Shown: piece by piece, positions 1 to 64,000 of the stretch
Numbering within the stretch: position 1 is the first letter of the stretch
Layout: each line of letters opens with the position of its first letter
Virus record (IMG/VR): IMGVR_UViG_3300017917_003388
Location: 96,001 to 160,000 of that record
Source of the DNA: a virus
Strand: one strand, 5' to 3'
DNA: 64,000 bases
Notes under the pieces: model-generated
The model's input: only the letters and a program-made list of their open reading frames with translations
Databases searched by the model: none
Told to the model about the DNA's origin: nothing
Made by a program: the position numbers and the translations under genes

Positions 1-390
1 TGGAATTGAACCACTATACCATGTAATATTCCCTCCTACTCCTGCCTCCGAACCGTATTGTTGGGATATTCTAATTATATTAGCCATAGATGGAATAGTA
101 ATGGCATGATTTAAATTAGATGAAGTTGGAGATCCTATTACATTTAATAAGTTATCTCTAACTTGAAAAGCATATAATTCATTACCATAGGTAGTTACAG
201 CCATTTCAAATGCAGAATAAAAATTTACATCTTGTAATTCAACATCCATTATGGGGTAACCCAATCTATATGCACAAAACTTAGTTACTCTATCTGCATC
301 TATTTGGAATTGATAATCATTATCATAAAATCCAAATGGGGTATTACCTGGAAAAAATGATGAACTACCTGGATAATATTCTATATTCAT
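1..390 (-). CDS. Neck/head-completion protein (T4 gp13-like), runs off the left edge of the window
   Basis: Not in the ORF track. ATG at 390 reads MNIEYYPGSSSFFPGNTPFGFYDND...FCAYRLGYPIMDVELQD..., open to position 1. The RLGxPxxxVEL motif resembles the gp13 N-terminus. Confidence 0.65.
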   Translation of the reverse strand, partial: MNIEYYPGSSSFFPGNTPFGFYDNDYQFQIDADRVTKFCAYRLGYPIMDVELQDVNFYSAFEMAVTTYGNELYAFQVRDNLLNVIGSPTSSNLNHAITIPSMANIIRISQQYGSEAGVGGNITWYSGSIP

Positions 391-413
391 TGTGTGTTTT
401 ATTTATAAATATT

Positions 414-584
414 TCAATTCTGAGTATTTTTGGGTTTAAAATTATTTATATCAAATACACCTGGTGTTTCTGGTATATAATCATAAATTTCTGGGGAGTA
501 ATCATTTGGTGCATCAAAAGTATTATTACCAAAAACAGCTATACCCCAAGCAACTACAATATCATCTATAATTTGAACTCTCAT
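414..584 (-). CDS. Small hypothetical protein (56 aa) following the tail-fibre gene
   Basis: Manual translation MRVQIIDDIVVAWGIAVFGNNTFDAPNDYSPEIYDYIPETPGVFDINNFKPKNTQN*; same strand as its neighbours. Confidence 0.55.
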   Translation of the reverse strand: MRVQIIDDIVVAWGIAVFGNNTFDAPNDYSPEIYDYIPETPGVFDINNFKPKNTQN

Positions 585-609
585 AATAATTATTTTGATT
601 TAAAAAAAA

Positions 610-3600
610 TTAACTATACTTAATTCTAATAGCTTGCCCAATAGTACCAGCCGAAAAACCAACTACATATATTTCTTTATTTATAACATCAATAGATAAA
701 GCACCAGCTACCGAACTACCACCACCAACTAATCCTGTTAAGCTAGTAATAAGTGGTACTACAGAACCTAATTGATAAATTTTAACACCAACTGGTCCAC
801 TACCAGCAGAAGCATTAGTAATAATACAAGAAAATAAATACCTATTAATCTCATCTATACCAATGCTTATAACGTTATAAGCTTGGTATATTATACTATC
901 AAGTGAAAATGTTGTTGATGAAGCGATAGATAAACATACTATAGAATTATTACTTTGAGATGCTATATAATATTTATCTAGAATTTGACTATATAAACAT
1001 ATTGCACCTGTATTTATTGCACTAGATGGATTTACTATAGTTGTAGTTACTGAATCAGTTGTTGGATCAACAATAAAAACACCAGCATTTGCTGATACTA
1101 TTATTCTACCATTTTGTAAACTAGAAGAATTTTGATTCCAAGCCATCCCATGTGGGAATGAAGGAATGTTTGTTGTTATATTTCCAGTTACTGTTCCGTT
1201 ACTAGGATTAATTATCATAATTCTACCAGATCCAGCATTGATAGTTATATATATTTTTGTTGAACTAAGTTCTAAAATATCAACCCCATTTGCTGTTACT
1301 CCAACTGTTATTGATGAATTTAAACTATTTGATGAATTTATTCTAAAAATAGAAGCTGTTGACGTACTTGTTACATAAACTTCATTAGTAGAAACAATAT
1401 ATTTCATTTTATTTGCACCAGCAATAGAAACAGTAGCTAATAATTGCCCTGTTGATATATCGATAACAGACACAGTATTAGCTGCATTATTAGCAATATA
1501 TAATTTACCTGTTGAAGGAACGTATTCAATATTTCTTGTACCAGTACTACCAAGATAACTTTCTTTAATAAATGTAGTAACAGGTATAATATTATTACTT
1601 ATTGCTGATGAAGCAGTATAAGCAAATGTTCCAGATGATGTATTATATGTTACAACATGTCCTGTTCCTCCATTTTGAGTAAAACCAGAACCAGATACAG
1701 TTAACGAACCTGTTATTATTTGATTACCGTTAAATCTATTAGATCCAGTTGTTGCTAATGATGATGATCTTGATGTAAATATAGGATCTACTTCATTATA
1801 AAATGATGCAGTTTGGGTAAAACTTGAACTTAAAGCATATGATGAACTTAAGGTATATGAACTTGATAAAGCATAACTTGAAGATAAAGAATATGAACTA
1901 CTTAATGATTGAGAAGCATAACTTGCACTTAATATACTATTTGAACCAAATGGTCCATAAACATTAGATGCTGTTATATATGAAGCAGTTGCAGCATTAG
2001 TTGCCCAAGAAGCAGTACCAATTAATTCTCCGGTAAATGAACCAGTAAAAGAACCAGTATTACTTAGAAATTGATCTATTCTATTTACTGTTAAAATAAT
2101 TGATGGTATTCCGGGATGTTGGGGTGAGATTGATTCAGCTAGTAATCTTAAACTAGTATCATTAGAACGCCATATTATTTGATAATAATCATTAGCTGCT
2201 GAATTTACAAACCAATTCCAAGCTGCTACTACTTTTGAATTATTTGTTGGTAAAGTTAAAGTAGTAGCTGTATTATCTAAATCAATTCCATTTTTTCTTA
2301 ACCAAATAACAACATCATCTGATCCACCATCAGTTTTATCTATTTGTGCTGAAAATTGTATGTTATATATTCCAGCATTTTGGATTTTTATATATGTGTT
2401 AAAAGGGGATGTTGATCCTGATATTGATACCCCATTTGTAATATATGTCGTATTAAAAGACATGGAATTTGGTATATTACTTACAGGATTGGTTTGTGTA
2501 GTTGTATCATAAAAACTACCATATGAACCAGTAGCTGTATTAAATCCACCTTCTCCTCCGGTCGAACTAATTGTTACTTGACCTAAACCATTTATTGGTG
2601 ATAATAATATATTAGGACCAGCTAATATTTGAGTTACCCCACCATTTAAAGCGTATGAAGATGTATTTGAAAAGGAACTACTTAAAGCATAACTACTACT
2701 TAAACTATAACTTGAGCTTTCTACATATGATGATGATACAGCATATGAAGAACTAACGGTATAAGAACTAGTCAATGATTGAAAAGCCCAAGAAGATGTT
2801 CCTATTAATTCACCAATAAACGAACCTGTAAAACTACCGGTATTATATGATGAGGTAAATGAATTAAATGAAGATGTAGTTACAAATGAACCAGTGTCTA
2901 TTATACTTCCACTCCCAGAAATTGTTAAATTTATACTAAATTGACTTCCATCTCCTTTTAAAAATGTAATTTGGTTTTGATTGGATGATGCTGTTACTAA
3001 AGCATTTGGATTATATGATGAACTTAAAGCATAACTACTTGACTCAACAAATGAAGCAGTTAATGAATTATTAGCCCAAGAAGCAGTACCAAATAAATCC
3101 CCATTAAAACTACCAGTGAATGAACCAGTATTATAAGATGCAGTAAATAAATTAAATGAAGATGTTATTAAATTTAATGATTCTGATAGATTATTTATAC
3201 TAGCTGTTATAACGTTTAATTCGGATTTACTAGCATATATATTGCTTAATGATGAACTAAAATTTTCATATGAACCAGTAAATGAATTAAATGAAGATGT
3301 AGTTACAAATGAACCTGTATCAAATGTAGAACCAGTATCTACTGTTATACTAAATTGACTTCCATCACCTTTTGTAAAGAGTATATTATTTTGATTTGAA
3401 GATGCAGTTACTAATAAACTACCAGTATCAAATGATGAACCACTTGAACTAGCACTTATGATTAAATCAAATGTCGAACCATCTCCCTTTACAAATGTTA
3501 TTATATTAGATAAAATAGATCCTGTTATTATAGCATTCGGTGTATATGAAGCTGTATCTGCAATACCTAATAAACTACCACTAAAACTACCAGTGAATGA

Positions 3601-3852
3601 ACCAGTATTATACGATGCAGTAAATGAATTAAAAGAAGATGTAGTTACAAATGAACCAGTGTCTATTATAGTACCTTCCCCTCGTGGACCTATAGGTCCT
3701 GTTAAAATTTGAACTACAGAAGTTAATGGTTGGGTAACATCAACAGTAGTACAACATTTATTATCAATAATAGTAATAGTTTTATTTACATCTACTAATA
3801 TTACTTGATTATTATCAGGAATAATCTGAGTTGGGCCTATACAATTTGACAT
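610..3852 (-). CDS. Ser/Thr-rich tail fibre/receptor-binding protein with a C-terminal YVTN/YncE-like beta-propeller
   Basis: Repeats DTGSFVTTSSFNSFT (x3), SSSYA/TASWA runs and xFxKGDGSxF modules; C-terminal KLYIANNAANTVSVID and NEVYVTS propeller blades. Confidence 0.7.
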   Translation of the reverse strand: MSNCIGPTQIIPDNNQVILVDVNKTITIIDNKCCTTVDVTQPLTSVVQILTGPIGPRGEGTIIDTGSFVTTSSFNSFTASYNTGSFTGSFSGSLLGIADTASYTPNAIITGSILSNIITFVKGDGSTFDLIISASSSGSSFDTGSLLVTASSNQNNILFTKGDGSQFSITVDTGSTFDTGSFVTTSSFNSFTGSYENFSSSLSNIYASKSELNVITASINNLSESLNLITSSFNLFTASYNTGSFTGSFNGDLFGTASWANNSLTASFVESSSYALSSSYNPNALVTASSNQNQITFLKGDGSQFSINLTISGSGSIIDTGSFVTTSSFNSFTSSYNTGSFTGSFIGELIGTSSWAFQSLTSSYTVSSSYAVSSSYVESSSYSLSSSYALSSSFSNTSSYALNGGVTQILAGPNILLSPINGLGQVTISSTGGEGGFNTATGSYGSFYDTTTQTNPVSNIPNSMSFNTTYITNGVSISGSTSPFNTYIKIQNAGIYNIQFSAQIDKTDGGSDDVVIWLRKNGIDLDNTATTLTLPTNNSKVVAAWNWFVNSAANDYYQIIWRSNDTSLRLLAESISPQHPGIPSIILTVNRIDQFLSNTGSFTGSFTGELIGTASWATNAATASYITASNVYGPFGSNSILSASYASQSLSSSYSLSSSYALSSSYTLSSSYALSSSFTQTASFYNEVDPIFTSRSSSLATTGSNRFNGNQIITGSLTVSGSGFTQNGGTGHVVTYNTSSGTFAYTASSAISNNIIPVTTFIKESYLGSTGTRNIEYVPSTGKLYIANNAANTVSVIDISTGQLLATVSIAGANKMKYIVSTNEVYVTSTSTASIFRINSSNSLNSSITVGVTANGVDILELSSTKIYITINAGSGRIMIINPSNGTVTGNITTNIPSFPHGMAWNQNSSSLQNGRIIVSANAGVFIVDPTTDSVTTTIVNPSSAINTGAICLYSQILDKYYIASQSNNSIVCLSIASSTTFSLDSIIYQAYNVISIGIDEINRYLFSCIITNASAGSGPVGVKIYQLGSVVPLITSLTGLVGGGSSVAGALSIDVINKEIYVVGFSAGTIGQAIRIKYS

Positions 3853-4232
3853 TATAATGTGACATTAGGGGATAATTTAACTTGACCTTCTAAAATTCTA
3901 GACACAAAACTACCAGATGAAATTTCTAAATCATATACTCCTGTATCAAAATCTAAAGCAGAAGAAGATACAGCTGATATATATATTCCTATTGAACCCG
4001 AAGTAGGTGGGGTAGTTCCATTTGAACCACTAAAATTAATTCCCGTTCCATCACTATCTAATGAACTACTCAAAGTAATATATACATCAGGAGAACCTAC
4101 GGATGGTCTAATTTGCATTTTACCACTATATCCTGTTAAATCTATAGGATTTGAATTTGAATCTTTATATTGGAGTTCTAAATTAAATGTTGCTCCTTGT
4201 TCTATAACAAATGAATATCTACCTGCTGACAT
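3852..4232 (-). CDS. Virion Ig-like adaptor protein (BppU-like)
   Basis: IEQGATF...PIDLTGY...MQIR...GVYDLEI...RILEG pattern typical of small tail/baseplate adaptors; translationally coupled to the fibre gene. Confidence 0.55.
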   Translation of the reverse strand: MSAGRYSFVIEQGATFNLELQYKDSNSNPIDLTGYSGKMQIRPSVGSPDVYITLSSSLDSDGTGINFSGSNGTTPPTSGSIGIYISAVSSSALDFDTGVYDLEISSGSFVSRILEGQVKLSPNVTL

Positions 4233-4236
4233 ATTT

Positions 4237-4920
4237 TTAGTCTCTAAATTCTTCGTATGTTTTTAAAATTTCTTCTACTATTTCATGACGATGGTTTTTC
4301 TTTAATGTAATTATTCTTACACCTTTGATTCTTTCTTCAAGACGAGGAAAAAATCCAATACCACTATCTTTTTTACCTTTGGGTAAATCTACTTGTGACA
4401 TATCTCCACAAAATACTATTTTACCACCTTTCCCTAAACGACCTAACATCATTTCAGTTTGACTATGGGTAATATTTTGACATTCATCAACTATAACAAA
4501 AGCATTAGGAAATGTTCTACCACGCATAAATGCAAATGGTACTATTTCAATTTGATTTTCCAACACCATTTTATCTATTTTTTCTTTATCATATAACATA
4601 TATAAATTAGCATATATGGGTGCTAACCAAGGATCCATTTTTTCTTTCAAATCACCAGGTAAAAATCCAATTTCTTCTTTAGATACAGTTGGACGTGTGA
4701 TTATTATTTTATCCATCTCTTTTTTAAATACTAAATCTAAAGCAATTTGACATGCAAGTAAAGTTTTTCCACTACCAGCCATTCCTTTAACTAAAGTTAC
4801 TGGATTGTCTAATATTATTTGCTTTGCATCTTTTTGCTCATCATTAAGAGATAATTTGAATTTAATGTCACCTTTGGGCTTTCTCTTTTCTTTAAAAATA
4901 TCTTCGTTATTAATAGACAT
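4237..4920 (-). CDS. phoH: PhoH-family ATPase
   Basis: GMAGSGKT Walker A, ITRP, GFLPGDLKEKMDPW, FMRGRTF, IVDECQN, GDMSQVDL and RHEIV motifs. Confidence 0.95.
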   Translation of the reverse strand: MSINNEDIFKEKRKPKGDIKFKLSLNDEQKDAKQIILDNPVTLVKGMAGSGKTLLACQIALDLVFKKEMDKIIITRPTVSKEEIGFLPGDLKEKMDPWLAPIYANLYMLYDKEKIDKMVLENQIEIVPFAFMRGRTFPNAFVIVDECQNITHSQTEMMLGRLGKGGKIVFCGDMSQVDLPKGKKDSGIGFFPRLEERIKGVRIITLKKNHRHEIVEEILKTYEEFRD

Positions 4921-4966
4921 AGTTGAATTGTTTTATTATAAATATTATAAATAAAAGGAAAATATT

Positions 4967-6310
4967 TTATTTATTCCATTCAAATTTTAAATTACCAGTA
5001 TTCCAAACTCTATAATACCCTTTATTTAACATTATTTCATATTCAGTTAATAATTTGTTTTCTCCTTGACTGACTAATATATCTTTTCTAAAATTAAATC
5101 TATTATATTTTATTTTAGATTTAAACCAATTATATCCTGGTGGAGTGGGTTTTAATTGAGTCATATTTAATTGATTATATAATTTACCATCACTCCAATC
5201 CCTATTAGCAAATGAAATTATTTTGTATGGGTTATATTTATTTATAAAATGTTTAAATAATTTAGATGCACCACCAATAACATTTGTATTTAATTTATTA
5301 CAAAATCTAATTAATTCATAATGTCCTTCTATATGAGTTTGTTTTAAATTTTTTCTAAGTTTACCAAAAGTCATAACTGATACTAATTCATCATCATAAT
5401 ATAACCCTAAACTATATTTACATATAGCATTACCCTGAAGATGATTTGTTTTTAAAAATAATACACTTTCTTTTTTGGTTATCTCTTTAATATTACATTT
5501 TCTGGCATATATTTTGTTTGGAGTTTTACTTAATTGGTTTATTAATATGGATTTAATAATATCATTATTGTATATCCAATCACTATCCCATATGTGAATT
5601 AATTTAATACCTAAATCATTACATTCTTTAGTTTTATTTAAATGATAATTTTTATCCTTATATAAATCTGAATGATAATATGTACCATTAAATTCTATAG
5701 CTATTTTTACATCTGGTAAATATATATCTAATTCTTTACCAGATAATATAATATTATCATTTAGAATAATGGTTTTTTTATATATATTTTTAATAAATTC
5801 TACTAGTTCTTGTTCTAGTTTAGAAACTCCTTTAAATAATCCCTTTTCGTTTTCTATTCGTTTTATAGCACTTATTCTCATTTGTTTCTTAGTTGTTTCA
5901 GAATGTATTAAATGTCCAGGTTTTACCCAATCCCAATGTCCTTTAATATATTCATTATGATATTGATTATTTTTTCCATTAGGAAGAATTTTTACATTTT
6001 CTCCACATCCACATTTACAAGTAGGAGCAACCCCATTAAGAAAATATTTTATTATATATTCTTCTTTAGATATATTTTTATGATTTTTAGTTATATGATA
6101 CATTAATTGTCTATTATTTATCATTTTTTGATTACATATTTTACATTCAAAATTAGAGTCTTGTTTTAAATAATCTTCATTTATTTTTTTAGACCTAAAT
6201 TCTCCATGTTTTTTGATATAATCTTTTGTCTTTAAACCATCATGTTTCCATTTAAAATGCATTGCTGCTTTTCTTGGAGTAATTTCTTCATTACATATTT
6301 TACATTTCAT
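4967..6310 (-). CDS. Hef-like free-standing homing endonuclease (zinc fingers plus Vsr/PD-(D/E)XK-like domain)
   Basis: CKIC..H..H fingers, CKCGCG, ELDIYLPDVKIAIEFNGTYYHS, LIHIWDSDW, NHLQG, ELIRFC, IGGASKL; sits directly after the capsid-gene terminator with its own promoter box. Confidence 0.75.
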   Translation of the reverse strand: MKCKICNEEITPRKAAMHFKWKHDGLKTKDYIKKHGEFRSKKINEDYLKQDSNFECKICNQKMINNRQLMYHITKNHKNISKEEYIIKYFLNGVAPTCKCGCGENVKILPNGKNNQYHNEYIKGHWDWVKPGHLIHSETTKKQMRISAIKRIENEKGLFKGVSKLEQELVEFIKNIYKKTIILNDNIILSGKELDIYLPDVKIAIEFNGTYYHSDLYKDKNYHLNKTKECNDLGIKLIHIWDSDWIYNNDIIKSILINQLSKTPNKIYARKCNIKEITKKESVLFLKTNHLQGNAICKYSLGLYYDDELVSVMTFGKLRKNLKQTHIEGHYELIRFCNKLNTNVIGGASKLFKHFINKYNPYKIISFANRDWSDGKLYNQLNMTQLKPTPPGYNWFKSKIKYNRFNFRKDILVSQGENKLLTEYEIMLNKGYYRVWNTGNLKFEWNK

Positions 6311-6350
6311 GCTAAAAATATTTTACGACCTAAATTTTATGATAAATATA

Positions 6351-6386
6351 AAAAAAAAATGGAGAAAACCAAAGTTTTCTCCATTT
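6351..6386 (-). terminator. Intrinsic terminator after the major capsid gene
   Basis: Minus strand AAATGGAGAAAAC-TTTG-GTTTTCTCCATTT followed by a T run. Confidence 0.8.
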
Positions 6387-6404
6387 CAAAATTAGAAATT
6401 TATA

Positions 6405-8057
6405 TTATAGAGTATTTAAACCACTAACATAAATTTTTCCATAAAATTCTGGTCTTAACATTTTCTTAGCATAACGAGTCATCAGACCTTTACGTGGAGT
6501 AAATGTATCTGGATCATATACTAAAGGAGTCATGATAAGTGGAACATATGGAGCAAACACAGCACCTGATTCAAGGAATTGTTTTCCACGGAATCCCATT
6601 AATATAACATTTTCAGTCATATATGGATTTTTATAAACTGTGTAACGGTTATTGATAGCTCCTACTTTTTGAACACCCATCGCAAACTCAGCATTTGCAG
6701 CATCCCCATTTGTATTTGCAGCAAATCCAGGAATAGATTCTAATACTGTTGCTACTGTTGGAGAACATACTAAGAAGTTAGCACCACCACGTAAAGTTAA
6801 TTGGTGAATCTTATTAGATACTTTCTGCATTTTAGTACCAAGAGTTTGGAACCATTGTCCTTGTGAATTGTAGAAACCTAAACTAGCTGTGAAATCAGTA
6901 CCACCGGCATTTAATGTAGTATTGTTAACTACTGACCAGTATTCTGTAGCAGCTGCTGCATCTTCAATTAACATGTCAAGAACTTCAAGATCAATTTCCA
7001 TTGAAATATATTCACTCATAATATTTGTCAATTCTTGTTCTGCATCAATATTTTGATATGCATTTAAGTCTTGAGCAAATTCAGGAGTCCATACTGCTTT
7101 TAATTTTTTAGTTTTAGCAGTAATAGCTTGAGATTGCATTTTGATATTAATTTCAGGAATTGAAATTGAAGTAGCACTTGCAGCGTTTGGAACTGAGAAT
7201 GAAGGTGCACTTGTAGCTTCAAAATCACCACGATTATTATCAGCTGTAATTTTATTATATTCTACTAACCATGATCCTGAAGCTGCTACTTCAGCTGATG
7301 ATGCAGTAACATAGAATGTAATAGTTCCAGATGTATAATTGTATGAGTTAAATGCTGATAAGTTATCAGCTACAGCTACTGAACCTGAAGAAATGATGAA
7401 TGCTCTAACACCATCAGGATCAAATGCAGTTAATGATGATGTAGAAACAGTAATTGCTTTTACTTCATTTCTTGCTACAGATGCTGATAGATCTGAATCA
7501 AATCCTAAGTTAGCCCAAGATGCTGATGCGTGTGTACCAGCTACAGATGCTGAGAATTGGTTAGTTGAGTAAGCAAATCTTCCAGGTCCATATAAACCAC
7601 CAGTTGTTCCTGTTGTTTGGTATGGGAATCTTCCACTAGCATCACGAGAACCATATAATGAAGTTCCGCTAGTAAATGGATTTTTAGTATTTCCATATTG
7701 GAAATCTAAGAAGAATACTAGTCCTGAAGGTAAATTCATTGGTTGAACGCTAACAAATTCTTTTGCAGCTATTGAACCAAATACTTTACGTACTAAAGGA
7801 AGAGCGATTCCTGCCCAGTTTTCAGATTGACCTACAGTAAATGTACCTGCGCTAGTTCCAGCACCTGTTGAGTTTGCTTCTATAACTAATTGTTTAGCTT
7901 GGTTTTCAAGAATAAGAGCCATATTATTTCTCTCAACGTCTGAACCTAGCTTTTCAAGTAAACCAGTTTTAGCCCACTTTGTTGCTAATCTAGAGGCATC
8001 ACTCTGAAGTGATTTCCAGGGATTAGCAGATTCTAATAATGATTGAATTGTATCCAT
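6405..8057 (-). CDS. Major capsid protein (T4 gp23-like)
   Basis: LPLVRKVF, VSVQPMNLPSGLVF, ITAKTKKLKAVWTPEFAQDLNAY, EYISMEIDLE, FAPYVPL and FTPRKGLMTRYA motifs. Confidence 0.95.
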   Translation of the reverse strand: MDTIQSLLESANPWKSLQSDASRLATKWAKTGLLEKLGSDVERNNMALILENQAKQLVIEANSTGAGTSAGTFTVGQSENWAGIALPLVRKVFGSIAAKEFVSVQPMNLPSGLVFFLDFQYGNTKNPFTSGTSLYGSRDASGRFPYQTTGTTGGLYGPGRFAYSTNQFSASVAGTHASASWANLGFDSDLSASVARNEVKAITVSTSSLTAFDPDGVRAFIISSGSVAVADNLSAFNSYNYTSGTITFYVTASSAEVAASGSWLVEYNKITADNNRGDFEATSAPSFSVPNAASATSISIPEINIKMQSQAITAKTKKLKAVWTPEFAQDLNAYQNIDAEQELTNIMSEYISMEIDLEVLDMLIEDAAAATEYWSVVNNTTLNAGGTDFTASLGFYNSQGQWFQTLGTKMQKVSNKIHQLTLRGGANFLVCSPTVATVLESIPGFAANTNGDAANAEFAMGVQKVGAINNRYTVYKNPYMTENVILMGFRGKQFLESGAVFAPYVPLIMTPLVYDPDTFTPRKGLMTRYAKKMLRPEFYGKIYVSGLNTL

Positions 8058-8083
8058 GTTTTTAAGTTTGTTTGTTTTTTAAA

Positions 8084-9115
8084 TTATTTTTTTCCAAATG
8101 CTAATTCACGCATACGAGCGAAAGCATCTTCATTAATAATTGTTTTAGTTGAATTTGTATTTGTTATTACTTTTGAAGCTATACCAGTTATAGATTCTTT
8201 AATTTGTGATTTATTAGGTTTTATACTCACGCTTAAAGTCTCATAAATTAATTTAGCTTCATCTTTAGTTTTAGCTTTATCAAATGCTTCTAGCACTTTA
8301 ACTTTTTGAGATTCAGTTAATGAAGTGTTGCGGAAAATTTTATTAGTATAAAGCAATTTAGCATTTAACAAATTAGTATTATTTATTTCCTCATTAAGAG
8401 TTTTAATTAATTCTAATGCTTCTTTTAATTCATCAGATTTATCTTCTTTTTTAGCTTCAGAAAGATCTTCATCTGTTGATTCAGATTCTTCTAATTCTTT
8501 TAAAAGTTCATCTAATGATATTTCTTCATCTAATTCTTCTTCGTCTATATTAACTTCAGACATCATATCTTCATCTTCAATTTCAATATCTTCAGATTCT
8601 TCTTCGTCTTCAGTTTCTTCAGCGTCCATATTAGGTACTTCATCTTCCATTCCTTCATGTCCACCTTCCAATTCACCAGATGCTATCATATCTTTGATTA
8701 CACTTTCAATAAAACCAGTTAAATCTTCACTAGACATATCTTCGATTGAAATTTCTTCTTCATCTTCGTCTTTGTCTTTGTCTTCATCTTTATCTTCTTT
8801 CTTATCTTCATCTTTCGATTTAGCTTCAGAAAGATCTTCATCTGTTGATTCAGATTCTTCTAATTCTTTTAAAAGTTCATCTAATGATATTTCTTCATCT
8901 AATTCCATATCATCTACTTCATTTGTTGAATCTTCATTTACTTTTTCTTTAATTTCATCTTCTTGCTCCATTTCATTTATTTTAGCAGAAAATTTTTCTT
9001 TTAAGAATGGGGTAAATGATTCTTCAAGTGATGCTTTAGCATTTGCAATAGCCATTTCTTTGATAGCTTTCGCATCAGCAATTGCTTCCATAAGCAATTC
9101 TCTATTTTTACTCAT
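8084..9115 (-). CDS. Prohead core/scaffolding protein (gp22-like)
   Basis: Very acidic coiled-coil protein between protease and capsid genes, with many (I/L)xE potential protease sites. Confidence 0.75.
   Translation of the reverse strand: MSKNRELLMEAIADAKAIKEMAIANAKASLEESFTPFLKEKFSAKINEMEQEDEIKEKVNEDSTNEVDDMELDEEISLDELLKELEESESTDEDLSEAKSKDEDKKEDKDEDKDKDEDEEEISIEDMSSEDLTGFIESVIKDMIASGELEGGHEGMEDEVPNMDAEETEDEEESEDIEIEDEDMMSEVNIDEEELDEEISLDELLKELEESESTDEDLSEAKKEDKSDELKEALELIKTLNEEINNTNLLNAKLLYTNKIFRNTSLTESQKVKVLEAFDKAKTKDEAKLIYETLSVSIKPNKSQIKESITGIASKVITNTNSTKTIINEDAFARMRELAFGKK
8450..8905. repeat. Perfect 87-bp direct repeat inside the scaffold gene (8450-8536 and 8819-8905)
   Basis: Both copies encode ELDEEISLDELLKELEESESTDEDLSEAK and are nucleotide-identical. 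Confidence 0.9.
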
Positions 9116-9260
9116 TGTTCCTTAATTTTTTAATTGGAAATACGCTTAATATATAATAGGGAGAAGCGTAATAAATATATTAATTACCTTTGATACCTCA
9201 TATTGATTGGGTATAATCAAATATAAATATATTAAAAACTATTAAAGTCGCATTTAAAAC

Positions 9261-9295
9261 AAAAAAAGGCATTCCTCTTTATAGAGAAATGCCTT
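9261..9295 (-). terminator. Intrinsic terminator after the prohead protease gene
   Basis: Minus strand AAGGCATTTCTCT-ATAA-AGAGGAATGCCTT followed by Ts. Confidence 0.7.
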
Positions 9296-9332
9296 CTTTA
9301 ATATATAATAATATTTTTAACTATTCTATATT

Positions 9333-9929
9333 CTAAAATATAGGACAAGTACCATTAGAACATAATATTTCAGTAATTATGTTGTTTACACTATGATATG
9401 GATTAATATTTGAATATGATTTATTTTCATTAATAGGCATCATATATGAACCTGGGTTTGATGGATTTGAAACAAAATCAAAACATACTAATTCAAAATC
9501 ATCTTGTACTTCTAAAAGTTCACCCATTTGTTTTAATGAACCTAATCCCCTAGATGACACACCTAGTTTTATTTTATTTTCAATTAATGCTTTCAAAATA
9601 TTTCCAGATGGAGTAGGTAGTATTTCTATAATACCCATTATTTTATCTCCATCCCACCATATTTTAGTTATATTATGAGATACATTTTTGAGATTTATAA
9701 TTTGAGAATCTGGATGGTCTAGTTCACCTATAGCTCTATTTTCGGCTACTAAATCTAAATATTTTTTTATTTCTCTTTCCCATAATTCTCTTTTATAATA
9801 TCGACCATTCCCATTTTTTACTTCACATGTAGCTAGAATACCTTCTACTAAAGGATTCCCACGCATACTTTTATTTTCAGTAATTAAAAATGAAGATGGG
9901 GTAAAAGTTTCTACAAGTAATGATTTCAT
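9333..9929 (-). CDS. Prohead protease (T4 gp21-like)
   Basis: KNGNGRYY, AIGELDHP, VSHNI, TPSGNIL, GVSSRGLGS and FDFVSNPS motifs. Confidence 0.95.
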   Translation of the reverse strand: MKSLLVETFTPSSFLITENKSMRGNPLVEGILATCEVKNGNGRYYKRELWEREIKKYLDLVAENRAIGELDHPDSQIINLKNVSHNITKIWWDGDKIMGIIEILPTPSGNILKALIENKIKLGVSSRGLGSLKQMGELLEVQDDFELVCFDFVSNPSNPGSYMMPINENKSYSNINPYHSVNNIITEILCSNGTCPIF

Positions 9930-9932
9930 TTT

Positions 9933-11567
9933 TTAATATTTTCCTTTTTCATTAATTACTTCAATTATAACTTCTTGAATTAATTTACGTAATTTATGTT
10001 CTGTTACTAAAGACTCAAAATCTCCAGATAATAATATCCAATATCCAGGTCTATTTTTAGATGGTTTTATATTTAAATTAACAAAATGCATCTTAACATT
10101 TGGGTCTAATTTAGGATTAATTTCTTTTTTTATTTTTCCTCTAATTAATGATGATAATTTATCAGATAATACATCAGCTAATGGGGTTTGTTTTCTTAAT
10201 TTATCTCTAGTTGTTCTTCCTCTACCTAGTTCATCTAATGCATTTTTAACATAATCTGAAACATACATATATATTTGATCTGGGTTTTTGGATATTAATT
10301 TAATACTATTTGGTTGTACTTTATTTATAGCATCTATATTATCCTTATCTAAAAATAATGCTCTTGGTGGTTTACGTTCACCATCTCCTTTAACTGTTTT
10401 ACCTATAGATACTGGAGTTTGGTATATTGCTTCATCTAATCCAGTTTCTAGGGTTTTAATTTTGGCTTCAATTTCAGCTTTACGTTCAGGATCAGTTTCA
10501 GACATTAATTCGTCTTGAAGATCTTCAAGTTGTTGATATAAGTTTTCATTTTCATCTAATGCTTCTTTAATGATATTATGAATTAAAGAGCGAAGTTTTT
10601 GTTCATCTTTATTTTCTAAAATATTGGTATTTTCTTGTAGTCCAGTTATATTAAATAAACTCATTCGAACGGATGGTCCTTTTCTATCTCCATCAATAAC
10701 CGAATATAATACTTTCCCATCATAATAATATAAATCATTTTGATCTTCAGTATTTTTGTAAAGAGCTAGCCCTTTTTTATCTTTTTTATCAACTAGTTTT
10801 AATGATAATTTTCTTTTTTCTTTATTTTCTTGCAATTTCATTTTCTTTTCTGCTCCGGGCATAGGCATTCTTTTAACACCAGAGGCACCTTTTGGGGTTA
10901 CTTCCATTTCTTTTACTTTTGAAGGATTTGTTGTTTTAGCTTCTTTATCGCTTAATGAATCTTGAACATTAGATTTTACTTTTTCAATTTTAATATCAGC
11001 ATCTAAATCACCATAACCTGATGATTTATATTTACCTTTTGGTTCTTTAGATTTACCTAAACCAGGAGCTTCATCAGTATACCCAACACCTTTTTCACCA
11101 AACATTCCATCTTTAGTATAAAATAAAGGATCTTTAGCTAAGTTTTTAACAACCATAGCTTTAATTTCATCACCTGTTTTATCAGTATTTTTTCCATCTT
11201 TTAACTCAGCATAAAAACCTTTCATAATTTCGTTAAAGTTAACATTATCAGCGTTTTTCATGTCTGTGTTATCGTAGGCATGCGCTTGTTTATCTTTAAC
11301 TTCTTTAGATGTTTCTTTTTCTTCTGCTTTAACTTCTTCAGCTAGGATTTTTTTCCAATCATAAATGTCAAATCCTTTAGAAACAACACCACCTGTTACC
11401 TCACTAATAATTTGTTTAGATTTTAACACAGATATTGCTGTATCGAAATTTGTGTATTGATTAAAATATTCAGGAAACAACGATCTGGCTTGTTTTAGAA
11501 ATTGAGGTTTTAACTCATCATTTCCTGATTTTATATTATTATATTGTTCTTGAAGTGTATTTTTCAT
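9933..11567 (-). CDS. Hypothetical head-associated (internal) protein
   Basis: Lies in the head module; Lys/Glu-rich, with (L/I)xE and KLRxLIxExI motifs. Confidence 0.5.
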   Translation of the reverse strand: MKNTLQEQYNNIKSGNDELKPQFLKQARSLFPEYFNQYTNFDTAISVLKSKQIISEVTGGVVSKGFDIYDWKKILAEEVKAEEKETSKEVKDKQAHAYDNTDMKNADNVNFNEIMKGFYAELKDGKNTDKTGDEIKAMVVKNLAKDPLFYTKDGMFGEKGVGYTDEAPGLGKSKEPKGKYKSSGYGDLDADIKIEKVKSNVQDSLSDKEAKTTNPSKVKEMEVTPKGASGVKRMPMPGAEKKMKLQENKEKRKLSLKLVDKKDKKGLALYKNTEDQNDLYYYDGKVLYSVIDGDRKGPSVRMSLFNITGLQENTNILENKDEQKLRSLIHNIIKEALDENENLYQQLEDLQDELMSETDPERKAEIEAKIKTLETGLDEAIYQTPVSIGKTVKGDGERKPPRALFLDKDNIDAINKVQPNSIKLISKNPDQIYMYVSDYVKNALDELGRGRTTRDKLRKQTPLADVLSDKLSSLIRGKIKKEINPKLDPNVKMHFVNLNIKPSKNRPGYWILLSGDFESLVTEHKLRKLIQEVIIEVINEKGKY

Positions 11568-12238
11568 TTTTTATTGAATAGAGTTATTAAATCATCTATA
11601 TAGTCAGATGCCAAATCTGTACTGTATTGTATTTTAAAATCTGGATTATTTTTGTAATAATCCATAGTTTCGGTTTTGGCTTTTTTTAATAAAGGTATTA
11701 ATATATTTAGTTTATCTTCTATTTTATCAAAATCTGTGATTTTATCTTCAATAAATTGTTTCAATTGTGGATCACCAATATTGATTGAATTTAAATATGA
11801 ATCTGATGATTCATCTTCATATATATGTTTATATTTAGTTGATAATGGGGTATCATATTGTTCACCACTCCCTGGTGTAAAACTCCCACCATTTCCTGTT
11901 GAACTTAACTCATTTAATTTATTAAAAATTAGTTCTTTTATTAAAATTTCCTTTAATGCTAATTGTGCTAATTTATATTCTTTAGGATAATTGTTTCTAA
12001 GATGTGATCTAAATTGATTATAGACATAATTAAATCCTGAATTTATTTCTTTGAATTTTGGATCTTTTTTAACATCATCAAATGTCATAAATTCTTTAAA
12101 TTCTTTACCTAATAAATTAAATTGTTGTAATAATTTGTTATAATTGGCCTTATATGTAATATCCCATGAAACTGTTCCTGTTTCTGGATTAGTTTCTCTT
12201 TCAGTCTTACTAAATCCGCTTGGTTGATTATTTTCCAT
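11564..12238 (-). CDS. Hypothetical protein, head module
   Basis: Overlaps both neighbours on the same strand. Confidence 0.5.
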   Translation of the reverse strand: MENNQPSGFSKTERETNPETGTVSWDITYKANYNKLLQQFNLLGKEFKEFMTFDDVKKDPKFKEINSGFNYVYNQFRSHLRNNYPKEYKLAQLALKEILIKELIFNKLNELSSTGNGGSFTPGSGEQYDTPLSTKYKHIYEDESSDSYLNSINIGDPQLKQFIEDKITDFDKIEDKLNILIPLLKKAKTETMDYYKNNPDFKIQYSTDLASDYIDDLITLFNKK

Positions 12239-13094
12239 TGGTTTTTTTAAGTTCAGAAATTAAATCACAATATTGAAGTAAATTAACCATATGTTCGTTA
12301 GTTACTTTATCTTGTTTATTTAAAGGAATTAATAATTTTGATATCTCATCTATTTTAATCTTAGTTGTAATATCATTTGTATTTTCATTTAAATTCAAAA
12401 TATTAGTTTTTATTTCATCTATTTTAGTATTATAAAAATTTTTTAACTTAGGAGTATTATCTATACTATATATAAACTCTTGTAATATCTGTTTTTGATC
12501 ATCCCCAAAATTTGAATATTTTTTATTAAATTTTTCTAATATAAGTTTATAAGATAATATTCTTATATCTTTATCATAATTTATAAATTCATCTATTATA
12601 GAATTGTTTTTATTCTCTTCTAATAATGATTTTGAAGATGAAGTTAAATGTTCTAAAATAGATATTTTATTATTAATAATTTGTTCTAATGATAAATCAT
12701 TACCTTTAAATGTAGATTCTATCAATGTGTATATAGAAGCTTGAATCTTATAATTAGGTAATTTAGTTTTAAAAAATACATCTAAATCATAATGTTCTTT
12801 TATTTCTTTAATTAAATTATATTTTTGTCTTTTTAAAACTGAGCGATTTAAGTTTTTAGCATTTTCTAAAACTGTACTAATTATGATCTCAGCTTTACCT
12901 TCAGTTAAATTAGTATGTTTTAATAAACTATCGTATAACTTATATTCGCGACCTAACTCTGTTTTACCAAAATATTTTTTTAAAATATCAACAGCTTCGG
13001 AATTTTTCCCAGATAAAGTATCAGTAGTTATTTGTCTAACTAATAATTCAAATAAGATACCTGTATTTTTTAGTTTAGAATGTTTTATTAACAT
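12228..13094 (-). CDS. Hypothetical protein downstream of the portal gene
   Basis: Long ORF with an upstream TATATTTATA box (13112-13121). Confidence 0.55.
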   Translation of the reverse strand: MLIKHSKLKNTGILFELLVRQITTDTLSGKNSEAVDILKKYFGKTELGREYKLYDSLLKHTNLTEGKAEIIISTVLENAKNLNRSVLKRQKYNLIKEIKEHYDLDVFFKTKLPNYKIQASIYTLIESTFKGNDLSLEQIINNKISILEHLTSSSKSLLEENKNNSIIDEFINYDKDIRILSYKLILEKFNKKYSNFGDDQKQILQEFIYSIDNTPKLKNFYNTKIDEIKTNILNLNENTNDITTKIKIDEISKLLIPLNKQDKVTNEHMVNLLQYCDLISELKKTNGK

Positions 13095-13131
13095 TTAATT
13101 TATTTTTTAATTATAAATATATTAAAAATTA

Positions 13132-14988
13132 TTAATTTCGCAATTGAGATTCATCTAATAATGATTCTTTAGATTTATCAATATCAAATACCAATTTTTT
13201 TTTAATTTCATTGATGAAATCTTTATTTTTTAAATAAGTATTTTCAGATATGCTAACCATATTTGGTTGATCATCTATCTTCATAGATTTCACACCCAAT
13301 CTATCTTTTCCAAATGCATTATCTTGCTTATTTATGTTGGTTACTTTCTCTATTGGTCTTCCTAATTCTATACCATCTTCATATCCTACAGGTATATTAT
13401 TAGGATTAGACATTAATCTTCCCTTACCATATAGTGCTGCTAAATCATGTGGAGTACCATATGATTTTCCTGTTTCTAAAGGATCATTTCCTTCTTCTGT
13501 AACTTGAGCTAATCTGAATTTACGTTTTGCATCTTGAAGTATTAGATCTCTATATTCATCGAATTGATCTTCACTAAAATGAAATATATGATGATATATC
13601 CAATCAGTTGGTAATAATTGAGATTCTATAATTGATTTGGCTAAGTCTACTTTTTCTTTCATTAAAGCAACACGTTCTTGATCATATATGATAGATGGAG
13701 TTGTTAATGATAAATCAAAATTAGTTAATGTTTCTCCTCTATATCCCTGAGAATATAAATGTACTAATGCTATTTTATATAATTCTGAAAGAACTATTCT
13801 TTGTATGCGATCTATAGTACGAGCAAATCTAATATCTTCAGCAGCCAGTGTTGCTTTTCCTGTTAAGTCTTTTTCATAACCCATAAATGCTTTGGGTACT
13901 TTAAGAGCTGCAAATAATTTTTCTCTTAAATATATTACATCTTCTATTCCATTATATTCTAATCCTTTAGTAGTATCAATTCTTGTAGTTGAATCATTTC
14001 CTCTAACTGGAATATAGAAGTCTTCTAACATGTTTTGCATGTTGTATTTTAAATTATATTCTCCTGTTCTTTCATCTCTAAATGGAGTTTTCTTCATCGT
14101 AGAAATTGTTTTTTGCATGAATGCTTCAACTTCATTAGGAGCAATATTACCTACATTTATATAAAAAATTCGTTTTTCAGGAGCACGTGATATTCTATGT
14201 AATAACATAGCATCTTCCATTAATACATATTGTTTATATAATTTACGAGCTGGTTCTATATATGAACGCCCATATGGTAAATAATTAACATCAGTTAATA
14301 ATCTAAAATGAGCCATCTCATAATTTTCAAAATATATTCCTATAGAATCAGAATTTAAAGTATTAGATACAGGATACATCCCTCCAGATGATGAATTACC
14401 ATCAGGTGAGTACATGAATCTTACAGATGATGGGTTATCTTTATCATATCCTTCTTGACGATATATATGATATGCTGTATATGGTAATACATTATATACT
14501 CCTAATTTATCTGCTATTTCTAGTTTAAGGAAAAAATCACCATATTTATTCATTTGTCTAATCCATGACCATAAATTAAATTCAATATTTAATACATCAT
14601 AGAATAAATTATATAATATCTTTTGTATATCTTCATCTGAAGAACGAATTTGGAGTACTTCACCCATTTCATTTTTCAATGTACATTCATCTGATATAAT
14701 ATCTAAAGCTGAAGCAATTATTGCATCAGTATCCATCATATCATAATCTGAATATAAGAATGGTCTTAAATATTGGTAATTTATATTAAGTTGTTGACCC
14801 CATAATGAAGTAGCATTAGAATAAACTCCATTATATTTATTCATTATTGAGTTAGTTTCTAATCCACTTTGTTGTATAGTATTTATATCTATAATTTTAA
14901 TTTGGTTACCATTTTCATTTCTGATCATAATATCAGTAGAAAATAACCTTCTTAGTCTACCAAATAAATTATTATTTTCATTTGCCAT
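13132..14988 (-). CDS. Portal protein (T4 gp20-like)
   Basis: MEDAMLLHRISRAPEKRIFYINVGN, MLEDFYIPVRG, IEDVIYLREKLFAALKVP and EDIRFARTIDRIQ motifs. Confidence 0.95.
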   Translation of the reverse strand: MANENNNLFGRLRRLFSTDIMIRNENGNQIKIIDINTIQQSGLETNSIMNKYNGVYSNATSLWGQQLNINYQYLRPFLYSDYDMMDTDAIIASALDIISDECTLKNEMGEVLQIRSSDEDIQKILYNLFYDVLNIEFNLWSWIRQMNKYGDFFLKLEIADKLGVYNVLPYTAYHIYRQEGYDKDNPSSVRFMYSPDGNSSSGGMYPVSNTLNSDSIGIYFENYEMAHFRLLTDVNYLPYGRSYIEPARKLYKQYVLMEDAMLLHRISRAPEKRIFYINVGNIAPNEVEAFMQKTISTMKKTPFRDERTGEYNLKYNMQNMLEDFYIPVRGNDSTTRIDTTKGLEYNGIEDVIYLREKLFAALKVPKAFMGYEKDLTGKATLAAEDIRFARTIDRIQRIVLSELYKIALVHLYSQGYRGETLTNFDLSLTTPSIIYDQERVALMKEKVDLAKSIIESQLLPTDWIYHHIFHFSEDQFDEYRDLILQDAKRKFRLAQVTEEGNDPLETGKSYGTPHDLAALYGKGRLMSNPNNIPVGYEDGIELGRPIEKVTNINKQDNAFGKDRLGVKSMKIDDQPNMVSISENTYLKNKDFINEIKKKLVFDIDKSKESLLDESQLRN

Positions 14989-15009
14989 ATTTTTTATTTT
15001 TATATATTT

Positions 15010-16593
15010 TTAAAATAACCAACGAATATCTTCACTTTCTCCATTTTGGGTTTTTATACTATACGGATTTACATTATATCCAGAATAATAAGCCCCCAAA
15101 TGTTGAGTATTTTGAGAATACGGATTACGCATTATATTATTAAGTGCCATTCTTGACATTTCTAAATTTTGAGCTTTATTTTTCAATGATGTATCTCTTA
15201 AATACATTGCTATACTATAAGCCATCACTAAGTCATCATTATAACCAGATTGTGCTTCAGCTCTACCATTTTTCCATATAAACACTTTCATCTCTTCTAA
15301 TAATCGTTTAGAACGAATTATAACACTTCTTTCTCCTATATATTCTATTCCTTTATTTACAACCAAAGGTCTAGTTTTTAAAGATGTATTAAACCCAGGT
15401 ATTGTATCTGAATATTCATTATATCTGTGAAGATATGAATCAAGGATTATGTTCTCACCTTTAGATGAAAAAAATAAATTTCTATATCCTCTTTCTAATA
15501 TAGCATCTAAAGTAGACCACCCAACATTTGAATTTTCAACTACTAATAAAGCTTCATTATATTCAGTTGCAATACCACATAAGAAATACCCGTAATCTTT
15601 TGGGGGAAGTTGACCTTTATATTCTGCTACTTGGGCATTAGTTTCAATATCAAAAATATGAAATGCAGAATAATCTTTTCCATCTCCTCTAGCTACGTCT
15701 GCTACTAAAATATAACTACGAGTGTAATCTGGGGGTTCCCATATCCATAAATTACCATCTAATCCTCTTCGTTCTATAGGATCACTAACATATGTAGTTT
15801 TATAATAATTCAAATATTCTTCATAGTAAACTACATCCCCGGATGTATTAAAGTCACAATCACATTCTTGGGCTGCTAATCTAGGATCACCTAATAATTC
15901 ATCTTGTCGTTTTCTCCAATTTTCATCTCGTTCGGGATGAACATACCATGGTAGTTTAATTGGTAAAAAATCATTAGTATTTTCTTCAGCTTTAACCCAT
16001 GTTTGATGAAACCAATTTCCGGTACCATATGGAGTAGATAATACTATAGCTCCTCCTCCTGTAGCCAATGTTTGTTGAGCTGATGCCCATATTTTATCTA
16101 TATCTTCAATAAATGCCGCTTCATCAATTAATAATAAAGATACAGCTTCAGATCGTCCAGCATCACTAGCTGCTGATACTGCTTTTATTTGAGAACCATT
16201 TGTTAATCTAATTGTTAATTTATTATTTTCTTCAGCAGCTACTTTCAACCAGGAAGGTAAATTTTCATACATAAACTTTACCTTAGTAACCATATTTTTA
16301 GCAGTATCCTGTTTAGTAGCAATACATAATATGTTTTTATCTTTATGAAATGTCATTAACCATAAAGAATATCCCGCAGCTAAAGTAGATATACCTAACT
16401 GACGGGATTTTAGTACTATAGAATATGGATTATCTTTCCATAAATTAAGTACTTTAGATTGAAATGGGTATAAATTAAATATTACACGACCTCTTTGAGG
16501 ATGTTGAATATTACAATATTTTCTCATAAAATGTGCAGGATCTTTAGCACATTTTATATACTCTTCTTTTATAATTTGTTTTATATCATACAT
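15010..16593 (-). CDS. Terminase large subunit (gp17-like)
   Basis: LYPFQ, KSRQLGIST, LLIDEAAF, LSTPYG, QECDCDF, ADVARGDGKDYS and GYNDDLVMA motifs. Confidence 0.95.
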   Translation of the reverse strand: MYDIKQIIKEEYIKCAKDPAHFMRKYCNIQHPQRGRVIFNLYPFQSKVLNLWKDNPYSIVLKSRQLGISTLAAGYSLWLMTFHKDKNILCIATKQDTAKNMVTKVKFMYENLPSWLKVAAEENNKLTIRLTNGSQIKAVSAASDAGRSEAVSLLLIDEAAFIEDIDKIWASAQQTLATGGGAIVLSTPYGTGNWFHQTWVKAEENTNDFLPIKLPWYVHPERDENWRKRQDELLGDPRLAAQECDCDFNTSGDVVYYEEYLNYYKTTYVSDPIERRGLDGNLWIWEPPDYTRSYILVADVARGDGKDYSAFHIFDIETNAQVAEYKGQLPPKDYGYFLCGIATEYNEALLVVENSNVGWSTLDAILERGYRNLFFSSKGENIILDSYLHRYNEYSDTIPGFNTSLKTRPLVVNKGIEYIGERSVIIRSKRLLEEMKVFIWKNGRAEAQSGYNDDLVMAYSIAMYLRDTSLKNKAQNLEMSRMALNNIMRNPYSQNTQHLGAYYSGYNVNPYSIKTQNGESEDIRWLF

Positions 16594-16611
16594 AAAATAA
16601 CATTTTGTAAT

Positions 16612-17022
16612 TTATAATACGGTAATATATATACTATAAATTACAGATGTTACTCCCAAAATACTAACTAATGTTGTTTTAATCTTTTGTTTTTTGATTT
16701 CTTCTTTATAATTTTTTATTTCTTTATTTTTTACATCAACAATATCTGTTAATATTTTTTCACTTTGTTTTTGTAATGAAATTATATCATTTTGATCATT
16801 AATTATAATATTATTTTCATCAATTATGTTATTTAATGTAGATACAGAATCACGAATGATTTGCATTTGATTTTGCAAATATTCGTGATCAGCTTTTAAT
16901 AAAAGAGCATTACGTAGAGTATAACATGGTACACTACATAAACTATCTTGTGTTGAAAGTTTCTGTGAATTTAAGTGTAAGTTCCCTATTAGAAATAGAG
17001 TTAATAGTATTAATTTTTTCAT
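16612..17022 (-). CDS. Secreted/membrane coiled-coil protein (possible spanin partner)
   Basis: N-terminal signal-like stretch, coiled coil and C-terminal hydrophobic segment; overlaps the upstream gene by 80 nt. Confidence 0.4.
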   Translation of the reverse strand: MKKLILLTLFLIGNLHLNSQKLSTQDSLCSVPCYTLRNALLLKADHEYLQNQMQIIRDSVSTLNNIIDENNIIINDQNDIISLQKQSEKILTDIVDVKNKEIKNYKEEIKKQKIKTTLVSILGVTSVIYSIYITVL

Positions 17023-17305
17023 TGTATTTATTTTTATTATATTTAGATACTAAATATAAACTATCTAATTCATTTCTATATCTCATAACTGCAATTTTAG
17101 ATGAATCTATTCTTAATGTTAATCTATTTATAATTAATTCATTATTGATTAAATTTTTAACTAAACGGTCATTTTTATCATCTAATAATTCTATTTCATT
17201 ACTATATTTAGAATAATTGATTTGAGAGATAGTAATATTATATATCAATGCTCCTAATAAAATTAATATTAAGCTAATATATAATTTATTCTTATTTAAT
17301 TTCAT
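16943..17305 (-). CDS. Membrane-anchored coiled-coil protein (possible i-spanin)
   Basis: One N-terminal TM segment (LYISLILILLGALIY) followed by a coiled coil. Confidence 0.4.
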   Translation of the reverse strand: MKLNKNKLYISLILILLGALIYNITISQINYSKYSNEIELLDDKNDRLVKNLINNELIINRLTLRIDSSKIAVMRYRNELDSLYLVSKYNKNKYNEKINTINSISNRELTLKFTETFNTR

Positions 17306-17309
17306 ATTT

Positions 17310-18158
17310 TTAATCTATTATATCTGAAACTAAAGCATTTAGGTTAACTCCTTTAGCTTTAAATAATTTTTTTACATCATCTCGTTTGATTAATGTTTTT
17401 AACACTGACATGTCACTGGATGATGATCTTTTATTTTTAGGTAAAGCAGCAATTTTAGCTACTTTAGTTTCTATACCTGTTTTAATACGGTTATATCTAT
17501 CTTCATCTTCAGGAGATAATTCTTTTGCATATCCTTTACCTCCTGTGATTTTAGATGCAGCTTTTTCTGATGATTTAATATCGCTAGTTGATGGATCTTT
17601 TTCATCAGTTTCATCTTTATCATCAGCTGATGTATCCCATTCATCTTTTTCAGCAGCTATATCCCATTCATCTTTTTCAGTATCGTCAGATTTAGATTCA
17701 GGTTCAGATGTTGGAGTAGTATCTTTAATTTTAGTAAATGCAAATGCTCCCACTTTAATAAATTCATTAACAGCAGGATTAATAGCAGGTTGACTAGATT
17801 TACCCACAGCTAAAGCTAAATCTAATTGTGATATTCCATCTTCTCCTGCTTTTTCAACTACATCTAACATGTTTCCTTTCCATGTTCCACCATATAGTTT
17901 TTTTACTAATTCTACCTTAGAAGGATCACCAAGTTTTATTTTATTTGGAGTACGAGCCATTTCTTCTAATTCATTTTTTTCTTCTAAAGATTGAATATTA
18001 TTTTTAGACATTTCTGCTTTTTTTTTCTGCAATGATATTATTTTTTTATCAATAGCATTTTTTTGAGCATCAAATGCTGCTTTATCTGCATTCAAATCTT
18101 CAGATAATTCATTAATTATTTCTTCTTTAATATAATTATATAATTCTTTACGTTTCAT
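17310..18158 (-). CDS. Winged-HTH-containing protein, paralogue of 19714..20730
   Basis: Shared block EMAR..IKLGDP.K...K.LY.GTW.G.M.D.VEKAG..GI.Q..LA...GKS...AINP.V. Confidence 0.55.
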   Translation of the reverse strand: MKRKELYNYIKEEIINELSEDLNADKAAFDAQKNAIDKKIISLQKKKAEMSKNNIQSLEEKNELEEMARTPNKIKLGDPSKVELVKKLYGGTWKGNMLDVVEKAGEDGISQLDLALAVGKSSQPAINPAVNEFIKVGAFAFTKIKDTTPTSEPESKSDDTEKDEWDIAAEKDEWDTSADDKDETDEKDPSTSDIKSSEKAASKITGGKGYAKELSPEDEDRYNRIKTGIETKVAKIAALPKNKRSSSSDMSVLKTLIKRDDVKKLFKAKGVNLNALVSDIID

Positions 18159-18183
18159 TAGTAATATTATTTTTATATAAATA

Positions 18184-18717
18184 TTACAAATTTAAGTAAG
18201 ATTTTATTTGTTGTATTCGATCATTATTAGAACCAGATATAATTGCAAAATTTTTTATTTTACATAAATATTTTGAACAAAAATGTTTAATAGATAAATC
18301 TATTACTTCTCTATATTTTTCATCAGTAGTACGTACACTGTTATCTTCTATAGGTACACCTGATGGACTAACGTAAAATATCCAATCATATTCATCAATA
18401 AATGTTGATGCATATTCTTCAAATTTAATTTTATCATGTAAACTAATTGAATTAGCACATGTTGTAAAAGATATAACATCTATTATTGTTCTATCTGTTA
18501 TAATATTATCATGTATTAATTCACTACATCTTTCTGCTAAAAATATAGTTTGTCCTTTTAATGTACTATCAGTATTTAAAGGGATACCTAAATCTCTTAA
18601 ATATTTAGATCTTTCAACACTGAAGTTATAGTTGTTAAATTCTGGTAGTTCTTTTAATGAATTAACAAGTGTAGTTTTACCAACTGATACTGTTCCTGTG
18701 AAGCCAATACGAGCCAT
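18184..18717 (-). CDS. P-loop nucleotide kinase/NadR-like ATPase (AAA_28)
   Basis: GTVSVGKTT Walker A, ITDRTIID and EDNSVR. Confidence 0.75.
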   Translation of the reverse strand: MARIGFTGTVSVGKTTLVNSLKELPEFNNYNFSVERSKYLRDLGIPLNTDSTLKGQTIFLAERCSELIHDNIITDRTIIDVISFTTCANSISLHDKIKFEEYASTFIDEYDWIFYVSPSGVPIEDNSVRTTDEKYREVIDLSIKHFCSKYLCKIKNFAIISGSNNDRIQQIKSYLNL

Positions 18718-18723
18718 ATTTAT

Positions 18724-19308
18724 TTATAATTTAGTAAAACATTCGTTTTTTCCTCCGAATTCGATTTGGGGGATATATTTGAATTGCGATAATTCTTCAT
18801 GTATTTGTTTTTCTTGGTAATATCCATCATATAAATTAGTATTAATTAGTTCTATTATTTCTATATTGTAAGGAATCTGTCTAAATCTATTATTAATGGT
18901 AGTTGTAGTAATACCAATTTTATAAAAGCATTCATTATCATTGAATAATTTAATTTTATATAAAATACATTTTTTATTTATATTTTCCAACCTATTTTTC
19001 TCAATATTTTTTATATTATATATCCCAGGAGAGGAATTAGGTGAAAAATATCCAAACATTAATGAGGTAGGTGTTGAAACGTGTTTTTCACCATTTATAA
19101 TAAATTCAATATAATTATTAGTCCCTTTAAATTCTGATGTAAATTGTATATTTTGGTTAGTATATTGGGGTTGATGATATGAGAGATAATTATAAAGATA
19201 TTTGGTTTTATCAATAGCACTTCTTATGTCAAATCCTCCTCCCCTTAATATACTATCAGGAGTAATTTCTACATCTCCATATATAGTAGTTATTTGGATT
19301 TTATTCAT
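18724..19308 (-). CDS. GIY-YIG superfamily (T5orf172-like) endonuclease, probably truncated at the N-terminus
   Basis: C-terminal LYKIK..FYKIGIT..NRF..EKQIH..FGGKNECF; the reading frame stays open upstream of the ATG to about 19413. Confidence 0.6.
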   Translation of the reverse strand: MNKIQITTIYGDVEITPDSILRGGGFDIRSAIDKTKYLYNYLSYHQPQYTNQNIQFTSEFKGTNNYIEFIINGEKHVSTPTSLMFGYFSPNSSPGIYNIKNIEKNRLENINKKCILYKIKLFNDNECFYKIGITTTTINNRFRQIPYNIEIIELINTNLYDGYYQEKQIHEELSQFKYIPQIEFGGKNECFTKL

Positions 19309-19400
19309 AACTCCATTATATTTTCCGGTAATTTTTAGGATTTTTTTGAATATGATAGGGTTATTAAGTTTTAAAAAATTATATAGATAATTTAAAGGAT

Positions 19401-19634
19401 TTAATGTCTCATTTTACCACTTGATGATTTGTAAAAAGGTAATCCTTCACCTTCTTTTTTACGTTTTTTATAATCATCTTTAGAATATTTAAAACCGTTT
19501 ATGTAATATTCTTCTTTACCATCGGGATATATAACTGCTGGTCCTTCTGTGTTGTGTAATTTATTATCTTTAATATAACGAATAATTCCATCTGTGGATT
19601 TAAAACATTTTACTTCAACTTTTTTATTACTCAT
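19401..19634 (-). CDS. Small protein with an LHxxxGPAVIxxxGxxEYYING repeat unit
   Basis: KLHNTEGPAVIYPDGKEEYYING motif, common in large phage and virus proteins. Confidence 0.6.
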   Translation of the reverse strand: MSNKKVEVKCFKSTDGIIRYIKDNKLHNTEGPAVIYPDGKEEYYINGFKYSKDDYKKRKKEGEGLPFYKSSSGKMRH

Positions 19635-19658
19635 ATGGTTTTATTTTTAATAAATATA

Positions 19659-19689
19659 AAAAAGAAGGCTTGGAAATCCAAGCCTTTTT
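19659..19689 (-). terminator. Intrinsic terminator overlapping a promoter upstream element
   Basis: AAGGCTTGGA-TT-TCCAAGCCTT hairpin with A/T runs on both sides; contains TTGGATTTCC and is followed by TATATTTA. Confidence 0.7.
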
Positions 19690-19713
19690 ATTTTTTCAAA
19701 AAATTTATATTTT

Positions 19714-20730
19714 TCAATTTAATTGTCGAATTATATTTCTATAAGCAGATTCCATTTTGTTATATAATGGGGTAAAATCTTCATCATTAAGTCCTGTACT
19801 ATCTTGAATATCAAAATCATAAAATCCAGATAATGATGATCCACTAGATGTTGGTGATACCATATTTGCATTTGCATCTATATCATTTACATAATCATAA
19901 AATCCATCTTGAAAATTCACACATATTAATTTAATGATTTCTTTCAATTCATCTGAGGATATTTTTTTCTTATAAAAATCAACCCAAGCTTGTTGGATTT
20001 TAGGATTAGTCATTAAATCTACTTCTCTCGACCATCTAGATAAATTCTCATTTTCCGTTATTAGTTTTTTTTTTAAATCACTTTCGGTAATTAAACCAGC
20101 TCGTTTTTGCATACGAAGAAATGATTCATTAACAACAACAGTTTCAGCAACATCTGAAATATCTTCATCATCATCCATTTCTATATCAGCATTTTTCATA
20201 GCTGACTTCACACCACCTGATAGTGATGATTGACCAGGTTTGCGTCCACGTTTTAATAATCCTTTAGCTCTTAATTTAAGTTTTTGTATAAATTCTGGAC
20301 CTAATATTGAGATTTCTTCTTCACTAGGTTCATAATCTGGATTTTGTTCTAGTTTAGAATTTATATCTAAGGCCAGTTTTGTTTTATCAGATACTGGTCT
20401 ACCTTTAACTCCTGTGGATTGAGGTTTTTCTTGTTTAGGAGTAGATAAATCACCTTTAACAAATATACCAGCATCCATAAAATCGCGAACTTTAGGATTT
20501 ATAGCTTGCATACCTGATTTTCCTAATATTCTAGCTAGTTCAGGTTGAGGAATACCAACATCCCCTGCTTTTTCAACAGCGTCTATCATATCTCCATACC
20601 ATGTTCCCGCATATAATTCTTTAGCAGCTGATGCTTTTTCTGGGTCTCCAAGTTTTATGTTAGTAGAAATACGAGCCATTTCATCAAGTTCGGATTCTAC
20701 CATTTCTCTAATAAGTTGTCTTAATTTCAT
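19714..20730 (-). CDS. Winged-HTH and AT-hook DNA-binding protein, probably virion-internal
   Basis: Paralogous wHTH block, KGRP and KRGRKP motifs, ESFLRMQKRAGL motif. Confidence 0.55.
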   Translation of the reverse strand: MKLRQLIREMVESELDEMARISTNIKLGDPEKASAAKELYAGTWYGDMIDAVEKAGDVGIPQPELARILGKSGMQAINPKVRDFMDAGIFVKGDLSTPKQEKPQSTGVKGRPVSDKTKLALDINSKLEQNPDYEPSEEEISILGPEFIQKLKLRAKGLLKRGRKPGQSSLSGGVKSAMKNADIEMDDDEDISDVAETVVVNESFLRMQKRAGLITESDLKKKLITENENLSRWSREVDLMTNPKIQQAWVDFYKKKISSDELKEIIKLICVNFQDGFYDYVNDIDANANMVSPTSSGSSLSGFYDFDIQDSTGLNDEDFTPLYNKMESAYRNIIRQLN

Positions 20731-20777
20731 TGTTTAATAAATTATTTTATTATAAATATATTAAATTATTCGAGGAA

Positions 20778-22097
20778 TTACAGTGTTAGTGTTCTTAAAA
20801 TACTTTCAGCTACATATAGACCTTGGCTTCCAGCTACAGTAATACCGCGAGCACTTAATGCATCACCTACAAAATGTATATTTGGATATTCAATTAATGA
20901 TAGATCATCATAATTTACTAGCGGTTCAGGACTTAAATATTTTACTTCAGGAATATATATACCCCAATCATCTCCGAATTCAAATACTTCATTCATTTGG
21001 TCAATAAAATCTTCAATATAGTTAAAATATTTCCCCATAGCTGATCTTACAGGAAATAAATCTATAATTTGAGTAGCTGATACTTCATTACCTTCAGAAG
21101 TTGTTGATACTTTTCTAGATGGTGAGTAATATAATCCTTTACCGTTTATTTGACACTTTTGAACAACTTCTCTTGACCATTCAAACGGATTTTCAATACC
21201 TTTAATTTCCATTAAAATACCAAAGTTAGTCATATCATTGCGATATTCTTCACCTTTTTTAGCATGACCATTGTAACTAATATCACCATAAGTCTCTTCA
21301 ACAGCCACATAAGCTGCATTATTGTTAGTACAGAATGAACGTAGAGATACGTTGTCAAATTTTTGATACAATTTAAAATCGTATGATACATCAATTAATT
21401 TCTGAAAATATTTTTGTGGTGCTTCAAAACGAACACCTATTTGTACTGATTTAGGTTCGGTTGGTAGTTTATAATCATCTGCTAATTGTTTACCAAAGTC
21501 AATTCCACTTTTACCAACTGCAAATATAATAGTATCTCCAAAGATTGTATTATACCATTCTTTATTATCTTCATTATAAGAATAAGTTAAATAATTAGTT
21601 TCAAAATTTATATTTTTTACTTCTGTTTCCCATAAAAAATTCACACCCTTACTTACAAGATAGTCATACCAACGTTTTCCTATTTCGTGTAAATAATCGG
21701 TACCAATGTGGTATACTGGAAATAAACGAAGACCGAAGTGAGGTTTAATAAAGTCAGGTTCGGATTGGGGATCTGATTTCATAATTTGGGAGGGATCTGG
21801 ATGGAATCTAGTTACCATTTGAATAACTTGGTCCATTAACTCCATTGCTTTTTCTTCACCACAATATTTACTTAATACACCCCCAATTGCTGTGTGGTAT
21901 GTAAGTTTACCATCGCTCCACAGACCACAACCCATAAATCCTGTCATTACTTCTTCAGGTTTACGAACGTATGGATCACTACCTTTATCAATAACCGTAA
22001 TTAATTCTCCAGGGTAACCATTATCTATTAATTTGGTAGCAGCATTGATACCTGCAACACCTGCTCCTACTATTACTATTTTTTTATTATCTTTCAT
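20778..22097 (-). CDS. FAD/NAD(P)-dependent oxidoreductase
   Basis: IVIVGAGVAG Rossmann motif, WSDGKL, HIGTD, IGVRFEAP, LRSFCTN and HFVGD..ARGI. Confidence 0.85.
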   Translation of the reverse strand: MKDNKKIVIVGAGVAGINAATKLIDNGYPGELITVIDKGSDPYVRKPEEVMTGFMGCGLWSDGKLTYHTAIGGVLSKYCGEEKAMELMDQVIQMVTRFHPDPSQIMKSDPQSEPDFIKPHFGLRLFPVYHIGTDYLHEIGKRWYDYLVSKGVNFLWETEVKNINFETNYLTYSYNEDNKEWYNTIFGDTIIFAVGKSGIDFGKQLADDYKLPTEPKSVQIGVRFEAPQKYFQKLIDVSYDFKLYQKFDNVSLRSFCTNNNAAYVAVEETYGDISYNGHAKKGEEYRNDMTNFGILMEIKGIENPFEWSREVVQKCQINGKGLYYSPSRKVSTTSEGNEVSATQIIDLFPVRSAMGKYFNYIEDFIDQMNEVFEFGDDWGIYIPEVKYLSPEPLVNYDDLSLIEYPNIHFVGDALSARGITVAGSQGLYVAESILRTLTL

Positions 22098-22117
22098 TTG
22101 ATTATTTAAATTTATAT

Positions 22118-22336
22118 CTAAAAGTTATTTACTGAATCCTGAAGTATAGTGATAATTTCTTCACGATTAACTAATCCACCTTCACCATCTATTATAATCA
22201 TATCTTCCATACCTTCATCTTTGATATGACGCATTAAATCATAATCAGACATTAAATTAGAATTATTATTTTTGTTTTTTTCTAATTGAGATTCAGATTT
22301 AGGAAATATTTTATCGATTTTTTTATTATTTTTCAT
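22118..22336 (-). CDS. Hypothetical protein
   Basis: Short ORF in operon context. Confidence 0.45.
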   Translation of the reverse strand: MKNNKKIDKIFPKSESQLEKNKNNNSNLMSDYDLMRHIKDEGMEDMIIIDGEGGLVNREEIITILQDSVNNF

Positions 22337-22688
22337 TTATATAATTAATTATTTTATATGGTTTATTTAATTGTTCACATAAAGAAAGAGCATGTTGTGT
22401 TCCCTTAGAAATACCATCCCAAAATGCAATAGCACAATCACAATTATTTATTATATCTTTATTTCGAATAATTCCTGCTTTTTTCCCATATTGTTCCCAA
22501 TCTGGAAGAAATATTAGTGTTTTAATGTTATTTTTAAGTGCCCATCTTTCTCCTAAAGAATCAGCACCTTTTGCAGCACCTGATATAACTAAAGATATTT
22601 TAGATTTATATGGTTCTAAAGATTTCTCCAATAAATCATAATTTGTAAAACTTCTACTACCAATTATTGCTAATTTTAATTTACCCAT
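22326..22688 (-). CDS. SLOG-family (YspA/DUF2493-like) protein
   Basis: IIGSRSF, ISGAAKGAD, GKKAGIIRN and AFWDGISKGT motifs. Confidence 0.85.
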   Translation of the reverse strand: MGKLKLAIIGSRSFTNYDLLEKSLEPYKSKISLVISGAAKGADSLGERWALKNNIKTLIFLPDWEQYGKKAGIIRNKDIINNCDCAIAFWDGISKGTQHALSLCEQLNKPYKIINYINEK

Positions 22689-23146
22689 TTTGGTTTGTTA
22701 TTTAGCTTTTTCCAATTTAATCCTTTAATTTTTACTTTATCATTAATATAAAAGTTTTTATAAGCCTCTATAGTATTTTGTTTCTTAAACTCTTCAGGCA
22801 TACATTGTGGAGGTTCTATAAACTCACTATTAGGCAAATTAGGTTCATTGTCTTTACACCACAATAATATTTGTTTAGTAGCATGTACTTTACCATAACG
22901 TTTTTCAAATTCATTACATATTTCTAATCCATGTTTTACAAGCCATCTGTAATGGTGTATAGATTGTCTAGTCCAAATAGTAGATGGGTGATTTTTGTGA
23001 GCACGTTTATATGGTGCTTCATTTCCTGTTTCCCAATGTGCTGTACAACACATTTGTGCACTTTCAATTTGCATCTTTCTAATATGATTATCTGCTAACT
23101 CACGAGCTGCTATAATCGGATCTTCATTAATATAAAATATATTCAT
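22676..23146 (-). CDS. Pyrimidine-dimer DNA glycosylase (DenV)-like protein
   Basis: MNIFY..DP..AA....D.HI.KM.IESAQM, HKNHPSTIW, RYGKVH and PPQCMP motifs. Confidence 0.75.
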   Translation of the reverse strand: MNIFYINEDPIIAARELADNHIRKMQIESAQMCCTAHWETGNEAPYKRAHKNHPSTIWTRQSIHHYRWLVKHGLEICNEFEKRYGKVHATKQILLWCKDNEPNLPNSEFIEPPQCMPEEFKKQNTIEAYKNFYINDKVKIKGLNWKKLNNKPKWVN

Positions 23147-23217
23147 AGATTTTATTTAGCAATAAAAATAAAAAAGACCTCTATGGAGGCCTAATTTTTT
23201 ATTTAAAGATAAAAAGC

Positions 23218-23505
23218 TTATAATCCAGCTAATTTCTGCATACGTGTAAATTCTTCATTTATCTGTTTTTTATTCATAGTTAATAAATTAATAACGTCAT
23301 CATTACTAATTATTCTACCATTTATTTTTTCCAAATTTTTAGTATGTTTGTTAAATACAGATGAATGATGATTTATTTTACAAAATATAGAGTATCCATT
23401 TGGATTAAATCTTTCAAAATAATAAGTATTAGGATCACCTTTGAATTTCAATGTAGCTCCTTTACCTATATTGTATTTGTAAATTGTTTTATTAAACGGA
23501 TGCAT
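23218..23505 (-). CDS. Hypothetical protein ending in the INEEFTRMQKLAGL motif
   Basis: ORF track; motif shared with the scaffold and other ORFs. Confidence 0.5.
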   Translation of the reverse strand: MHPFNKTIYKYNIGKGATLKFKGDPNTYYFERFNPNGYSIFCKINHHSSVFNKHTKNLEKINGRIISNDDVINLLTMNKKQINEEFTRMQKLAGL

Positions 23506-23514
23506 TTATCTAAT

Positions 23515-23958
23515 TTATAATAAACCAGCTCGTTTTTGCATACGAACAAATGATTCATTAATTTGCTCTTTAGTCTTTTTAGTTTCGGTTTCATTTATAT
23601 CTATATCAGAAGCTTCTGGAAGGATTTCATCTATTGTTTCTTGGGTTTCTTCTTTTTTAGATTCTGGTTTTGATGATTTTTTTGATTGCATTTTTTTCAA
23701 TTGCTTATCATATTTATCAGCGCTTTTTTTAAGCAATTTAATTTCAGATTCTAATTCTTTCATTTTTCCTTTATCAAGCATATCATGATATGCTTCATCA
23801 ATCCCTTCCATATTCATTTTTCGTTCACGTAATTCAATAGCTTCTTGAGTTTTAGCTATTTTAGCTTCTAAAGCAGCAATACTTCCTGCTTCATCAATTT
23901 CACGAATATATTCTTGAATTGATTCTTTAATAAGTTGTTTTAATTCAGTTGATTTCAT
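23515..23958 (-). CDS. Coiled-coil probable virion-internal protein
   Basis: N-terminal MKSTELKQLIKESI and C-terminal INESFVRMQKRAGLL. Confidence 0.55.
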   Translation of the reverse strand: MKSTELKQLIKESIQEYIREIDEAGSIAALEAKIAKTQEAIELRERKMNMEGIDEAYHDMLDKGKMKELESEIKLLKKSADKYDKQLKKMQSKKSSKPESKKEETQETIDEILPEASDIDINETETKKTKEQINESFVRMQKRAGLL

Positions 23959-24218
23959 TCTTCTATTTTTATTTTTAATGTATCTATTCCTTTTATGACT
24001 CTATGCCATATTTTTTCGGATATAAATATGTTAGTTCCCTTTTTAAGTTCAATAGGTAATTCATTATCTTTTTGAAAATACCATCCATTACCTTCTAATA
24101 CAGTTATTTTACGAGATTTAAGATCTCGATGCCACATTAATTCAATAGGATTTACATTTTCATCAAATTCACGAATAATATATCTATCTGTAATTTCTAT
24201 GTCTGTATATGGTTTCAT
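23955..24218 (-). CDS. Small cupin-like protein
   Basis: WHRD...VLEG.GW.FQ...WHRVIKG cupin-type His motifs. Confidence 0.6.
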   Translation of the reverse strand: MKPYTDIEITDRYIIREFDENVNPIELMWHRDLKSRKITVLEGNGWYFQKDNELPIELKKGTNIFISEKIWHRVIKGIDTLKIKIEE

Positions 24219-24774
24219 TTAATGATGATTTTAAAGCATTGACTGTATCAGTATACAATCTTTTATTTTCAGAAGCCCAATTTGGAAAACGATCTTCATA
24301 TTTTTCATAAAAATTTTTGAATTTTTGAAGTTTAATTGGTCCTTCATATTCAAATATTTCATTTTGATCTAGAGTAAAATTGATTTTATCTTTATTTGAT
24401 CTAATTAATTTAGAAAAAATATCCTTATATATAGGATCATCAGACATAGAATTAACAAATTTCAAATAATCTATTAATCCCATTCTTTCTTTTCGTAGAT
24501 CATTCATTACTAAAGTATGCTCTTCTCTATTTAAAGAATTTAAATCTGGAGCAAATGAATAAGGAACATAGTTAAAAAATTTGATTCCTAGTTTTTCTAA
24601 TTCATTATCTTCTTTCAAATTCTTCCAAATATCACCCTGACGACATCTAACAATTTGACCTGATCTATATGCTGATGACTTTTTGTTTTTGCGTCTAGCA
24701 ATACGAAGACAACGATCTGCTTTTTTCTTTTCTTCTAAAAGAATATTTTTTAATAATCCAATTAAACTAATCAT
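24184..24774 (-). CDS. Hypothetical protein
   Basis: Basic SSAYRSGQIVRCR segment after an LLEE leader. Confidence 0.5.
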   Translation of the reverse strand: MISLIGLLKNILLEEKKKADRCLRIARRKNKKSSAYRSGQIVRCRQGDIWKNLKEDNELEKLGIKFFNYVPYSFAPDLNSLNREEHTLVMNDLRKERMGLIDYLKFVNSMSDDPIYKDIFSKLIRSNKDKINFTLDQNEIFEYEGPIKLQKFKNFYEKYEDRFPNWASENKRLYTDTVNALKSSLNETIYRHRNYR

Positions 24775-25148
24775 ATTCCAATATTAATTAATTGGGGGTT
24801 ATCAACTTTGAATTTAATTATACCTTTGATTGAATTAATCGAGTTTACAATTTTATTTAAAGTTTCAATTGTAAATTGTTCTCCATCTTTAATATAAGGA
24901 TAAGGATCAATTTTTACAGTTAATATATCATATTCACGTCCTTTTTTAGGTAAACGAGGAGTATATTCTCTAGTATCTACGGTTGTTATACCTGGGATTG
25001 ACCTTATATCAGATAGAATTTGAGATTGGGTTTTTTTATCAGTATCGGTAATTAAATGTCCTTCCAATTTATATAATTTAGAAGCAGAATCTTCACGTAT
25101 TAAACGTAATTCTTCTTGAATAAGTTGTTTAAGGTCTGAAATTTTCAT
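24771..25148 (-). CDS. Hypothetical protein with an MKxxxLKQLIxEE leader
   Basis: ORF track; leader motif shared with other ORFs. Confidence 0.5.
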   Translation of the reverse strand: MKISDLKQLIQEELRLIREDSASKLYKLEGHLITDTDKKTQSQILSDIRSIPGITTVDTREYTPRLPKKGREYDILTVKIDPYPYIKDGEQFTIETLNKIVNSINSIKGIIKFKVDNPQLINIGI

Positions 25149-25163
25149 ATTACCACATTGCTA

Positions 25164-25793
25164 TTATACATATTGCGCTTTATATTGCTTATTCTTAATA
25201 GTTTGAGCTTTTCCAATAAGTTGACATCTTACTGTTTCTGGATTTATTTGGAGATCAATAGCTAGGTCATAGTAATTAGAATAAGTTTTAATATATTCTC
25301 CAGATATTGTATATAAAGCTACTTGTTTTCCATTTCCCTTATTGGGACTTATCCTACCCTTATGGGCTTCTGAGACTCCTGGTTTTAAGATTCCTTTCCC
25401 TCCTCCTTTAGGATTTGGGATTCCTTTTCTTTCTTTACTCCATTTATGTTTTTGTTCAAATGAATGTTTAGCAACACCTGTTAATTTTTCACTAATTATT
25501 TTTTTGGTTTCTTCTTTATGAAGATTATTTCCTTTAGCATCATTAGTTAAATTATAAAATAATGGATTTGTTGAAGCATGAAAGTATTCTAACCATTGAG
25601 ATTCTATATCACGGGCATCTCCTTCACCTTGCCAAAGTATATCTCTTGTAAAATTGTTTTTACCGTATTTTTTTAGAGCATCTTTTATTACTTTACCACT
25701 ACCATAATAATTTTCGTCAATTTGAGATTTTCGAGAGGAACCAATATACTTTTTTCCATTAATTTTATTGGTTATAATATAAACATATGTCAT
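25164..25793 (-). CDS. GIY-YIG homing endonuclease with NUMOD3-like repeats
   Basis: YVYIITNKINGKKYIGS, YYGSG, KYGKNNF and HKEETKKIISE. The start is probably at 25793 (MTYVY), just downstream of an ATATTTATA box at 25806-25814. Confidence 0.85.
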   Translation of the reverse strand: MTYVYIITNKINGKKYIGSSRKSQIDENYYGSGKVIKDALKKYGKNNFTRDILWQGEGDARDIESQWLEYFHASTNPLFYNLTNDAKGNNLHKEETKKIISEKLTGVAKHSFEQKHKWSKERKGIPNPKGGGKGILKPGVSEAHKGRISPNKGNGKQVALYTISGEYIKTYSNYYDLAIDLQINPETVRCQLIGKAQTIKNKQYKAQYV

Positions 25794-25830
25794 ATTTTGT
25801 TTTATTATAAATATTGGTAGGGCCGTCCCT

Positions 25831-26511
25831 TTACCAAAAACCACTATAAGAACTTTTTAATCCTAAAAGTTTGGAAAAGCGAGGAAGTCTACATGACCAA
25901 TATCGCGCACTAGTTTTAGATTCTCCAGTACCACATCTATGTCGTTTAGCAAAAGCTCGCCTAGCTTTAGGATCATTAATTTTTACAGATAAACCAGTTG
26001 TATCTCCAAAACTAACTTTTTTAATTTTTTTAGTTTTTGGATCACGAACATATACATAAAATTTTTTAGAACCACCACGTTTTGGTTTTCCAATTGGTGG
26101 GTTTTTCTTTTTATCTTTAGATTCTTCTAATTCCTCTTCCTCCAACATAGGTAAGTCTAAAGGTACTTTTTTACCTTCATACATTCCATACTCACCTAAA
26201 TTAGTTTCGAATAATATTTCTTTATCTAGATCATTTACATAAATAGCATTACGAGAATATAAATAACGAGCTTCAGCCCATAAATCTAAAAATGCATCTG
26301 AGCCGTATCTAAATGTATTTTCTGTAAGAGCTACTTTGTTATCAATATGATATTTCATATTTTCAGACATTATAATTCTTGATGATATATTTTCATTAAG
26401 AATTGGACCAGGATTTCCTACATTTTCACATGTATTACATCCACAACTACATTTATGTTGTGTAGTTTGTTTTATTAATATTTCTCTTATTATTTTTCTT
26501 ATATTTTCCAT
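25831..26511 (-). CDS. Hypothetical virion-associated protein with a basic C-terminal domain
   Basis: KKFYVYV...VSFGD...ARRAFAKRHRC...ARYWSC after an acidic LEE linker. Confidence 0.55.
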   Translation of the reverse strand: MENIRKIIREILIKQTTQHKCSCGCNTCENVGNPGPILNENISSRIIMSENMKYHIDNKVALTENTFRYGSDAFLDLWAEARYLYSRNAIYVNDLDKEILFETNLGEYGMYEGKKVPLDLPMLEEEELEESKDKKKNPPIGKPKRGGSKKFYVYVRDPKTKKIKKVSFGDTTGLSVKINDPKARRAFAKRHRCGTGESKTSARYWSCRLPRFSKLLGLKSSYSGFW

Positions 26512-26522
26512 GAATATAAATA

Positions 26523-27521
26523 TTATTTAATTTTGATGAATTTATCTTTTTTCAATTCATATACATTGGAAGATTTATGAGCAGTAGATTTAGTCATAAC
26601 TATCGCTTCGTTATTTTTGATATTAAACATATTTCTGTCTGCTCTATAACCAGCAGTTAAATATGGGTAATACATATTTTTTGGGATAGATGGAGGAATA
26701 TAACTATGTTCAGCAGTTAATTTATATATGTTTTTATATATGTTGTGTAAATTTATATTACCTTGTAATATTATGTTTATATTATCTGGCCCATGATTTT
26801 CATTACCATATTCTGAACCATATATTAACTTATGAATTAAATTTATATTTTTTAATTTATAAATAAATCGAGTTTGGTTTGGAACCCCATCTAAACTATT
26901 TAAATATATAAAATCATTTAATCTATCATTAAAGTATAATACTTCAAGATCATTGTTATATCTAGTGTATCCACTCCATCTAATAAAATCATCGGGGGAA
27001 GGACCATGGATTCCTGCTTTTTTATGGGAAATAAATATAACAGGTTCATTTGATGTGTTTATTATATTAAAATCAGATTTTGGAGTACCAGATTGGGATA
27101 TAGCTTTATGTACATATTTGTATTTTTTATTTTTTATTAATACATCTATATACCCCCCATGTTTATTAATTAATTCATATAATTTTAAATTTAATAAATT
27201 CAAATTATAATCTTCAACTACTGTTCCTGAACCTGTACCTTTTCCACCAAAAGATTGATCTTTAGTTAGATCTGAAATGGAATATTGAGTTTGAATGTCT
27301 GTAAAAAATGGGAATTTATTAATAGGATGAAACATATGTTTACATGTTATTATTTTTTTATTTAGAAAAAGATCTAAATATTCATCTCTATCAAATTTTA
27401 ATATTTTATTCTCTCCATTAACTAAATTAAATGGAATCTCATTTATTATTTTATTCGATAAAATATCAAAACGATATCCTCCCCTTTTACTTAAATCATA
27501 AATGGTTAAAGGTTTAAACAT
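26523..27521 (-). CDS. Possible PD-(D/E)XK restriction-like nuclease
   Basis: Spacing of E-helix (TVVEDY), TPKSDF and FISHKK resembles variant PD-(D/E)XK cores. Confidence 0.4.
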   Translation of the reverse strand: MFKPLTIYDLSKRGGYRFDILSNKIINEIPFNLVNGENKILKFDRDEYLDLFLNKKIITCKHMFHPINKFPFFTDIQTQYSISDLTKDQSFGGKGTGSGTVVEDYNLNLLNLKLYELINKHGGYIDVLIKNKKYKYVHKAISQSGTPKSDFNIINTSNEPVIFISHKKAGIHGPSPDDFIRWSGYTRYNNDLEVLYFNDRLNDFIYLNSLDGVPNQTRFIYKLKNINLIHKLIYGSEYGNENHGPDNINIILQGNINLHNIYKNIYKLTAEHSYIPPSIPKNMYYPYLTAGYRADRNMFNIKNNEAIVMTKSTAHKSSNVYELKKDKFIKIK

Positions 27522-27534
27522 TTTTATAACTAAT

Positions 27535-28065
27535 TTATTCGCTAATTTCTTCTTCTGATCCTAAATCATCTTTAGGTAATTCATTTTGATTAATATCTTC
27601 AGGAGAAGAAACAGGTTGTTCTTGTGATTGTGATGATGGTGTTATTTTTTCTTTATTGACTTCGGATTTGGCTCCATATGATAAAATTCGAGCAATAGAT
27701 TCAATACAATTTTGCTCTTCACTTAAATTTAATAAGTAATATTTTTTACCCTCAACTTTACCAATCCATGTTCTATCAGTGTATATTAAATAAAATGGTT
27801 GTTCATTAGCTAATACTATTCTAAAAGTAGTAGGTCTAGGAGCTACCCATTCTATATCTTTTATAAATAATTCATATTGTTCTGTTAACAATAATATAAT
27901 AACATCTTTAAGAGTAGGAAATTTGACTAATACTGGAAAGCGAGTTGTGTCTAAAGATATAGAAGTAGATGTATCTAAGTCTATATTTTTAGTTTTATTA
28001 TCAATAACATTGTTATATATTGATTTTATTTTTTCTTTTAATTCTCGTTTATTCATATTAATCAA
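27535..28065 (-). CDS. Hypothetical protein
   Basis: ORF track, operon context. Confidence 0.5.
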   Translation of the reverse strand: MINMNKRELKEKIKSIYNNVIDNKTKNIDLDTSTSISLDTTRFPVLVKFPTLKDVIILLLTEQYELFIKDIEWVAPRPTTFRIVLANEQPFYLIYTDRTWIGKVEGKKYYLLNLSEEQNCIESIARILSYGAKSEVNKEKITPSSQSQEQPVSSPEDINQNELPKDDLGSEEEISE

Positions 28066-28567
28066 GTTTTATATATGGTGATACTATACTTTCATAATCA
28101 CTCATATTTAAAATATCTTTGGATTTAGATAATTGTATGATATTTTCTAACACAAAATGTAAATCAAGATCATTATGTGCATCTTCTCTAGAATATTCCA
28201 TTATTCTTATTAATAAAGGAATAGATAAACTAATATATTCTTTGAATTGATTTTTTGATTCTTCATTTTCTTTTTTAAATATATCTAAAGAAGGTGATGA
28301 TATAATCGATCTTGATTTAATATAATCAACTGAATTTATATCATCATCTACTTCTTCTGATTTTTTTATGGGAGATGATAAAACTGTTTTTATAGTTTCT
28401 TTAATTTTTAGTTTATCTTGCTTATCTACCATATTTTTAGCTAAAGTAATAGCTCTCCCCATCATTACCTTTTCAGCATCAGCACCATATTTTGAAACAA
28501 AATCTCTTTTATTTTGTTTATATTGATTATATAACTGATTCTTAATTGATAATTCTCTGGGGTTCAT
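28058..28567 (-). CDS. Hypothetical protein
   Basis: ORF track, operon context. Confidence 0.5.
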   Translation of the reverse strand: MNPRELSIKNQLYNQYKQNKRDFVSKYGADAEKVMMGRAITLAKNMVDKQDKLKIKETIKTVLSSPIKKSEEVDDDINSVDYIKSRSIISSPSLDIFKKENEESKNQFKEYISLSIPLLIRIMEYSREDAHNDLDLHFVLENIIQLSKSKDILNMSDYESIVSPYIKLD

Positions 28568-28584
28568 TTGGGGAGTTTTAAAAA

Positions 28585-28758
28585 TTATTTACTTTTACTT
28601 TCAGCTACTGATGCTTTGTTATAAGCTGAAATTAGTTTTTTTAATTCACTTAAAGCTTTACGAGTTTTAGCTTTATTAGTTTTAAATTTACCTTCATGGT
28701 TTTCTTTTGCGGTTTCATATAACCCACTAATTTGTTCAAATAGTTCTTGTGTGTTCAT
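28585..28758 (-). CDS. Histone H1-like (Hc1-type, Bacteroides family) nucleoid protein, 57 aa
   Basis: Not in the ORF track. MNTQELFEQISGLYETAKENHEGKFKTNKAKTRKALSELKKLISAYNKASVAESKSK resembles the NKAAxxRARKAxxEL..L...YRKASV pattern. Confidence 0.65.
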   Translation of the reverse strand: MNTQELFEQISGLYETAKENHEGKFKTNKAKTRKALSELKKLISAYNKASVAESKSK

Positions 28759-28789
28759 AGATATTTAGTTTTTATTTGTTTATTATTTG

Positions 28790-29209
28790 TTATTCATTTA
28801 TGTTTTGTTGTTGTCCTACAACTTGTGTTCTAACAAGCATTGTGATGGTATTACCAATTTGGTTTATTAATTTTTCATCTCCTAATTGTTGAGCATTTGC
28901 CATAGCCTTATTTAGAGAATCTTGAATTGCTTTTATATTTGGGTTTATATCTACTTCAGATGGAGTATCATCTTGAGATACATCTTGGTTATCTACACTG
29001 TCATCAGTATTAGTAATGTCTTCAATATCTATATCTTCTTGAGGAGCTACATCTTTTTTTTTCTTTTTAGATTCACCTAAAGACTTATGAATTAAACCTT
29101 TAATTGTATCTTTAAGATTATTAGATTCATTTAATGTATCATAATGTTTTATTGCAGGAATAGTTTCTCCAAAAGCTAATTTCTGCATATGTTCAAATTG
29201 TTTCATCAT
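28790..29209 (-). CDS. Probable virion-internal protein
   Basis: N-terminal QFEHMQKLAFG resembles the scaffold C-terminus; LNE/LGE/INE sites. Confidence 0.5.
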   Translation of the reverse strand: MMKQFEHMQKLAFGETIPAIKHYDTLNESNNLKDTIKGLIHKSLGESKKKKKDVAPQEDIDIEDITNTDDSVDNQDVSQDDTPSEVDINPNIKAIQDSLNKAMANAQQLGDEKLINQIGNTITMLVRTQVVGQQQNINE

Positions 29210-29234
29210 TTAATTTATAATAATAAATATTGTA

Positions 29235-29852
29235 TTATCTTTTTCCGTGTAAATATTTAGTTAAAATAGCACCTATTACTCCTAATTTTTGTCTTATTAA
29301 CACCCATTCTTCGTAAGATAATTTATGTTCTTTATTATAATAAGATATAGTAAGAGTACCTATAAAATTATCATGGATGTCTTTTATAGCTAATAAATAA
29401 AATGATTTAGTTTTATATTTTTTACCTTTTACCTGGAATAACCCACAATCTAGATCATTATTTGAACATTCTGGTATGCTTATTTCTCCATTTTTATATA
29501 CTAATGAAAATGTCTTTGGATATAAAGATACAGGAATGTTTTGGAATATATTTTTTATAGATTGAACTTTAGATGAAATTCGTTCATAGAATATACTAAA
29601 TTTTTTTATTGAAGTTCCTGTGGGGAAAAAATGACCACCATTGTGAAATTGAGATAAACATATTCTATCACAACTAAGTTCTTCTTGTAATATTTCTAGC
29701 TGTTTATCTATTTTTTCGTCAGTATTTATTGATTCACCTAATATATCTTTATTACTACTAAATTTATTTTTAGCCCATTCTACTAATATTGGTCCAAATA
29801 CAGAAGTTATCAAAGCAATAGCTATAGTTAGGATAGCATTTATTTTGTCCAT
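29235..29852 (-). CDS. Membrane protein with a GAF-like domain (holin-like)
   Basis: N-terminal TM segment, then DRICLSQFHNGG..KFSIFYE..IGTLTISY; topology like the T4 holin T. Confidence 0.5.
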   Translation of the reverse strand: MDKINAILTIAIALITSVFGPILVEWAKNKFSSNKDILGESINTDEKIDKQLEILQEELSCDRICLSQFHNGGHFFPTGTSIKKFSIFYERISSKVQSIKNIFQNIPVSLYPKTFSLVYKNGEISIPECSNNDLDCGLFQVKGKKYKTKSFYLLAIKDIHDNFIGTLTISYYNKEHKLSYEEWVLIRQKLGVIGAILTKYLHGKR

Positions 29853-29855
29853 AAT

Positions 29856-30425
29856 TTATTTTTTAAGAGATTGCAAATATTTTATTGTTTCATCTTTATT
29901 TTGTAACAATTTTTGTTTTGCAGAACCATTCCATATTTCTATATCACCATTTTCAGAAATAAATGAATCATTTGAAGTATTTATTAATTCATTTATCCAC
30001 ACATTGTAATCTTCTATAACATGATCTATATCTGAGTTTAGTATGTTTTTTTCATATTCTTCCCATAATCCTAATTTACGTAAATTTGTTTCAAAATCTA
30101 TTTGACAATTAAAACATCTTTTATATTGAATATAAAATAATTTATCATATTTGTGTTTCATTAAATTTTTACAACAAGAACAAAATATTGGAACATTTAT
30201 CAATTTTTTAGCAGAATCTAACTTTGTTATATTTTGTTTTATACCATTTTTTATAGTCCATTGTCTTCCATCTTCTTCCCAAATATCTCCTTCAATATAG
30301 AATTCTTTTTTCTTTTCATATCCTACACTTAAATTAGTTTTTTCAGTTTCGTTTCCTGTTATAAGATTACGAAGACGTCTAACATCTTGATGTTTAAAAT
30401 TTTTAGATAATATACTATTTGACAT
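29856..30425 (-). CDS. Hypothetical zinc-binding protein
   Basis: CSCC and CFNC motifs. Confidence 0.5.
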   Translation of the reverse strand: MSNSILSKNFKHQDVRRLRNLITGNETEKTNLSVGYEKKKEFYIEGDIWEEDGRQWTIKNGIKQNITKLDSAKKLINVPIFCSCCKNLMKHKYDKLFYIQYKRCFNCQIDFETNLRKLGLWEEYEKNILNSDIDHVIEDYNVWINELINTSNDSFISENGDIEIWNGSAKQKLLQNKDETIKYLQSLKK

Positions 30426-31024
30426 TATTTATCTGATATTTCTTGTTTTGTTAATTTATAATCAACTCCAGATTCTAAACCAGCATTATTTAATATTTTT
30501 TTAAGAATAGGACCATCAATTAATTGAAACTTTAATGTAAAATCATCTATCTTAACAGGTTTTAATGTTGATTTTTTAGCAGTTTCTCCGCTAATCTTAT
30601 TATAATATTTCTCTACTAATTCTTTATTATATAAAGTTTTTTTAGGAAATATAAATAACATTTTACCATCTTTATCTTTATGTGTTTCTACTCCCTTTTT
30701 ATCAAATTTTTCCCCAGTTAATTCTTCTATTTTTGAATATAAAGTTTTTCCGTTTTCGTTATAAATATTAACATTAGTTTTAATAGTTGAAGCTATTCCT
30801 GGTCTATCACCAAATACTTTATTTTCTAAATCTTTTAATCCTGATGCTTCTTTGCTGAATATTTGTTTTAGATTTTCAGGGTTATTTAATATTTTAATAA
30901 AATCATCAGCATTGTAATCTTTTAATAATTGTAATATTAATTCATTTTGGGTTTGAAATTTCTTCAATCCACTTTCTTCTTCAGAATTTTCTTTTATTGT
31001 TAATTTATATTTAAATTTATTCAT
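30425..31024 (-). CDS. Hypothetical protein
   Basis: ORF track. Confidence 0.45.
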   Translation of the reverse strand: MNKFKYKLTIKENSEEESGLKKFQTQNELILQLLKDYNADDFIKILNNPENLKQIFSKEASGLKDLENKVFGDRPGIASTIKTNVNIYNENGKTLYSKIEELTGEKFDKKGVETHKDKDGKMLFIFPKKTLYNKELVEKYYNKISGETAKKSTLKPVKIDDFTLKFQLIDGPILKKILNNAGLESGVDYKLTKQEISDK

Positions 31025-31545
31025 AGTCCTAAATTTTTTAATTGTTTAATAGTATCACTAGCTGATGTATGGAGTATACCAATTCCTCCTCTACTGTTCC
31101 ACTCAATAATCGTATCATCTCTATCATCAATTAATATTCTATTTTTTTTAGAATAATTTTGTTTTTTATTTCTATCTGATAGTATCAATTGGTAATTACC
31201 TAAATTTTCTTTAACCCATAATCTTTTACCGTATCTTGAAGATGAGTGTTTCGAAGGAGCTGACAGTAATTTGGGGTTATATGTTTTTATATAATCCCAC
31301 AATTGTTTTCCATCTTTCATCCAAGGCATTTTAGACCAAAATTCATATCCTATTTTATTAATTAAATTCCAAAAATTTTCAGCTCCATGTTTAATTTCAT
31401 AAGCTTTAGGAGATATATTTCCATATTGTTCAAATCTAAAATCAAAATCACATAATACTCCATCCATATCACAAAATATATTATATTTAGTAATATTTAA
31501 ATTTTCATTTTTGATCTGATTATATAGATCTGTTAATTTATACAT
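31021..31545 (-). CDS. HAD-family 5'(3')-deoxyribonucleotidase
   Basis: CDMDGVLCDF, LSAP, GKRLWV, ILIDDR and W...GGIGILH motifs. Confidence 0.85.
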   Translation of the reverse strand: MYKLTDLYNQIKNENLNITKYNIFCDMDGVLCDFDFRFEQYGNISPKAYEIKHGAENFWNLINKIGYEFWSKMPWMKDGKQLWDYIKTYNPKLLSAPSKHSSSRYGKRLWVKENLGNYQLILSDRNKKQNYSKKNRILIDDRDDTIIEWNSRGGIGILHTSASDTIKQLKNLGL

Positions 31546-31551
31546 AGAATT

Positions 31552-32628
31552 TTATTTAATTGAATTTTCCCAACTTCTAAATAACATATTACCCTTTTCA
31601 TATGCTTCTCGTTCAAGTTCTGCTAAATATTCATCTTCATTTATATTTTGAGTAGATATGTTGTTTAATCTATCTTCGGTATCTTGTTTAAAATGAATCA
31701 TTTCATGTGAAAATGACCTAGTTATATCTTTAGGATGTCTTCCTAAAGTGTATAAAACAATACATTTATTATTGGGATCATAATATGCTGTTTTACCTAA
31801 AGGTTTAGATGCATTATCCTCATCATTATTTATAAATTTAATTTTAGGTAATGATTGTAATTCCAATTCCTTTTTTATAAATTTAGTTAAAGAATATATA
31901 TTATCTTTAATAGTAGATATATCAGGCTGGTATAATTTGTTTTCATTGATTTTTTCTTTAACTTCTAATATTTCTTCTTCATCGTATTTAGAGTATTGTT
32001 TTATAAAATCACTGAAAAGTATAGGTTTTTCTTTAAATAGTGTTTTAGATTTTAATTCAGGATACTCTTCTATTAAATCTTTAATATATGAAATATGTGA
32101 ATAACCTTTAGCTTTATCTAAAATAATATTTATATCTATTATATATTCGTTTAAATTTGGAATTGATGATTTAGTATATAACAAAATACGTTCTTCAGAT
32201 TCATCTTGAATATCTTTAGGAGCTACGTCAGTTGATGACATTTCTTGAGAAAAATAATAAAATGGAACTATTTTGTATTTATTAGATAATTTATTCCCAT
32301 CTAATGCTATTCTAATTGTATCTCCATTAATTGTTGTATTTTTTTTATATAAAAGTCGATTTCGAGTTGTAGAAACATAATATAGATATTTTATATCTTT
32401 ATTTTTTAATGAATTTAAATCTTTCCTAAATGATATTATTTCATCCGAATCTTGACTACCTGGTTTATCAGCATATTCTATTTCTACTTTAGATCCTTTT
32501 AATTCATTTTGACTTAAAATATTCCATATATTTATAGGACTCGTAAAATGATATAAAACACCTATATTTTTACCTTCATCTATTATAGGTGATATCATTT
32601 CTTGGGTTAATTTATTTATATCTATCAT
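31552..32628 (-). CDS. Putative ADP-ribosyltransferase-like domain fused to an HExxH metallopeptidase-like domain
   Basis: N-terminal half LYHFT...VSTTR...ESEERI; C-terminal half FSHEMIHFKQ...EREAY. Confidence 0.5.
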   Translation of the reverse strand: MIDINKLTQEMISPIIDEGKNIGVLYHFTSPINIWNILSQNELKGSKVEIEYADKPGSQDSDEIISFRKDLNSLKNKDIKYLYYVSTTRNRLLYKKNTTINGDTIRIALDGNKLSNKYKIVPFYYFSQEMSSTDVAPKDIQDESEERILLYTKSSIPNLNEYIIDINIILDKAKGYSHISYIKDLIEEYPELKSKTLFKEKPILFSDFIKQYSKYDEEEILEVKEKINENKLYQPDISTIKDNIYSLTKFIKKELELQSLPKIKFINNDEDNASKPLGKTAYYDPNNKCIVLYTLGRHPKDITRSFSHEMIHFKQDTEDRLNNISTQNINEDEYLAELEREAYEKGNMLFRSWENSIK

Positions 32629-32661
32629 TTATATTATAATTAAAATACATACATAAATATT

Positions 32662-33438
32662 TTATATATCTTTTCTTTTTATACTTGTTTTAAATGTTTC
32701 AAATGATGGGGAATGTAATGGATTATCAATTTCGAATAATCTTTTTATCATTTTAAATATTTCTATATTATTTTCATGGGTTCTAGTTGGTAAACACATT
32801 TCCCAACCTTTACCTTGAATTTTATCTTTTGATGGTTTTCTTTTAGATGATTTTAACCATAAAATGCCATATTTATCTATTTTTTTTCCATAACATTCAT
32901 AATAACACTGCCCATAAACTGATGTTTGTAACTCATATTGGGGTTGAATGTTATTTGATGTTTTTATATCAATTAACCATAGTTCACCATCTATTTCTAC
33001 TATTAAGTCACAAGTTCCTGCTACTTCTAAAGTATCTGAAAATAAATGGATTTCTGTTTCAATTAATTTGGGATTATATGTTTCCCAAAATTCTACAAAT
33101 TTTAAAAACATCTGCCATACATCTGGATTATATAATGGAATCCCCTTATTTGAAAAAAAATTCAATTCCTCCCCTTTTAAATATTTTTCTACTAACTCAT
33201 GAACTTGGGTTCCTTCTTCTGATGCTTTTTTTACTATATAGTCAGAAGCAAAACCTACTTGTTTTAACCAAGTTTCATATTGTTTTCCTTTAGGATAATA
33301 TGTTAAAACATATGTAACAGAAGGATAATATTTACCATTTCTCCTATAATATCTAGAATCAGGTAAAGTTATTTGCTCATAATCCTCTGATATTTCTAAT
33401 ATTCTATCATATGGATTATTATATTGTTTATCACTCAT
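32662..33438 (-). CDS. PD-(D/E)XK (Cas4/RecB-like) exonuclease
   Basis: YPSVT, GTQVHE, AGTCDLI, IDIKTS and LQTSVY motifs. Confidence 0.85.
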   Translation of the reverse strand: MSDKQYNNPYDRILEISEDYEQITLPDSRYYRRNGKYYPSVTYVLTYYPKGKQYETWLKQVGFASDYIVKKASEEGTQVHELVEKYLKGEELNFFSNKGIPLYNPDVWQMFLKFVEFWETYNPKLIETEIHLFSDTLEVAGTCDLIVEIDGELWLIDIKTSNNIQPQYELQTSVYGQCYYECYGKKIDKYGILWLKSSKRKPSKDKIQGKGWEMCLPTRTHENNIEIFKMIKRLFEIDNPLHSPSFETFKTSIKRKDI

Positions 33439-34376
33439 ATAATTTCAAATTTTTTCTCAAGTATATCTGAGAAAGTTAGGGGTAAAGTATTTTGGATATT
33501 TAATGTAAATTGTTTAAATCCTAATTCACTTGGATCTTTTTTATCAAAATCTACTAAATAAACTTCTTTACCTTCATTTATTAATATTTCACAATATTCT
33601 ATTGATTTTTTAATAGCTTTCTTATCTTTATCTAAAGCAATATATATTTTTTTAACTGATGAATTTATTATTTTTTTCATTAAGTTATGTTGAATATTAC
33701 TTCCTAATAATGGAATTGCGTTTCTTTTAATAGCTATAGCATCAAAAACTCCTTCACATAAAATTATAGGAACATCCCAATTTATAAATAATTCAAAAAA
33801 TATAATATCTCTAGGAATATCAGGAATAGAATATTTTATATTTGAATTGGGGTCAAAATTTCTAGCTACAAAAAAATTTAGATTTCCTTCATTATTGTAT
33901 GAAGGTATTATTATCATATTAGAATAAGGCCCATATTCACAATAACCTATATTATATTTAATAATATCATATTCAGATACATTTCTTTTCTTTAAATAAC
34001 TTAATGCTTTTCTAGCGATTAAAGTAGAGGGAGGATTTATTAAAGAAATAAATTCTTTAGGTAATAATACAAACTTATATTCTTCTTTGGATATTCCTGT
34101 ATTTTCATTTTTTACTCCTGTTATTTTTTTAAGTTGATTTATTTTATTCAAATCAACTTTTAATTTAGTAAACAGAGTTTTTAATTTTTTCCCCTTAAAT
34201 CCACATACCCAACATTGATATGATTGAAAATTGGGGGAATTTGAATTCAAATTTATTTCCAATTTTAGTTTATGGTGCCCACATTTAGGACAATGGTATG
34301 CTCTATTTCCTCTAGAAGTAGATTTTCCATTACCTAAAACTGAATCTAATAAATTTGTTAATTCAATATTATCCAT
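33435..34376 (-). CDS. DNA primase
   Basis: CPKC/CWVC zinc finger, YLKKR, IIIPSY, ILCEGVFDAI and IALDKD (TOPRIM). Confidence 0.9.
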   Translation of the reverse strand: MDNIELTNLLDSVLGNGKSTSRGNRAYHCPKCGHHKLKLEINLNSNSPNFQSYQCWVCGFKGKKLKTLFTKLKVDLNKINQLKKITGVKNENTGISKEEYKFVLLPKEFISLINPPSTLIARKALSYLKKRNVSEYDIIKYNIGYCEYGPYSNMIIIPSYNNEGNLNFFVARNFDPNSNIKYSIPDIPRDIIFFELFINWDVPIILCEGVFDAIAIKRNAIPLLGSNIQHNLMKKIINSSVKKIYIALDKDKKAIKKSIEYCEILINEGKEVYLVDFDKKDPSELGFKQFTLNIQNTLPLTFSDILEKKFEII

Positions 34377-34429
34377 TAATTTTTATCTAAATTATTGTAA
34401 ATATAATAATAAAAATTTGGATATTCAAA

Positions 34430-34876
34430 TTATATTATAAAATCTTGAGTAAAAAAACGACCTTGAATGTTATCATTTATCCATTCTTCTGGATTTTCTA
34501 TGGAGCCATAAGTAAATAAATATTTACATTCATAGTATGTTAATAATTTTTTATTATATACTATATGTAATATTTCCCTAATGAACTCAGATTGTTTACC
34601 TTGTTTGATTAAATCAGTAATGTATTTTGCTGATCCATAATATTTTTTCCAATCTGATTCTTTTTGAATAACTCTGGTTATAGTTTTTCGACCAGGACCT
34701 ATTTGTTGTGATATTTCCTTTTTTGTAAGTTTTTTCTTTACATTATGGAATAATGATTTTTTCCCTATATATTTTTTTCCAGTAGGAATATGAGTTGTGA
34801 TATATATAAAACCAAAAGGTATATTATCACCAAAATCTTCTATATTTTCTATTTTTTTATCTTTATAAAACCACAT
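34430..34876 (-). CDS. Seg-like GIY-YIG nuclease
   Basis: GFIYITT..TGKKYIGKK, SDWKKYYGS, FIREIL and NDNI motifs. Confidence 0.75.
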   Translation of the reverse strand: MWFYKDKKIENIEDFGDNIPFGFIYITTHIPTGKKYIGKKSLFHNVKKKLTKKEISQQIGPGRKTITRVIQKESDWKKYYGSAKYITDLIKQGKQSEFIREILHIVYNKKLLTYYECKYLFTYGSIENPEEWINDNIQGRFFTQDFII

Positions 34877-35788
34877 TTATCTATCTATATTTATTATTAT
34901 TGTAGTATCAGTTGTAGGAGAAGATGGTAAGGGTTGAGCTAATTTACCTACAGCTAATAAATTTTGATTTTCATCATATAACCCAACAGTAGTTATATAT
35001 GGAGAAAAATATGATTCAGTAACAAATCCATAAGGTATACCCTCTGTACTACCCGAAATAAGACTTGGATTTAATGAAAAATTAAATTCATTTTCACGAA
35101 TAGTACATTTATATTGGCTTTCATGTATAGTATATGAACTATTAAATGAACATGTAATATTAGATGAAGTAATAAAATTCAATATAAAATCATCAGAACC
35201 AGATGTTATAGTTACTAATCCATGAGGGTAAAATATATTACCTATTATACTACTACCAGATAATAATATATTACCTTCTCCATCATCATATATACTACCG
35301 CTATCACATGTATATCTAAAAGAATTAGGTTTAATATAATCTCCTATTAATTTAGTTGGAATAGATATTATTCCAATATACGCATCAGAAGATGTAGGAA
35401 AAAATTTAGGATAAGTTAAACTAGATTGAGAATAATTATAATATTGAGGATTCTGAGTTGAGCCTATATATCTATCCCCAGCATTGTCTCTACCAGGGAT
35501 TAATATTGGTAAATTAACATTATCTCCATAACTAGAACTTAAATAATTAGAATAATATAAAACTTTTATAGAATTATATATTAATCTCTGATATTGTTGA
35601 TAATCATTTCCAGTTTTGGGATCAATGTCTGGATCAAATATATTATAATCTATATTTCTACCTAATAATCTATCTATACCAACATTAGATGAAGTTAAAG
35701 ATGTTATTCCTTCAAAATAAAAATCTTTACTTACTTCTAATGGGGTTAAAATAACATCTGAGGTTAATAGTTGTTTATATGCACCCAT
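34877..35788 (-). CDS. Tail/baseplate structural protein
   Basis: C-terminal YITTVGLYDENQNLLAVGKLAQP; paralogous to the C-terminus of 36682..37704. Confidence 0.6.
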   Translation of the reverse strand: MGAYKQLLTSDVILTPLEVSKDFYFEGITSLTSSNVGIDRLLGRNIDYNIFDPDIDPKTGNDYQQYQRLIYNSIKVLYYSNYLSSSYGDNVNLPILIPGRDNAGDRYIGSTQNPQYYNYSQSSLTYPKFFPTSSDAYIGIISIPTKLIGDYIKPNSFRYTCDSGSIYDDGEGNILLSGSSIIGNIFYPHGLVTITSGSDDFILNFITSSNITCSFNSSYTIHESQYKCTIRENEFNFSLNPSLISGSTEGIPYGFVTESYFSPYITTVGLYDENQNLLAVGKLAQPLPSSPTTDTTIIINIDR

Positions 35789-36638
35789 TTATTTTTTCTA
35801 ATATTATATCTGGTTTATTGTAAATATTACTTTCCCATATTCTTATTAATTTAAATCCATTATCTTTGGCTAATTGGTTTTTAAATAAATCATTTTGTTT
35901 TACTTCATCCAGTTTATAAAAATGTTTTTCTAAACTAGACCCACCATGCCAATAGTCACCATCTATTTCTATTCAAATATTAGTATCTTTAATTCTAAAA
36001 TCATATGATTTACATATACCTTCTTTATTTTTGATAAAAAATTGAAAATGATATTTTATATTATTTTTATCTAATATGGAAGATACAAATTTTTCCAATT
36101 TATTCATTGGTCTTTTAGCGAAAATTTTTTCTATAGTTTTAAAAGTATGTGGATTGTTTTTAGTCCAGGGTTCATTTCCTTTAGCATAATATTCTTTTCT
36201 ACTTTCAGACATTATTCTTTTAGATTCTTCCGAATGAGAATGATTTAGAAAATATTGTTTTCCTTTTTGTTTTTCTCTTAATTTATTTTTTATATAGTCT
36301 GAGTGTTTATGTCCTTTAAAAGGACCGGGTTTTCCTTTTTGAGTCTTACTTAGTTTATTTCTATGATCTTCAGACATAAATCCTTTTGGTTTTGGTTTAC
36401 CTTTATGACCGTGTTCTAATTTAGATCTACATTCTTTTGAACATGTTTTATATTTATAAACTATATTATTTTTACATATTTCACATGGTTTATGTAAAGG
36501 TAAAGTAGACCAATATGTTTGTATATATTGATTTATTGTTGTATCTTTATGTTGAGAAATAAGATGTCTTTTAATTCTACCAAAAGACATCTCTTGTTGA
36601 CATATTTGACAGATTACTAAATCACAATTTCCTTTCAT
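35775..36638 (-). pseudogene. NUMOD3 plus Vsr/DUF559-like homing endonuclease with one in-frame TGA at 35973-35975
   Basis: ...YDFRIKDTNI*IEIDGDYWHG...NDLFKNQLAKDNGFKLIRIWES... continues in frame to TAA at 35775-35777. Confidence 0.85.
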
Positions 36639-36681
36639 ATAATTATTTATTATAAATATATAAAATTTACTAACCCCAAAC

Positions 36682-37704
36682 TCAAAAGTCTATTTTCACA
36701 CGCACTAATGCTTCTTTAGTAAAATCTTTTAATAAAGGTCTAGATAATTTAGCTACAGCTAATAATTCGTTGTTATCGTTATATAAACCAATAGTAGTAG
36801 GATAAGTTTGAGGATTATTTATAAAAGAACTATATACTAATTCTCCTGTACTTCCTGAAATAAAGCTTGGGTTTTCAGTATAATTAAATTCGGCATTTTT
36901 TGCTCTAATAAAAATATAATCTGAGGATATAGTTTCTTGACTATTTAATCTAAAAGATTGAGCTCCTTTTATTGCGTTATATAATGTTTGATAATTTAAA
37001 CCATCAGAATTAGATGATCTATTAGGAACTAAACCTATAGATTGGGATAAAGCTAATGGGTTTAATAATATTGTTCCTATATCTGGGAGTAAATATCCAT
37101 ATGATCCTGAAGATGGACTGTATCCTGTTGATGAATCAACACCTGATCCAAAATATCCAGTTCCTGCAGATCCACTAATTAATTGATATACTCTACCAGC
37201 ATCATTAAATACTATTGATGACACATATTGGCTATTATCAGTTAATGATATTGTTCCTGATGAGCCTGATAATAATAATGTCATTGAACCTGGAAATAAA
37301 GATTGTTTATATCTTGTTCTGTCTAAGGATATAACCCAAAAATCTGATGATGTTACATTACCAAATATAAATTCACTATTTTCATCACCTAAAATTAGAG
37401 TTCTATATTGACCATATGTACTTCGAGTTGGTGAAGCTCCAGCTACCGCATTGTTATACCAACTACTACCACTTCCTTGCTTATTACCGTATGCTATCGC
37501 AAATTGGATTTCAGCATCGTCAGCTGATGAAGGATCAGATTGGTATATATTGTAATAAAAATCTCCTGATGAACCTGCAACTTGCACAGATGATGTGTAA
37601 AAAGTTGTTAGTTCTGGGGTATTTCCAGTCCATATTGTTGCTGTGATTGAATCTGAACTTACAACGAAATCTTCTGGGTTTAATCTTATGAATGTTCCTG
37701 CCAT
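36682..37704 (-). CDS. Tail/baseplate structural protein
   Basis: EFNYTENPS and TYPTTIGLYNDNNELLAVAKLSRP motifs. Confidence 0.6.
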   Translation of the reverse strand: MAGTFIRLNPEDFVVSSDSITATIWTGNTPELTTFYTSSVQVAGSSGDFYYNIYQSDPSSADDAEIQFAIAYGNKQGSGSSWYNNAVAGASPTRSTYGQYRTLILGDENSEFIFGNVTSSDFWVISLDRTRYKQSLFPGSMTLLLSGSSGTISLTDNSQYVSSIVFNDAGRVYQLISGSAGTGYFGSGVDSSTGYSPSSGSYGYLLPDIGTILLNPLALSQSIGLVPNRSSNSDGLNYQTLYNAIKGAQSFRLNSQETISSDYIFIRAKNAEFNYTENPSFISGSTGELVYSSFINNPQTYPTTIGLYNDNNELLAVAKLSRPLLKDFTKEALVRVKIDF

Positions 37705-37713
37705 GTTTTATAT

Positions 37714-38367
37714 TTATGATATTTTTGTAACTGTTATTGGAATTGTTAATCTAGCACCACTATCTCTACCTTCTACAGTTAATGTTGCTTGAAGTTGGTT
37801 ATTAGAACCGAATAATGTGTTTACTGTTGTTGCTCTTATATTCAATGTAGTTCCAACTACTGTTTTAGATACGTCTGTTCCTAAAGTAGTAGATGAATTT
37901 AATGCTTGAACTGATGGAGTATTAATTCCTACTCCTTCAAAAGTCCCCATTAATCTAACATCAGATATTGTAAAAGTATAACCAGATGTTTCGAATGTAT
38001 TACCTCCAAAATAATTAAGGGTTTGAGGAGTAATAGCTAATGAAGCCCCTTGTTTTATTACTATTGATGTATATCCTAAATCTAAGATAGGCATTTTAGC
38101 TGTTCCTCTTGGTAAAGTAACTAATTTATATTTCATTATTTGAGTTTCCAAAGGAAATGCTTCTAAAAGAGGCATATTTAATATGGCTTCACCATAATAT
38201 GATGAACCAGATGGATGATTTGGATTATACATAGTATAATCTATTTCATCATCAGATAAAGCAAATTGAGTAATTCTAAATGAACCATCATTTTTAGCTA
38301 ACAATTGTCTTCCTTTATTTGTTAGTATTGCATCTACTGTAATTACTTGGTTTGAAAGATATCCCAT
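37714..38367 (-). CDS. Tail/baseplate structural protein
   Basis: AILTNKGRQLLA...ITQFALSDDE resembles the N-terminus of tail-collar/fibre attachment domains. Confidence 0.6.
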   Translation of the reverse strand: MGYLSNQVITVDAILTNKGRQLLAKNDGSFRITQFALSDDEIDYTMYNPNHPSGSSYYGEAILNMPLLEAFPLETQIMKYKLVTLPRGTAKMPILDLGYTSIVIKQGASLAITPQTLNYFGGNTFETSGYTFTISDVRLMGTFEGVGINTPSVQALNSSTTLGTDVSKTVVGTTLNIRATTVNTLFGSNNQLQATLTVEGRDSGARLTIPITVTKIS

Positions 38368-38432
38368 TTTTTTAATTTTAATTATAAATATTTTGTTTTT
38401 ATAAAATTATAGTATAATATAATAAATTTATT

Positions 38433-41273
38433 TTAAATTATCCCTTTTTCTTTAAGATTAAATACTATTTTATTAAAATTGTTTTTAATATTATTATTAA
38501 CATATTCAGGAATTAGGAATCCATTACCTCCGTTATATCCATATAAATCCCAATCTAATGTTACAAAATTAGGATGGGGGTGATATCTACGAATTAAAAA
38601 TGAATTTATTTCTGTACCATCTATTATATTTTTATCTAAGGTTAAGTATAAAGTTTGATTAGATGTATCATTAAATACATTATGTATAACATATGTTTGA
38701 AATTCATCACCTTCAAATCTAATTTGATCACCTATTTTCAATTCAAAAGGTAAAAAATCAAAATATCCCGAACCAGAGTAATTAATTTGAGTTAAAGGAT
38801 TAGTAGAATTATATAATGAACCAAATTGTGAACCTGTTAATATATTTTTAGATGATGAACCTGTTATCCAATATTTATCAGAACCACCATATGATGCTGA
38901 TGAAACTATAGCAGGAGGATTTTGGATTACGGTACATTTACTTATTTGAGTACTACCATTATTTTTTATTCTTAAATTATAATACCCAGATGGATTGTAT
39001 ACTTTAATATAATATTTATCTCCATTAATTGTTTGATTAAAAGGAGATGTTATATTAATATTGTTAGATAGACCATATGTTACTGGAAATTGGTTTGTGT
39101 ATATTGTTTCTTCGATTCCTCCTGATTCTTTAATTATAGATATTGTAATATTATATGAGCTATATGGTGGATTAATTCCTGATATAATTAATGATGTTAA
39201 TAAATTTAATTGTATTGCTACTTGAGTTAAATTAGAAGTATTATTTATTGTAATTACATCATCTACTAATAAAGGTGAATTTAAATCTGATAACGACGTA
39301 TTATTTATTATAATTGGAGTGTTTTCAAATTGTATTACTTCTTCAGAAGCATTATTTATAACTAAATATCCTGAGCCTTCATCTTTGGTACTAAATACTG
39401 AATAATAATTAGGGATAGAAGCATTTGAATTACCAAAATACATTTTGGATTGTATATTTTCTTCACTACCTGTTTGAGATGCTATTATCCCCCATGGGAT
39501 AACCCCAGATTGCAGTATATATTTACTTCCTAAATTAGAAGTAGTACCACTTTCTCCATTTAATATTATGTTGGTTTTTTCACCAGATGTAAATGTATTT
39601 ATTAAGTTATAATAATATGAACTAGATATATTAGGGACCAACACATCTCCATCTTCATTTATTAAATATAGAATATGAGCTGCAGATTTATCTTTAAACT
39701 CAGGTGTTGTTCCTCCTAACCAATCAAAATAAGCAAAATAAGTATTCATATTATTTACTACTGATTCATTTGATGGAATACCTAAATTTATATTCTCAGA
39801 ATTTGATATACCTATAACATTATTACTTGATGATATGTTTATATTATCTGATGAATTTCTAACTCCAACATATCTAGGGAGAATTTGAGCTCTAGATGTA
39901 TAATTTGAAGGATTTACAGGAGCTATTTCTGCTAAACCTGATATTATCTGTTGTTGGTTAGTAGGAATCAGTTGACCACTATCATAATTAACTTTAAAGA
40001 ATTTAGAATCATATTCAAGATTGGTAGCATTGTTTAGTAATGAATTACAATCACTATATTCAAAATTACCTAAAACAAAAGGTTCAGGTAATACTGGATT
40101 TACATATACTCCCTGAGGGTCAATAGATTGGGTAATGTCCCAATTAAACCTATCTATTGTCAGTTCATGATCTATAGCATAGAAATATGCTCTATATTGA
40201 TTATTTTCGAGCATAGGAACTGAAGATGTATATTCATAATATATTGGGGTATTACTAGTAACAAAAGATTCACTAATCAATGTACTACCATTCGATATAT
40301 CTTTAATATAAAAAATAGCGGTACCTGTAGAACCTGTTACTAAACCTATAAATGAAGCAGTATGTATTAAATTTATATTGGGTGTATTGGGGACAACATA
40401 TATACCACTAGATGAATTAAAAGCATCTAATGAATCAACAGCTACTGAATAGTTAGTTATTGGGGTAATAGTATTACTTAATATTTTTCTTAACCCAACT
40501 GATACATCTAATCTATAATCCAATATATTATTATCAGATGTAGTTGAAGGAAATAAAGTATTAGGTATTATAAAATATAAATAATAATCTGGATATTCGG
40601 TTATTGACTGTATGTTAAATTCTTTAACTCCTATGTCTGAAAATATTATTCTTAATTTATCTATGTTTGATAAATATGATGAATTATCATTACTGTTTAC
40701 ATCTGATTTATTTATTTTTATATATTTAACACTTCTAGAATATTCAGGGGATGGAAATATAGATATTTGTTCATATACATTTAATATATAAATTTCTCCT
40801 TCATTTGGTGTGGTATTATTATTAAGAAAATTATTTACCCATTCTAATCCTATATCTCCAGCAAGTGTTGGTAATGGGATTAAAGGAGTAGAATATAGAA
40901 AAATGTTATATTCAAAAGATGAAGTAGGTGAATTTAATAAAGAAACACAATCATCACATGTTATATTTTGAGTAGAAATTTGAATTTGAGAACCGCTATA
41001 TTCCCCATTTATGAATTCATCTTCATTATCATGAATAAAAACAACTTTCCCAGATATTGAATCTACAGAACCTGACCATGATTGGGTTATATTGGAAAAT
41101 AAATTATCAGTATATATTTTTCCATCAAAATTAGGTAATGTACCTCCATTTCCAGCTTGTATATGTTCTATTGGAAAAGATTCATTATCATTCGATGAAA
41201 TATATATTTTCTGCCCATGTGATTGTGTAGGAAAACTATTTATTGAACCTGTTATTAATATGTTTTTAGTCAT
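38433..41273 (-). CDS. Large virion structural protein (baseplate region)
   Basis: Beta-rich Ser/Thr/Asn/Ile composition; located in the baseplate cluster. Confidence 0.55.
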   Translation of the reverse strand: MTKNILITGSINSFPTQSHGQKIYISSNDNESFPIEHIQAGNGGTLPNFDGKIYTDNLFSNITQSWSGSVDSISGKVVFIHDNEDEFINGEYSGSQIQISTQNITCDDCVSLLNSPTSSFEYNIFLYSTPLIPLPTLAGDIGLEWVNNFLNNNTTPNEGEIYILNVYEQISIFPSPEYSRSVKYIKINKSDVNSNDNSSYLSNIDKLRIIFSDIGVKEFNIQSITEYPDYYLYFIIPNTLFPSTTSDNNILDYRLDVSVGLRKILSNTITPITNYSVAVDSLDAFNSSSGIYVVPNTPNINLIHTASFIGLVTGSTGTAIFYIKDISNGSTLISESFVTSNTPIYYEYTSSVPMLENNQYRAYFYAIDHELTIDRFNWDITQSIDPQGVYVNPVLPEPFVLGNFEYSDCNSLLNNATNLEYDSKFFKVNYDSGQLIPTNQQQIISGLAEIAPVNPSNYTSRAQILPRYVGVRNSSDNINISSSNNVIGISNSENINLGIPSNESVVNNMNTYFAYFDWLGGTTPEFKDKSAAHILYLINEDGDVLVPNISSSYYYNLINTFTSGEKTNIILNGESGTTSNLGSKYILQSGVIPWGIIASQTGSEENIQSKMYFGNSNASIPNYYSVFSTKDEGSGYLVINNASEEVIQFENTPIIINNTSLSDLNSPLLVDDVITINNTSNLTQVAIQLNLLTSLIISGINPPYSSYNITISIIKESGGIEETIYTNQFPVTYGLSNNINITSPFNQTINGDKYYIKVYNPSGYYNLRIKNNGSTQISKCTVIQNPPAIVSSASYGGSDKYWITGSSSKNILTGSQFGSLYNSTNPLTQINYSGSGYFDFLPFELKIGDQIRFEGDEFQTYVIHNVFNDTSNQTLYLTLDKNIIDGTEINSFLIRRYHPHPNFVTLDWDLYGYNGGNGFLIPEYVNNNIKNNFNKIVFNLKEKGII

Positions 41274-41297
41274 TTAATATTTTATTTAATAGATTTA

Positions 41298-42302
41298 TTA
41301 ACCTAATGTAGTTAATGATGAATCAGTATTAATTTGTGGTAATGGATATTTATTTCTTTCTAACATAGTTTGTTTTATAATAATCCCTGTTGATAAACTA
41401 GATTTTGATGGGGTAAAATCTTGTATCATTTTAAATAATGAATTATCATAAAATTTTATAAGTCTAATATAATCCCATAAATTGTAATTACTAATATATT
41501 TAGAAAAATATTCATCTCTTAATCTGTTTAAATCTGGATAAAAAGTTAAGGAAGATGAAATCTGTCTTGGATCTCCAATATAATTACCTATGTTAAAAAA
41601 TCCAAGTTGTTCTATTATATCATCATTTACTTCATCTTGTGGAGAAAAACCAACTTCTATATAATTTATATTTTTATTAAAGTTATTCTCAGAATTATGT
41701 TCTTGTTGAATTGAAATATATTGAGATAAAGTTTGATCTAATATATCATCTGAATTTGTTATTTTTATTTTTTCTGATATTGTATTTTTTATACCAGAAT
41801 TAAATGATTTTTGATATATTATTTCTGTTTGAGGAGAAAAAGAATATACTCCATTTAATGTATAAATACTACTAGTAAAATTAGAACTAGATATAAAAAA
41901 TGAAGATGTTGAAGGAATTTTAGAAATACTAGGATGAACAGATATTCTAGTAGATAATGAAATATCATTATCTAATACTGTCCCTAATGGAGCTCTAAAT
42001 ATTAATTTATTTAATGATGTATTAGTTCCTGTTTCTTCATTCCCCTCAATTGAATATGGATTCATAACATAATCATCAAACTTATCTTCATCTAGATTAA
42101 AATTATAAAATCTTAACTCTTGAAATGAACCAGAAAATGGAGTATATGTTTTCCCATTTATATTTAAATCAGAAGGAGAAGATAAATAAAAACTTCCACT
42201 TCTAATATTAGAAAAAGCTGATGATGAAATACTAGATGAACTTTGAAATCCTAAAATATGCCCATCATACCCAGTATATATTTTATTTTTAGAATATAAC
42301 AT
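41298..42302 (-). CDS. Baseplate wedge-like protein, C-terminal part
   Basis: Begins with the end of a LamG-like domain (FSGSFQELRFYN); later FYDNSLFKMIQDFTP..TGIII. Confidence 0.55.
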   Translation of the reverse strand: MLYSKNKIYTGYDGHILGFQSSSSISSSAFSNIRSGSFYLSSPSDLNINGKTYTPFSGSFQELRFYNFNLDEDKFDDYVMNPYSIEGNEETGTNTSLNKLIFRAPLGTVLDNDISLSTRISVHPSISKIPSTSSFFISSSNFTSSIYTLNGVYSFSPQTEIIYQKSFNSGIKNTISEKIKITNSDDILDQTLSQYISIQQEHNSENNFNKNINYIEVGFSPQDEVNDDIIEQLGFFNIGNYIGDPRQISSSLTFYPDLNRLRDEYFSKYISNYNLWDYIRLIKFYDNSLFKMIQDFTPSKSSLSTGIIIKQTMLERNKYPLPQINTDSSLTTLG

Positions 42303-42322
42303 TCTTATTTAATTTTTTAAAG

Positions 42323-44524
42323 TTAATTAAAATTATACATTACGGACCACCATTCTTTATTAAAAAACGGTAAATAAATTGATGAAGAAGTATAGTTAGT
42401 CAAATCAATAAACTTCAATGTACCGTATTCGTTATATGGGTCAGGAATTGAACCTGAATATGAACCACTATTATATCCTGAACCTGTATATTCTAAGGTT
42501 AAAACAAAATTATTTTCAGGTGAATATGCTAATACTTGATCATATGAACTAGAATTAGGAATACCTTCTGTTTTAAATCTAAATTCAATAGTAAAAGATG
42601 ATGAATTATTCCCCATATTTCCCCCACCATAAATATCAGTACCATAAATTCCTATCCCATATCCACCAGAATATGAACTTGTATCAACATATATTGGAAC
42701 TTGAATGTATCCAGAACTGGTAGTATAAAAAGCATAATTAAATTGATTTTGGAAATTATCCCATGTTTCATTAAATGAAGATTTACCCCCAAATTCATTT
42801 ATTCGTAGAATAGTATCATCTACTCCATATATATTAGTTAATAATTTTAATCCTTCAACTGTTCCTTTTTTCTTTAATAAAACAGGAATGTTATGGTATA
42901 TTCGTTTGTAAATTTCTTTATTTACGTCATCTAATGGTTTAATACTAGAACTATTAGAAGATGACACCACATTATTGATATATTCATAACCTGAGGGTGT
43001 TGGGAGTGAACCAGTTATATATGGTATATTTATTATACTTCCGGATACTGTTAAACCTAATAATGCAGAATATAGATCATTTGATGAATAATTATTTTGA
43101 TATATATTAATACCTAAATCTCTAATAGCCTGTGCTACTATATCTTTAGATATACCAAATTCTAATCTATTATCAGCATCAAATTTATTAGTTACATCTT
43201 TAATATATAACCATATATTATCAAAATGTTGTCCTACCATATTTGTAAACAAAAAATATGGTTCATTATTTTCATCTTCTCTCAAATATGATGGTATTGC
43301 ATTTAATAATATATCTTTATTTTCAGAATCATATAAAGATGCTGAATATATTTGGTCTGTTAACCAAGTTTGACCTTCGGAAGATGTAACTGAAAAATTT
43401 ATATATGGTGGATTGTTATTAATTTTGGGCCATGATTTACTAGAGGATTCATAATATAAAAAGTATTCATATCCATCAAAATTTGTTATTATGTCATTTA
43501 TTTTATTATCTATTACTACTTTACTAGAAGAAACATATATATTTGAACCACTAATATTTAATTGATTACTACTATTATTATATTCTTCTATTAATGATAA
43601 TTTATAATAAAAATTTTCAAGTCTAGTTTGAGCTGATGAGAAATGTATAAAATCAGAATATTTAGTATAATCTATATTTATCTCAATTCCTTTTTCAGCT
43701 AAAAGACTGTTTATTTGGTATTGCAAACTTCCAGAACCAGGAACTGATGTATTAGATTTTAATATGGTTAAATTTTGATATGGAGTTGAGTTATTAATTT
43801 GATCTTGAATATCTATATTAAAATTAGGACCACTAATGAATTGTGCATCATCATCTATTGAAAATATACTTATTAATTCAATATTATATGCTTGAGATTC
43901 AGATATTTTTTCAACAACCCAACATTTATCATTAAATGAAAATAATTCAGGTAAAGGTTCATATAATTTAATTAATACTGTTGGATCTAATGGATTACTT
44001 TGATCTAAAGCAATATTATTAGCTATAATCAAATTATTATTACCAAAATTCAAATAAAAATCTAAATATACTCCTTGATTATTTTGTATTTCAACAGCAA
44101 ATGCATTTACTAAATCTATTACATCAGAATTAGATATTTGAGTAGTATTTAATCTTAATTCTGTTCTATCAGCACTTATATCCTGTATATAGAATGGTTT
44201 ATCAACTGATGATGTTAATTTTCTTTTTAAAAAATTATATAATGTGTAATACTGCCCTTCATTAAACCCCTGTGATTCTAAATCATTTTGGGGATTTAAA
44301 ATTATATTATCATCTTGGATTGTATATCCTGTGTATCCAATGTTATTTTGGTATAAAATATTTTTATTTAAATCAAATATTATATATTCAATATAATTTT
44401 CATTAGGATTAAAAGTTATATCTTCTTTAATGAAATTAGATATAAGTTCATTATCTTTTATGGAGTATTCTTGAAATTGGAATGACTCAGGATTTATAGC
44501 TTGTATTGATATCTTTTTATCCAT
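42323..44524 (-). CDS. Baseplate wedge-like protein (gp7-like), N-terminal part
   Basis: IPSYL, VGQHFD and LLKKKGTVEGLKLL..YG (tail-protein I/gp7-type KGT motif); ends inside a LamG-like domain. Confidence 0.6.
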   Translation of the reverse strand: MDKKISIQAINPESFQFQEYSIKDNELISNFIKEDITFNPNENYIEYIIFDLNKNILYQNNIGYTGYTIQDDNIILNPQNDLESQGFNEGQYYTLYNFLKRKLTSSVDKPFYIQDISADRTELRLNTTQISNSDVIDLVNAFAVEIQNNQGVYLDFYLNFGNNNLIIANNIALDQSNPLDPTVLIKLYEPLPELFSFNDKCWVVEKISESQAYNIELISIFSIDDDAQFISGPNFNIDIQDQINNSTPYQNLTILKSNTSVPGSGSLQYQINSLLAEKGIEINIDYTKYSDFIHFSSAQTRLENFYYKLSLIEEYNNSSNQLNISGSNIYVSSSKVVIDNKINDIITNFDGYEYFLYYESSSKSWPKINNNPPYINFSVTSSEGQTWLTDQIYSASLYDSENKDILLNAIPSYLREDENNEPYFLFTNMVGQHFDNIWLYIKDVTNKFDADNRLEFGISKDIVAQAIRDLGINIYQNNYSSNDLYSALLGLTVSGSIINIPYITGSLPTPSGYEYINNVVSSSNSSSIKPLDDVNKEIYKRIYHNIPVLLKKKGTVEGLKLLTNIYGVDDTILRINEFGGKSSFNETWDNFQNQFNYAFYTTSSGYIQVPIYVDTSSYSGGYGIGIYGTDIYGGGNMGNNSSSFTIEFRFKTEGIPNSSSYDQVLAYSPENNFVLTLEYTGSGYNSGSYSGSIPDPYNEYGTLKFIDLTNYTSSSIYLPFFNKEWWSVMYNFN

Positions 44525-44864
44525 TAGAACCTGAAACTTGTAGGTTGATTAATTGTTGATTTAATTCTAAATTTTGTTGTTGTAATAGATTAATTTCATC
44601 TATTAATGCTTGAATATCTGAATTTATTGATGTTTCTCCAACATATTCTGTACTAGTTTTAATTAAATATTCATGAGAATTAATTTCTCCATTTTTAGGA
44701 ATATCAAGAAATAATTCTTCATAGTATTTAAAAAATTCACTTATTGTAATTGTCGAAGTAGGAATATTATTTGAAGATAGAGATGTAGCCAATTGAGAAA
44801 AATTAGTATCTATTACTTTCTCATATTGGTTTTTAACATATAATTTTTTATTTAAATTACCCAT
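44517..44864 (-). CDS. Hypothetical structural protein
   Basis: C-terminal coiled coil; baseplate cluster. Confidence 0.5.
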   Translation of the reverse strand: MGNLNKKLYVKNQYEKVIDTNFSQLATSLSSNNIPTSTITISEFFKYYEELFLDIPKNGEINSHEYLIKTSTEYVGETSINSDIQALIDEINLLQQQNLELNQQLINLQVSGSNG

Positions 44865-45966
44865 TTATTATTTTAAAATTATAATTATCATTAAATATTA
44901 TTGTTTGTCCATCAATTTCTATTTTTATTAAAATAGTATAATATCTTTCAGGTTGTAAACCATTCATATATATATTAAAATAACTACTTGTTTCATCTCG
45001 ACTTAATTTAGTATAATTACTAAAATCTATAACATATTCATTAGTATATAAATCTTTTATTGCATAGTATGAATTATCAGGTAAATAATAATTTTGAACA
45101 TAATATGATGAGGTTTGGAAAGTTCTAGCAGGATATTCAGGTCTAGAATATACTCTAAATTTTGATATACTATCATTATAAAATTGTCCTAAATTTTCTC
45201 CAATAGTTATAACACATTGTGAATCGTTAAGAATTGGTAATGATGATGAACCTGTAGAGAATATATTATTTTCCCACATGAATTCCAAATATGGAGGATA
45301 AATAGTATTACTATCTACTGAAAAGTATTTTATTTTTGGTTGAACATTTATATTATCAATAAATTCTTCTTTTTGCTTAATAATAAATCCTTCATTTTCT
45401 ATTGATGCACTATACCATGCTTTAACAATATTAGTTACATCTATATTTATATCTTTATCCGAATAATATGATAATACTTGGGAACCACTTAAAGATTGAG
45501 TTACATACCATGTTCCACCTCCCATTGATGAAGATGTACTATACGAACCGGTAGTTCCTGGAGAATATGAGCTAGTTTCCCACATACTTCCACTAGTATA
45601 ATTTCTCCAAATCCAACTTACCCCATTTTGTATTTCAGGAATAAATGAGTATTTACCATTACCCATATCCCAAGATTGTGATATAGGATATACTTCTAAT
45701 GTTGTATCTGAACTTATTGCTTCCCCTGTAGCTATAAAGCATCTCAAATTTGATTTCCATTCTGAACCTGATATTAGATTATTTATGACATTTGTTATAT
45801 CATTAGTGTCATATTTAATTAAAAATCTACTAGTTTGGGGAAATGGATTTTCAGAATTTCCTATTTCTAATGAAGTTTCAATTATTTCATCTAGTCCTGT
45901 ATTTTTATTAGGGTATAATGAGTATATTGTAGCATCTTTGGTTGGGAATATTTTATAAACAGCCAT
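44857..45966 (-). CDS. Virion structural protein (DNRLRE-like domain)
   Basis: KIFPTKDATIYS..P.KN.G, SRFLIKYD, W.MG.G, IDVTNIVKAW and PYLE motifs. Confidence 0.55.
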   Translation of the reverse strand: MAVYKIFPTKDATIYSLYPNKNTGLDEIIETSLEIGNSENPFPQTSRFLIKYDTNDITNVINNLISGSEWKSNLRCFIATGEAISSDTTLEVYPISQSWDMGNGKYSFIPEIQNGVSWIWRNYTSGSMWETSSYSPGTTGSYSTSSSMGGGTWYVTQSLSGSQVLSYYSDKDINIDVTNIVKAWYSASIENEGFIIKQKEEFIDNINVQPKIKYFSVDSNTIYPPYLEFMWENNIFSTGSSSLPILNDSQCVITIGENLGQFYNDSISKFRVYSRPEYPARTFQTSSYYVQNYYLPDNSYYAIKDLYTNEYVIDFSNYTKLSRDETSSYFNIYMNGLQPERYYTILIKIEIDGQTIIFNDNYNFKIING

Positions 45967-45988
45967 TATTTAATATTAAAAAAATTAA

Positions 45989-47830
45989 TTAAAATGATGA
46001 ACATCTTCCTGATATATCAGTTGATGGGTATTTTATTTCAAAAATCATAGGGTCTAAAGATGGATAAACAACATTATTCTTAGTAGCTCCAGATATATCA
46101 TAAGCATATTTAGAATAACCTATATTTTCTCCAGTTTTATTAGTTATATTTACTGATTTAACAGTTTGTACTCCATCTATCTTATCTAACAATATATATA
46201 TTTCTTTAAGCATTATCGGTTGATTTATTTGCCATTTGGATATATCAAAATAATTTTGAAGAGCTGTTATACAGTTTGTTAATACCTCATTAGTATTATA
46301 ATTAGGTAATATTATTATATCAAAATCTACACCTATATTTATAATAAATGCATCTTTTATATTTATTGAATCATTTACCATTCTATATTGTGATAAATAA
46401 GTAGATAAATTTTGTTTAAGTGCAATTGAAGCAGTATTTAGGTTTCCATCTTTATTAAGAGTTAACACATATAAATCCAAAATTCCTTCATTTTTATTAG
46501 ATGATGAATTTCTAATTTTAGTAGGTTCAATATATGCTTTAAATATACTTCCATATTTTGAAGGCATACTCAATGATCTTACCAAATAATCATTTGGGAT
46601 TACATTTCTTAATTGAGAAGCAAAATTCATTGATGAATTTTGTCTTATTTCCTGAATTGTATCACCATCACCTCCTCCAGAAGCTGCTTCTGGATTAGTA
46701 ACAGCTAATGAATTGAATATATCATTAGCAGTTATATTATTTAAATTATATTTTAAAAATGATATATCACCATTGATATTAGTTAATGTATTTGAAGAAA
46801 CATTAGATGATACTCCACCTCCTGTTAAATATCTAAATGTTAATACTGTATTGGATGGAGAAATACCATATGTTTTAGTATATAAAAAATTAGATGGAGA
46901 AAAGGCAGTAGTTAATTTAGTTTGTTCAAATGGTAATCCTAATCCTATGTTATCCATATTTGGAATTATAGTTTCATCAGTATCTAAACTATTCCCTGCA
47001 CCAAATTGGATTTGTAATGTTGTTGAATTTTTAAATCTAGTTGTAAATCTATATTGGGTTTTTTTAAGTTTTAATAAATATGGTGTGTCATTATATATAT
47101 ATAAATTAGGATCATTAATATTTGTGTTTTTAATAGAATCAAAAACCATTTCTTGACCTAAATAATCTACTTCATTCCATGTATTTCCTTCACTATCTAT
47201 AACATCTAAAATACCTATTATGTTTGAAGCATTTATTTCTACTGTAGGAAATGGGGTAGGAGAACCAAAACTAAATGTTGTTGTATTAATAGTAGATGAT
47301 ATTGCTTTTCTAGTTTTTTTAAGTAAAAAATAAGTAGGATTACCAGCTGATATTTCATATACAGATATTTCTGTTGGGTCTAAAGAACTAGATGATGAAA
47401 AATCAACAGGTTCTTCAATCAAAAATGATATACCATTTGAATCTGATACTGTAGAATTTGAATTTATAAATAAAGCATAATCAAAATCAGGAACATATTC
47501 AGAGCCAGATAATATTGATGGAATTTTTTGATATAAATCTATGTTTGTAGTAGCAACTCCTGTTACTTTTGGTTTATAACCAAACATATATGCTAATTCA
47601 AATAAATTATTAGATTGTCTAGCGAATTGTAAATAATTTTCTTGAATCTGGTTATCTAAATAAAATGATAATACATCACCAACATATGCTGACATTTCTA
47701 AGAACATCATTCCTGGAGATGCAGGAGTAAAATCATTATATGTAGTTGGAAAATATGTTTTAGCATAATCTATCAGATTAGCTCTAAATTCCGAAAAATC
47801 TTTATTTATATATTTTATATTTTTATTCAT
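45989..47830 (-). CDS. Baseplate wedge subunit (T4 gp6-like)
   Basis: KDFSEFRANLIDYAK, YVGDVLSFYLD, GYKP, IQFG, YLTGGG, GGGDGDT and QLRNV..DY motifs. Confidence 0.85.
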   Translation of the reverse strand: MNKNIKYINKDFSEFRANLIDYAKTYFPTTYNDFTPASPGMMFLEMSAYVGDVLSFYLDNQIQENYLQFARQSNNLFELAYMFGYKPKVTGVATTNIDLYQKIPSILSGSEYVPDFDYALFINSNSTVSDSNGISFLIEEPVDFSSSSSLDPTEISVYEISAGNPTYFLLKKTRKAISSTINTTTFSFGSPTPFPTVEINASNIIGILDVIDSEGNTWNEVDYLGQEMVFDSIKNTNINDPNLYIYNDTPYLLKLKKTQYRFTTRFKNSTTLQIQFGAGNSLDTDETIIPNMDNIGLGLPFEQTKLTTAFSPSNFLYTKTYGISPSNTVLTFRYLTGGGVSSNVSSNTLTNINGDISFLKYNLNNITANDIFNSLAVTNPEAASGGGDGDTIQEIRQNSSMNFASQLRNVIPNDYLVRSLSMPSKYGSIFKAYIEPTKIRNSSSNKNEGILDLYVLTLNKDGNLNTASIALKQNLSTYLSQYRMVNDSINIKDAFIINIGVDFDIIILPNYNTNEVLTNCITALQNYFDISKWQINQPIMLKEIYILLDKIDGVQTVKSVNITNKTGENIGYSKYAYDISGATKNNVVYPSLDPMIFEIKYPSTDISGRCSSF

Positions 47831-47832
47831 TA

Positions 47833-48240
47833 TTATGAAAATATTATATTTATATCATCTTCAATTCCAGTATTTAATATAGAATAATATAATTGTATAT
47901 TAATTTCATTATAATCTGGAAGTTTGTCTATTGTTATTTTGTTTATTTTTATATTATTAAAATATTGTTCTAACATATATTGAATGTTAGTTTCTAAATC
48001 ATCTAAATTATCATTGGTTATTTGTTCAAATATAAAAGCTCTTAAATTAGCCCCAAATAAGTTATTTAAGTATCTTTCATTTTTATTGGTTAAAAATAAA
48101 TTTAATAGATTATTTCTAATAGCATCTTTAGTAGTGTATGTAGAAAAAAATACACCAGGAGCATTAAAAGGGATAGATACACCAATGGCTGTACCAGGTT
48201 TAAGATCTATAGGATATATTTTTTTATTACCAAAAGCCAT
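47833..48240 (-). CDS. Baseplate protein gp25-like
   Basis: AIRNNLLNLFLTNKNERYLNNLFGANL..IFE motif. Confidence 0.85.
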   Translation of the reverse strand: MAFGNKKIYPIDLKPGTAIGVSIPFNAPGVFFSTYTTKDAIRNNLLNLFLTNKNERYLNNLFGANLRAFIFEQITNDNLDDLETNIQYMLEQYFNNIKINKITIDKLPDYNEINIQLYYSILNTGIEDDINIIFS

Positions 48241-48243
48241 ATG

Positions 48244-48588
48244 TTATCTATTCAATAATGCATTTATACTATCTAAACTTAATTGACCACTAGGTAAAGG
48301 ACCATTTATCGGATCTACATTTTCATTCAAATTAAATTCTCCTTCTAAACCAGTTTTGGGACCTTTCATCATATCTTCCAAAATATCAGTATAAGATTGA
48401 CGCATTTGTGTTGGTGTTAATTGATTTTGATGAGGATTAAAATCTGATTTATGTTGATTATTATTGATATTTTCTTTCAAATATGTTTTATTATTATTAA
48501 TAGCTTCAATAAGTATATTTTTTATCTCATCACGAAATACTTCTCTTACTGATTCTGTTATTATTGTTTTTAATTGTTCTATTTTCAT
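48244..48588 (-). CDS. Hypothetical protein with an MKxxxLKxIIxExVRE leader
   Basis: ORF track; upstream ATATTTATA box. Confidence 0.5.
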   Translation of the reverse strand: MKIEQLKTIITESVREVFRDEIKNILIEAINNNKTYLKENINNNQHKSDFNPHQNQLTPTQMRQSYTDILEDMMKGPKTGLEGEFNLNENVDPINGPLPSGQLSLDSINALLNR

Positions 48589-48606
48589 AATTATAAATAT
48601 TTTATA

Positions 48607-49407
48607 CTATAAAGCTTCTAAATTATTGTTATCTATTATTAATTTAATTTGTTCAATTAATACATTTGGGGTTGAGGTGAAAGATAAAGGAGTTTGTAAT
48701 AATATAATACCTTGTTTATTTCTAGCCACAGCTTTTCGACGACTAACTGTTGGAGAAAAATATTCTTCTAATATATCCAATGTAAATCCTTTATATATAT
48801 TTTCAACCAATGTATCATTATATTGTTGGTTTATGTTATTTATGTAACTATTAGATGAAATTAAATCATCTGAATTAACCCCACACCTAGTTAAATACAA
48901 ATCTATATTTTTAATTAATGCATATAATTTATATATCACATCATTAGCATAACTTAAAGCCTCAGATATTGAATTAATTTTATTTTTAGCAAGCTGAATC
49001 TTAGGAGATATAATTTCGGTAATATCTTTTAAAGTATTAATAGCTGCTGGAGCAGCACCAGGAGTAACTGGAATAAGGTTTAGAGCTATATTAGCTGCAA
49101 TTCGAGCTTTGTTAGTAGTGTCTAAAATAATAGAAGTAGTATCTACTACATTTGATAATGTATTGATTGGTTTACTTAAAATTTCTATAGTATTAGATGT
49201 AGTATTTAATATGTTTAATAATTTATTTCTGGTTTGAGTAATTTTATCTAATTCATCTTTATTAAGACAACTACTAGGCATTATCACATCTTTTTGTCCT
49301 ATATTTATTATACCTACAGTATCTGCAATACTCACTATTTGGGGTATTAATTTTTTGATAAGCTTCTGAGTATTATTTAATATTAATATGGGTATTTTGT
49401 TACTCAT
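48607..49407 (-). CDS. Hypothetical protein (baseplate region)
   Basis: ORF track. Confidence 0.5.
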   Translation of the reverse strand: MSNKIPILILNNTQKLIKKLIPQIVSIADTVGIINIGQKDVIMPSSCLNKDELDKITQTRNKLLNILNTTSNTIEILSKPINTLSNVVDTTSIILDTTNKARIAANIALNLIPVTPGAAPAAINTLKDITEIISPKIQLAKNKINSISEALSYANDVIYKLYALIKNIDLYLTRCGVNSDDLISSNSYINNINQQYNDTLVENIYKGFTLDILEEYFSPTVSRRKAVARNKQGIILLQTPLSFTSTPNVLIEQIKLIIDNNNLEAL

Positions 49408-49410
49408 AAA

Positions 49411-50142
49411 TTATAATGAATTGATAATTTTAGATTGTGATTGTAAATAATTTCTTTGTTTTTCTAAAAGTAATGATTTAACATTTTCAGATGATATATT
49501 ATTAATAATTGGGGTATCTATTTTATCCCAAATTTTAGGTATAGCTTGTTTTATTAAATATTGATCATGTATTGATGGATTATATAATTCATAATATATT
49601 AAAGCAGGAAATTGATTTTGTTTTGATAATTGAGTATTTTTTTTACTTATTACATATCTTTTATTTCCCCATATAGCTGGATATAATGATGATTCAGGAT
49701 AATTATCTAATGATGGTTTATATATATTAGAACGAGGATAAAACATTTGAAGTGTTTGAGTACCAACCCATCCATCAATTTGAACATTAGGGTCTGTTTT
49801 TTGTGTAAATTTTTGGATGGCTATTATATCTTCATTAGTTATAGGATTATTAATTCCTCTATATTTGTTATTAAAAGTAGCCCATATAGATGTGCGTTTA
49901 TTTGTATTAAATTCATTTATTAATTCTAAACTAATTTCTTTTTTACCTGAGAGTGAATTTATATCTGTTGAAATTTCTTTATCTTGTATAAATAAATAAA
50001 AAAATGCCCATTTATCTGCTACACTACCCGGAGGGAATTTATTTACATATTCTATATCTAATGGATTATTATTATTCAATACAGGTGCGGTTAAATCTAC
50101 ACCTGATGTTACTCCAAATTTATTATCACCTATATTTCCCAT
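49411..50142 (-). CDS. Hypothetical protein with a possible peptidoglycan-binding motif
   Basis: IIAIQKF...IDGWVGTQT resembles the PG_binding_1 DGxxGxxT motif. Confidence 0.4.
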   Translation of the reverse strand: MGNIGDNKFGVTSGVDLTAPVLNNNNPLDIEYVNKFPPGSVADKWAFFYLFIQDKEISTDINSLSGKKEISLELINEFNTNKRTSIWATFNNKYRGINNPITNEDIIAIQKFTQKTDPNVQIDGWVGTQTLQMFYPRSNIYKPSLDNYPESSLYPAIWGNKRYVISKKNTQLSKQNQFPALIYYELYNPSIHDQYLIKQAIPKIWDKIDTPIINNISSENVKSLLLEKQRNYLQSQSKIINSL

Positions 50143-51411
50143 TTATAAAGTAAAATTTCGTTTTGAAATAAGTGTACAATCTTCATTATTTGTCCCTATT
50201 TGTTTTTCTAAACTTTCCACCACAGATAATATCTTAGATGTAGGAATTAATAATTTAGAAAAACTAACTGGATTTCCTTCTACTGCAGGATCAGACTCCA
50301 TATTTTGTAATAAATTAGTTATTTCTTTTAAAGCACTAGTTAAATCACGTATTACTTGAGAAGTAACATTACCCAACATTAAAGGCTCAGTAGCTAATTT
50401 TTTAATTCCTAAATATGTTTTATCTGAATTAATTATTGTTTCTTTAGTATCTATATTTAATGATTGCTGTGAATTTAAACTTATAGATTTATTAGAACTA
50501 AATAATATACTATCATCATAAGAATTAAATAATAACCTACCAGAATCTAATATTATTTGATTTTTATTATATTTACTTGGTGATATAGGAATATCTGTTT
50601 CATAACTAGTATAATTTTGGCTAGAAACTGATATTGGTATTACTTGATTATTACATAAATATATAGATGAATCATCATTATTTATATTTTCAACTATAGG
50701 TTCCCATCCTTCTTCATTTTGTGATCCCTGACCATTACGTATTATTATTATGGGGTTACCATTTTCTTTATTACTAGACCAATTATTTTTACCATTATTA
50801 ACAGTACTTCCTAATCTAATTGAATTTCCAAATCTTCCTTCGTATATTATATCTCCTTCAAATGGTAATAAAGGATGAATATTTGGTTTTTCATTAAATG
50901 TTTTACCCAAAAATACTCTTTCATTTTCACTATTAACTTGGATAGGTTCAATGGATGTTTGATTATAATTTTTAGATATTGGTTGTAAATATGAAGGATA
51001 AGCATTATGATGAGGATGATTCCATAATGCTATTAAATTTAAATAATATGAATTTAAAGAATTATTATTCTCACCTATATTAGTATTAGGTAATGATATT
51101 ATATATACTAATTCATTTATTAGTGGGTAATTTTTAATATTAGAATAAGACGGATAAGCAACTGGATTATTAGGATTAGAAGGATCAAATTTTTGTTTTA
51201 ATGGCTGATTAACTAATTCATATTGTATAGCACCTAAAGATCTCCATCCTCCTAAAGATTTAAATCTAGGATGACTAGCATCTAAAATTATATCTAATAC
51301 TCTAACTGGAACTAGATTATTTTCTAAAGAAAGTATTTTTTGAGTATGAAACCCATTTTCTTTATTTAGATTAAAATTTTTATTTAAAGCACTAAATCCA
51401 AAAGAGGTCAT
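50143..51411 (-). CDS. Baseplate hub/spike protein (gp5-like)
   Basis: YPLINELV, EGDIIYEGRFGNSIRLG, beta-repeat region and EPLMLG; upstream of gp25 and gp6. Confidence 0.6.
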   Translation of the reverse strand: MTSFGFSALNKNFNLNKENGFHTQKILSLENNLVPVRVLDIILDASHPRFKSLGGWRSLGAIQYELVNQPLKQKFDPSNPNNPVAYPSYSNIKNYPLINELVYIISLPNTNIGENNNSLNSYYLNLIALWNHPHHNAYPSYLQPISKNYNQTSIEPIQVNSENERVFLGKTFNEKPNIHPLLPFEGDIIYEGRFGNSIRLGSTVNNGKNNWSSNKENGNPIIIIRNGQGSQNEEGWEPIVENINNDDSSIYLCNNQVIPISVSSQNYTSYETDIPISPSKYNKNQIILDSGRLLFNSYDDSILFSSNKSISLNSQQSLNIDTKETIINSDKTYLGIKKLATEPLMLGNVTSQVIRDLTSALKEITNLLQNMESDPAVEGNPVSFSKLLIPTSKILSVVESLEKQIGTNNEDCTLISKRNFTL

Positions 51412-51413
51412 TT

Positions 51414-51758
51414 TTATTTTATATTTTGTATATCTTTAATTTCTTTTAATAGTTGTGTCTTCTCTTCTTCAGATAAACCTAAATCATTTGAGTTATTTCC
51501 TCCTCCACTATTATTTAAACATCGTTGTATTATAGTAGCCATTTTAATTAATTGTTCATCATTTTTAACTCCTATTTCTAAATATTCTTTAAGTAATGGG
51601 ACTATTAATGTTGCATCTCCTATATTTTCTACTAAAGGTTTTAACTCATCAATTAATGATGAAATCTGTTTTTCTTTCTTTTTTTGATTTGAGTATATTT
51701 CTTGGAATAAATCTTTAAGTTTTTTATCCCCAAATATGTTAGATTCAAATATATCCAT
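51414..51758 (-). CDS. Hypothetical helical protein (possibly terminase small subunit)
   Basis: Small helical protein with an LSEEEK.QLL tail; function not established. Confidence 0.35.
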   Translation of the reverse strand: MDIFESNIFGDKKLKDLFQEIYSNQKKKEKQISSLIDELKPLVENIGDATLIVPLLKEYLEIGVKNDEQLIKMATIIQRCLNNSGGGNNSNDLGLSEEEKTQLLKEIKDIQNIK

Positions 51759-51790
51759 GATTTTAAATATTTTTATTATATTTATACATA

Positions 51791-52699
51791 CTATACATTT
51801 TGGAATTTTATATAACCGTGTTCTAAATAAAAAATATAATTGTATTTAAAAATATCATATAGTTTATCAGCTATTTTTGTTATTTTAGGAGTTTTAACAT
51901 CTATCATTTCTTTAACATATATGTATAATGCTTTTTTATTAAAAATTTCTAATTTATCCCTCATTCTGAATAATTCTAAGATAGAATCAGCAATTTTAGC
52001 ATCTAATTCTTTAGGAAATAATGAGTATATATTTGATGTACAATATTCAACATATAAATCCATAAATAAAGATATTTTATCATTATTTGATAATAAAACT
52101 TCTTTACTATCATCCAATGAATATGAATAATTTTTATCTTCTTCTAAAATAGTAACAGGTGAAGAAACTATCTTATTTTTATAATTTTTTTCATTATATA
52201 AAATTAACCATCTTTTTACTATAGTACCAAAATATGAATAAGCTTTAGGTGGAGTTAAAACTTTTAATTTAGATAATATTTCGTCAGAAAGTGAAATTTG
52301 ACTTTGTAAAAACTCAATAAAATTATCTATTTGTTGCTGATTTACTTTTAAAGCATAATCTACATATTTTACAAAATCATAATTATATTCTAAATTATGT
52401 TCTCGTACTAATATTTTTCTAATTCTATCCTGTATATTTTGAGCATGATTATATAAATGTATTTTCTCTAAAAGAAAAATCATTATTTCATGTTGTAAAT
52501 CTTCAATATTTTCTACTTCTGTATGATAGAATTTAAACGTATGGATTATATTTTGTGTAAGTTTAAAAAAAGGATAATTTATATATTGTTCATATATTTT
52601 ACTTTTCAATATTGTGTCATCTGTATTATTATACCTTATGATGGCATCTTCGGTTTCCTGAGTGAAATAGTTATTATTTTTCTTCTTCGCCATAAACAT
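51791..52699 (-). CDS. Phage sigma factor for late transcription (gp55-like)
   Basis: NYFTQE, EDLQHE...LEK...Y and KAYSYFGTIVKRWLI (sigma region 2-like). Confidence 0.7.
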   Translation of the reverse strand: MFMAKKKNNNYFTQETEDAIIRYNNTDDTILKSKIYEQYINYPFFKLTQNIIHTFKFYHTEVENIEDLQHEIMIFLLEKIHLYNHAQNIQDRIRKILVREHNLEYNYDFVKYVDYALKVNQQQIDNFIEFLQSQISLSDEILSKLKVLTPPKAYSYFGTIVKRWLILYNEKNYKNKIVSSPVTILEEDKNYSYSLDDSKEVLLSNNDKISLFMDLYVEYCTSNIYSLFPKELDAKIADSILELFRMRDKLEIFNKKALYIYVKEMIDVKTPKITKIADKLYDIFKYNYIFYLEHGYIKFQNV

Positions 52700-52964
52700 T
52701 TATATAAAAATTATAGATTTGTTGTTGCATTTTGTTAATATATTTAAAAAAGAAACCTATTTCATCGTCACTATTAAATGTTCCTCTTTGGTCTATTTCT
52801 TTAAGCTTAATATTTGTTTCTTTTACATTATTGTATAATATATACATTTGCTTATCATAAGATAATATAATTTCTTCACATTTTTTATTTTTTCTAAATA
52901 AATTAAAAGTTGTATATGATAATAATATAACTAATAATGTTAAAATAATAATTAATAAATTCAT
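52674..52964 (-). CDS. Small membrane protein
   Basis: N-terminal TM segment; FNSDDEIGFFF. Confidence 0.5.
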   Translation of the reverse strand: MNLLIIILTLLVILLSYTTFNLFRKNKKCEEIILSYDKQMYILYNNVKETNIKLKEIDQRGTFNSDDEIGFFFKYINKMQQQIYNFYINVYGEEEK

Positions 52965-53047
52965 AGTTTGATTTTTATAAATTAAAAAAGGTTATGTTTT
53001 TTCAAACATAACCTGAATATAATGATGTTATTTTTGATAATCAAATC

Positions 53048-53842
53048 TTATTTATCTGATTTAAAAAAATTGTTTATCACACCTTCTAAACCTGGTGTTG
53101 GTGTTATATTAGATAAAGCTTTGACTTTAATTGATGGGGATTTTTCTTTTGATTTATCTACTGATTTAACACTAGGTTTATCTTCTTTAAATTTTGGCAA
53201 CCATTCTTTTTCAAATTCAATACGTGATGCCATTAAATCTGCTTGGTGTAATATATATGGTAAACAAGTTCTAGGTTTTTGTTCAGGTAAATATGGTGAT
53301 AAGTATTTTTTATTTCCTTCATCATATAAACCATCATGTGTTTGTATAGCTACCATTTCATTGAAAGTATAAGGAACACCATTTGATTGAAGTATAAATA
53401 GTGATCTATCTGGCACTGAAGCAAATGGTATTTTATTATTGAAGGTGTAATCTTCACCTAATTTTTCTTTTCTCCATTGATCAGTTTGGGGAATATATGA
53501 TTCATTTTCTTCATCTCCTATTTTCCCTAAATCATGATTTAAAGCTGAAAATATTAGTTCTTCTCTAGTAAATGAAGTCATATTTGCTCCTTCTTCTTCC
53601 CAAATTGATGCTATTTTTAATGAACATCTTATTACTCTAAGTATATGATCTACATATCCTCCTGGGAATGCATTATGGTATTCTTTTTTATAAGATGCTG
53701 GCATCATTATTATTCTATCTGAATAATTATTATATAATTCTAATAATTTTTCTTTCCTAGGAGAAGAAAATTCATTATGAATGATATCTATTAAATCATT
53801 CCAATTTTTTTCAATTTGTTCAGCTGTTAATTTATTTGTCAT
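53048..53842 (-). CDS. HD-domain phosphohydrolase
   Basis: PAS..YHNAFPGGYVDH, HDLGKIG, HDG and HQAD motifs. Confidence 0.85.
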   Translation of the reverse strand: MTNKLTAEQIEKNWNDLIDIIHNEFSSPRKEKLLELYNNYSDRIIMMPASYKKEYHNAFPGGYVDHILRVIRCSLKIASIWEEEGANMTSFTREELIFSALNHDLGKIGDEENESYIPQTDQWRKEKLGEDYTFNNKIPFASVPDRSLFILQSNGVPYTFNEMVAIQTHDGLYDEGNKKYLSPYLPEQKPRTCLPYILHQADLMASRIEFEKEWLPKFKEDKPSVKSVDKSKEKSPSIKVKALSNITPTPGLEGVINNFFKSDK

Positions 53843-53847
53843 ATTAA

Positions 53848-54036
53848 TTAATAATTTTCTGGTCCAACAAAAGGTTCAGATTCAATATATAATACACATT
53901 GATCTAGTTGTTGTTTAAGTTTGTCTAAAGTTTCATAATACTTTTCTTTATTATTTTGGTTAACAAACATATTTAAATGAGTAATAGTAGACTCCATTTG
54001 ATTTAATTTATGCAAAACTGCGTTTCTATTTTTCAT
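53848..54036 (-). CDS. Hypothetical protein
   Basis: ORF track. Confidence 0.45.
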   Translation of the reverse strand: MKNRNAVLHKLNQMESTITHLNMFVNQNNKEKYYETLDKLKQQLDQCVLYIESEPFVGPENY

Positions 54037-54104
54037 AATTTTTGTTTTTAATTATATAAAAATTAATTGTGGAAATCAAATTTAATTATATTTATAAATA
54101 AAAA

Positions 54105-54641
54105 ATGAAAATATCTACTTTTATCCTAATATTGATAATAAGTTGTGGATTGATGATAGATTTTACTAATAAAAAAATATATGGAGATACTGTATCTATG
54201 CAATACTATTTTGATATAGATCAACCACCTCCTTTAATTTTAGACTCTGATTCTAATTTTAGATTACAACCATTAGTCGAAAATATAGATTTAAAAGGAT
54301 ATGAAATTGTTTTATCACTGAAACTATATTATAAAGATAAAATGGTAAAACCACTAGATGTTAAAAAAGGACCACCAATAGATGGATACTGCTCAGATTC
54401 TACAATAATAATGTTTAAATTTGATGATTTGGACTCTATTAAATTAGGGAGTGTAAAAAGAATGAGTTGTAAAATATTAGCTATATTTAATTTACAAAAA
54501 TCTGATAATATTAAGTTAAAAACTAAAACATTAGATAAAATATCTATAACTAATTATGTTACTGAAAATAGATATGATTTTGTAATAAAAGACAAAACAT
54601 ATTTTAATAGATGGATAACTAAATACAATAGTTGGAGATAA
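54105..54641 (+). CDS. Secreted/lipoprotein-like protein; the only convincing plus-strand gene
   Basis: MKISTFILILIISC signal/lipobox-like N-terminus; TATATTTATA box at 54087-54096 on the + strand. Confidence 0.6.
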   Translation: MKISTFILILIISCGLMIDFTNKKIYGDTVSMQYYFDIDQPPPLILDSDSNFRLQPLVENIDLKGYEIVLSLKLYYKDKMVKPLDVKKGPPIDGYCSDSTIIMFKFDDLDSIKLGSVKRMSCKILAIFNLQKSDNIKLKTKTLDKISITNYVTENRYDFVIKDKTYFNRWITKYNSWR

Positions 54642-54828
54642 CGTTGTCCATGTTGTCCACGTTGTCCACGTTGTCCATGTTGTCCACGTTGTCCACGTTG
54701 TCCATGTTGTCCACGTTGTCCACGTTGTCCACGTTGTCCACGTTGTCCACGTTGTCCACGTTGTCCATGTTGTCCATGTTGTCCATGTTGTCCATGTTGT
54801 CCATGTTGTCCATGTTGTCCATGTTGTC
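54641..54828. repeat. 9-bp tandem array (GTTGTCCAY), about 21 copies
   Basis: Read directly; units are GTTGTCCAT or GTTGTCCAC. Confidence 0.97.
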
Positions 54829-54897
54829 TTTATATCTTATCATCCAATGTTGTCATACTAACCCGTAGTATGAAATATACATTAAAGAGTAAGGAAA

Positions 54898-55347
54898 TCA
54901 AGTTTTATTTTTACCTAAAAATTCTTCAACTTTAATTTTAATATTTTGTAATAATGAACATTTTTCATAATGTTCTAATTTTTCAAAATAATCAATTGAT
55001 ATGTTTATATTATGTAATAGATAAAATGTGGATTTTTTTGAAATACAATCTATATGGAATACATTATTGGTATCTATATTTTTAATATAATTCCATGCTT
55101 TATCAAACATATATTTATTTTTTAACAATAAAATATTGTCTTTATCATTATTTAATTTTGTATTTTTTATAGCATTTTTAATTAATTCTTCAAAATATTT
55201 CTCATTAGATATTATTTTATTAAATCCATTTATCCAATATAATGGATGATTTGAAAAATCAATGGGTAATGTTTCATCATTATCATCATTATTTGATATG
55301 ATGTTATCATCTATGTGAGTAAAAATTTTAAATATATCTAAATTCAT
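54898..55347 (-). CDS. Hypothetical protein with a UvrB/C-like C-terminal motif
   Basis: YFEKLEHYEKCSLL. Confidence 0.5.
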   Translation of the reverse strand: MNLDIFKIFTHIDDNIISNNDDNDETLPIDFSNHPLYWINGFNKIISNEKYFEELIKNAIKNTKLNNDKDNILLLKNKYMFDKAWNYIKNIDTNNVFHIDCISKKSTFYLLHNINISIDYFEKLEHYEKCSLLQNIKIKVEEFLGKNKT

Positions 55348-55528
55348 ATTTTAAAAATATTAAAAAAATATTAAATAAATTTTTTAAAAACTTAAATTAT
55401 ATATTTTAATAAAGTCTATGTTAAAAGATTTAAAGTTAATATAAATTTTTATTTTAATTAAAATATTAAAAATAAAAAAAGCCTCATATTTTATTATAAA
55501 TATAAGGCTTCTAATTGTATTATACTAA

Positions 55529-56047
55529 TTAAAATATTAAATATTGTTTCCAATCTTCTTTATTTTTATATACTCTACTTATGAAATAGAAAGGATTAGG
55601 TCTAAATGGTTTAATATTTAATTTCATACCTGCTTGTTCTGGTGTTTTGTCACCTTTCTTTAAATTACATGGAAAACAACATGTTACTAGATTTTCCCAT
55701 GTATTTAATCCTCCTTTAGATCTAGGATCTATGTGGTCTAAAGTTAGATTTTTAGTTGATCCACAATAAGCACATTTATTATCGTCTCGTTTAAATATAT
55801 TTTCTCTTGAAAGTACAATTTTTCTATGAGGAACATAAACATATTTAGTTAAACGAATAACTGAAGGTTTATGGTATTTGTTGATACTAGTATCTAAAGT
55901 TATTCCTGTATCTTCTATTATTTCTGCTTTACCTTTCCAAACTAATTTAAAAGCTTGTTTGAAAGTAGTAACATTTATTGGTAGAAAATCAGCATTTAAA
56001 ACTAATATCATTGAGTTTTTTTTATTATAACTCTTTAAATTTTTCAT
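55529..56047 (-). CDS. HNH endonuclease (McrA-like)
   Basis: LVLNADF.P, SRENIFKRD..CAYCG, LTLDHI.PRSKGG..WENLVTCC..CN.KK motifs. Confidence 0.9.
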   Translation of the reverse strand: MKNLKSYNKKNSMILVLNADFLPINVTTFKQAFKLVWKGKAEIIEDTGITLDTSINKYHKPSVIRLTKYVYVPHRKIVLSRENIFKRDDNKCAYCGSTKNLTLDHIDPRSKGGLNTWENLVTCCFPCNLKKGDKTPEQAGMKLNIKPFRPNPFYFISRVYKNKEDWKQYLIF

Positions 56048-56090
56048 AATTTCATATTTATATTAAAATATATTTATTATAATTATTTAG

Positions 56091-56163
56091 TACCCAATGT
56101 AGGATTCGAACCTACAAAAACTTGTTCCTAAGACAAGTGTGTCTTCCTTTCCACCAATTGGGT
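56091..56163 (-). tRNA. tRNA-Leu(TAG), short variable loop
   Basis: Acceptor ACCCAAT/ATTGGGT; anticodon arm CTTGT-CTTAGGA-ACAAG; T loop TTCGAAT. Confidence 0.85.
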
Positions 56164-56168
56164 ATTAG

Positions 56169-56240
56169 TACACCGTATAGGACTCGAACCTATATTAAAA
56201 GTTCCGTAGACTTCCGTTCTTCCAATTGAACTAACAGTGC
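56169..56240 (-). tRNA. tRNA-Arg(ACG)
   Basis: Anticodon arm GAAGT-CTACGGA-ACTTT; full cloverleaf. Confidence 0.9.
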
Positions 56241-56245
56241 ATGTG

Positions 56246-56321
56246 GGTATTATGTGGGATTCGAACCCACGACCTCTAGTGCCACAAACTAGCGCTCTTA
56301 TCCATCTGAGCTAATAACACC
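56246..56321 (-). tRNA. tRNA-His(GTG)
   Basis: Anticodon arm CTAGT-TTGTGGC-ACTAG; encoded G-1 and C73. Confidence 0.92.
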
Positions 56322-56326
56322 ATGTG

Positions 56327-56399
56327 TTCTCTTTTGAGGATTCGAACCTACAATTACCTGAGCCAAAATCAAGTGTCCTGCCAATTAGACGAAAAGAGA
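56327..56399 (-). tRNA. tRNA-Gln(TTG)
   Basis: Anticodon arm CTTGA-TTTTGGC-TCAGG; T1-A72; bulged T stem. Confidence 0.85.
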
Positions 56400-56405
56400 G
56401 TATAG

Positions 56406-56479
56406 AGGTAAAGGTAAGATTCGAACTTACGTAATTTTGTTTTGCAAACAAATGCCTAAACCACTCAAGCCACTTTACC
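56406..56479 (-). tRNA. tRNA-Cys(GCA)
   Basis: Anticodon arm TTTGT-TTGCAAA-ACAAA; U73. Confidence 0.9.
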
Positions 56480-56483
56480 ATTG

Positions 56484-56557
56484 AGCTTCATATCGGGATC
56501 GAACCAATTCTATTTCTCATTACAAGTGAGATGCACCACCATTTATGCGTATGAAGC
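56484..56557 (-). tRNA. tRNA-Thr(TGT), atypical A8
   Basis: Anticodon arm TCTCA-CTTGTAA-TGAGA; acceptor GCTTCAT/ATGAAGC. Confidence 0.85.
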
Positions 56558-56562
56558 TTATG

Positions 56563-56638
56563 CGGCTTATACGGGATTTGAACCCGTGATCTTCTGCGTG
56601 ACAGGCAGACGGGGACGACCTGACTCCCCTAATAAGCC
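56563..56638 (-). tRNA. tRNA-Asp(GTC)
   Basis: Anticodon arm TCTGC-CTGTCAC-GCAGA; G73. Confidence 0.92.
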
Positions 56639-56643
56639 AATTG

Positions 56644-56717
56644 AGCAAGTAGACGGGATCGAACCGACTCTATTCCTGATTGGAAGTCAGGTGCACCACC
56701 ATTTATGCGTTACTTGC
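56644..56717 (-). tRNA. tRNA-Gly(TCC), atypical A8
   Basis: Anticodon arm CCTGA-CTTCCAA-TCAGG; U73. Confidence 0.85.
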
Positions 56718-56725
56718 TTTTTTAG

Positions 56726-56798
56726 TACCCCCTGTAGGAATCGAACCTACGACATCTTGTATGTAAAACAAGCACTCTTCCAGCTGAGCTAAAGGGGC
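56726..56798 (-). tRNA. tRNA-Val(TAC)
   Basis: Anticodon arm CTTGT-TTTACAT-ACAAG. Confidence 0.9.
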
Positions 56799-56803
56799 AT
56801 AAG

Positions 56804-56879
56804 TAAGGTAAGTGGGATTTGAACCCACATGCTCTTCATCCCAAATGAAGCGAGATAAGCCTGATTCCTCTATTACCTT
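56804..56879 (-). tRNA. tRNA-Pro(TGG)
   Basis: Anticodon arm CTTCA-TTTGGGA-TGAAG. Confidence 0.9.
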
Positions 56880-56885
56880 ATAATG

Positions 56886-56958
56886 TGGATCTCCTCGGAA
56901 TCGAACCGAGATTTCTTGTTCTTCAGACAAGCACATTGACCAACTCTGTCAAAGATCC
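56886..56958 (-). tRNA. tRNA-Phe(GAA)
   Basis: Anticodon arm CTTGT-CTGAAGA-ACAAG. Confidence 0.9.
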
Positions 56959-56964
56959 ATATAG

Positions 56965-57051
56965 TGGAAGTGGAGGGATTCGAACCCACAAGTTAACCCC
57001 AAAGGGACTAGTTTTACAGACTAGCGAACACACCAATTGTTCAACACTTCC
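56965..57051 (-). tRNA. tRNA-Tyr(GTA)
   Basis: Anticodon arm CTAGT-CTGTAAA-ACTAG; long variable arm. Confidence 0.9.
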
Positions 57052-57058
57052 ATTTTTG

Positions 57059-57129
57059 CGGTTCCCAAAGGAATCGAACCTTTGTATAAAGATTAACAGT
57101 CTTTTGTTCTACCATTGAACTAGGGAACC
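57059..57129 (-). tRNA. tRNA-Asn(GTT)
   Basis: Anticodon arm AAAGA-CTGTTAA-TCTTT; G73. Confidence 0.9.
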
Positions 57130-57573
57130 ATTATTTCTTATCTTTTCATGTTCTTCTCTATGACAATTAGAACATAATAAATCGCATTTATCTACTTCTA
57201 TTTTCATTTTCTCTAAAGAATATGAATTCGAAGATATTGAAAAATCTTTTTGTTTTGGATCTTGATGATGAAATTCTAAAGCAGATAAACACTTATTATA
57301 CCCACATTTAACACATTGGTTTCCTTTATATTCAAGTAATTTAATTTTAGTTCTTCTTTTCCAATTAATTACATTATTCACATTTTGTTTTTTTCTTTCT
57401 TGTTTAGATAATGGTATTCGTTTTTCTTTTTTTTCTTTTTTTACTAACTTTAAATTATGTTTATTTATATAATACCCAACTGTTCCTTTTTGAATAGATA
57501 ATAAATTACATATATCTTTAATTTTAATATTTTGTTTACGTAAATTTATTATTTGTTCTTCTATATTTTTCAT
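57109..57573 (-). CDS. HNH homing endonuclease inserted in the tRNA array
   Basis: N-terminal HTH-like segment; KGNQCVKCGY..C..ALEFHH.DP..KC.LLCSNCHREEH; the 3' end overlaps tRNA-Asn. Confidence 0.85.
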   Translation of the reverse strand: MKNIEEQIINLRKQNIKIKDICNLLSIQKGTVGYYINKHNLKLVKKEKKEKRIPLSKQERKKQNVNNVINWKRRTKIKLLEYKGNQCVKCGYNKCLSALEFHHQDPKQKDFSISSNSYSLEKMKIEVDKCDLLCSNCHREEHEKIRNNGSLVQW

Positions 57574-57642
57574 TTTATTATAAATATATTAGAACAATTT
57601 TAAATTCGATTACTCCTTTTATTTCATCATTTCAAAGATCTG

Positions 57643-57717
57643 TGATCCTGGAGGGACTCGAACCCACGTTTCCTACATTAAAAGTGTAGTGCCTACAACC
57701 AACTCGGCCACAGAATC
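57643..57717 (-). tRNA. tRNA-Lys(TTT)
   Basis: Anticodon arm CTACA-CTTTTAA-TGTAG. Confidence 0.9.
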
Positions 57718-57723
57718 ATTATG

Positions 57724-57797
57724 TAGTCAAAGTAGGACTTGAACCTACGACCTCTTGCTTATCAGACAAGCGCTCTAACCAACTGAGCTATATGACT
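57724..57797 (-). tRNA. tRNA-Ile(GAT)
   Basis: Anticodon arm CTTGT-CTGATAA-GCAAG. Confidence 0.92.
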
Positions 57798-57845
57798 ATG
57801 TATGGGTTTTATTTTATGTAGAAACCCAAACTCGTAAACTACATT

Positions 57846-57918
57846 TGGTGGAGCATGTGGGAATCGAACCCAAATAAATTGTTTGCAAAACAATCCGCCT
57901 GCCTTCGGCATCACCCCC
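57846..57918 (-). tRNA. tRNA-Ala(TGC), irregular acceptor/T stems, encoded CCA
   Basis: Anticodon arm ATTGT-TTTGCAA-ACAAT; G3-U70 pair present. Confidence 0.75.
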
Positions 57919-57924
57919 ATATTG

Positions 57925-58009
57925 CGGAGAGTAAAGGATTCGAACCTTTGGACCAAATTAACGATCACAGTTTAGCAAACTGCTGCAATAACCACTCTGC
58001 CAACTCTCC
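57925..58009 (-). tRNA. tRNA-Ser(GCT)
   Basis: Anticodon arm GCAGT-TTGCTAA-ACTGT; long variable arm; G73. Confidence 0.9.
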
Positions 58010-58015
58010 ATTTTG

Positions 58016-58102
58016 CGGAAGCGAAGGGAATCGAACCCCCAAGTCAGGTTTCCCCGACCAACTGTTTTCAAGACAGCCCCCTCGTCCATTCGGACCACTT
58101 CC
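58016..58102 (-). tRNA. tRNA-Ser(TGA)
   Basis: Anticodon arm GCTGT-CTTGAAA-ACAGT; long variable arm. Confidence 0.9.
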
Positions 58103-58109
58103 ATTTTAG

Positions 58110-58179
58110 CACGCCGTGTAGGAATTGAACCCACCCGCAAGAGTTTTGGAGGCTCTGCCGACCCATGTCTGAACGACGC
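58110..58179 (-). tRNA. tRNA-Trp(CCA), shortened D arm
   Basis: Anticodon arm AGAGC-CTCCAAA-ACTCT; acceptor GCGTCGT/ACGGCGT. Confidence 0.75.
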
Positions 58180-58210
58180 GTATTAAAAAATTTAACAATA
58201 AATTAAGAAC

Positions 58211-58243
58211 AAAAAAACCCGAACTTTTTTAGATTCGGGTTTA
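58211..58243 (-). terminator. Intrinsic terminator (putative attenuator) upstream of the 19-tRNA array
   Basis: Minus strand AAACCCGAAT-CTAAAAAA-GTTCGGGTTT-TTTT. Confidence 0.85.
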
Positions 58244-58272
58244 GTATAAAAATATAAATAAATTATATAATT

Positions 58273-58386
58273 TTAATAAACCGAATCAGGTGGATGAATA
58301 AACCACGTCCCATTATCGACTTTAATCGACGGTTGATAAGTCGCAAGACTATCAAAATTAAAGGTATATAGTTTATAGTTTTTCAT
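58273..58386 (-). CDS. 37-aa leader peptide of a putative tRNA-operon attenuator
   Basis: MKNYKLYTFNFDSLATYQPSIKVDNGTWFIHPPDSVY*; lies between a promoter and the terminator; the last codons GATTCGGTTTA are complementary to the terminator 5' arm. Confidence 0.7.
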   Translation of the reverse strand: MKNYKLYTFNFDSLATYQPSIKVDNGTWFIHPPDSVY

Positions 58387-58399
58387 CTGTTTTTCTTTT

Positions 58400-58434
58400 A
58401 TTATAAATATATGAAAAGGATTTTGAAATCCAAA
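58400..58434 (-). promoter_or_regulatory. Promoter for the leader and tRNA array
   Basis: TTTGGATTTC-N13-TATATTTATAAT, the same two-box layout as other promoters in the window. Confidence 0.7.
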
Positions 58435-58453
58435 TTCTTTTTCTTTTTTTTAG

Positions 58454-58527
58454 TTGCGGGGGAAGGATTCGAACCTTCGACCTTTAGGTTATGAGCCTAA
58501 CGAGCTGACCAACTGCTCTACCCCACA
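58454..58527 (-). tRNA. tRNA-Met(CAT), initiator-like body
   Basis: Acceptor TGTGGGG/CCCCGCA, D stem GAGC/GCTC, anticodon arm TTAGG-CTCATAA-CCTAA. Confidence 0.88.
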
Positions 58528-58575
58528 TTGTTATTACTTATATTATTATATATTGATACATATTGTAAAAATTTT

Positions 58576-58600
58576 AAAAATAACCGACCTTGCTCGGTTA
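58576..58600 (-). terminator. Terminator after the TROVE gene
   Basis: Minus strand TAACCGAG-CAAG-GTCGGTTA-TTTTT. Confidence 0.65.
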
Positions 58601-58617
58601 ACACAATTGGTTTCTTG

Positions 58618-60225
58618 TTAAATCTCTATACTTTCAATTTCTTGAATAAGAGCTTTATAACCTTTACAATTAGCTTCAATTAGGTTAAAGATTTTATCTG
58701 ACCAACCCGCAATCTGTAATACATTAAGTGATTTATCAAAAACTGATTTTCCACTAGTTTGTTTTATATCAACACAAATTGTATTACAATGTGGGTTTAC
58801 TTTTTTAAATTCTTTAAACAATGTTTGGAACGAACCTAATCCAGCATCAGATGAATGATCCCATCCTCCACTACCTCCAGAACCTATAACCATGTCTGAA
58901 AATATTACTAGATTATCAACTCTGGTTTTTTCTTTAATACATCTATCTAAAAATATATAAAGTCCATTTTCAGTTCCTCCACCACATTTCACTCCTTCAT
59001 TAAATGAATTTTTGTTAAATTCAAGTAAACCTTTTTTTCTATCAATTGGTATTTGGATTAATTTATCACCAAATAAACCCATATATACATTTCTTTGAGA
59101 CCATGTTAACATGGAACCAAATAAATTACCAATCATAGCTGTTGTGGTTTTAGAAAAAGCAGATACTTTAGAACTTCCACCACCATCTCCTCTAACAGAA
59201 CCAGAATGGTCAATTAGTACAGCTGTTGTACCTTCAAGAGCTGGGATATTTTCAACAGAAAATTCTAATGCTTGTTCAAGAGCTGCTAATACTTTATCAA
59301 CTAATGTATTTGTAGATGTAGATTCAAAAGTAATAGTTTTAGATCTAGATGAACCAGTATGTTTTAGTTTTTCGATTTCTTCATATGCTGTAGCAAATCT
59401 AAATGGTAATAATCTAGAATTGAGAACTTTATCTTTATTAGTCAAATGTGAAATAGCTTTATCAACTTGATCAGGAGCGGTTTCAATTATATTTCTAAGA
59501 TTTCTCAATAGATTCATAATTGGTGCATCACCATCCAAAACTTCAGTAATAGCTGCTGCTTTTACTTCGGTTACATCTAAATTTTGTGATTTAGCAACTT
59601 GACCTGCTTTGGATAATTGCTTTTCCATAATTTTGGTAGAATATAATCCTTCCAATGATTCACCAGCAATTAATCTTTTAAAAGCTTCAAAGTTTTGTTT
59701 GGTAGGTTTAGGATGTACTAAGTTTACCAAATCAACAAGTGAAATCTCTTTTTTAGACATTTTATATTTGTCAATAAGATAAGGATCCATAGATTCTAGT
59801 TTTTTCTTAAATCCACGTCTCATAGCATTAGCTATTTTTTTATTACCTTTTGAAAAATAATAAGCTAAAATCTCTGACATATCATCAGGACGAACTGATA
59901 CTTTCTTGTAAAAACGAGAAGCATATTCTTTTCCTGACAAACGTGGTGCTAATTCACCGGCTAAAAGATGAGTTACAGATCTCATATTAGCATCATTTCT
60001 CAAATATATAGCTAACTTAGCTACAAAGTCTTCACTTACCTTATTTGCAGCATTTTTAATACGATTAACCACTTCGTTTTCTGATTCATAATATGAACCT
60101 TGTAAGAATGTAGTTAAACATGTTGCTACAAGTTCTTCTTTTTCACTTAATTGATAAGCTTTTTCCCCCATTTCATTTACTGTTGTTGGAACAGTAGGAG
60201 TTTTAGATTTATTGTACTTTGACAT
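58618..60225 (-). CDS. rsr: Ro60/TROVE-domain RNA-binding protein with a C-terminal vWA domain (Rsr orthologue)
   Basis: VNEMGEKAY, FVAKLAIYLR...MRS, RPDDMSEILAY, Y.IDKY, DLVNLVHPKP, LLRNLRNI, SRLLPFRF..AY; MIDAS DHSGS...FSDM; GWSD. Confidence 0.93.
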   Translation of the reverse strand: MSKYNKSKTPTVPTTVNEMGEKAYQLSEKEELVATCLTTFLQGSYYESENEVVNRIKNAANKVSEDFVAKLAIYLRNDANMRSVTHLLAGELAPRLSGKEYASRFYKKVSVRPDDMSEILAYYFSKGNKKIANAMRRGFKKKLESMDPYLIDKYKMSKKEISLVDLVNLVHPKPTKQNFEAFKRLIAGESLEGLYSTKIMEKQLSKAGQVAKSQNLDVTEVKAAAITEVLDGDAPIMNLLRNLRNIIETAPDQVDKAISHLTNKDKVLNSRLLPFRFATAYEEIEKLKHTGSSRSKTITFESTSTNTLVDKVLAALEQALEFSVENIPALEGTTAVLIDHSGSVRGDGGGSSKVSAFSKTTTAMIGNLFGSMLTWSQRNVYMGLFGDKLIQIPIDRKKGLLEFNKNSFNEGVKCGGGTENGLYIFLDRCIKEKTRVDNLVIFSDMVIGSGGSGGWDHSSDAGLGSFQTLFKEFKKVNPHCNTICVDIKQTSGKSVFDKSLNVLQIAGWSDKIFNLIEANCKGYKALIQEIESIEI

Positions 60226-60264
60226 ATAACTTGGTTTTTAAAATTAATTAAACAAATTTAGAAT

Positions 60265-60310
60265 AAAAAAGGGAGAAACATTAATTATTTATTTAACTAA
60301 TATTTCTCCC
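60265..60310 (-). terminator. Intrinsic terminator between the ncRNA array and the Ro60 start codon
   Basis: Minus strand GGGAGAAATATTAGTT-AAAT-AAATAATTAATGTTTCTCCC-TTTTTT. Confidence 0.75.
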
Positions 60311-60323
60311 AATTTAAAATTAA

Positions 60324-60466
60324 TTGATAGAGAATATTATAAAAGAGGTTTGTGTTTGACTATTTGGAAGATAGTTGCTTTTACCATTTAGCTAATTTTT
60401 CCAATGCGGAAAAATATTGGATTCGAACCAATAATACGAAGTAACTCTTTTAATTACTACTATCAA
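60324..60466 (-). ncRNA. Y-like RNA 1: scaffold plus circularly permuted tRNA-Gly(TCC) mimic
   Basis: Scaffold GTAGTAAT-TAAAAGAG-TTACTTCG ... CTCTTTTA; insert order is T arm, loop-closed acceptor, D arm, anticodon arm ACTAT-CTTCCAA-ATAGT. Confidence 0.75.
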
Positions 60467-60475
60467 ATATTTTTA

Positions 60476-60562
60476 AACAAGAGAAAAAATAGAATTGAGT
60501 GTTTGTTTGATTAATTGTCCAAAAATTAGTATACGAAGTAACTCAACTCATTACTACTTGTT
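60476..60562 (-). ncRNA. Y-like RNA 2: scaffold plus a lone anticodon-like stem-loop (TGG)
   Basis: GTAGTAAT-GAGTTGAG-TTACTTCG ... CTCAATTC (compensatory stem); insert TAATT-TTTGGAC-AATTA. Confidence 0.7.
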
Positions 60563-60573
60563 AAAATCTTAAA

Positions 60574-60704
60574 AAAAATAAGAGAAAAGATAAAAGAGTA
60601 TATTTGAATTATCGACAGGGATCGAACCTGCAACTCATTTCTGAAAAGGAAATTGTGCTACCAATTGCACTACGAAGTAACTCTTTTGATTACTACTTAT
60701 TTTT
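60574..60704 (-). ncRNA. Y-like RNA 3: scaffold replaces the acceptor stem of a tRNA mimic (TTT loop)
   Basis: Insert TA-GTGC-AATTGGTA-GCAC-A-ATTTC-CTTTTCA-GAAAT-GAGTT-GCAGG-TTCGATC-CCTGT. Confidence 0.75.
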
Positions 60705-60728
60705 ATTTTTATTAATTGAATATATAAA

Positions 60729-60794
60729 TAAAGAACGTTTTTTTCTTAATTTCTTGATATTGTAAATATAAGATTAAAGATTTTGAAATCCTAA
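60729..60794 (-). promoter_or_regulatory. Promoter plus boxA-like element driving Y-like RNAs 3, 2 and 1
   Basis: TTAGGATTTC..TATATTTACAA followed by CGTTCTTTA; near-duplicate of 61186-61252. Confidence 0.65.
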
Positions 60795-60832
60795 TTTTAA
60801 TATCTTTTTTTAAAAAAAAATTTATTAACTAG

Positions 60833-60907
60833 TACTCCCGACGGGGCTCGAACCCGCAATTTCTACCTTGAAAGGGTAGCGGCTTAAACCAATTTGCCCA
60901 CAGGAGC
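60833..60907 (-). tRNA. tRNA-Glu(TTC)
   Basis: Anticodon arm CTACC-CTTTCAA-GGTAG. Confidence 0.9.
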
Positions 60908-60910
60908 GTA

Positions 60911-61078
60911 AAATTTAAAGAGAAACAAATAAAAGAGTATTTTTCTAAAAACGCGTGTCTACCAATTCCACCACCCCATAATTTGTTATCAATTAAGTTA
61001 TGGGGGAAGGATTCGAACCTCCAATGTACGTGCTCCTAATGCAAGCGAAGTAACTCTTTTGATTACTACTTTAAATTT
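60911..61078 (-). ncRNA. Y-like RNA 4: scaffold plus circularly permuted tRNA-Leu(TAG) mimic
   Basis: Insert order: anticodon arm CTTGC-ATTAGGA-GCACG, T arm GGAGG-TTCGAAT-CCTTC, loop-closed acceptor CCCCATAA/TTATGGGG, Leu-type D arm GTGGAATTGGTAGACAC. Confidence 0.75.
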
Positions 61079-61082
61079 AAAG

Positions 61083-61158
61083 TTGCGGGGGTGAGACTCG
61101 AACTCACGTTATTTGGCTTATGAGACCAAGCTGGCAACCACCTCCAGACTACCCCACA
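61083..61158 (-). tRNA. tRNA with CAT anticodon (Met, or lysidine-modified Ile2)
   Basis: Anticodon arm TTGGT-CTCATAA-GCCAA; acceptor TGTGGGG/CCCCGCA. Confidence 0.82.
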
Positions 61159-61185
61159 ATTTTTATTTTAATAAATATTGTAATA

Positions 61186-61252
61186 TTTTTAAAGAACGTA
61201 TTTTCTTTTTTTCTTTATTGTAAATATAGGATTAAAGATCTTGTAATCCTAA
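61186..61252 (-). promoter_or_regulatory. Promoter plus boxA-like element for the tRNA(CAT)/Y4/tRNA-Glu unit
   Basis: TAGGATTACA..TATATTTACAA followed by CGTTCTTTAAAAA. Confidence 0.65.
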
Positions 61253-61587
61253 TTTAAATTTAACTTTCTTTTATAATATACATATATATTTTGTCGATAT
61301 GAAGAATTTTATTTTTTAGTATTGGAGCGAGATACATATGTTATATCAAAGTTGGTATTTTGAAAAAACATATTAATAATTTGAGATATATAATTATATA
61401 TTGGTCGGGTTGAGAGGGGTGTATAAGATCTGAAAATATATCCAAGTCCCTGTCCCTGCCCCCAGCCCGCCGTATGGACCCCAGCATGCGTGGTAGCATA
61501 TACCCATACCCATACGCACGTATGCATATATGCACCAGAAGAGATATGTCTTGTTTTTTACTTCATTCCTTAAAATTTACATTCGAC

Positions 61588-61616
61588 AAAAATGGGGCGC
61601 CATTACTGGCGCCCCA
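61588..61616 (-). terminator. Strong terminator ending the small-gene (early) region
   Basis: Minus strand TGGGGCGCCA-GTAA-TGGCGCCCCA-TTTTT. Confidence 0.9.
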
Positions 61617-61641
61617 CCGAATTACCCCCAATTGATATTAC

Positions 61642-61815
61642 TCACCACAACCCCATGTTCCGCATTTTCCCAGGCATGATCATAATAATAATGGCTAAAC
61701 ATTCGCCACAACCAGCTACCCAGATAAAAAGATCAATATTAACAGTAACACAGGCATAAATGATGGCACTAACAAATGCAATCAAAATGATGAGGAGTAA
61801 ATCAAATGTTTTCAT
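61642..61815 (-). CDS. Small two-TM membrane protein (57 aa)
   Basis: Manual translation MKTFDLLLIILIAFVSAIIYACVTVNIDLFIWVAGCGECLAIIIMIMPGKMRNMGLW*, downstream of a repeated promoter. Confidence 0.6.
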   Translation of the reverse strand: MKTFDLLLIILIAFVSAIIYACVTVNIDLFIWVAGCGECLAIIIMIMPGKMRNMGLW

Positions 61816-61868
61816 GGGTTGTTTTTTTATTTCGTTGATGTGAATATAAAACGTACCAACTTGTAATC

Positions 61869-62105
61869 CTAGCGTCTACGTTTTTTATTACATGTACGCC
61901 CGATGTTTACTACCTTCCATCCATGATGGCTCGAATAGTGTTTCTTTTGACGGCGTTTGCTTTTACGCTTGGTTTTATAATGTGGTGGGCCTGGACACGG
62001 ACGAACAGTATATTCAGTATTAACTGAATTAAAATCCATAGTGGTGTTTGCTTCAACATTACCACCCATGATTGCGATCATAATGATCAAAATGTATTTT
62101 TTCAT
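61869..62105 (-). CDS. Small secreted basic protein
   Basis: Signal peptide (..VEA) and a Lys/Arg-rich C-terminus. Confidence 0.55.
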   Translation of the reverse strand: MKKYILIIMIAIMGGNVEANTTMDFNSVNTEYTVRPCPGPPHYKTKRKSKRRQKKHYSSHHGWKVVNIGRTCNKKRRR

Positions 62106-62161
62106 AACCGTTTTATTTGTTGATGTGAATATAAAACATACAAACGTGTAGTCCTAATGTG

Positions 62162-62413
62162 TTAATCTTCTACATCTGATAGATAAGTCTGAATAAATTC
62201 ACTACAATCCATCCCAAATTCATTATCCATTATTTGAATGAGTTCATCCCAATTTTTACAATCACGAATGCGTTTAACCACATCCATATGATTGTTATAT
62301 TGTTCATTAACTGTCATGTGTTCAGCAAAATATAGATAATTCGCTATCTCGGTTTCACTATTGGCAATTCTGGTTTTAACCAATTCCAATATCAATCGAT
62401 TTGTCTTGCTCAT
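62162..62413 (-). CDS. Hypothetical early protein (start revised to MSKTNR)
   Basis: The promoter copy at 62426-62464 lies inside the longer ORF call, so the ATG at 62413 is the likely start. Confidence 0.55.
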   Translation of the reverse strand: MSKTNRLILELVKTRIANSETEIANYLYFAEHMTVNEQYNNHMDVVKRIRDCKNWDELIQIMDNEFGMDCSEFIQTYLSDVED

Positions 62414-62583
62414 CGTTTTAAATTTGTTGAGATGAATATATGTGTTATTACTTGGTATGCCCAGTAAATCCACTAAACATCAATTTAACAATTATTGAAC
62501 AAACTAGTAGTTTGATTCCGAGTGATACTGCAAAAACCATTTGTCTTGTTTTTATTCGTTTTTATATAACTAAATATATAGAC

Positions 62584-62612
62584 AAAAATAGGGTAGGCCT
62601 AATGACCTACCC
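62584..62612 (-). terminator. Terminator after the AT-hook gene
   Basis: Minus strand TAGGGTAGGTC-ATTA-GGCCTACCCTA-TTTTT. Confidence 0.8.
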
Positions 62613-62642
62613 TAATTTAATCTCAACCGGGATTTAATTTTA

Positions 62643-63182
62643 TTATTCAGCTGAAGGCGCTTGTTCTTGTGTTTGAGTTGCAGCTGCTACCGGTTGTTCT
62701 GCTGGTGTTGGTGCTGGTGTTTCCACTTTTACTGCTTTGGGGCGACCACGTTTCACCAATCCTTCTGCACGTTTTGCTTCAAGCTCGGCAAGGCGTTTTT
62801 GACGTGCTGATTCGGTGTTTACAGGGCGACCACGTTTCAATTCACCGTTTGCACGCTTCGCTTCCATTTCAGCCAAACGCTTCTGACGTTCTGATTCGGT
62901 GTTTACAGGGCGACCACGTTTCAATTCACCGTTTGCACGTTTTGCTTCAAGCTCGGCAAGGTGTTTCTGACGTTCTGATTCAGGGTTCACAGGGCGTCCC
63001 AGTTGTTTTACTTCTTTCACTTCAGCTTGCGGAGCTGATTGTTGAGTTGCTGTTGCTACTTCTTCAGTAGTGGCAGCGGGGGTTGTTTCTGTAGTTGTTT
63101 CTGCAGTTGCAGTTTCAACAATTGGGTTTGCTGATTCAACAGTGGTTTCAGCGATGCGGGCAACTTTACCTGACTTTTTCAT
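62643..63182 (-). CDS. AT-hook repeat DNA-binding protein
   Basis: Four GRP cores (three KRGRP) separated by three ~28-aa helical repeats (VNTESERQKRLAEMEAKRANGEL). Confidence 0.75.
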   Translation of the reverse strand: MKKSGKVARIAETTVESANPIVETATAETTTETTPAATTEEVATATQQSAPQAEVKEVKQLGRPVNPESERQKHLAELEAKRANGELKRGRPVNTESERQKRLAEMEAKRANGELKRGRPVNTESARQKRLAELEAKRAEGLVKRGRPKAVKVETPAPTPAEQPVAAATQTQEQAPSAE

Positions 63183-63281
63183 GGTTTTGTTTTTGTTAAA
63201 GGGTTTGTATTGATTGTTGTTTTTCGTTTTTCTTGTTGATGTAAATATAAAACATGCAACCTTGTAATCCTAATTCTTGGG

Positions 63282-63419
63282 TTATTTAATTTCTTTAAAC
63301 CCATCCAACAATGCTACATTATGGTAACCATAACCAGCATTGTACATTGCTTCTAAGATATTTGGACCCTCAACAATTTCAGATGCTTTGTCGATCCAAT
63401 ACAAGATGAATTTTTTCAT
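63282..63419 (-). CDS. Small hypothetical protein (45 aa)
   Basis: Manual translation MKKFILYWIDKASEIVEGPNILEAMYNAGYGYHNVALLDGFKEIK*, behind a repeated promoter. Confidence 0.6.
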   Translation of the reverse strand: MKKFILYWIDKASEIVEGPNILEAMYNAGYGYHNVALLDGFKEIK

Positions 63420-63466
63420 GTTTTATTTGTTTTTGTTTTTATTTGTTGATGTGAATATAAAATGGT

Positions 63467-63763
63467 TTAATGTGTAGTCCTAGCCAATGAATTTAATAAA
63501 TCTTCCCAACACATTTTATTAACAGCAGTGTTGAAGTCTTTATCATAATTTTTCCAATATTTTTTAATATCATCACGATGAGTACTAACCCAATTGTTGA
63601 TAAACATAATCAACCTAACATTAGACCAAGTTTCAATAGGTGATACATATTATTCTTGAGTAGGGTTTTCACTCATTAGATTTACCTCCATTAAATCTAT
63701 CCATTTACTATCTCGTTCGTATTTGAGATATTCCAACACAGCCATTTTATCAACTTTCAACAT
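63467..63763 (-). pseudogene. Small ORF interrupted by an in-frame TAA (63650-63652)
   Basis: MLKVDKMAVLEYLKYE...SENPTQE*YVSPIETWSNVRLIMFINNW... stays open in the same frame to 63467. Confidence 0.45.
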
Positions 63764-64000
63764 GATGTTATGTTTTTTGTTGATGTAAATATAAGATTAT
63801 TTGGTATGTAATCCCAATGGATTATGTTATTTAATCATTATCAAACTCACTCCAATCACCTCCGCTTTCAACAAATCTCCATCCCATATGAATAAAATCC
63901 ATTTCACTCATATCATCAATTATACTCTCAAAGAAACTATAAAAATCATTACGTCTAATATTCTTGTTTTTTTCAAATCGAGCATTGAATTTATCCAGAA

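What the first reader, a model, noticed from the sequence alone, without database searches (positions are those of the whole stretch)
56091..61252. Integrated translation-rescue island: complete 20-amino-acid tRNA set, attenuator and Ro60/Y-like RNAs
Seen: 22 tRNAs covering all 20 amino acids, almost exactly one each (two Ser, two CAT), are interleaved with the Ro60 gene and the tRNA mimics. The anticodons shown on the mimics (TCC, TGG, TTT, TAG) all also occur among the real tRNAs. Inference: the one-per-amino-acid design and conditional expression fit replacement of a destroyed host tRNA pool better than codon-bias tuning. The island could combine decoy, sensor and replacement functions. No RtcB ligase, a frequent Rsr neighbour in bacteria, is visible in this window.
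Basis: partly seen in the sequence, partly recalled or inferred. Interest (0 to 1): 0.8.

Follow-up and report, generated by a model that had tools for sequence, protein, structure and literature searches.

The report
Phage tRNA operon with inserted Ro60 cassette
A large, very AT-rich phage of Bacteroidota carries a full set of its own tRNA genes behind a small conserved switch, with a separately mobile Ro60 protein gene and four tRNA-mimicking partner RNAs inserted among them. The parts are real, but relatives carry them in different combinations, so they are separable modules and not one proven rescue machine.

Summary
Window 56090-61158 (minus strand) carries 22 tRNA genes for all 20 amino acids (21 by ARAGORN, plus an atypical tRNA-Trp). 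It also holds a 535-aa Ro60/TROVE gene, four Y-like RNAs on one shared scaffold, and a leader ORF with a terminator.

Three corrections:
- The phage is a complete 174.7-kb, 27% GC myovirus related to Flavobacterium phage immuto, not a crAss-like phage.
- "One tRNA per amino acid" is a window-edge effect. Four more tRNAs lie 5 kb further on (Leu-TAA, Arg-TCT, Ile-TAT, Met). The total of 26 gives one per codon box, matching the phage's A/U-ending codons.
- The whole genome lacks RtcB, RNA ligases and a CCA-adding enzyme, and only tRNA-Ala clearly encodes CCA. The set therefore depends on host maturation.

The closest relatives keep the same tRNA order and a homologous leader/terminator but have no Ro60 and no Y RNAs. 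The Ro60+Y cassette recurs in unrelated phages, in about half of the lineages beside tRNA arrays. The parts therefore assort independently, although they often sit next to each other.

The sensor reading gains some support. Decoy and integrated rescue remain untested. This scan has reported similar Ro60/tRNA regions on other DNA.

The parts
56090..57129 (-). Compact run of 13 tRNA genes in transcription order: Asn, Tyr, Phe, Pro-TGG, Val, Gly-TCC, Asp, Thr, Cys, Gln, His, Arg-ACG, Leu-TAG. Spacers are 4-8 nt.
   Evidence: ARAGORN and Rfam tRNA at 45-74 bits. The same order is found in relatives L171 and L180.
57109..57573 (-). HNH endonuclease ORF (154 aa) inserted between tRNA-Lys and tRNA-Asn. 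Its 3' end overlaps tRNA-Asn by 21 nt.
   Evidence: PHROG HNH endonuclease, E 3.5e-29. A homologue sits at a different place in the array of relative L171. Relative L180 has Lys and Asn 10 nt apart.
57642..58179 (-). Six tRNA genes in transcription order: Trp-CCA (58109-58179, atypical D arm), Ser-TGA, Ser-GCT, Ala, Ile-GAT, Lys-TTT.
   Evidence: Trp is called by ARAGORN at a 95% threshold and folds as a cloverleaf.
58215..58427 (-). Candidate leader-peptide attenuator. Promoter-like site 58427-58400; 37-codon ORF 58386-58276 with stop at 58275-58273; antiterminator arm GAUUCGGUUUA at 58287-58277; intrinsic terminator 58242-58215. tRNA-Trp follows 35 nt later.
   Evidence: Terminator and promoter scans. 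Alternative folds. Arm-to-arm duplex -11.4 kcal/mol, reached by 45 of 1000 shuffles. A homologous ORF, terminator and antiterminator with compensatory changes occur in L171, L180 and L182.
58453..58527 (-). tRNA-Met(CAT) with an initiator-like acceptor stem (UGUGGGG...CCCCGCAA). A promoter-like site lies at 58569-58542.
   Evidence: ARAGORN and Rfam at 70 bits; sequence; promoter scan. The initiator assignment is my reading of the sequence and was not tested.
58581..58600 (-). Intrinsic terminator directly after the Ro60 stop codon.
58618..60225 (-). Ro60 (TROVE + vWA) protein gene, 535 aa.
   Evidence: Pfam TROVE. PHROG RNA-binding protein, E 6e-35. PDB 9KOP/9L5Y phage phiLo Ro60, E 3e-17. 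1448 homologues at E<=1e-10. The conserved vWA motif D-H-S-G-S-V-R-G was among the patterns derived from the alignment.
60271..60310 (-). Strong terminator hairpin between the last Y-like RNA and the Ro60 start codon 45 nt downstream.
   Evidence: Fold -21.8 kcal/mol, z -6.1. The same layout (Y RNAs, terminator, Ro60) is seen in gut phage locus L106.
60326..60463 (-). Y-like RNA D. Scaffold with a permuted tRNA-like cargo: T arm, closed acceptor stem, D arm, then an anticodon arm with loop CUUCCAA (UCC).
   Evidence: Motif. Rfam tRNA 32.6 bits at 60331-60401. Fold z -3.2 with the 5' and 3' ends paired. Read from the sequence.
60478..60559 (-). Y-like RNA C. Scaffold with a minimal cargo: one A-U hairpin with loop UUUGGAC (UGG).
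   Evidence: Motif and fold. Its second closing helix has a different sequence that still pairs over 9 bp (GAGUUGAGU/ACUCAAUUC).
60579..60698 (-). Y-like RNA B. Scaffold with a non-permuted tRNA body that lacks an acceptor stem; anticodon loop CUUUUCA (UUU, Lys-like).
   Evidence: Rfam tRNA 41.2 bits, model positions 5-66 only. ARAGORN calls it tRNA-Lys only at a 90% threshold. Motif.
60758..60801 (-). Copy of a repeated promoter-like motif (ATTTCAAAATCTTTAATCTTATATTTACAAT) ahead of Y-like RNAs B to D.
   Evidence: 91% identical copy at 61216-61259. Seven near-identical copies were matched genome-wide, all on the minus strand at genome 156-171 kb and 3.8-6.6 kb; with the variant at window 61216-61259 that makes eight.
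60832..60907 (-). tRNA-Glu(TTC).
60917..61072 (-). Y-like RNA A. Scaffold with a permuted cargo: anticodon arm (loop AUUAGGA, UAG), T arm, closed acceptor stem, then a D arm of tRNA-Leu type (GGUGGAAUUGGUAGACAC).
   Evidence: Motif and sequence. The resemblance of the D arm to bacterial tRNA-Leu rests on my own knowledge.
61082..61158 (-). Second tRNA-Met(CAT), with the same initiator-like acceptor stem and an unusual D arm.
   Evidence: ARAGORN, Rfam 40.4 bits, sequence.
61216..61259 (-). Promoter-like motif copy ahead of tRNA-Met, Y-like RNA A and tRNA-Glu.
55477..56047 (-). Second HNH endonuclease ORF (55529-56047) and a terminator (55512-55477) closing the tRNA run.
   Evidence: Pfam HNH_5, E 5e-15. 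Terminator. Homologue at the same end of the array in L171.

Best explanation
The region holds two evolutionarily separable modules side by side in the phage's promoter-rich accessory region.

Module 1 is the phage's own tRNA operon. There are 22 genes in the window and 26 within 11 kb, one per codon box or half-box. U34 tRNAs serve every four-codon box except Arg. The set can formally read every sense codon the phage uses, and it matches the phage's A/U-ending codons. Most of it (19 tRNAs) lies behind a promoter, a 37-codon leader ORF and a terminator. The terminator's 5' arm can instead pair with the last codons of the ORF. The inferred logic is as follows. A ribosome that reaches the stop codon masks the antiterminator arm, so transcription stops. 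A ribosome that stalls or is absent leaves the arm free, so transcription reads through into the tRNAs. tRNA supply would then rise when translation falters. Maturation depends on the host (RNase P/Z, CCA addition, charging).

Module 2 is a mobile Ro60-Y RNA cassette: promoter, Y-like RNAs, terminator, Ro60, terminator. In this phage it is inserted in the gap between tRNA-Glu and tRNA-Met. By analogy with Deinococcus Rsr and phage phiLo Ro60, the Y-like RNAs bind Ro60 through the stem formed by their ends. They display tRNA-shaped cargo to host tRNA- or RNA-decay factors.

Shown: the genes, their layout, the conservation and the independent assortment. Inferred: the switch logic, Ro60-Y binding and any role in the conflict with the host.
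For: Phage identity and completeness:
- Terminal repeats, 174,694 bp, 27% GC.
- TerL is 58.7% identical to Flavobacterium phage immuto.
- Major head, portal and baseplate families are found.

tRNA set and codon usage:
- TTA is 70% of Leu codons, AGA 65% of Arg and ATA 53% of Ile.
- CGG, the one codon without an obvious reader, is used once in about 41,000 codons.
- Only tRNA-Ala clearly encodes CCA.

Same-lineage relatives:
- L171, L180 and L182 keep the same tRNA order and the leader/terminator, with up to 25 tRNAs. They have no Y motif, and only a 1.1-kb Glu-Met gap where this phage has the cassette.
- The complete relatives G003, G004 and immuto have 6, 15 and 3 tRNAs and no TROVE gene.

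Cassette mobility:
- The Y motif lies on the Ro60 strand, usually 200-500 nt upstream, in about 64 of 80 Ro60 loci from very different phages.
- The closing helices are supported: 44 of 53 distinct units have 7/7 pairs in the second helix, against 8 of 53 with shuffled strands. Eight different helix sequences occur, and the first helix co-varies (GAGUGG/UCCCUC, AAGUGG/UCCCUU, AAGUAG/UCUCUU).

Leader.

Precedents:
- phiLo Ro60 with Y-like RNAs binds host PNPase (PMC12135203).
- Bas63 gp130, a Ro60-like protein directly upstream of tRNA genes, counters the Ppl defence (PMC11482910).
Against: - Adjacency of Ro60 and tRNA genes is more frequent than a random position would give. About 6 of 12 Ro60 lineages have at least 6 tRNAs within 10 kb, and all four cultured phages sampled have tRNAs within about 4 kb. 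A functional link therefore cannot be dismissed.
- Leader support is thin. It rests on two sequence versions from one sub-lineage. The antiterminator duplex is only marginally better than shuffles (45 of 1000). The ORF has no run of regulatory codons. Its G/C-ending codon share is 30% against 12% genome-wide, which could reflect RNA structure and not translation.
- The Y-like RNAs do not match the Rfam YrlA model and lack the published GNCGAA motif, so Ro60 binding is inferred from position and architecture only.
- The host is unknown, so codon mismatch with the host cannot be measured.
Confidence: 0.6

Rival explanations
1. Integrated counter-defence island. The leader senses ribosome stalling caused by host tRNA cleavage and switches on a complete replacement tRNA set. 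The Ro60-held tRNA mimics act as decoys or inhibitors for anticodon nucleases.
For: - A complete set including single-codon amino acids is more than codon tuning would need.
- The conserved leader has off-when-translating logic.
- In the gut clade, the anticodon loops of the Lys-like (CUUUUAA) and Tyr-like (UGUA) cargo are invariant while their stems vary. UUU cargo also recurs in L092, and UGG cargo in L092/L093.
- tRNA-Lys and tRNA-Tyr are the known targets of PARIS and of a retron effector, and phage tRNAs rescue infection (PMC11464382, PMC11555353, PMC10264068).
- Bas63 gp130 counters a defence system (PMC11482910).
Against: - The three parts do not travel together. The array and leader occur without Ro60 and Y RNAs in the closest relatives, and the cassette occurs without an array in the large gut clade.
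- No repair enzymes are encoded.
- This phage's cargo modules are not copies of its own tRNAs with the same anticodons.
- No tRNA-targeting defence is known for the host, which is itself unknown.
- Ppl, the system countered by gp130, is proposed to degrade DNA, not tRNA.
Confidence: 0.15
2. Functional coupling without defence. Ro60 and its Y RNAs act as quality control or a processing aid for the phage's own densely packed tRNA precursors. They bind misfolded or unprocessed tRNA transcripts and pass them to host exonucleases, which would explain why the cassette so often sits inside tRNA arrays.
For: - Recurrent adjacency in unrelated phages.
- Ro60 is known to bind misfolded non-coding RNAs, and Y RNA tethers it to PNPase (PMC4201824, PMC12135203).
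- Several tRNAs here are atypical: Trp has a short D arm, Leu-TAG lacks a long variable arm, and Met2 scores only 40 bits.
Against: - Relatives with the same 25-tRNA array manage without Ro60.
- The gut clade has the cassette but only about 6 tRNA genes, two of which are Y cargo.
Confidence: 0.2
3. Plain codon supply with passengers. The tRNAs only compensate for the phage's extreme AT bias. The small ORF is an ordinary small gene with a leaky terminator. Ro60 and the Y RNAs are unrelated accessory cargo that landed in a recombination-prone region.
For: - Every anticodon is the best reader of an A/U-ending codon.
- Relatives with small sets keep mainly Leu-TAA, Arg-TCT, Ile-TAT and Met.
- HNH endonuclease genes sit at different places in the array in different relatives.
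- The array sits at a syntenic but size-variable site.
Against: - The terminator sits 35 nt before tRNA-Trp, with no promoter-like site in between.
- Both hairpins are kept by compensatory changes, and the ORF is kept open through in-frame indels.
- tRNAs for Trp, Met and Cys are not explained by codon bias.
Confidence: 0.25

Closest known systems
Bacterial Rsr (Ro60) with YrlA/YrlB Y RNAs, including the Salmonella rsr-yrlBA-rtcBA operon and the Deinococcus Rsr-Y RNA-PNPase complex (Chen et al. 2014, PMC4201824; Hughes et al. 2020, PMC7790460)
   Same: - A TROVE/vWA protein is encoded next to several small RNAs.
- The 5' and 3' ends of those RNAs pair.
- The RNA interior mimics tRNA, with T arm, D arm and a closed acceptor stem in units A and D.
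   Different: - No RtcB or RtcA is present.
- There is no match to the Rfam YrlA model and no GNCGAA motif; the conserved element is GURGURA...UACUUCG.
- The cargo is attached in several topologies: direct, two permutations, or hairpin only.
- The cargo keeps full anticodon arms.
Thermus phage phiLo Ro60 with Yrl1/Yrl2 (PMC12135203; PDB 9KOP, 9L5Y)
   Same: - A phage Ro60 with Y-like RNAs encoded just upstream.
- It is the only solved structure matched by sequence (E 3e-17).
   Different: - The match covers only the N-terminal 185 residues.
- The paper's passages found here mention no tRNA array and no tRNA-body cargo in the phiLo RNAs.
E. coli phage Bas63 gp130 (PhageMaP preprint, PMC11482910)
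   Same: - A Ro60-like protein sits directly beside a run of tRNA genes.
- The authors suggest some of those 'tRNAs' are Y RNAs.
- There is experimental evidence for a counter-defence role.
   Different: - It is a different phage lineage and host.
- The defence it counters (Ppl) is proposed to act on DNA.
- No leader switch is described.
Large phage tRNA arrays and the tRNA-depletion hypothesis (mycobacteriophage cluster C1, T5, Sf14; PMC10264068, PMC11464382, PMC11555353, PMC12482277)
   Same: - Many tRNA genes sit in compact same-strand runs with homing endonuclease genes.
- The proposal is that they replace a depleted or cleaved host pool.
   Different: - Here the set is exactly one per codon box with no redundancy apart from Met.
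- It is preceded by a conserved leader/terminator.
Leader-peptide transcription attenuators of bacterial operons (trp, his, pheST)
   Same: - A short translated ORF is followed by an intrinsic terminator.
- A mutually exclusive antiterminator overlaps the end of the ORF.
   Different: - It controls tRNA genes, not biosynthetic or synthetase genes.
- There is no run of codons for one amino acid.
- It has two hairpins, not four segments.
- It occurs in a phage of Bacteroidota.

Membership tests
Ro60 / Rsr (TROVE + vWA) proteins | TROVE domain above the Pfam cut-off | tested here: met
   PF05731, 54.9 bits against a cut-off of 23. The genome-wide search finds only this gene.
Ro60 / Rsr (TROVE + vWA) proteins | C-terminal vWA domain with the metal-site motif DxSxS | tested here: met
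   D339, S341 and S343 are invariant in 15 homologues. D[HD]SGS[VM]RG was a search pattern derived from the alignment. Metal binding itself was not tested.
Ro60 / Rsr (TROVE + vWA) proteins | Ring-shaped HEAT-repeat fold | not tested
   No structure was predicted. Only sequence similarity to 9KOP over residues 18-202 is available.
YrlA-type Y RNAs (Rfam RF02553) | Match to the family covariance model | tested here: not met
   No match at the gathering score. The only sub-threshold hit (21 bits against 69) lies on real tRNAs at 56216-56274.
YrlA-type Y RNAs (Rfam RF02553) | Conserved GNCGAAN0-1G motif on the 5' strand of the Ro60-binding stem (PMC4201824) | tested here: not met
   All four units, and the units in relatives, carry UACUUCG instead.
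YrlA-type Y RNAs (Rfam RF02553) | Encoded next to Ro60, ends paired into a stem, interior resembling tRNA | tested here: met
   - Position.
- Helices with compensatory changes.
- Rfam tRNA hits inside units B and D.
YrlA-type Y RNAs (Rfam RF02553) | Bound by Ro60 | not testable with these tools
   Needs pull-down or gel-shift experiments.
Leader-peptide transcription attenuators | Short ORF, intrinsic terminator and a mutually exclusive antiterminator overlapping the ORF | tested here: met
   Conserved with compensatory changes in L171 and L180. Duplex energy is matched by 45 of 1000 shuffles.
Leader-peptide transcription attenuators | Run of codons for the sensed amino acid | tested here: not met
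   The 37 codons use 17 amino acids with no run. They are enriched in G/C-ending rare codons, 30% against 12% genome-wide.
Leader-peptide transcription attenuators | Read-through responds to translation | not testable with these tools
   Needs a reporter or Term-seq.
RNA-repair operons linked to Rsr (rtcBA) or T4-type Pnk/Rnl repair | RtcB, RNA ligase, polynucleotide kinase or CCA-adding enzyme in the genome | tested here: not met
   - RtcB, PolyA_pol and RNA_ligase: no match, with positive controls ringing.
- RNA_lig_T4_1: no match, but its control was silent too, so this one is inconclusive.
- AAA_33: only a 16-bit P-loop hit.
Phage tRNA arrays with a complete decoding set | tRNAs for all 20 amino acids and for every codon box used | tested here: met
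   26 tRNAs set against codon usage. Completeness assumes four-way reading by U34, which was not tested.

The most novel reading that the evidence does not exclude
The region is a two-layer answer to tRNA-targeting immunity. The leader detects stalled ribosomes and releases a complete, host-independent tRNA set. Ro60 holds uncleavable or sacrificial tRNA look-alikes whose anticodon loops are kept under selection. These would soak up or block anticodon nucleases or other tRNA-recognising effectors.
Probability: 0.13. Interest if true: 0.85.

Novelty: new variant of a known kind. Interest (0 to 1): 0.5.

Why it matters
If the leader works as inferred, it would be a feedback switch in which a virus measures translation and adjusts its own tRNA supply. 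My one literature search listed no paper describing such control of a tRNA operon.

The Ro60 cassette adds a well-defined natural case for asking what phage Ro60 particles do. It has four partner RNAs on one scaffold with different tRNA-shaped cargo, sits inside a tRNA operon, and has close relatives that lack the cassette.

The comparison also corrects annotation. The 'tRNA-Tyr' and 'tRNA-Lys' genes annotated upstream of Ro60 in the GenBank record of gut phage csAssE-Sib lie inside Y-like scaffolds. ARAGORN likewise calls Tyr- and Lys-type tRNAs at that position in related gut-phage contigs.

Tried and rejected
- crAss-like origin. It was suggested by the best Ro60 matches (cr111_1, csAssE-Sib). 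TerL, head, portal and baseplate genes reject it.
- Mimics as copies of the phage's own tRNAs. Alignment scores of the un-permuted cargo to all 26 tRNAs are unremarkable and do not favour the tRNA with the same anticodon.
- Significance of mimic anticodons matching real tRNAs. Rejected as uninformative, because 13 of 16 UNN anticodons are present.
- Leader homologues:
  - An exact 18-mer from the ORF end found nothing in viral contigs.
  - A first tblastn used coordinates off by one base and was meaningless; it was repeated correctly.
  - A 23-base degenerate pattern found three viral contigs and nothing in metagenome contigs.
  - No comparable leader lies upstream of tRNA-Trp in G012.
  - A heuristic scan found no homologous leader in other phages' arrays.
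- Neighbouring ORFs. Pfam and PHROG scans of 15 different neighbouring ORFs gave nothing related to translation or RNA repair.
- Host identification and comparison of host codon usage were not attempted, because no host genome is at hand.

Full report
WHAT THE DNA IS

The window is bases 96001-160000 of a complete 174,694-bp virus record with direct terminal repeats and 27% G+C. All ORFs of 500 aa or more are on the minus strand.

The best Ro60 matches are crAss-like gut phages, but the phage itself is not crAss-like. Its large terminase is 58.7% identical to that of Flavobacterium phage vB_FspM_immuto, a 160-kb myovirus. It also has T4-type head, portal and baseplate-wedge families. Stop-codon use is standard and no suppressor tRNA is present.

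OBSERVATION

ARAGORN finds 21 tRNAs between 56090 and 61158, all on the minus strand, and Rfam agrees. The 22nd is tRNA-Trp(CCA) at 58109-58179. It has a good acceptor stem and T arm but a 3-bp D stem with a 4-nt loop. ARAGORN calls it once the threshold is lowered to 95%.

The 535-aa ORF at 58618-60225 is a Ro60/TROVE protein. Four RNAs upstream of it share the 24-nt motif GTAGTAATnnnnnGAGTTACTTCG, which never appears in shuffles. A 3' partner closes each RNA into a stem. Their interiors differ:
- Unit A: a permuted tRNA-Leu-like body, with loop UAG and a Leu-type D arm.
- Unit B: a direct tRNA body without an acceptor stem, with loop UUU.
- Unit C: a single hairpin, with loop UGG.
- Unit D: a permuted body, with loop UCC.

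These anticodons do occur among the real tRNAs. That was to be expected, since 13 of the 16 possible UNN anticodons are present.

CORRECTIONS

Four more tRNAs lie about 5 kb beyond tRNA-Met2 and 2-3 kb outside the window: Ile-TAT, Arg-TCT, a third Met and Leu-TAA (genome 161975-162961). They read ATA, AGA/AGG and TTA/TTG. Those codons make up 53% of Ile, 69% of Arg and 78% of Leu codons, about 13% of all codons in the phage. The design is therefore one tRNA per codon box, 26 in all, and not one per amino acid.

Every four-codon box except Arg has a U34 tRNA, which suits the phage's NNA/NNU preference. CGG, the one codon without an obvious reader, is used once in about 41,000 codons.

Both in-window CAT tRNAs have the same initiator-like acceptor stem, and the likely elongator Met is one of the four outside. 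This is read from the sequences and is tentative.

Only tRNA-Ala clearly encodes CCA. The genome has no CCA-adding enzyme, RtcB or RNA ligase, and no convincing polynucleotide kinase. The Rnl1 search had a silent control, so that one result is inconclusive. The set is therefore complete for decoding but not self-sufficient.

LAYOUT

Terminator-like hairpins on the minus strand lie at four places:
- 60310-60271, between Y unit D and Ro60.
- 58600-58581, after Ro60.
- 58242-58215, after the small ORF.
- 55512-55477, after the last HNH ORF.

A 31-nt promoter-like motif occurs in eight near-identical copies. All are in genome 156-171 kb plus 3.8-6.6 kb, and two of them sit ahead of Y units and tRNAs in the window. 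The order 'Y RNAs, terminator, Ro60' is the same in distant relatives.

SAME-LINEAGE RELATIVES

Contigs L171 (G002, TerL about 78% identical), L180 and L182 have the same tRNA order. It runs Glu, Met, leader, then Trp, Ser, Ser, Ala, Ile, Lys, Asn, Tyr, Phe, Pro, Val, Gly, Asp, Thr, Cys, Gln, His, Arg and Leu. L180 holds 25 tRNAs in 4.7 kb. The array follows the same structural genes as here.

None of these contigs has the Y motif. The Glu-Met gap is 1.1 kb and holds an HNH gene, where this phage has the 2.3-kb Y+Ro60 cassette.

The complete relatives G003, G004 and immuto have no TROVE gene and only 6, 15 and 3 tRNAs. The small sets keep mostly Leu-TAA, Arg-TCT, Ile-TAT and Met. This points to codon supply as the basic driver in the lineage.

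RO60 RELATIVES

Eighty Ro60 loci from viral contigs fall into 12 clusters at 75% identity. They come from very different phages, including 280-430-kb genomes and the 150-kb gut csAssE group.

The Y motif is on the Ro60 strand, usually 200-500 nt upstream, in about 64 of the 80 loci. In the gut group there are three units:
- a YrlA-like permuted unit;
- a unit with a full tRNA-Tyr(GUA)-like cloverleaf;
- a unit with a full tRNA-Lys(UUU)-like cloverleaf that starts at the last two bases of the motif.

The GenBank record of csAssE-Sib annotates the last two as ordinary tRNAs.

The two closing helices are supported by covariation. In 44 of 53 distinct units the second helix has 7 of 7 pairs, against 8 of 53 with shuffled strands, and eight different helix sequences occur. 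The first helix changes in step.

About 6 of the 12 clusters have at least 6 real tRNAs within 10 kb of Ro60. The 57-member gut cluster has none apart from the cargo.

Four cultured phages from other Ro60 clades were sampled:
- Phage G has Ro60 inside its tRNA/tmRNA array.
- HGTV-1 has RtcB, a tRNA, Ro60, HNH and a nucleotidyltransferase together.
- Satis has two tRNAs within about 2-4 kb.
- phiKT1024 has one tRNA within about 2-4 kb.

The conclusion is that Y RNAs and Ro60 are tightly linked. Ro60 and tRNA arrays are frequent neighbours but separable.

THE LEADER

A promoter-like site (58427-58400) is followed by a 37-codon ORF (58386-58276), a terminator (58242-58215) and, 35 nt later, tRNA-Trp. 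The ORF's last codons, GAUUCGGUUUA, can pair with the terminator's 5' arm, UAAACCCGAAUC. The duplex is -11.4 kcal/mol and is reached by 45 of 1000 shuffles, which on its own is weak.

The comparative evidence is stronger. L171, L180 and L182 have a homologous 39-codon ORF at the same place. It is kept open through in-frame indels and has a conserved core (ATY..SI.VDN.GW.I).

Both hairpins are preserved by paired changes (pairs read by eye):
- Antiterminator: GAUUCGG/CCGAAUC here, GGUUCGG/CCGAACC there.
- Outer part: UUUA/UAAA here, AUUA/UAAU there.

In L180 nothing interrupts the 21 tRNAs behind the terminator. The HNH gene between Lys and Asn in this phage is therefore an intrusion.

There are caveats. 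Only two sequence versions are known. No run of regulatory codons is present. The ORF's 30% G/C-ending codons, against 12% genome-wide, may reflect stems and not decoding.

I put the chance that this is a real terminator/antiterminator switch at about 0.6. The chance that it is driven by translation of the ORF is about 0.45.

INTERPRETATION

The best-supported reading is two modules.

The first is a leader-gated, complete tRNA operon. It is ancestral to this sub-lineage and depends on host maturation.

The second is a mobile Ro60-Y RNA cassette that landed in the Glu-Met gap. Its function here is inferred from precedents:
- Y RNA tethers Ro60 to PNPase (PMC4201824).
- Phage phiLo Ro60 with Y-like RNAs binds and dampens host PNPase (PMC12135203).
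- Bas63 gp130, a Ro60-like protein next to tRNA genes, counters a defence system (PMC11482910).

Replacement of a depleted host tRNA pool is a published hypothesis (PMC10264068, PMC11464382, PMC11555353). It fits the completeness of the set but is not tested here.

One observation keeps the decoy idea alive. In the gut clade the Lys-like and Tyr-like anticodon loops are invariant while their stems vary. UUU and UGG cargo also recur in other lineages and topologies. The cargo in this phage cannot be charged, because it has no free acceptor end. It can therefore only act by being bound.

NOVELTY

Phage tRNA arrays, phage Ro60 with Y RNAs, and their adjacency are all described. What differs here is the exact one-per-box set behind a conserved leader switch. 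The Y scaffold also differs: it fails the YrlA model and motif tests and carries cargo in several topologies.

This scan has reported comparable Ro60/tRNA regions, and 'separable modules' verdicts, on other genomes. I did not use those notes as evidence.

Noticed in passing
L177:9157-9274, L177:14481-14594, L178:267-377 (own genome 169157-169274, 174481-174594, 267-377; minus strand): Three paralogous tRNA-like RNAs of 110-118 nt. They share one acceptor stem (AGUCAGG/CCUGACU), a tRNA-Leu-type D arm and a T arm. A different insert of about 55 nt replaces the anticodon and variable region in each. Rfam tRNA scores 33-44 bits; ARAGORN does not call them.
   Followed up: partly
window 56090-56163 (-): tRNA-Leu(TAG) is only 74 nt and has no long variable arm, unlike the 85-nt Leu(TAA) outside the window and unlike bacterial class II tRNA-Leu.
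   Followed up: no
window 60758-60801 and 61216-61259; own genome 3793, 5859, 6561, 162149, 164164, 171039 (minus strand): A 31-nt promoter-like motif (ATTTCAAAATCTTwAATyTTATATTTACAAT) occurs in eight near-identical copies confined to one part of the genome. It probably marks one temporal class of promoters.
   Followed up: partly
L177:10700-11040 (own genome about 170700-171040, minus strand): One promoter copy is followed by the same 40-nt leader as Y unit B (ATCAAGAAATTAAGAAAAAAACGTTCTTT). About 300 nt without a minus-strand ORF follow, and no Rfam family matched there at gathering score. This may be another non-coding RNA.
   Followed up: no
L002:7666-7738 and 7811-7884 (phage csAssE-Sib, OR575929.1): The genes annotated tRNA-Tyr and tRNA-Lys just upstream of the Ro60 gene lie inside Y-like scaffolds, between the 5' motif and its 3' partner. 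ARAGORN makes the same calls in dozens of related gut-phage contigs.
   Followed up: partly
L004:8210-8345 and L003:1900-2035: Between the Y-like RNAs and Ro60 in the two closest Ro60 relatives lies a conserved structured stretch of about 130 nt ending in a terminator. It has no counterpart in the window. It was not scanned against Rfam.
   Followed up: no
L004:9110-9620 and L003:2277-2785: An HD-motif ORF (GHDLIEDARVTY) sits immediately upstream of Ro60 in these relatives. In the window, a non-homologous weak HD-domain ORF (53048-53842) lies 2 kb beyond the array.
   Followed up: no
L171:14296-14365 and 14716-14785: A perfect 70-bp inverted repeat flanks tRNA-Glu at the very end of contig G002. 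It may be an assembly fold-back and not biology.
   Followed up: no
L174 (Halovirus HGTV-1, NC_021328.1 56081-77586): In this archaeal virus the TROVE gene sits with RtcB, an intron-bearing tRNA-Asp, an HNH endonuclease and a nucleotidyltransferase. That is the repair-enzyme company this phage lacks.
   Followed up: no

Follow-up and report, generated by a model that had tools for sequence, protein, structure and literature searches.

A putative leader-peptide transcription attenuator in front of the main tRNA array of a T4-like phage with a Flavobacteria-type host

Genomic context and organization of the tRNA unit

The locus belongs to a phage genome of approximately 25% G+C, in which the minus strand holds nearly all genes and which encodes a T4-type major capsid protein, a portal protein and a large terminase. 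The source record comprises 174,694 bp with direct terminal repeats, and the window, meaning the whole stretch of 64,000 nucleotides analyzed here, corresponds to bases 96001-160000 of that record; coordinates refer to the window unless stated otherwise. The phage is T4-like with a Flavobacteria-type (Bacteroidota-type) host. Among the cultured phages of the phage collection, Flavobacterium phage immuto is most closely related to it, with 37% amino acid identity over a 733-residue protein. Gene starts in this phage are A-rich and lack a Shine-Dalgarno sequence. The features of the locus are the following.

58618-60225, minus strand: Ro60/TROVE gene, upstream of the leader locus (Pfam, 1.1e-14)
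58434-58400, minus strand: promoter of the leader and tRNA unit (TTTG at 58434-58431, TTCAAA at 58427-58422, TATATTTATAAT at 58411-58400)
58386-58273, minus strand: leader ORF of 37 codons plus stop, encoding the peptide quoted in the first-pass annotation
58242-58215 (stem) and 58242-58208 (with U tract), minus strand: intrinsic terminator (10 bp, -11.9 kcal/mol, U7)
58179-58109, minus strand: degenerate tRNA-Trp(CCA), first gene past the terminator (ARAGORN at relaxed threshold; Rfam tRNA clan, 24.7 bits, below cut-off)
56090-58103, minus strand: 18 tRNA genes, namely Ser, Ser, Ala, Ile and Lys, an intervening HNH gene, then Asn through Leu (ARAGORN at default settings)
57573-57109, minus strand: HNH endonuclease gene splitting the array, with its own class II promoter at 57588
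55529-56047, minus strand: second HNH endonuclease gene, after the array
55478-55511, minus strand: terminator closing the tRNA unit, after the second HNH gene (-15.3 kcal/mol)
58433, 60791, 61249 and 63814, minus strand: promoter-family copies in the window (motif scan)

The order proposed in the first-pass annotation, that is, a promoter, a 37-codon ORF, an intrinsic terminator and then 19 tRNAs, is recovered in full, the number of 19 resulting from 18 default ARAGORN calls plus the tRNA-Trp found at the relaxed threshold, whose gene starts 36 nt beyond the terminator stem. Between the terminator and the first four tRNAs, no class I, class II or sigma-70-like match is present on the minus strand. 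A weak TAnnTTTT box (TAAATTTT) lies at 58194-58187, just upstream of tRNA-Trp, and a minor independent promoter at this box cannot be excluded. Further downstream, the array-splitting HNH gene overlaps tRNA-Asn (57058-57129) by 21 bases, and since this HNH gene has a class II promoter at 57588, transcription of the distal 13 tRNAs may be independent of the leader. The terminator that closes the unit contains a complete class II motif within its loop and stem (GAAGCCT-TATATTTATAATAAA-ATATGAGGCTT), so that termination and re-initiation signals are superimposed at this site.

The promoter of the unit can be read in two ways, either as the Bacteroidota-type TTTG-N19-TATATTTA or as TTCAAA-N16-TATAAT; the promoters of this phage match TTTG-N19-TAnnTTTA, the Bacteroidota-type consensus. 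Two promoter families occur in the genome. The class I motif (GGATTTCAAAATC-N8-TATATTTACAAT) has 22 minus-strand copies and no plus-strand copy over the whole genome, clustering near the genome ends at 0-19 kb and 156-172 kb. The class II motif (TATATTTATAATAAA) is found upstream of genes, spread over the rest of the genome, with 26 copies on the minus strand and 4 on the plus strand. The two families probably distinguish early from middle or late transcription. The promoter of the leader unites features of both, a class I variant being combined with an exact class II motif; its class I spacer is one base shorter than in the 22 consensus copies, and the 29-mer scan missed the leader copy. Where class I promoters drive tRNAs at other sites of the genome, they do so directly or past an ORF without an intervening terminator, and the terminator between promoter and main array is therefore special to the leader locus. 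In addition, the same non-coding start (CAATATCAAGAAATTAAGAAAAAAACGTTCTTT) follows three class I promoters on the minus strand, at genome positions 171071, 156791 (window 60791) and 3825, which suggests a repeated small RNA family.

The region upstream of the leader locus contains further elements on the minus strand. Before the Ro60 gene, within 60265-61160, two tRNA-like elements are recognized as weak tRNAs by Rfam (60331-60401, 32.6 bits; 60612-60675, 41.2 bits), and ARAGORN makes no tRNA call for either of them. A strong terminator-like hairpin at 60310-60271 (-20.1 kcal/mol) lies 45 nt before the start of Ro60, and the gain in upstream pairing of its 5' arm is above average (-9.1 kcal/mol, ratio 0.45). 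The stretch 61500-63200 has a G+C content that is unusually high for this genome, including an ORF at 62643-63182 with 48% G+C and a GC3 of 0.26, as well as several small ORFs at 61500-62100 with GC3 values of 0.35-0.59. Searches of this stretch against Pfam, PHROG and Rfam all gave no match, and it could represent foreign DNA or structured RNA.

Terminator, antiterminator and predicted folding

The intrinsic terminator reported after the leader ORF in the first-pass annotation is present, and its 5' arm can engage in an alternative structure with the end of the ORF. Two folded elements precede or compete with the terminator.

58287-58232, minus strand: antiterminator hairpin (strand A paired with strand B)
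58292-58388, minus strand: domain I, in which the start-codon region pairs with codons 27-32, enclosing a hairpin at 58355-58333 (prediction only)

Strand A (GATTCGGTTTA, 58287-58277) pairs with strand B (TAAACCCGAATC, 58243-58232) with one bulged C. Strand A corresponds to codons 34-37, with Asp34 (GAU) forming its first three bases and the stop codon following immediately, and strand B is the 5' arm of the terminator; the distance from the stop codon to the end of the U tract is ~65 nt. The complementarity between the last sense codons and the terminator 5' arm, which was the central claim of the earlier annotation, thus exists as described, is mutually exclusive with the terminator, and exceeds chance. 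The A:B pairing and its AU-rich spacer fold into a hairpin whose energy is -12.8 to -14.0 kcal/mol (z = -4.56; none of 200 shuffles as stable). Co-transcriptional folding had been suggested as a check, and under this model the A:B hairpin is the minimum free energy (MFE) structure of the nascent RNA until the 3' arm of the terminator has been made.

The strength of the antiterminator was assessed as an energy gain, defined as the drop in folding energy when the terminator 5' arm, including the closing C, is added to the 100 nt upstream. Of ~20 canonical coding-strand terminators, this one has the strongest gain (-10.5 kcal/mol), and only one of the 42 terminators on both strands surpasses it. 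Control sequences rarely reach this value: 3 in 1000 dinucleotide shuffles, 1 in 1500 natural 100-mers and 1 in 600 100-mers matched for GC content. A cruder score, based on the duplex alone with a truncated arm, was unremarkable (p = 0.125) and was replaced by this fold-based measure. When the antiterminator and the terminator are compared on 58290-58215, they are isoenergetic (-14.0 versus -13.9 kcal/mol) and separated by a direct-path barrier of ~11.8 kcal/mol. The equilibrium ensemble favors the terminator (0.71 versus 0.07), so that a switch at this site depends on kinetics, which are only roughly estimated here.

The body of the ORF is also predicted to be structured. The fold of domain I has a z-score of -2.9, with 1 of 200 shuffles as stable, and the internal hairpin noted previously within the leader (58355-58333) is contained in the MFE structure. 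For the whole unit of ~190 nt, the z-score is -3.5. A 1:2 hairpin of the trp type was not found, strand A remaining unpaired in the nascent folds until strand B emerges and domain I excluding strand A. With regard to known RNA families, the T-box covariance model gives no hit at E values up to 10 on 58190-58452, and the YrlA model (Ro60-associated Y RNA) gives none in the same interval. The Rfam L20 leader and Thr leader models produced only sub-threshold matches driven by the terminator, and both were rejected.

The statistical significance of the antiterminator hairpin would be compatible with a role in processing or stability, in which the long hairpin and the terminator set a short mRNA apart from the tRNA precursor, as a site for a double-strand-specific RNase or a protective 3' hairpin might do, without any regulatory choice. 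As a matter of general knowledge, tRNA precursors need processing, and hairpins at mRNA 3' ends stabilize transcripts. We nevertheless find this explanation hardly credible, as it leaves unexplained both the mutually exclusive, isoenergetic structures and the codon match described below.

The leader ORF and its codon content

When the interval 58398-58244 is dinucleotide-shuffled, 1.2% of the shuffles contain a closed ATG-initiated ORF of at least 37 codons, and the share among natural antisense 155-mers is 1.6%, so the open frame between promoter and terminator, found where it had been annotated, is seldom produced by chance. The start context of the leader scores 3.2 bits, compared with a mean of 3.3 bits for true starts, and is equaled by 3.5% of other ATGs. 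The codon usage is atypical for this phage, in agreement with the earlier remark on unusual G/C-ending codons: the GC3 of the leader is 0.30 versus 0.12 for the genome, only 0.4% of 37-codon windows taken from long genes score as low in synonymous usage, and 5 of its 37 codons are NCG codons, which are rare in the phage. The adjoining Ro60 and HNH genes have normal codon usage. Because some other early small ORFs are equally atypical, this property is only moderate evidence.

A more specific pattern emerges when the codons of the leader are compared with the tRNAs that follow it. The tRNA set of the phage comprises 25 tRNAs identified by default calling plus tRNA-Trp, and seven tRNAs lie outside the gated array: Glu UUC, three with the anticodon CAU, Ile UAU, Arg UCU and Leu UAA. 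The codons that correspond to these outside tRNAs (GAR, AUG, AUA, UUR and AGR) make up 21.5% of codons in long genes, with a mean of 7.7 per 36 codons; leader codons 2-37 contain none. The probability of such complete absence is 1.7e-4 analytically and 5e-4 in sliding windows of real genes, and shuffling of the ORF gives 4e-4 for open mononucleotide shuffles and 6e-3 for shuffles that preserve the base composition at each codon position. Among 491 ATG ORFs of at least 37 codons, counted in any frame of the genome, the leader is the only one without outside-array codons. Part of the signal is purely synonymous: Leu is encoded twice, each time by a CUN codon (22% of Leu usage), and Ile twice by an AUY codon (48% of Ile usage), with P ~0.011 for this component. 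The absence of Glu from the leader and the location of tRNA-Glu outside the unit, both pointed out previously, agree with this pattern, Glu UUC being one of the seven outside tRNAs; the codon-match test was itself framed after that remark and is post hoc.

The sampling of array tRNAs by the leader is less informative. Of the 19 array tRNAs, only those for Cys and Arg-CGN, which serve the two rarest classes, have no codon in the leader, so that 17 are sampled; neither the breadth (P = 0.08) nor the evenness (P = 0.11) of this sampling is significant. Similarly, the first-pass annotation correctly counted 17 of 20 amino acids in the peptide, but this breadth is not unusual by itself, as it is reached by 18% of 37-residue windows. 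The codon signal is thus the exclusion of non-array codons and not the sampling of 17 amino acids. The positions of rare codons within the sensing window of the leader are likewise no more than expected.

One further element of the peptide is read directly from the sequence.

58285-58293, minus strand: Pro-Pro-Asp (PPD), codons 32-34 of the leader

Motifs of the Pro-Pro-Asp type slow peptide-bond formation. Within this phage, a PP pair is present in 2.6% of 37-residue windows, and PPD is found a single time in 40,944 residues. A pause at PPD would hold the ribosome on strand A; this is an inference, and the motif itself is a post hoc observation.

No homologue of the leader peptide was found among 1.84 billion representative proteins, where the only matches were multi-repeat ones in very large proteins. 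Pattern scans of viral contigs with the exact terminator and with the degenerate motif GTWFIHPPD gave zero matches, and DNA searches of the phage collection returned tRNAs only. The relatives reached through Ro60, in viral and metagenome contigs, and through a 946-residue protein are too distant and do not carry the locus. In the absence of a homologue of either the ORF or the leader, the case for the locus rests on a single sequence, without evidence from conservation or covariation.

The marked structure of the ~190-nt unit, of the ORF body and of the antiterminator, the poor codon usage of the leader and the proximity of the Ro60 gene and tRNA-like RNAs allow a reading without translation, in which the unit acts purely as RNA, either as a conditional terminator or as a stable small RNA, the switch between A:B and the terminator pairing is set by temperature, by a protein such as Ro60, or by an RNA, and the ORF is incidental. 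The infrequency of the open frame, the good start context and the codon exclusivity remain unexplained in the absence of translation, and no Rfam family matches the unit, T-box and YrlA included; we regard this reading as very unlikely.

A second alternative treats the leader as an ordinary small early gene that has a promoter to itself and ends in a leaky terminator; the tRNAs would be transcribed by constitutive read-through or from a weak unrecognized promoter, and the pairing and the codon pattern would be incidental. Class I promoters usually drive small ORFs of 37-313 codons, among them another ORF of 37 codons, and, beyond the shared codon atypicality and the lack of conservation evidence noted above, Flavobacterium phage immuto offers a comparable case (NC_055915.1, ~1290-1500). 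In immuto, the promoter TTTGGCTTTCCAAAAATAATTTCTTATATTTA, which resembles class I, drives a plain 51-codon ORF, separated by 23 nt from the three tRNAs (Ser, Glu and Gln) that follow, and the immuto tRNA locus has no evident terminator and no comparable leader. To account for the present locus, however, an ordinary gene would require three independent coincidences, namely the antiterminator (~0.001-0.003), the codon exclusivity (2e-4 to 6e-3) and the placement of strand A on the last codons, and it would have to encode a peptide with no homologue among the 1.84 billion representative proteins. We therefore consider an ordinary gene unlikely. Of the readings considered, ribosome-mediated attenuation alone explains jointly why the frame is open, where the antiterminator lies and how strong it is, and why non-array codons are excluded.

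Proposed mechanism and relation to known systems

We propose that the main tRNA array of the phage is gated at this locus by a transcription attenuator of the ribosome-mediated (leader-peptide) type. This interpretation, already advanced in the first-pass annotation, gains support from the open ORF, the isoenergetic antiterminator located in the last four codons, the codon exclusivity, and the lack of any other predicted promoter before the first four tRNAs; we hold it to be probable, with the reservation that there are no expression data, no homologue and no experiment. The sequence elements, their predicted thermodynamics and the associated statistics have been established here, and the operation of the switch rests on predicted folding kinetics. 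Translation of the leader, coupling of transcription and translation in the host, the pause at PPD and the physiological trigger are inferred; to our knowledge, such coupling has not been established for Bacteroidota.

In the proposed mechanism, transcription would start at the 58434-58400 promoter and the 37-codon leader would be translated as it emerges. A fast lead ribosome would reach PPD and the stop codon, masking strand A while the polymerase makes strand B and the 3' arm. Given a ribosome footprint of ~30 nt, occupancy of the A site by Asp34 or by the stop codon would place the whole of strand A under the ribosome. With strand A masked, the terminator is predicted to form, and transcription would end before tRNA-Trp. 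If the ribosome is delayed within roughly the first 29 codons, or is never loaded, strand A would stay free and could pair with strand B as soon as the latter appears, allowing the polymerase to continue into the tRNA genes; the A:B hairpin, isoenergetic with the terminator, would be retained by the estimated barrier of ~12 kcal/mol. The earlier claim that stalling at almost any codon frees this strand is accordingly expected to hold for an A site at about codon 29 or earlier, but not for later codons. Without translation, read-through is predicted in place of super-attenuation, because no hairpin sequesters strand A.

Rare codons are known to sharpen attenuation, as in the case of the CUA codons of the leu leader. 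As the codons of the present leader are all readable by the array and several are rare, or 'hungry', codons, the leader would report the decoding capacity for the codon set that the array serves. The attenuator may thus act as a negative feedback on tRNA supply, in which slow decoding yields more tRNA. Phage tRNAs have been linked to escape from tRNA-cleaving host defenses (PMC10264068, PMC11464382, PMC11555353); a response of this attenuator to tRNA damage in particular is an inference.

A similar design is found in Cellulophaga phage phi4:1 (KC821632.1), a cultured phage with a marine Bacteroidota host, Cellulophaga baltica. Of its three tRNA arrays, arrays 1 and 2 each lie behind a codon-matched leader and a terminator (4099-5222), and a repeated 18-mer lies upstream of both leaders.

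KC821632.1 4117-4185: phi4:1 leader 1, which reads MKIQRLHLQELEQPIISGGTGV

Codons 4-14 of leader 1 are read by exactly the seven tRNAs located behind its terminator, namely Pro, Glu, Gln, His, Leu UAG, Leu UAA and Arg ACG (P = 2.4e-7). In leader 2, 23 of 26 codons match the array that follows (P = 3e-4). The two leaders spell Arg differently: leader 1 uses CGT, which accounts for 1 of 65 Arg codons in local genes, and its array has Arg ACG, whereas leader 2 uses AGA and its array has tRNA-Arg UCU. When nascent RNA is folded, the sequence CUAGGGG near the end of the leader 2 ORF is base-paired to the 5' arm of the terminator. In the phi4:1 record, leader 2 is annotated as the hypothetical protein gp075, starting from TTG, and leader 1 is unannotated. 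Because the phi4:1 leaders have no sequence similarity to the present locus, this analogue shows recurrence of the design and not homology. With regard to the proposed search for a leader with antiterminator complementarity in related phages, no relative carries the locus, immuto lacks the design, the tRNA region of record L002 contains no comparable leader, and the only analogue is the non-homologous one in phi4:1.

On a broader reading, the locus would be one member of a widespread, unpublished class of codon-matched leader attenuators that balance phage tRNA supply. The present leader would be a generalist form that reads the codon set of a whole near-complete array, with PPD parking the ribosome on the antiterminator and with a default state, in the absence of translation, that is ON, so that the array is switched on when host tRNAs are cleaved or depleted; the locus would be part of an island together with Ro60 and the tRNA-like RNAs. 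This broader reading is compatible with the evidence and in our judgment may equally well prove right or wrong.

Why phages carry tRNA genes is an old question, and little is known about the regulation of these genes. If the proposal is true, the phage senses translational capacity and tops up its tRNAs on demand, and trp-type attenuation, known for amino acid and resistance genes, extends to tRNA genes. Moreover, leader codons would then offer a readout of which tRNAs a phage treats as one functional set. The design is open to bench tests, and cultured phi4:1 shows the same design. The first-pass annotation was not aware of such attenuation for phage tRNA arrays, and full-text literature searches likewise found no description of leader-peptide attenuation of phage tRNA genes.

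Several known systems share parts of this architecture. T-box leaders resemble the present locus in using conditional termination to report tRNA status, but they bind tRNA directly, whereas the present locus, which has no T-box match, would sense it through the ribosome. Ribosome-mediated attenuators that sense translation stress include bmrB-bmrCD (PMC4191407), the vmlR leader (PMC9226507) and the toiL uORF, which responds to several antibiotic classes (PMC12121999). In these systems, as proposed here, a slowed ribosome on a short leader ORF favors read-through, and there is no dedicated run of codons for one amino acid. They differ in that their output is drug resistance or a toxin-antitoxin system, they respond to antibiotics, and one of them is Rho-dependent; the present locus would yield tRNA, with a codon set fitted to the tRNAs under its control. 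The phi4:1 leaders are alike in having a repeated promoter, a codon-matched mini-ORF before a terminator and, in the case of leader 2, an antiterminator strand close to where the ORF ends. Each of them serves 7-11 tRNAs and spells only the corresponding amino acids, whereas the present leader covers a near-complete set that is defined by exclusion.

The closest functional parallel is provided by the textbook leaders trpL, hisL, leuL, thrL, pheL and ilv, which have in common with the present locus a promoter-proximal short ORF, an intrinsic terminator and a mutually exclusive antiterminator, with the position of the ribosome deciding between the two structures. The distance from stop codon to U tract is also like that of the trp attenuator. 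In contrast to attenuators of amino acid operons, the present locus regulates tRNAs and not biosynthetic enzymes, and in place of a run of a single codon it has a broad codon set limited to codons decoded by the array. It differs from the trp type in having no 1:2 anti-antiterminator, so that an untranslated leader is predicted to give read-through, and from the enterobacterial attenuators in being encoded by a phage with a Bacteroidota-type host. As proposed, the locus works like a trp-type attenuator that meets most of the defining features of this type, lacks the anti-antiterminator, and has tRNA genes as its regulatory target.

What the first reader, a model, noticed from the sequence alone, without database searches (positions are those of the whole stretch)
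58618..61078. Phage Ro60 with four Y-like RNAs, each showing a differently permuted tRNA mimic on one conserved scaffold
Seen: four minus-strand elements upstream of a TROVE/vWA gene share an outer stem with a conserved single-T bulge (AG-T-AG / CT-CT), the invariant motifs GTAGTAAT and TTACTTCG, and an 8-bp inner helix. That helix covaries: NAAAAGAG/CTCTTTTA in three copies, GAGTTGAG/CTCAATTC in the fourth. The cargo differs in each copy: a tRNA opened at the variable loop (TCC), an anticodon stem-loop alone (TGG), a tRNA whose acceptor is replaced by the scaffold (TTT), and a tRNA opened at the D/anticodon junction (TAG). None has a free acceptor 3' end, so none can be aminoacylated as it stands. 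Known: bacterial Ro60 (Rsr) binds Y RNAs encoded next to it, and YrlA-type RNAs mimic tRNA D, T and acceptor arms but have the Ro-binding stem in place of the anticodon arm. Inference: these keep the anticodon loop and lack the YrlA GNCGAA(N)G motif on the transcribed strand, so they look like a distinct modular Y RNA class. Ro60-stabilised anticodon decoys against host anticodon nucleases (PrrC/RloC/VapC/PARIS-type), or tethers for tRNA repair or decay enzymes, would fit.
Basis: partly seen in the sequence, partly recalled or inferred. Interest (0 to 1): 0.96.

Follow-up and report, generated by a model that had tools for sequence, protein, structure and literature searches.

The report
Phage Ro60 partner RNAs with tRNA inserts
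Four small RNA genes in front of a phage Ro60 gene share one conserved, base-paired "handle" and carry different tRNA-shaped inserts. The same handle lies beside Ro60 genes in many other phages and bacteria, so these are very probably an uncatalogued, diverged branch of the known Ro60-binding Y RNAs (YrlA type), not a wholly new system.

Summary
Four minus-strand elements (60911-61078, 60574-60704, 60476-60562, 60324-60466) lie upstream of a TROVE/vWA Ro60 gene (58618-60225) in a complete 174.7-kb phage.

All four share one scaffold:
- an outer stem with a bulged U
- an irregular internal loop
- a 8-9 bp inner helix that covaries
- the motif (U)UACUUCG
- an A/C-rich 3' linker

The cargoes are as described: permuted tRNA-Leu(UAG)-like, acceptor-less tRNA(UUU)-like, a lone anticodon hairpin (UGG), and a tRNA-Gly(UCC) opened at the variable loop.

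The scaffold is a real RNA family. I found it in at least 15 other Ro60-encoding phages and in 60 of 80 bacterial or MAG Ro60 loci, always on the Ro60 strand, including Ro60-RtcB repair operons. Covariation is strong.

Rfam YrlA does not match the window elements. It does give sub-threshold hits on relatives that carry T arm-acceptor-D arm cargo, and the UUACUUCG loop aligns with YrlA's CGAA loop.

Verdict: a new variant of Ro60 Y RNAs (a sister of YrlA/YrlB) with an extra bulged stem and exchangeable cargo. Ro60 binding and any decoy function remain untested.

Earlier notes of this scan describe what sounds like the same kind of handle in one other phage, and a different ACAGCAA handle in many others.

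The parts
58618..60225 (-). Ro60 (TROVE + vWA) gene, 535 aa
   Evidence: Pfam TROVE 54.9 bits. Nearest solved structure is the Thermus phage phiLo Ro60, 9KOP/9L5Y, E 3e-17. The vWA MIDAS residues D339, S341, S343, T418 and D444 are invariant in 12 phage Ro60s. It is 50-71% identical to Ro60 of crAss-like and related gut phages.
60911..61078 (-). E1: scaffold with a permuted tRNA-Leu(UAG)-like cargo. Cargo order is anticodon arm, T arm, loop-closed acceptor, D arm. Cargo spans 60939-61045.
   Evidence: Parse. R1 model scores 38.9 bits, E 1e-7. ARAGORN calls Leu(tag) after re-joining. It sits 3 nt from tRNA-Met (61082-61158) and 3 nt from tRNA-Glu (60832-60907).
60574..60704 (-). E2: scaffold with D, anticodon (UUU, C37) and T arms in normal order. 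The acceptor is reduced to about 3 bp (UCG/CGA). Cargo spans 60600-60672.
   Evidence: R1 52.2 bits. Rfam tRNA 41.2 bits over model positions 5-66 at 60612-60675. Parse.
60476..60562 (-). E3: scaffold with a lone anticodon-type hairpin (5-bp stem, loop UUUGGAC). Cargo spans 60501-60533.
   Evidence: R1 50.3 bits, E 7e-11. Parse. Hairpin classed as anticodon-like.
60324..60466 (-). E4: scaffold with a complete tRNA-Gly(UCC) opened at the variable loop. Cargo order is T arm, loop-closed acceptor, D arm, anticodon arm. Cargo spans 60348-60436.
   Evidence: Parse. ARAGORN calls tRNA-Gly(tcc) on the circularly re-joined cargo. Rfam tRNA 32.6 bits at 60331-60401. The R1 search missed it (long insert), so this copy rests on the parser and the exact motifs.
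60758..60801 (-). Promoter-like 44-nt repeat in front of E2-E3-E4
   Evidence: 91% identical to 61216-61259 (family D12). A sigma-70-like hexamer pair lies at 60787-60759. Function is inferred.
61216..61259 (-). Second copy of the promoter-like repeat, in front of tRNA-Met, E1 and tRNA-Glu
   Evidence: family D12.
60271..60310 (-). Terminator-like hairpin plus T run, between E4 and the Ro60 start codon
   Evidence: 17 pairs, tail TTTTTTATTC.
58581..58600 (-). Terminator-like hairpin directly after the Ro60 stop codon
61082..61158 (-). tRNA-Met flanking E1 on its 5' side
   Evidence: ARAGORN; Rfam tRNA 40.4 bits.
60832..60907 (-). tRNA-Glu flanking E1 on its 3' side
   Evidence: ARAGORN; Rfam tRNA 61.1 bits.

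Best explanation
The four elements are genes for small non-coding RNAs that partner with the phage's Ro60 ring protein. That makes them Y RNAs of a diverged, uncatalogued branch related to bacterial YrlA/YrlB.

Proposed mechanism:
1. Transcription. Two promoter-like repeats drive two short units, tRNA-Met/E1/tRNA-Glu and E2-E3-E4/terminator.
2. Processing. tRNA-processing and other host RNases trim the transcripts to RNAs whose 5' and 3' ends pair into a long stem.
3. The handle. It consists of the terminal stem with a single bulged pyrimidine and a U-U mismatch, an irregular internal loop, an 8-bp helix, and an asymmetric loop made of GUUACUUCG on the 5' side and an A/C-rich strand on the 3' side.
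4. Ro60 binding. The handle is the part recognised by Ro60. The GUUACUUCG/A-rich loop is the counterpart of the CGAA loop that contacts Ro60 in YrlA and in phage phiLo Yrl2.
5. Cargo. The variable insert sticks out of the particle as a tRNA-shaped or anticodon-arm-shaped adaptor. It would bring tRNA-binding proteins or nucleases to Ro60, or hold them away from real tRNAs. Different cargoes would address different partners.

Shown here: the conserved structure, its covariation, its exclusive genomic linkage to Ro60 in phages and bacteria, and its relation to YrlA.

Inferred only: transcription, RNA ends, Ro60 binding, and what the cargo recruits.
For: 1. Structure. On 41 elements aligned to model R1, 86.8% of cells pair against 45-53% when partners are slid. 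18 of 20 pairs show compensatory changes, and 0 of 500 shuffles reach the observed values. The geometry is constant: 12-14 nt on the 5' side and 14-16 nt on the 3' side.

2. Linkage in phages. 12 of 17 scaffold-bearing records encode Ro60, including 6 of 6 complete ones. Among records with only chance matches to the pattern the figure is 1 of 27, and 0 of 10 complete ones. Elements lie on the Ro60 strand in all but one record, with 1-7 per record.

3. Linkage in bacteria. R1 gives 73 hits in 80 Ro60 loci, all on the Ro60 strand and mostly within 500 nt upstream. An independent parser gives 82 hits, 82 on that strand. In five whole genomes (21 Mb) the only four R1 hits at E<=0.01 lie at the Ro60 locus.

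4. Position. In Clostridia the order is RNA, Ro60, RtcB. In Prosthecobacter it is RNA, Ro60, RlaP. This is the place YrlA/YrlB occupy in the Salmonella rsr-yrlBA-rtcBA operon (PMC4201824, PMC7790460).

5. Relation to YrlA. Family members with T-acceptor-D cargo score 33-50 bits with RF02553. The Infernal alignment puts GGCAG-UUACUU on GGCGA-AUGCUU. In 2-3 of 5 genomes the best genome-wide YrlA-like hit is the element next to Ro60.

6. Published precedent. Ro60 binds adjacent Y RNAs through a terminal bulged stem or CGAA loop, in bacteria and in a phage (PMC4201824, PMC12135203).
Against: - There is no expression, end-mapping or binding data for any member.
- The CGAA motif, whose four bases each contribute to phiLo Ro60 binding (PMC12135203), is absent from the handle.
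- A wobble-pair strand test was uninformative: 29 G-U against 30 A-C cells. The strand therefore rests on T-loop orientation, gene order and flanking tRNAs.
- Some elements lie 8-40 kb from Ro60 in large phages.
- Some cargoes have complete acceptor stems and are annotated as ordinary tRNAs in public records. Part of the family could therefore simply yield tRNAs.
- The alignment used for the covariation counts was fitted to the model.
Confidence: 0.8

Rival explanations
1. The scaffold is a leader-trailer platform for making unusual tRNAs. RNase P, 3' trimming and CCA addition would release tRNAs from the normal-order cargoes. From permuted cargoes they would generate two-piece tRNAs held together by the scaffold, which emerges where a long variable arm would sit. 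These tRNAs would then work in translation, and Ro60 would only chaperone or check them.
For: - Some cargoes have 6-7 bp acceptor stems and are called tRNAs by ARAGORN or annotated as such: L002 tRNA-Tyr and tRNA-Lys, L001 tRNA-Gln, and L261 and L266.
- E1 sits inside a tRNA operon.
- M. smegmatis YrlA is cleaved by RNase P and receives CCA in vivo (PMC4201824).
- Re-joined E4, L261:1448 and L262:58 are complete cloverleaves.
- Two relatives carry stop-codon anticodons, UUA and UCA.
Against: - 17 of 35 phage elements and at least 16 of 82 bacterial ones have cargoes of 13-38 nt with no tRNA part.
- E2 and several relatives have no usable acceptor, and E3 is a bare hairpin.
- The four window anticodons duplicate canonical tRNAs of the same phage: Leu-tag, Lys-ttt, Pro-tgg and Gly-tcc.
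- Bacterial copies are the YrlA-type domain without an anticodon arm.
- The acceptor of the L002 'tRNA-Lys' has only 4 Watson-Crick pairs of 7, as read.
Confidence: 0.08
2. This is the first reader's functional reading, a special case of the main explanation. The Ro60-bound RNAs would be decoys that present anticodon arms to host anticodon nucleases (PrrC, RloC, VapC or PARIS-type), or tethers for tRNA repair enzymes, and so protect phage translation.
For: - Under my crude classifier, anticodon arms were detected in 9 of 35 phage elements (it missed E2's own arm, which has C37) against 4 of 82 bacterial ones.
- Cargo differs completely between phages whose Ro60s are about 70% identical, while the handle is kept. 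That is the pattern expected under conflict.
- Bacterial relatives sit in RtcB and RlaP repair operons.
Against: - No nuclease or repair partner was identified. The phage has no RtcB, Rnl2-type ligase or CCA enzyme.
- The anticodons are diverse with no clear bias toward known nuclease targets.
- E2's loop has C37 instead of a purine.
- The cargo arms are not copies of the phage's own tRNAs, and host tRNAs could not be compared.
Confidence: 0.1
3. The similarity is a dispersed repeat, a terminator or attenuator, or a chance motif with no RNA function of its own.
For: The region is AT-rich and repeat-rich. A4-type helices such as AAAAGAG/CTCTTTT arise easily in AT-rich DNA.
Against: - Zero matches expected by chance.
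- Compensatory changes in 18 of 20 pairs across phages and bacterial phyla with G+C from 22% to 61%.
- Strict strand and locus linkage to Ro60.
Confidence: 0.02

Closest known systems
YrlA / YrlB Y RNAs of bacterial and mycobacteriophage Ro60 (Rsr) loci (Rfam RF02553; Chen et al. 2014, PMC4201824)
   Same: - Encoded next to Ro60 on the same strand, several per locus, in the same slot of Ro60-RtcB repair operons.
- A closing helix is followed by a conserved single-stranded 5' motif ending in CUU, opposite an A-rich 3' strand.
- Many members carry the T arm-loop-closed acceptor-D arm tRNA mimic, and short cargo-less forms resemble YrlB.
- The RF02553 model gives 33-50 bit sub-threshold hits on such members.
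- The published M. smegmatis YrlB probe implies GGCGACUUC, which shares ACUUC with the handle here.
   Different: - No GNCGAA(N)G motif; GUUACUUCG stands in its place.
- An additional outer stem with a bulged U or C and a U-U mismatch, which is not part of the YrlA model.
- No window element reaches any YrlA score, even at E<=10.
- Cargo is exchangeable. It includes whole anticodon arms, normal-order tRNA bodies, and complete tRNAs permuted at the variable loop or at the D/anticodon junction.
- YrlA's P2 helix is absent.
Thermus phage phiLo Ro60 with Yrl1/Yrl2 (PMC12135203; PDB 9KOP, 9L5Y)
   Same: A phage-encoded Ro60, the closest solved structure by sequence (E 3e-17), with small RNAs encoded just upstream that bind it and also PNPase.
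   Different: Yrl1 and Yrl2 were picked by their CGAA motif and have no tRNA-like cargo described. Here the motif is UUACUUCG and the cargo is tRNA-derived.
Metazoan and Deinococcus Y RNAs (Rfam Y_RNA RF00019; Yrn1)
   Same: The 5' and 3' ends pair into a terminal stem with a single bulged pyrimidine on the 5' strand, followed by a short helix and an internal loop. This is the design of the Ro60-binding site (from Stein et al. 2005 as cited in PMC4201824). Yrn1 can be drawn with an anticodon-like arm.
   Different: No sequence similarity to GGUCCGA and no Rfam hit. The loops carry tRNA modules rather than pyrimidine-rich loops.
Circularly permuted tRNA genes of Cyanidioschyzon and other algae (from my own knowledge, not read here)
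   Same: The 3' half of the tRNA precedes the 5' half, and the acceptor ends are joined by a short intervening loop, as in E1, E4, L261:1448 and L262:58.
   Different: Those are matured through a bulge-helix-bulge splice and a circular intermediate into working tRNAs. Here the flanks form a Ro60-linked handle, no bulge-helix-bulge motif is seen, and the same handle also carries non-tRNA cargo.
The 'stem + ACAGCAA' handle RNAs next to DUF2828 Ro60-like genes, noted earlier in this scan (e1-3753718, e1-5595809 and others)
   Same: Same concept: one conserved handle, exchangeable tRNA-piece cargo, arrays beside a Ro60-shaped protein in large phages.
   Different: A different handle. ACAGCAA occurs at chance level in this window and not in the elements. 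The protein partner also differs: a Pfam TROVE protein here, DUF2828 there.

Membership tests
YrlA (Rfam RF02553) | Reaches the family's gathering score (69 bits) with the curated covariance model | tested here: not met
   No YrlA match on E1-E4 even at E<=10. The best hit in the whole phage genome is 24 bits, elsewhere. Relatives in other phages and bacteria score 33-50 bits.
YrlA (Rfam RF02553) | GNCGAAN0-1G motif near the 5' end (Chen et al. 2014) | tested here: not met
   The 5' halves read AGUAGUAAU-helix-UUACUUCG. CGAA occurs only inside T loops. Infernal aligns UUACUU to the AUGCUU that follows CGA in YrlA.
YrlA (Rfam RF02553) | tRNA-like domain: T arm, loop-closed acceptor stem, D arm, with the Ro-binding stem in place of the anticodon arm | tested here: inconclusive
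   E1 and E4 have T arm, closed acceptor and D arm, but keep an anticodon arm as well. E2 has D, anticodon and T arms in normal order, and E3 only an anticodon-type hairpin.
YrlA (Rfam RF02553) | Encoded within a few kb of the Ro60 gene, on the same strand | tested here: met
   E4 ends 99 nt and E1 starts 853 nt upstream of the Ro60 start codon, on the same strand.
Y RNA in the functional sense (Ro60 ligand) | Binds Ro60 and depends on it for accumulation | not testable with these tools
   Only genomic linkage is available.
Y RNA in the functional sense (Ro60 ligand) | 5' and 3' ends pair into a conserved terminal stem with a bulged nucleotide | tested here: met
   The outer stem is 7-10 bp plus a bulged U plus 2 bp in all four elements. 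It covaries across 41 elements, with the R:Y pair AU in 32, GC in 9 and unpaired in none. The bulge is U or C in bacteria.
Ro60 / TROVE protein | TROVE domain above Pfam cut-off plus a C-terminal vWA domain with a MIDAS motif | tested here: met
   PF05731 at 54.9 bits against a cut-off of 23. DxSxS...T...D is invariant in the alignment of 12 phage homologues. Homology to the phiLo Ro60 structure. No fold was predicted here.
tRNA (functional) | Contiguous cloverleaf with a free 7-bp acceptor stem and a 3' end that can carry CCA | tested here: not met
   ARAGORN calls none of E1-E4. The acceptor is closed by a loop in E1 and E4, reduced to about 3 bp in E2, and absent in E3.

The most novel reading that the evidence does not exclude
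Phage Ro60 particles would be programmable displays. One conserved handle loads Ro60 with interchangeable whole tRNAs (circularly permuted so that both ends are buried in the handle), tRNA bodies or bare anticodon arms. These cargoes would act as nuclease-resistant decoys or adaptors against host tRNA-targeting immunity. [quoted passage not shown] Either way this would be a new use of Ro60 in phage-host conflict.
Probability: 0.15. Interest if true: 0.9.

Novelty: new variant of a known kind. Interest (0 to 1): 0.62.

Why it matters
Ro60 and its Y RNAs are conserved from bacteria to humans, yet the role of the tRNA-like part of bacterial Y RNAs is still unknown.

- **A natural set of cargo variants.** This family has one fixed handle but none, part, or all of a tRNA as cargo, in several permutations. 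That makes the question testable: which proteins does each cargo recruit to Ro60?
- **A gap in catalogues.** The usual RNA next to Ro60 in many phages and in Bacteroidota, Verrucomicrobiota, Clostridia and Chloroflexota is missed by Rfam.
- **An annotation problem.** Some scaffold-embedded tRNA mimics are currently annotated as ordinary phage tRNAs.
- **A clean binding comparison.** The handle's CGAA-to-UUAC difference offers a direct comparison for how Ro60 recognises its RNA.

Tried and rejected
1. **Alternative fold.** GURGURA pairing with UUACUUC would compete with the outer stem. Rejected: the flanks of the outer stem covary freely. The U at the fifth position is often C in bacteria (GCAGCGA, GUAGCGA) while UUAC stays fixed, which would give a C-A mismatch.
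2. **Strand test.** Counting G-U against A-C cells in paired columns gave 29 against 30, which is uninformative.
3. **Cargo as recent copies of the phage's own tRNAs.** Rejected: similarity is at T-loop level only, the best being 19 nt shared with tRNA-Met.
4. **Other Rfam families, ribozymes included.** Nothing but tRNA in 60300-61100 at E<=10.
5. **The 'ACAGCAA' handle of earlier scan notes.** At chance level in the window and absent from the elements.
6. **Phage-encoded RNA repair partners.** No RtcB, RNA_ligase (Rnl2-type) or CCA/poly(A) polymerase family in the genome.
7. **MAFFT alignments of whole elements (A1-A3).** These misaligned the 3' halves, so I used a seed of eight short-cargo elements with constant geometry (A5).
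8. **R1 search with filters off.** It lost the long-cargo elements E1 and E4, a technical limit on hit length. E4 was also missed with default filters.
9. **Collection scans with 14-base patterns.** Most returns were chance matches. Real members were separated by requiring both helices.
10. **Supplement of Chen et al. 2014.** Not held, so I could not check whether some published phage 'YrlA' sequences already carry UUACUUC.


Full report
**1. What is there**

The window is part of a complete 174,694-bp phage genome with direct terminal repeats. On the minus strand, a 535-aa ORF (58618-60225) matches Pfam TROVE at 54.9 bits against a cut-off of 23. It is 50-71% identical to Ro60 genes of crAss-like and related gut phages such as cr111_1 and csAssE-Sib, the latter annotated 'Ro sixty-related protein'. 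Its nearest solved relative by sequence is the Ro60 of Thermus phage phiLo. The vWA MIDAS residues are invariant among 12 phage homologues.

Upstream, GTAGTAAT-N8-TTACTTCG occurs four times, with none expected by chance. It occurs nowhere else in the genome.

Each copy parses into the same architecture, read 5' to 3':
- outer stem, 5' strand ending in G
- a bulged U
- AG
- UAAU(C)
- an 8-9 bp inner helix
- (U)UACUUCG
- the cargo
- the inner helix, 3' strand
- a 7-8 nt U-rich loop
- CU
- C plus the outer stem, 3' strand

The four elements are E1 60911-61078, E2 60574-60704, E3 60476-60562 and E4 60324-60466.

**2. The cargoes**

- **E4.** Its order is T arm, acceptor stem closed by a 5-nt loop, D arm, anticodon arm. 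Joined head to tail, ARAGORN calls it tRNA-Gly(tcc) in all 89 junction variants that gave a call, the untrimmed one included.
- **E2.** It matches the Rfam tRNA model at 41.2 bits over positions 5-66. UACUUCG sits exactly where the acceptor 5' strand would be, and only UCG/CGA can pair.
- **E3.** It is a 5-bp stem with the 7-nt loop UUUGGAC.
- **E1.** It has an imperfect anticodon arm (UAG), a T arm, an acceptor closed by a 16-nt loop, and a tRNA-Leu-type D arm. Re-joined with the linkers trimmed it is called tRNA-Leu(tag), although other trimmings give other calls.

None is called a tRNA as it stands. The cargoes are not copies of the phage's 21 ordinary tRNAs, even though those tRNAs include the same four anticodons.

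**3. Transcription units**

A 44-nt repeat, 91% identical between copies, precedes both groups (61216-61259 and 60758-60801).

- Unit 1 is tRNA-Met, E1 and tRNA-Glu, with 3-nt spacers. tRNA processing alone would leave E1 with nearly flush, paired ends.
- Unit 2 is E2, E3 and E4, followed by a terminator-like hairpin (60310-60271) before the Ro60 start codon. A second terminator follows Ro60.

These are consensus matches, not proof of function.

**4. The scaffold is a conserved RNA family**

csAssE-Sib has three homologous elements upstream of its Ro60, with different helix sequences but the same design. Two of them are annotated tRNA-Tyr and tRNA-Lys.

Pattern scans of IMG/VR, followed by a filter requiring both helices, found the scaffold in at least 15 further phage records. 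The geometry is constant: 12-14 nt between RG and UACUUCG, and 14-16 nt on the 3' side.

I built a covariance model (R1) from eight short-cargo elements. It recovered 41 elements in the phage loci. On that alignment:
- 86.8% of cells pair, against 45-53% when partners are slid
- 18 of 20 pairs show compensatory changes
- no shuffle out of 500 reaches the observed values
- the R:Y pair next to the bulge is A-U in 32, G-C in 9, and never unpaired

The alignment was fitted to the model, which favours the structure. However, the helices were first found by an independent parser, and they differ freely between loci.

**5. Linkage to Ro60**

- Of 17 scaffold-bearing phage records, 12 encode Ro60, including all 6 that are at least 90% complete.
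- Of 27 records that only matched the 14-base pattern by chance, 1 does, and none of the 10 complete ones.
- Elements number 1-7 per record and lie on the Ro60 strand in all but one record. Most are within 2 kb, though some are 8-40 kb away in very large phages.

I then fetched 80 Ro60 loci from prokaryotic genomes and MAGs.
- R1 gave 73 hits, every one on the Ro60 strand and mostly just upstream.
- My parser gave 82 hits, all 82 on that strand.
- Together they cover 60 of the 80 loci.
- The taxa include Saprospiraceae, Chitinophagales, Verrucomicrobia (among them the isolate Prosthecobacter fluviatilis), Clostridia, Chloroflexota, Desulfobacterota and Patescibacteria.
- In bacteria the bulged base is U or C.

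In five whole genomes (21 Mb) the only four R1 hits at E<=0.01 lie at the Ro60 locus.

In Clostridium sp. MSJ-8 and a Christensenella MAG the next gene is RtcB. In Prosthecobacter it is RlaP. These RNAs therefore occupy the slot that YrlA/YrlB hold in the Salmonella rsr-yrlBA-rtcBA operon (PMC4201824, PMC7790460). Bacillus phage G has three copies upstream of its TROVE gene gp540.

**6. Relation to YrlA**

- Rfam has no match to E1-E4 other than tRNA, even at E<=10.
- There is no YrlA above the cut-off in the phage genome, in 16 bacterial loci, or in five whole genomes.
- Even so, RF02553 gives 33-50 bit hits on family members whose cargo is T arm-closed acceptor-D arm.

The Xylella phage Usme region shows why. 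By eye it holds five elements of the design GG-U-GG UGUAG / helix / GGUUACUUC ... UGUUCC-CC. Infernal aligns the helix plus UUACUU to YrlA's P1 plus AUGCUU, that is GGCAG-UUACUU against GGCGA-AUGCUU.

I infer three correspondences:
- The inner helix corresponds to YrlA P1.
- The UUACUUCG / A-rich loop corresponds to the CGAA-containing internal loop (AUGCU / AAAACUUG) thought to contact Ro60.
- The outer bulged stem is an addition that the YrlA model does not contain.

Two further points fit this. The published probe for M. smegmatis YrlB implies GGCGACUUC, which shares ACUUC. Actinophage 'YrlA-like' hits also contain GGUUACUUC, so some published phage YrlAs may already belong here. I could not check this, because the supplement is not held.

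**7. Cargo across the family (crude classifier)**

| Cargo class | Bacterial/MAG loci (82) | Phage loci (35) |
|---|---|---|
| T before D (YrlA topology) | 29 | 5 (3 with an anticodon arm) |
| Normal order (D before T) | 1 | 8 |
| Short, no tRNA part | 16 | 17 |
| Short, lone anticodon hairpin | 2 | 1 |
| T arm only | 4 | 2 |
| Unclassified | 30 | 2 |

Three independent phages carry complete tRNAs opened at the variable loop: E4 (UCC), L261:1448 (GCA) and L262:58 (UUA).

Phages whose Ro60 is about 70% identical to this one keep the handle almost unchanged but have entirely different cargoes. Anticodon-bearing and normal-order cargoes are thus mainly a phage elaboration.

**8. How it most likely works**

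- **Shown:** a conserved two-helix handle with a bulged pyrimidine, exclusive linkage to Ro60, and a relation to YrlA.
- **Inferred from published Ro60 biology (PMC4201824, PMC12135203):** Ro60 binds the handle, and the cargo projects as an adaptor for tRNA-binding proteins or nucleases, following the tether/gate model.

I put this at 0.8. Whether the cargo serves as a decoy for anticodon nucleases, as a recruiter of repair or decay enzymes, or as the source of a two-piece tRNA after RNase P and CCA addition (a reaction shown for M. smegmatis YrlA) is open. The phage itself has no RtcB, Rnl2-type ligase or CCA enzyme.

**9. Novelty**

I found no paper describing this handle or these cargoes, and no Rfam family covers it. 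It is nevertheless a branch of a known kind, the YrlA/YrlB type of Ro60 Y RNA, so I class it as a new variant.

Earlier notes of this scan reported what sounds like the same sort of bulged two-helix handle beside Ro60 in another phage and in Clostridium repair operons (e1-5364018). I confirmed the Clostridium context independently. The scan also holds many cases of a different ACAGCAA handle beside DUF2828 proteins; that handle is absent here.

Noticed in passing
L002:3666-3738 and 3811-3884 (csAssE-Sib, OR575929); L001:2917-2992 (cr111_1, NC_055880): Features annotated as ordinary tRNA-Tyr, tRNA-Lys and tRNA-Gln in public phage records lie inside scaffold elements (handle on both sides). The 'tRNA-Lys' acceptor has only 4 Watson-Crick pairs of 7. 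Some phage tRNA counts probably include such mimics.
   Followed up: partly
L262:58-200 and L005:999-1130: Two scaffold cargoes in related phages carry anticodons complementary to stop codons. One is a permuted tRNA with UUA, called 'tRNA-Stop' by ARAGORN. The other is a normal-order tRNA-like body with a 7-bp acceptor and loop AUUCAAA (UCA). I did not test whether those phages recode stop codons.
   Followed up: no
L352:2592-2996 (Prosthecobacter fluviatilis KACC 12649): A GOLLD RNA match at 143.4 bits, just under the gathering score of 150. It lies between a tRNA array and the scaffold RNAs and Ro60-RlaP genes.
   Followed up: no
window 60758-60801, 61216-61259; weaker copies at 58416-58452, 61826-61871, 62111-62156: A recurring promoter-like motif (...AGGATTnCAAnATCTTTAATCnTATATTTACAATA on the minus strand) precedes the RNA units and several small ORFs. 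It is possibly a phage-specific promoter.
   Followed up: partly
L370:2340-2950 (Xylella phage Usme) and L368:1989-2491 (Bacillus phage G): There are five handle-bearing elements upstream of the Usme Ro60 gene (GC-rich version; model R1 missed them, and YrlA hits two at 40-50 bits). Three more lie upstream of phage G gp540. Neither set is annotated.
   Followed up: partly
L290 (Lachnospiraceae bacterium A4, KE159560.1 134329-143939): An isolate's 560-kb scaffold carries a Ro60 54% identical to this phage's, with a scaffold RNA upstream and a serine recombinase (Recombinase/DUF4368) downstream. This suggests carriage on a mobile element.
   Followed up: no
window 56090-58103 and 58110-58180: A dense array of 18 tRNA genes lies downstream of Ro60. 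A further weak tRNA-like match (tRNA-Sec model, 24.7 bits) abuts it at 58110-58180 and is not called by ARAGORN.
   Followed up: no
L302, L342, L352, L323, L329 (bacterial/MAG Ro60 loci): Many Ro60 loci assigned to Saprospiraceae and Verrucomicrobia carry arrays of 6-25 tRNA genes directly upstream, as phages do. Some may be prophages or phage contigs binned into MAGs.
   Followed up: no
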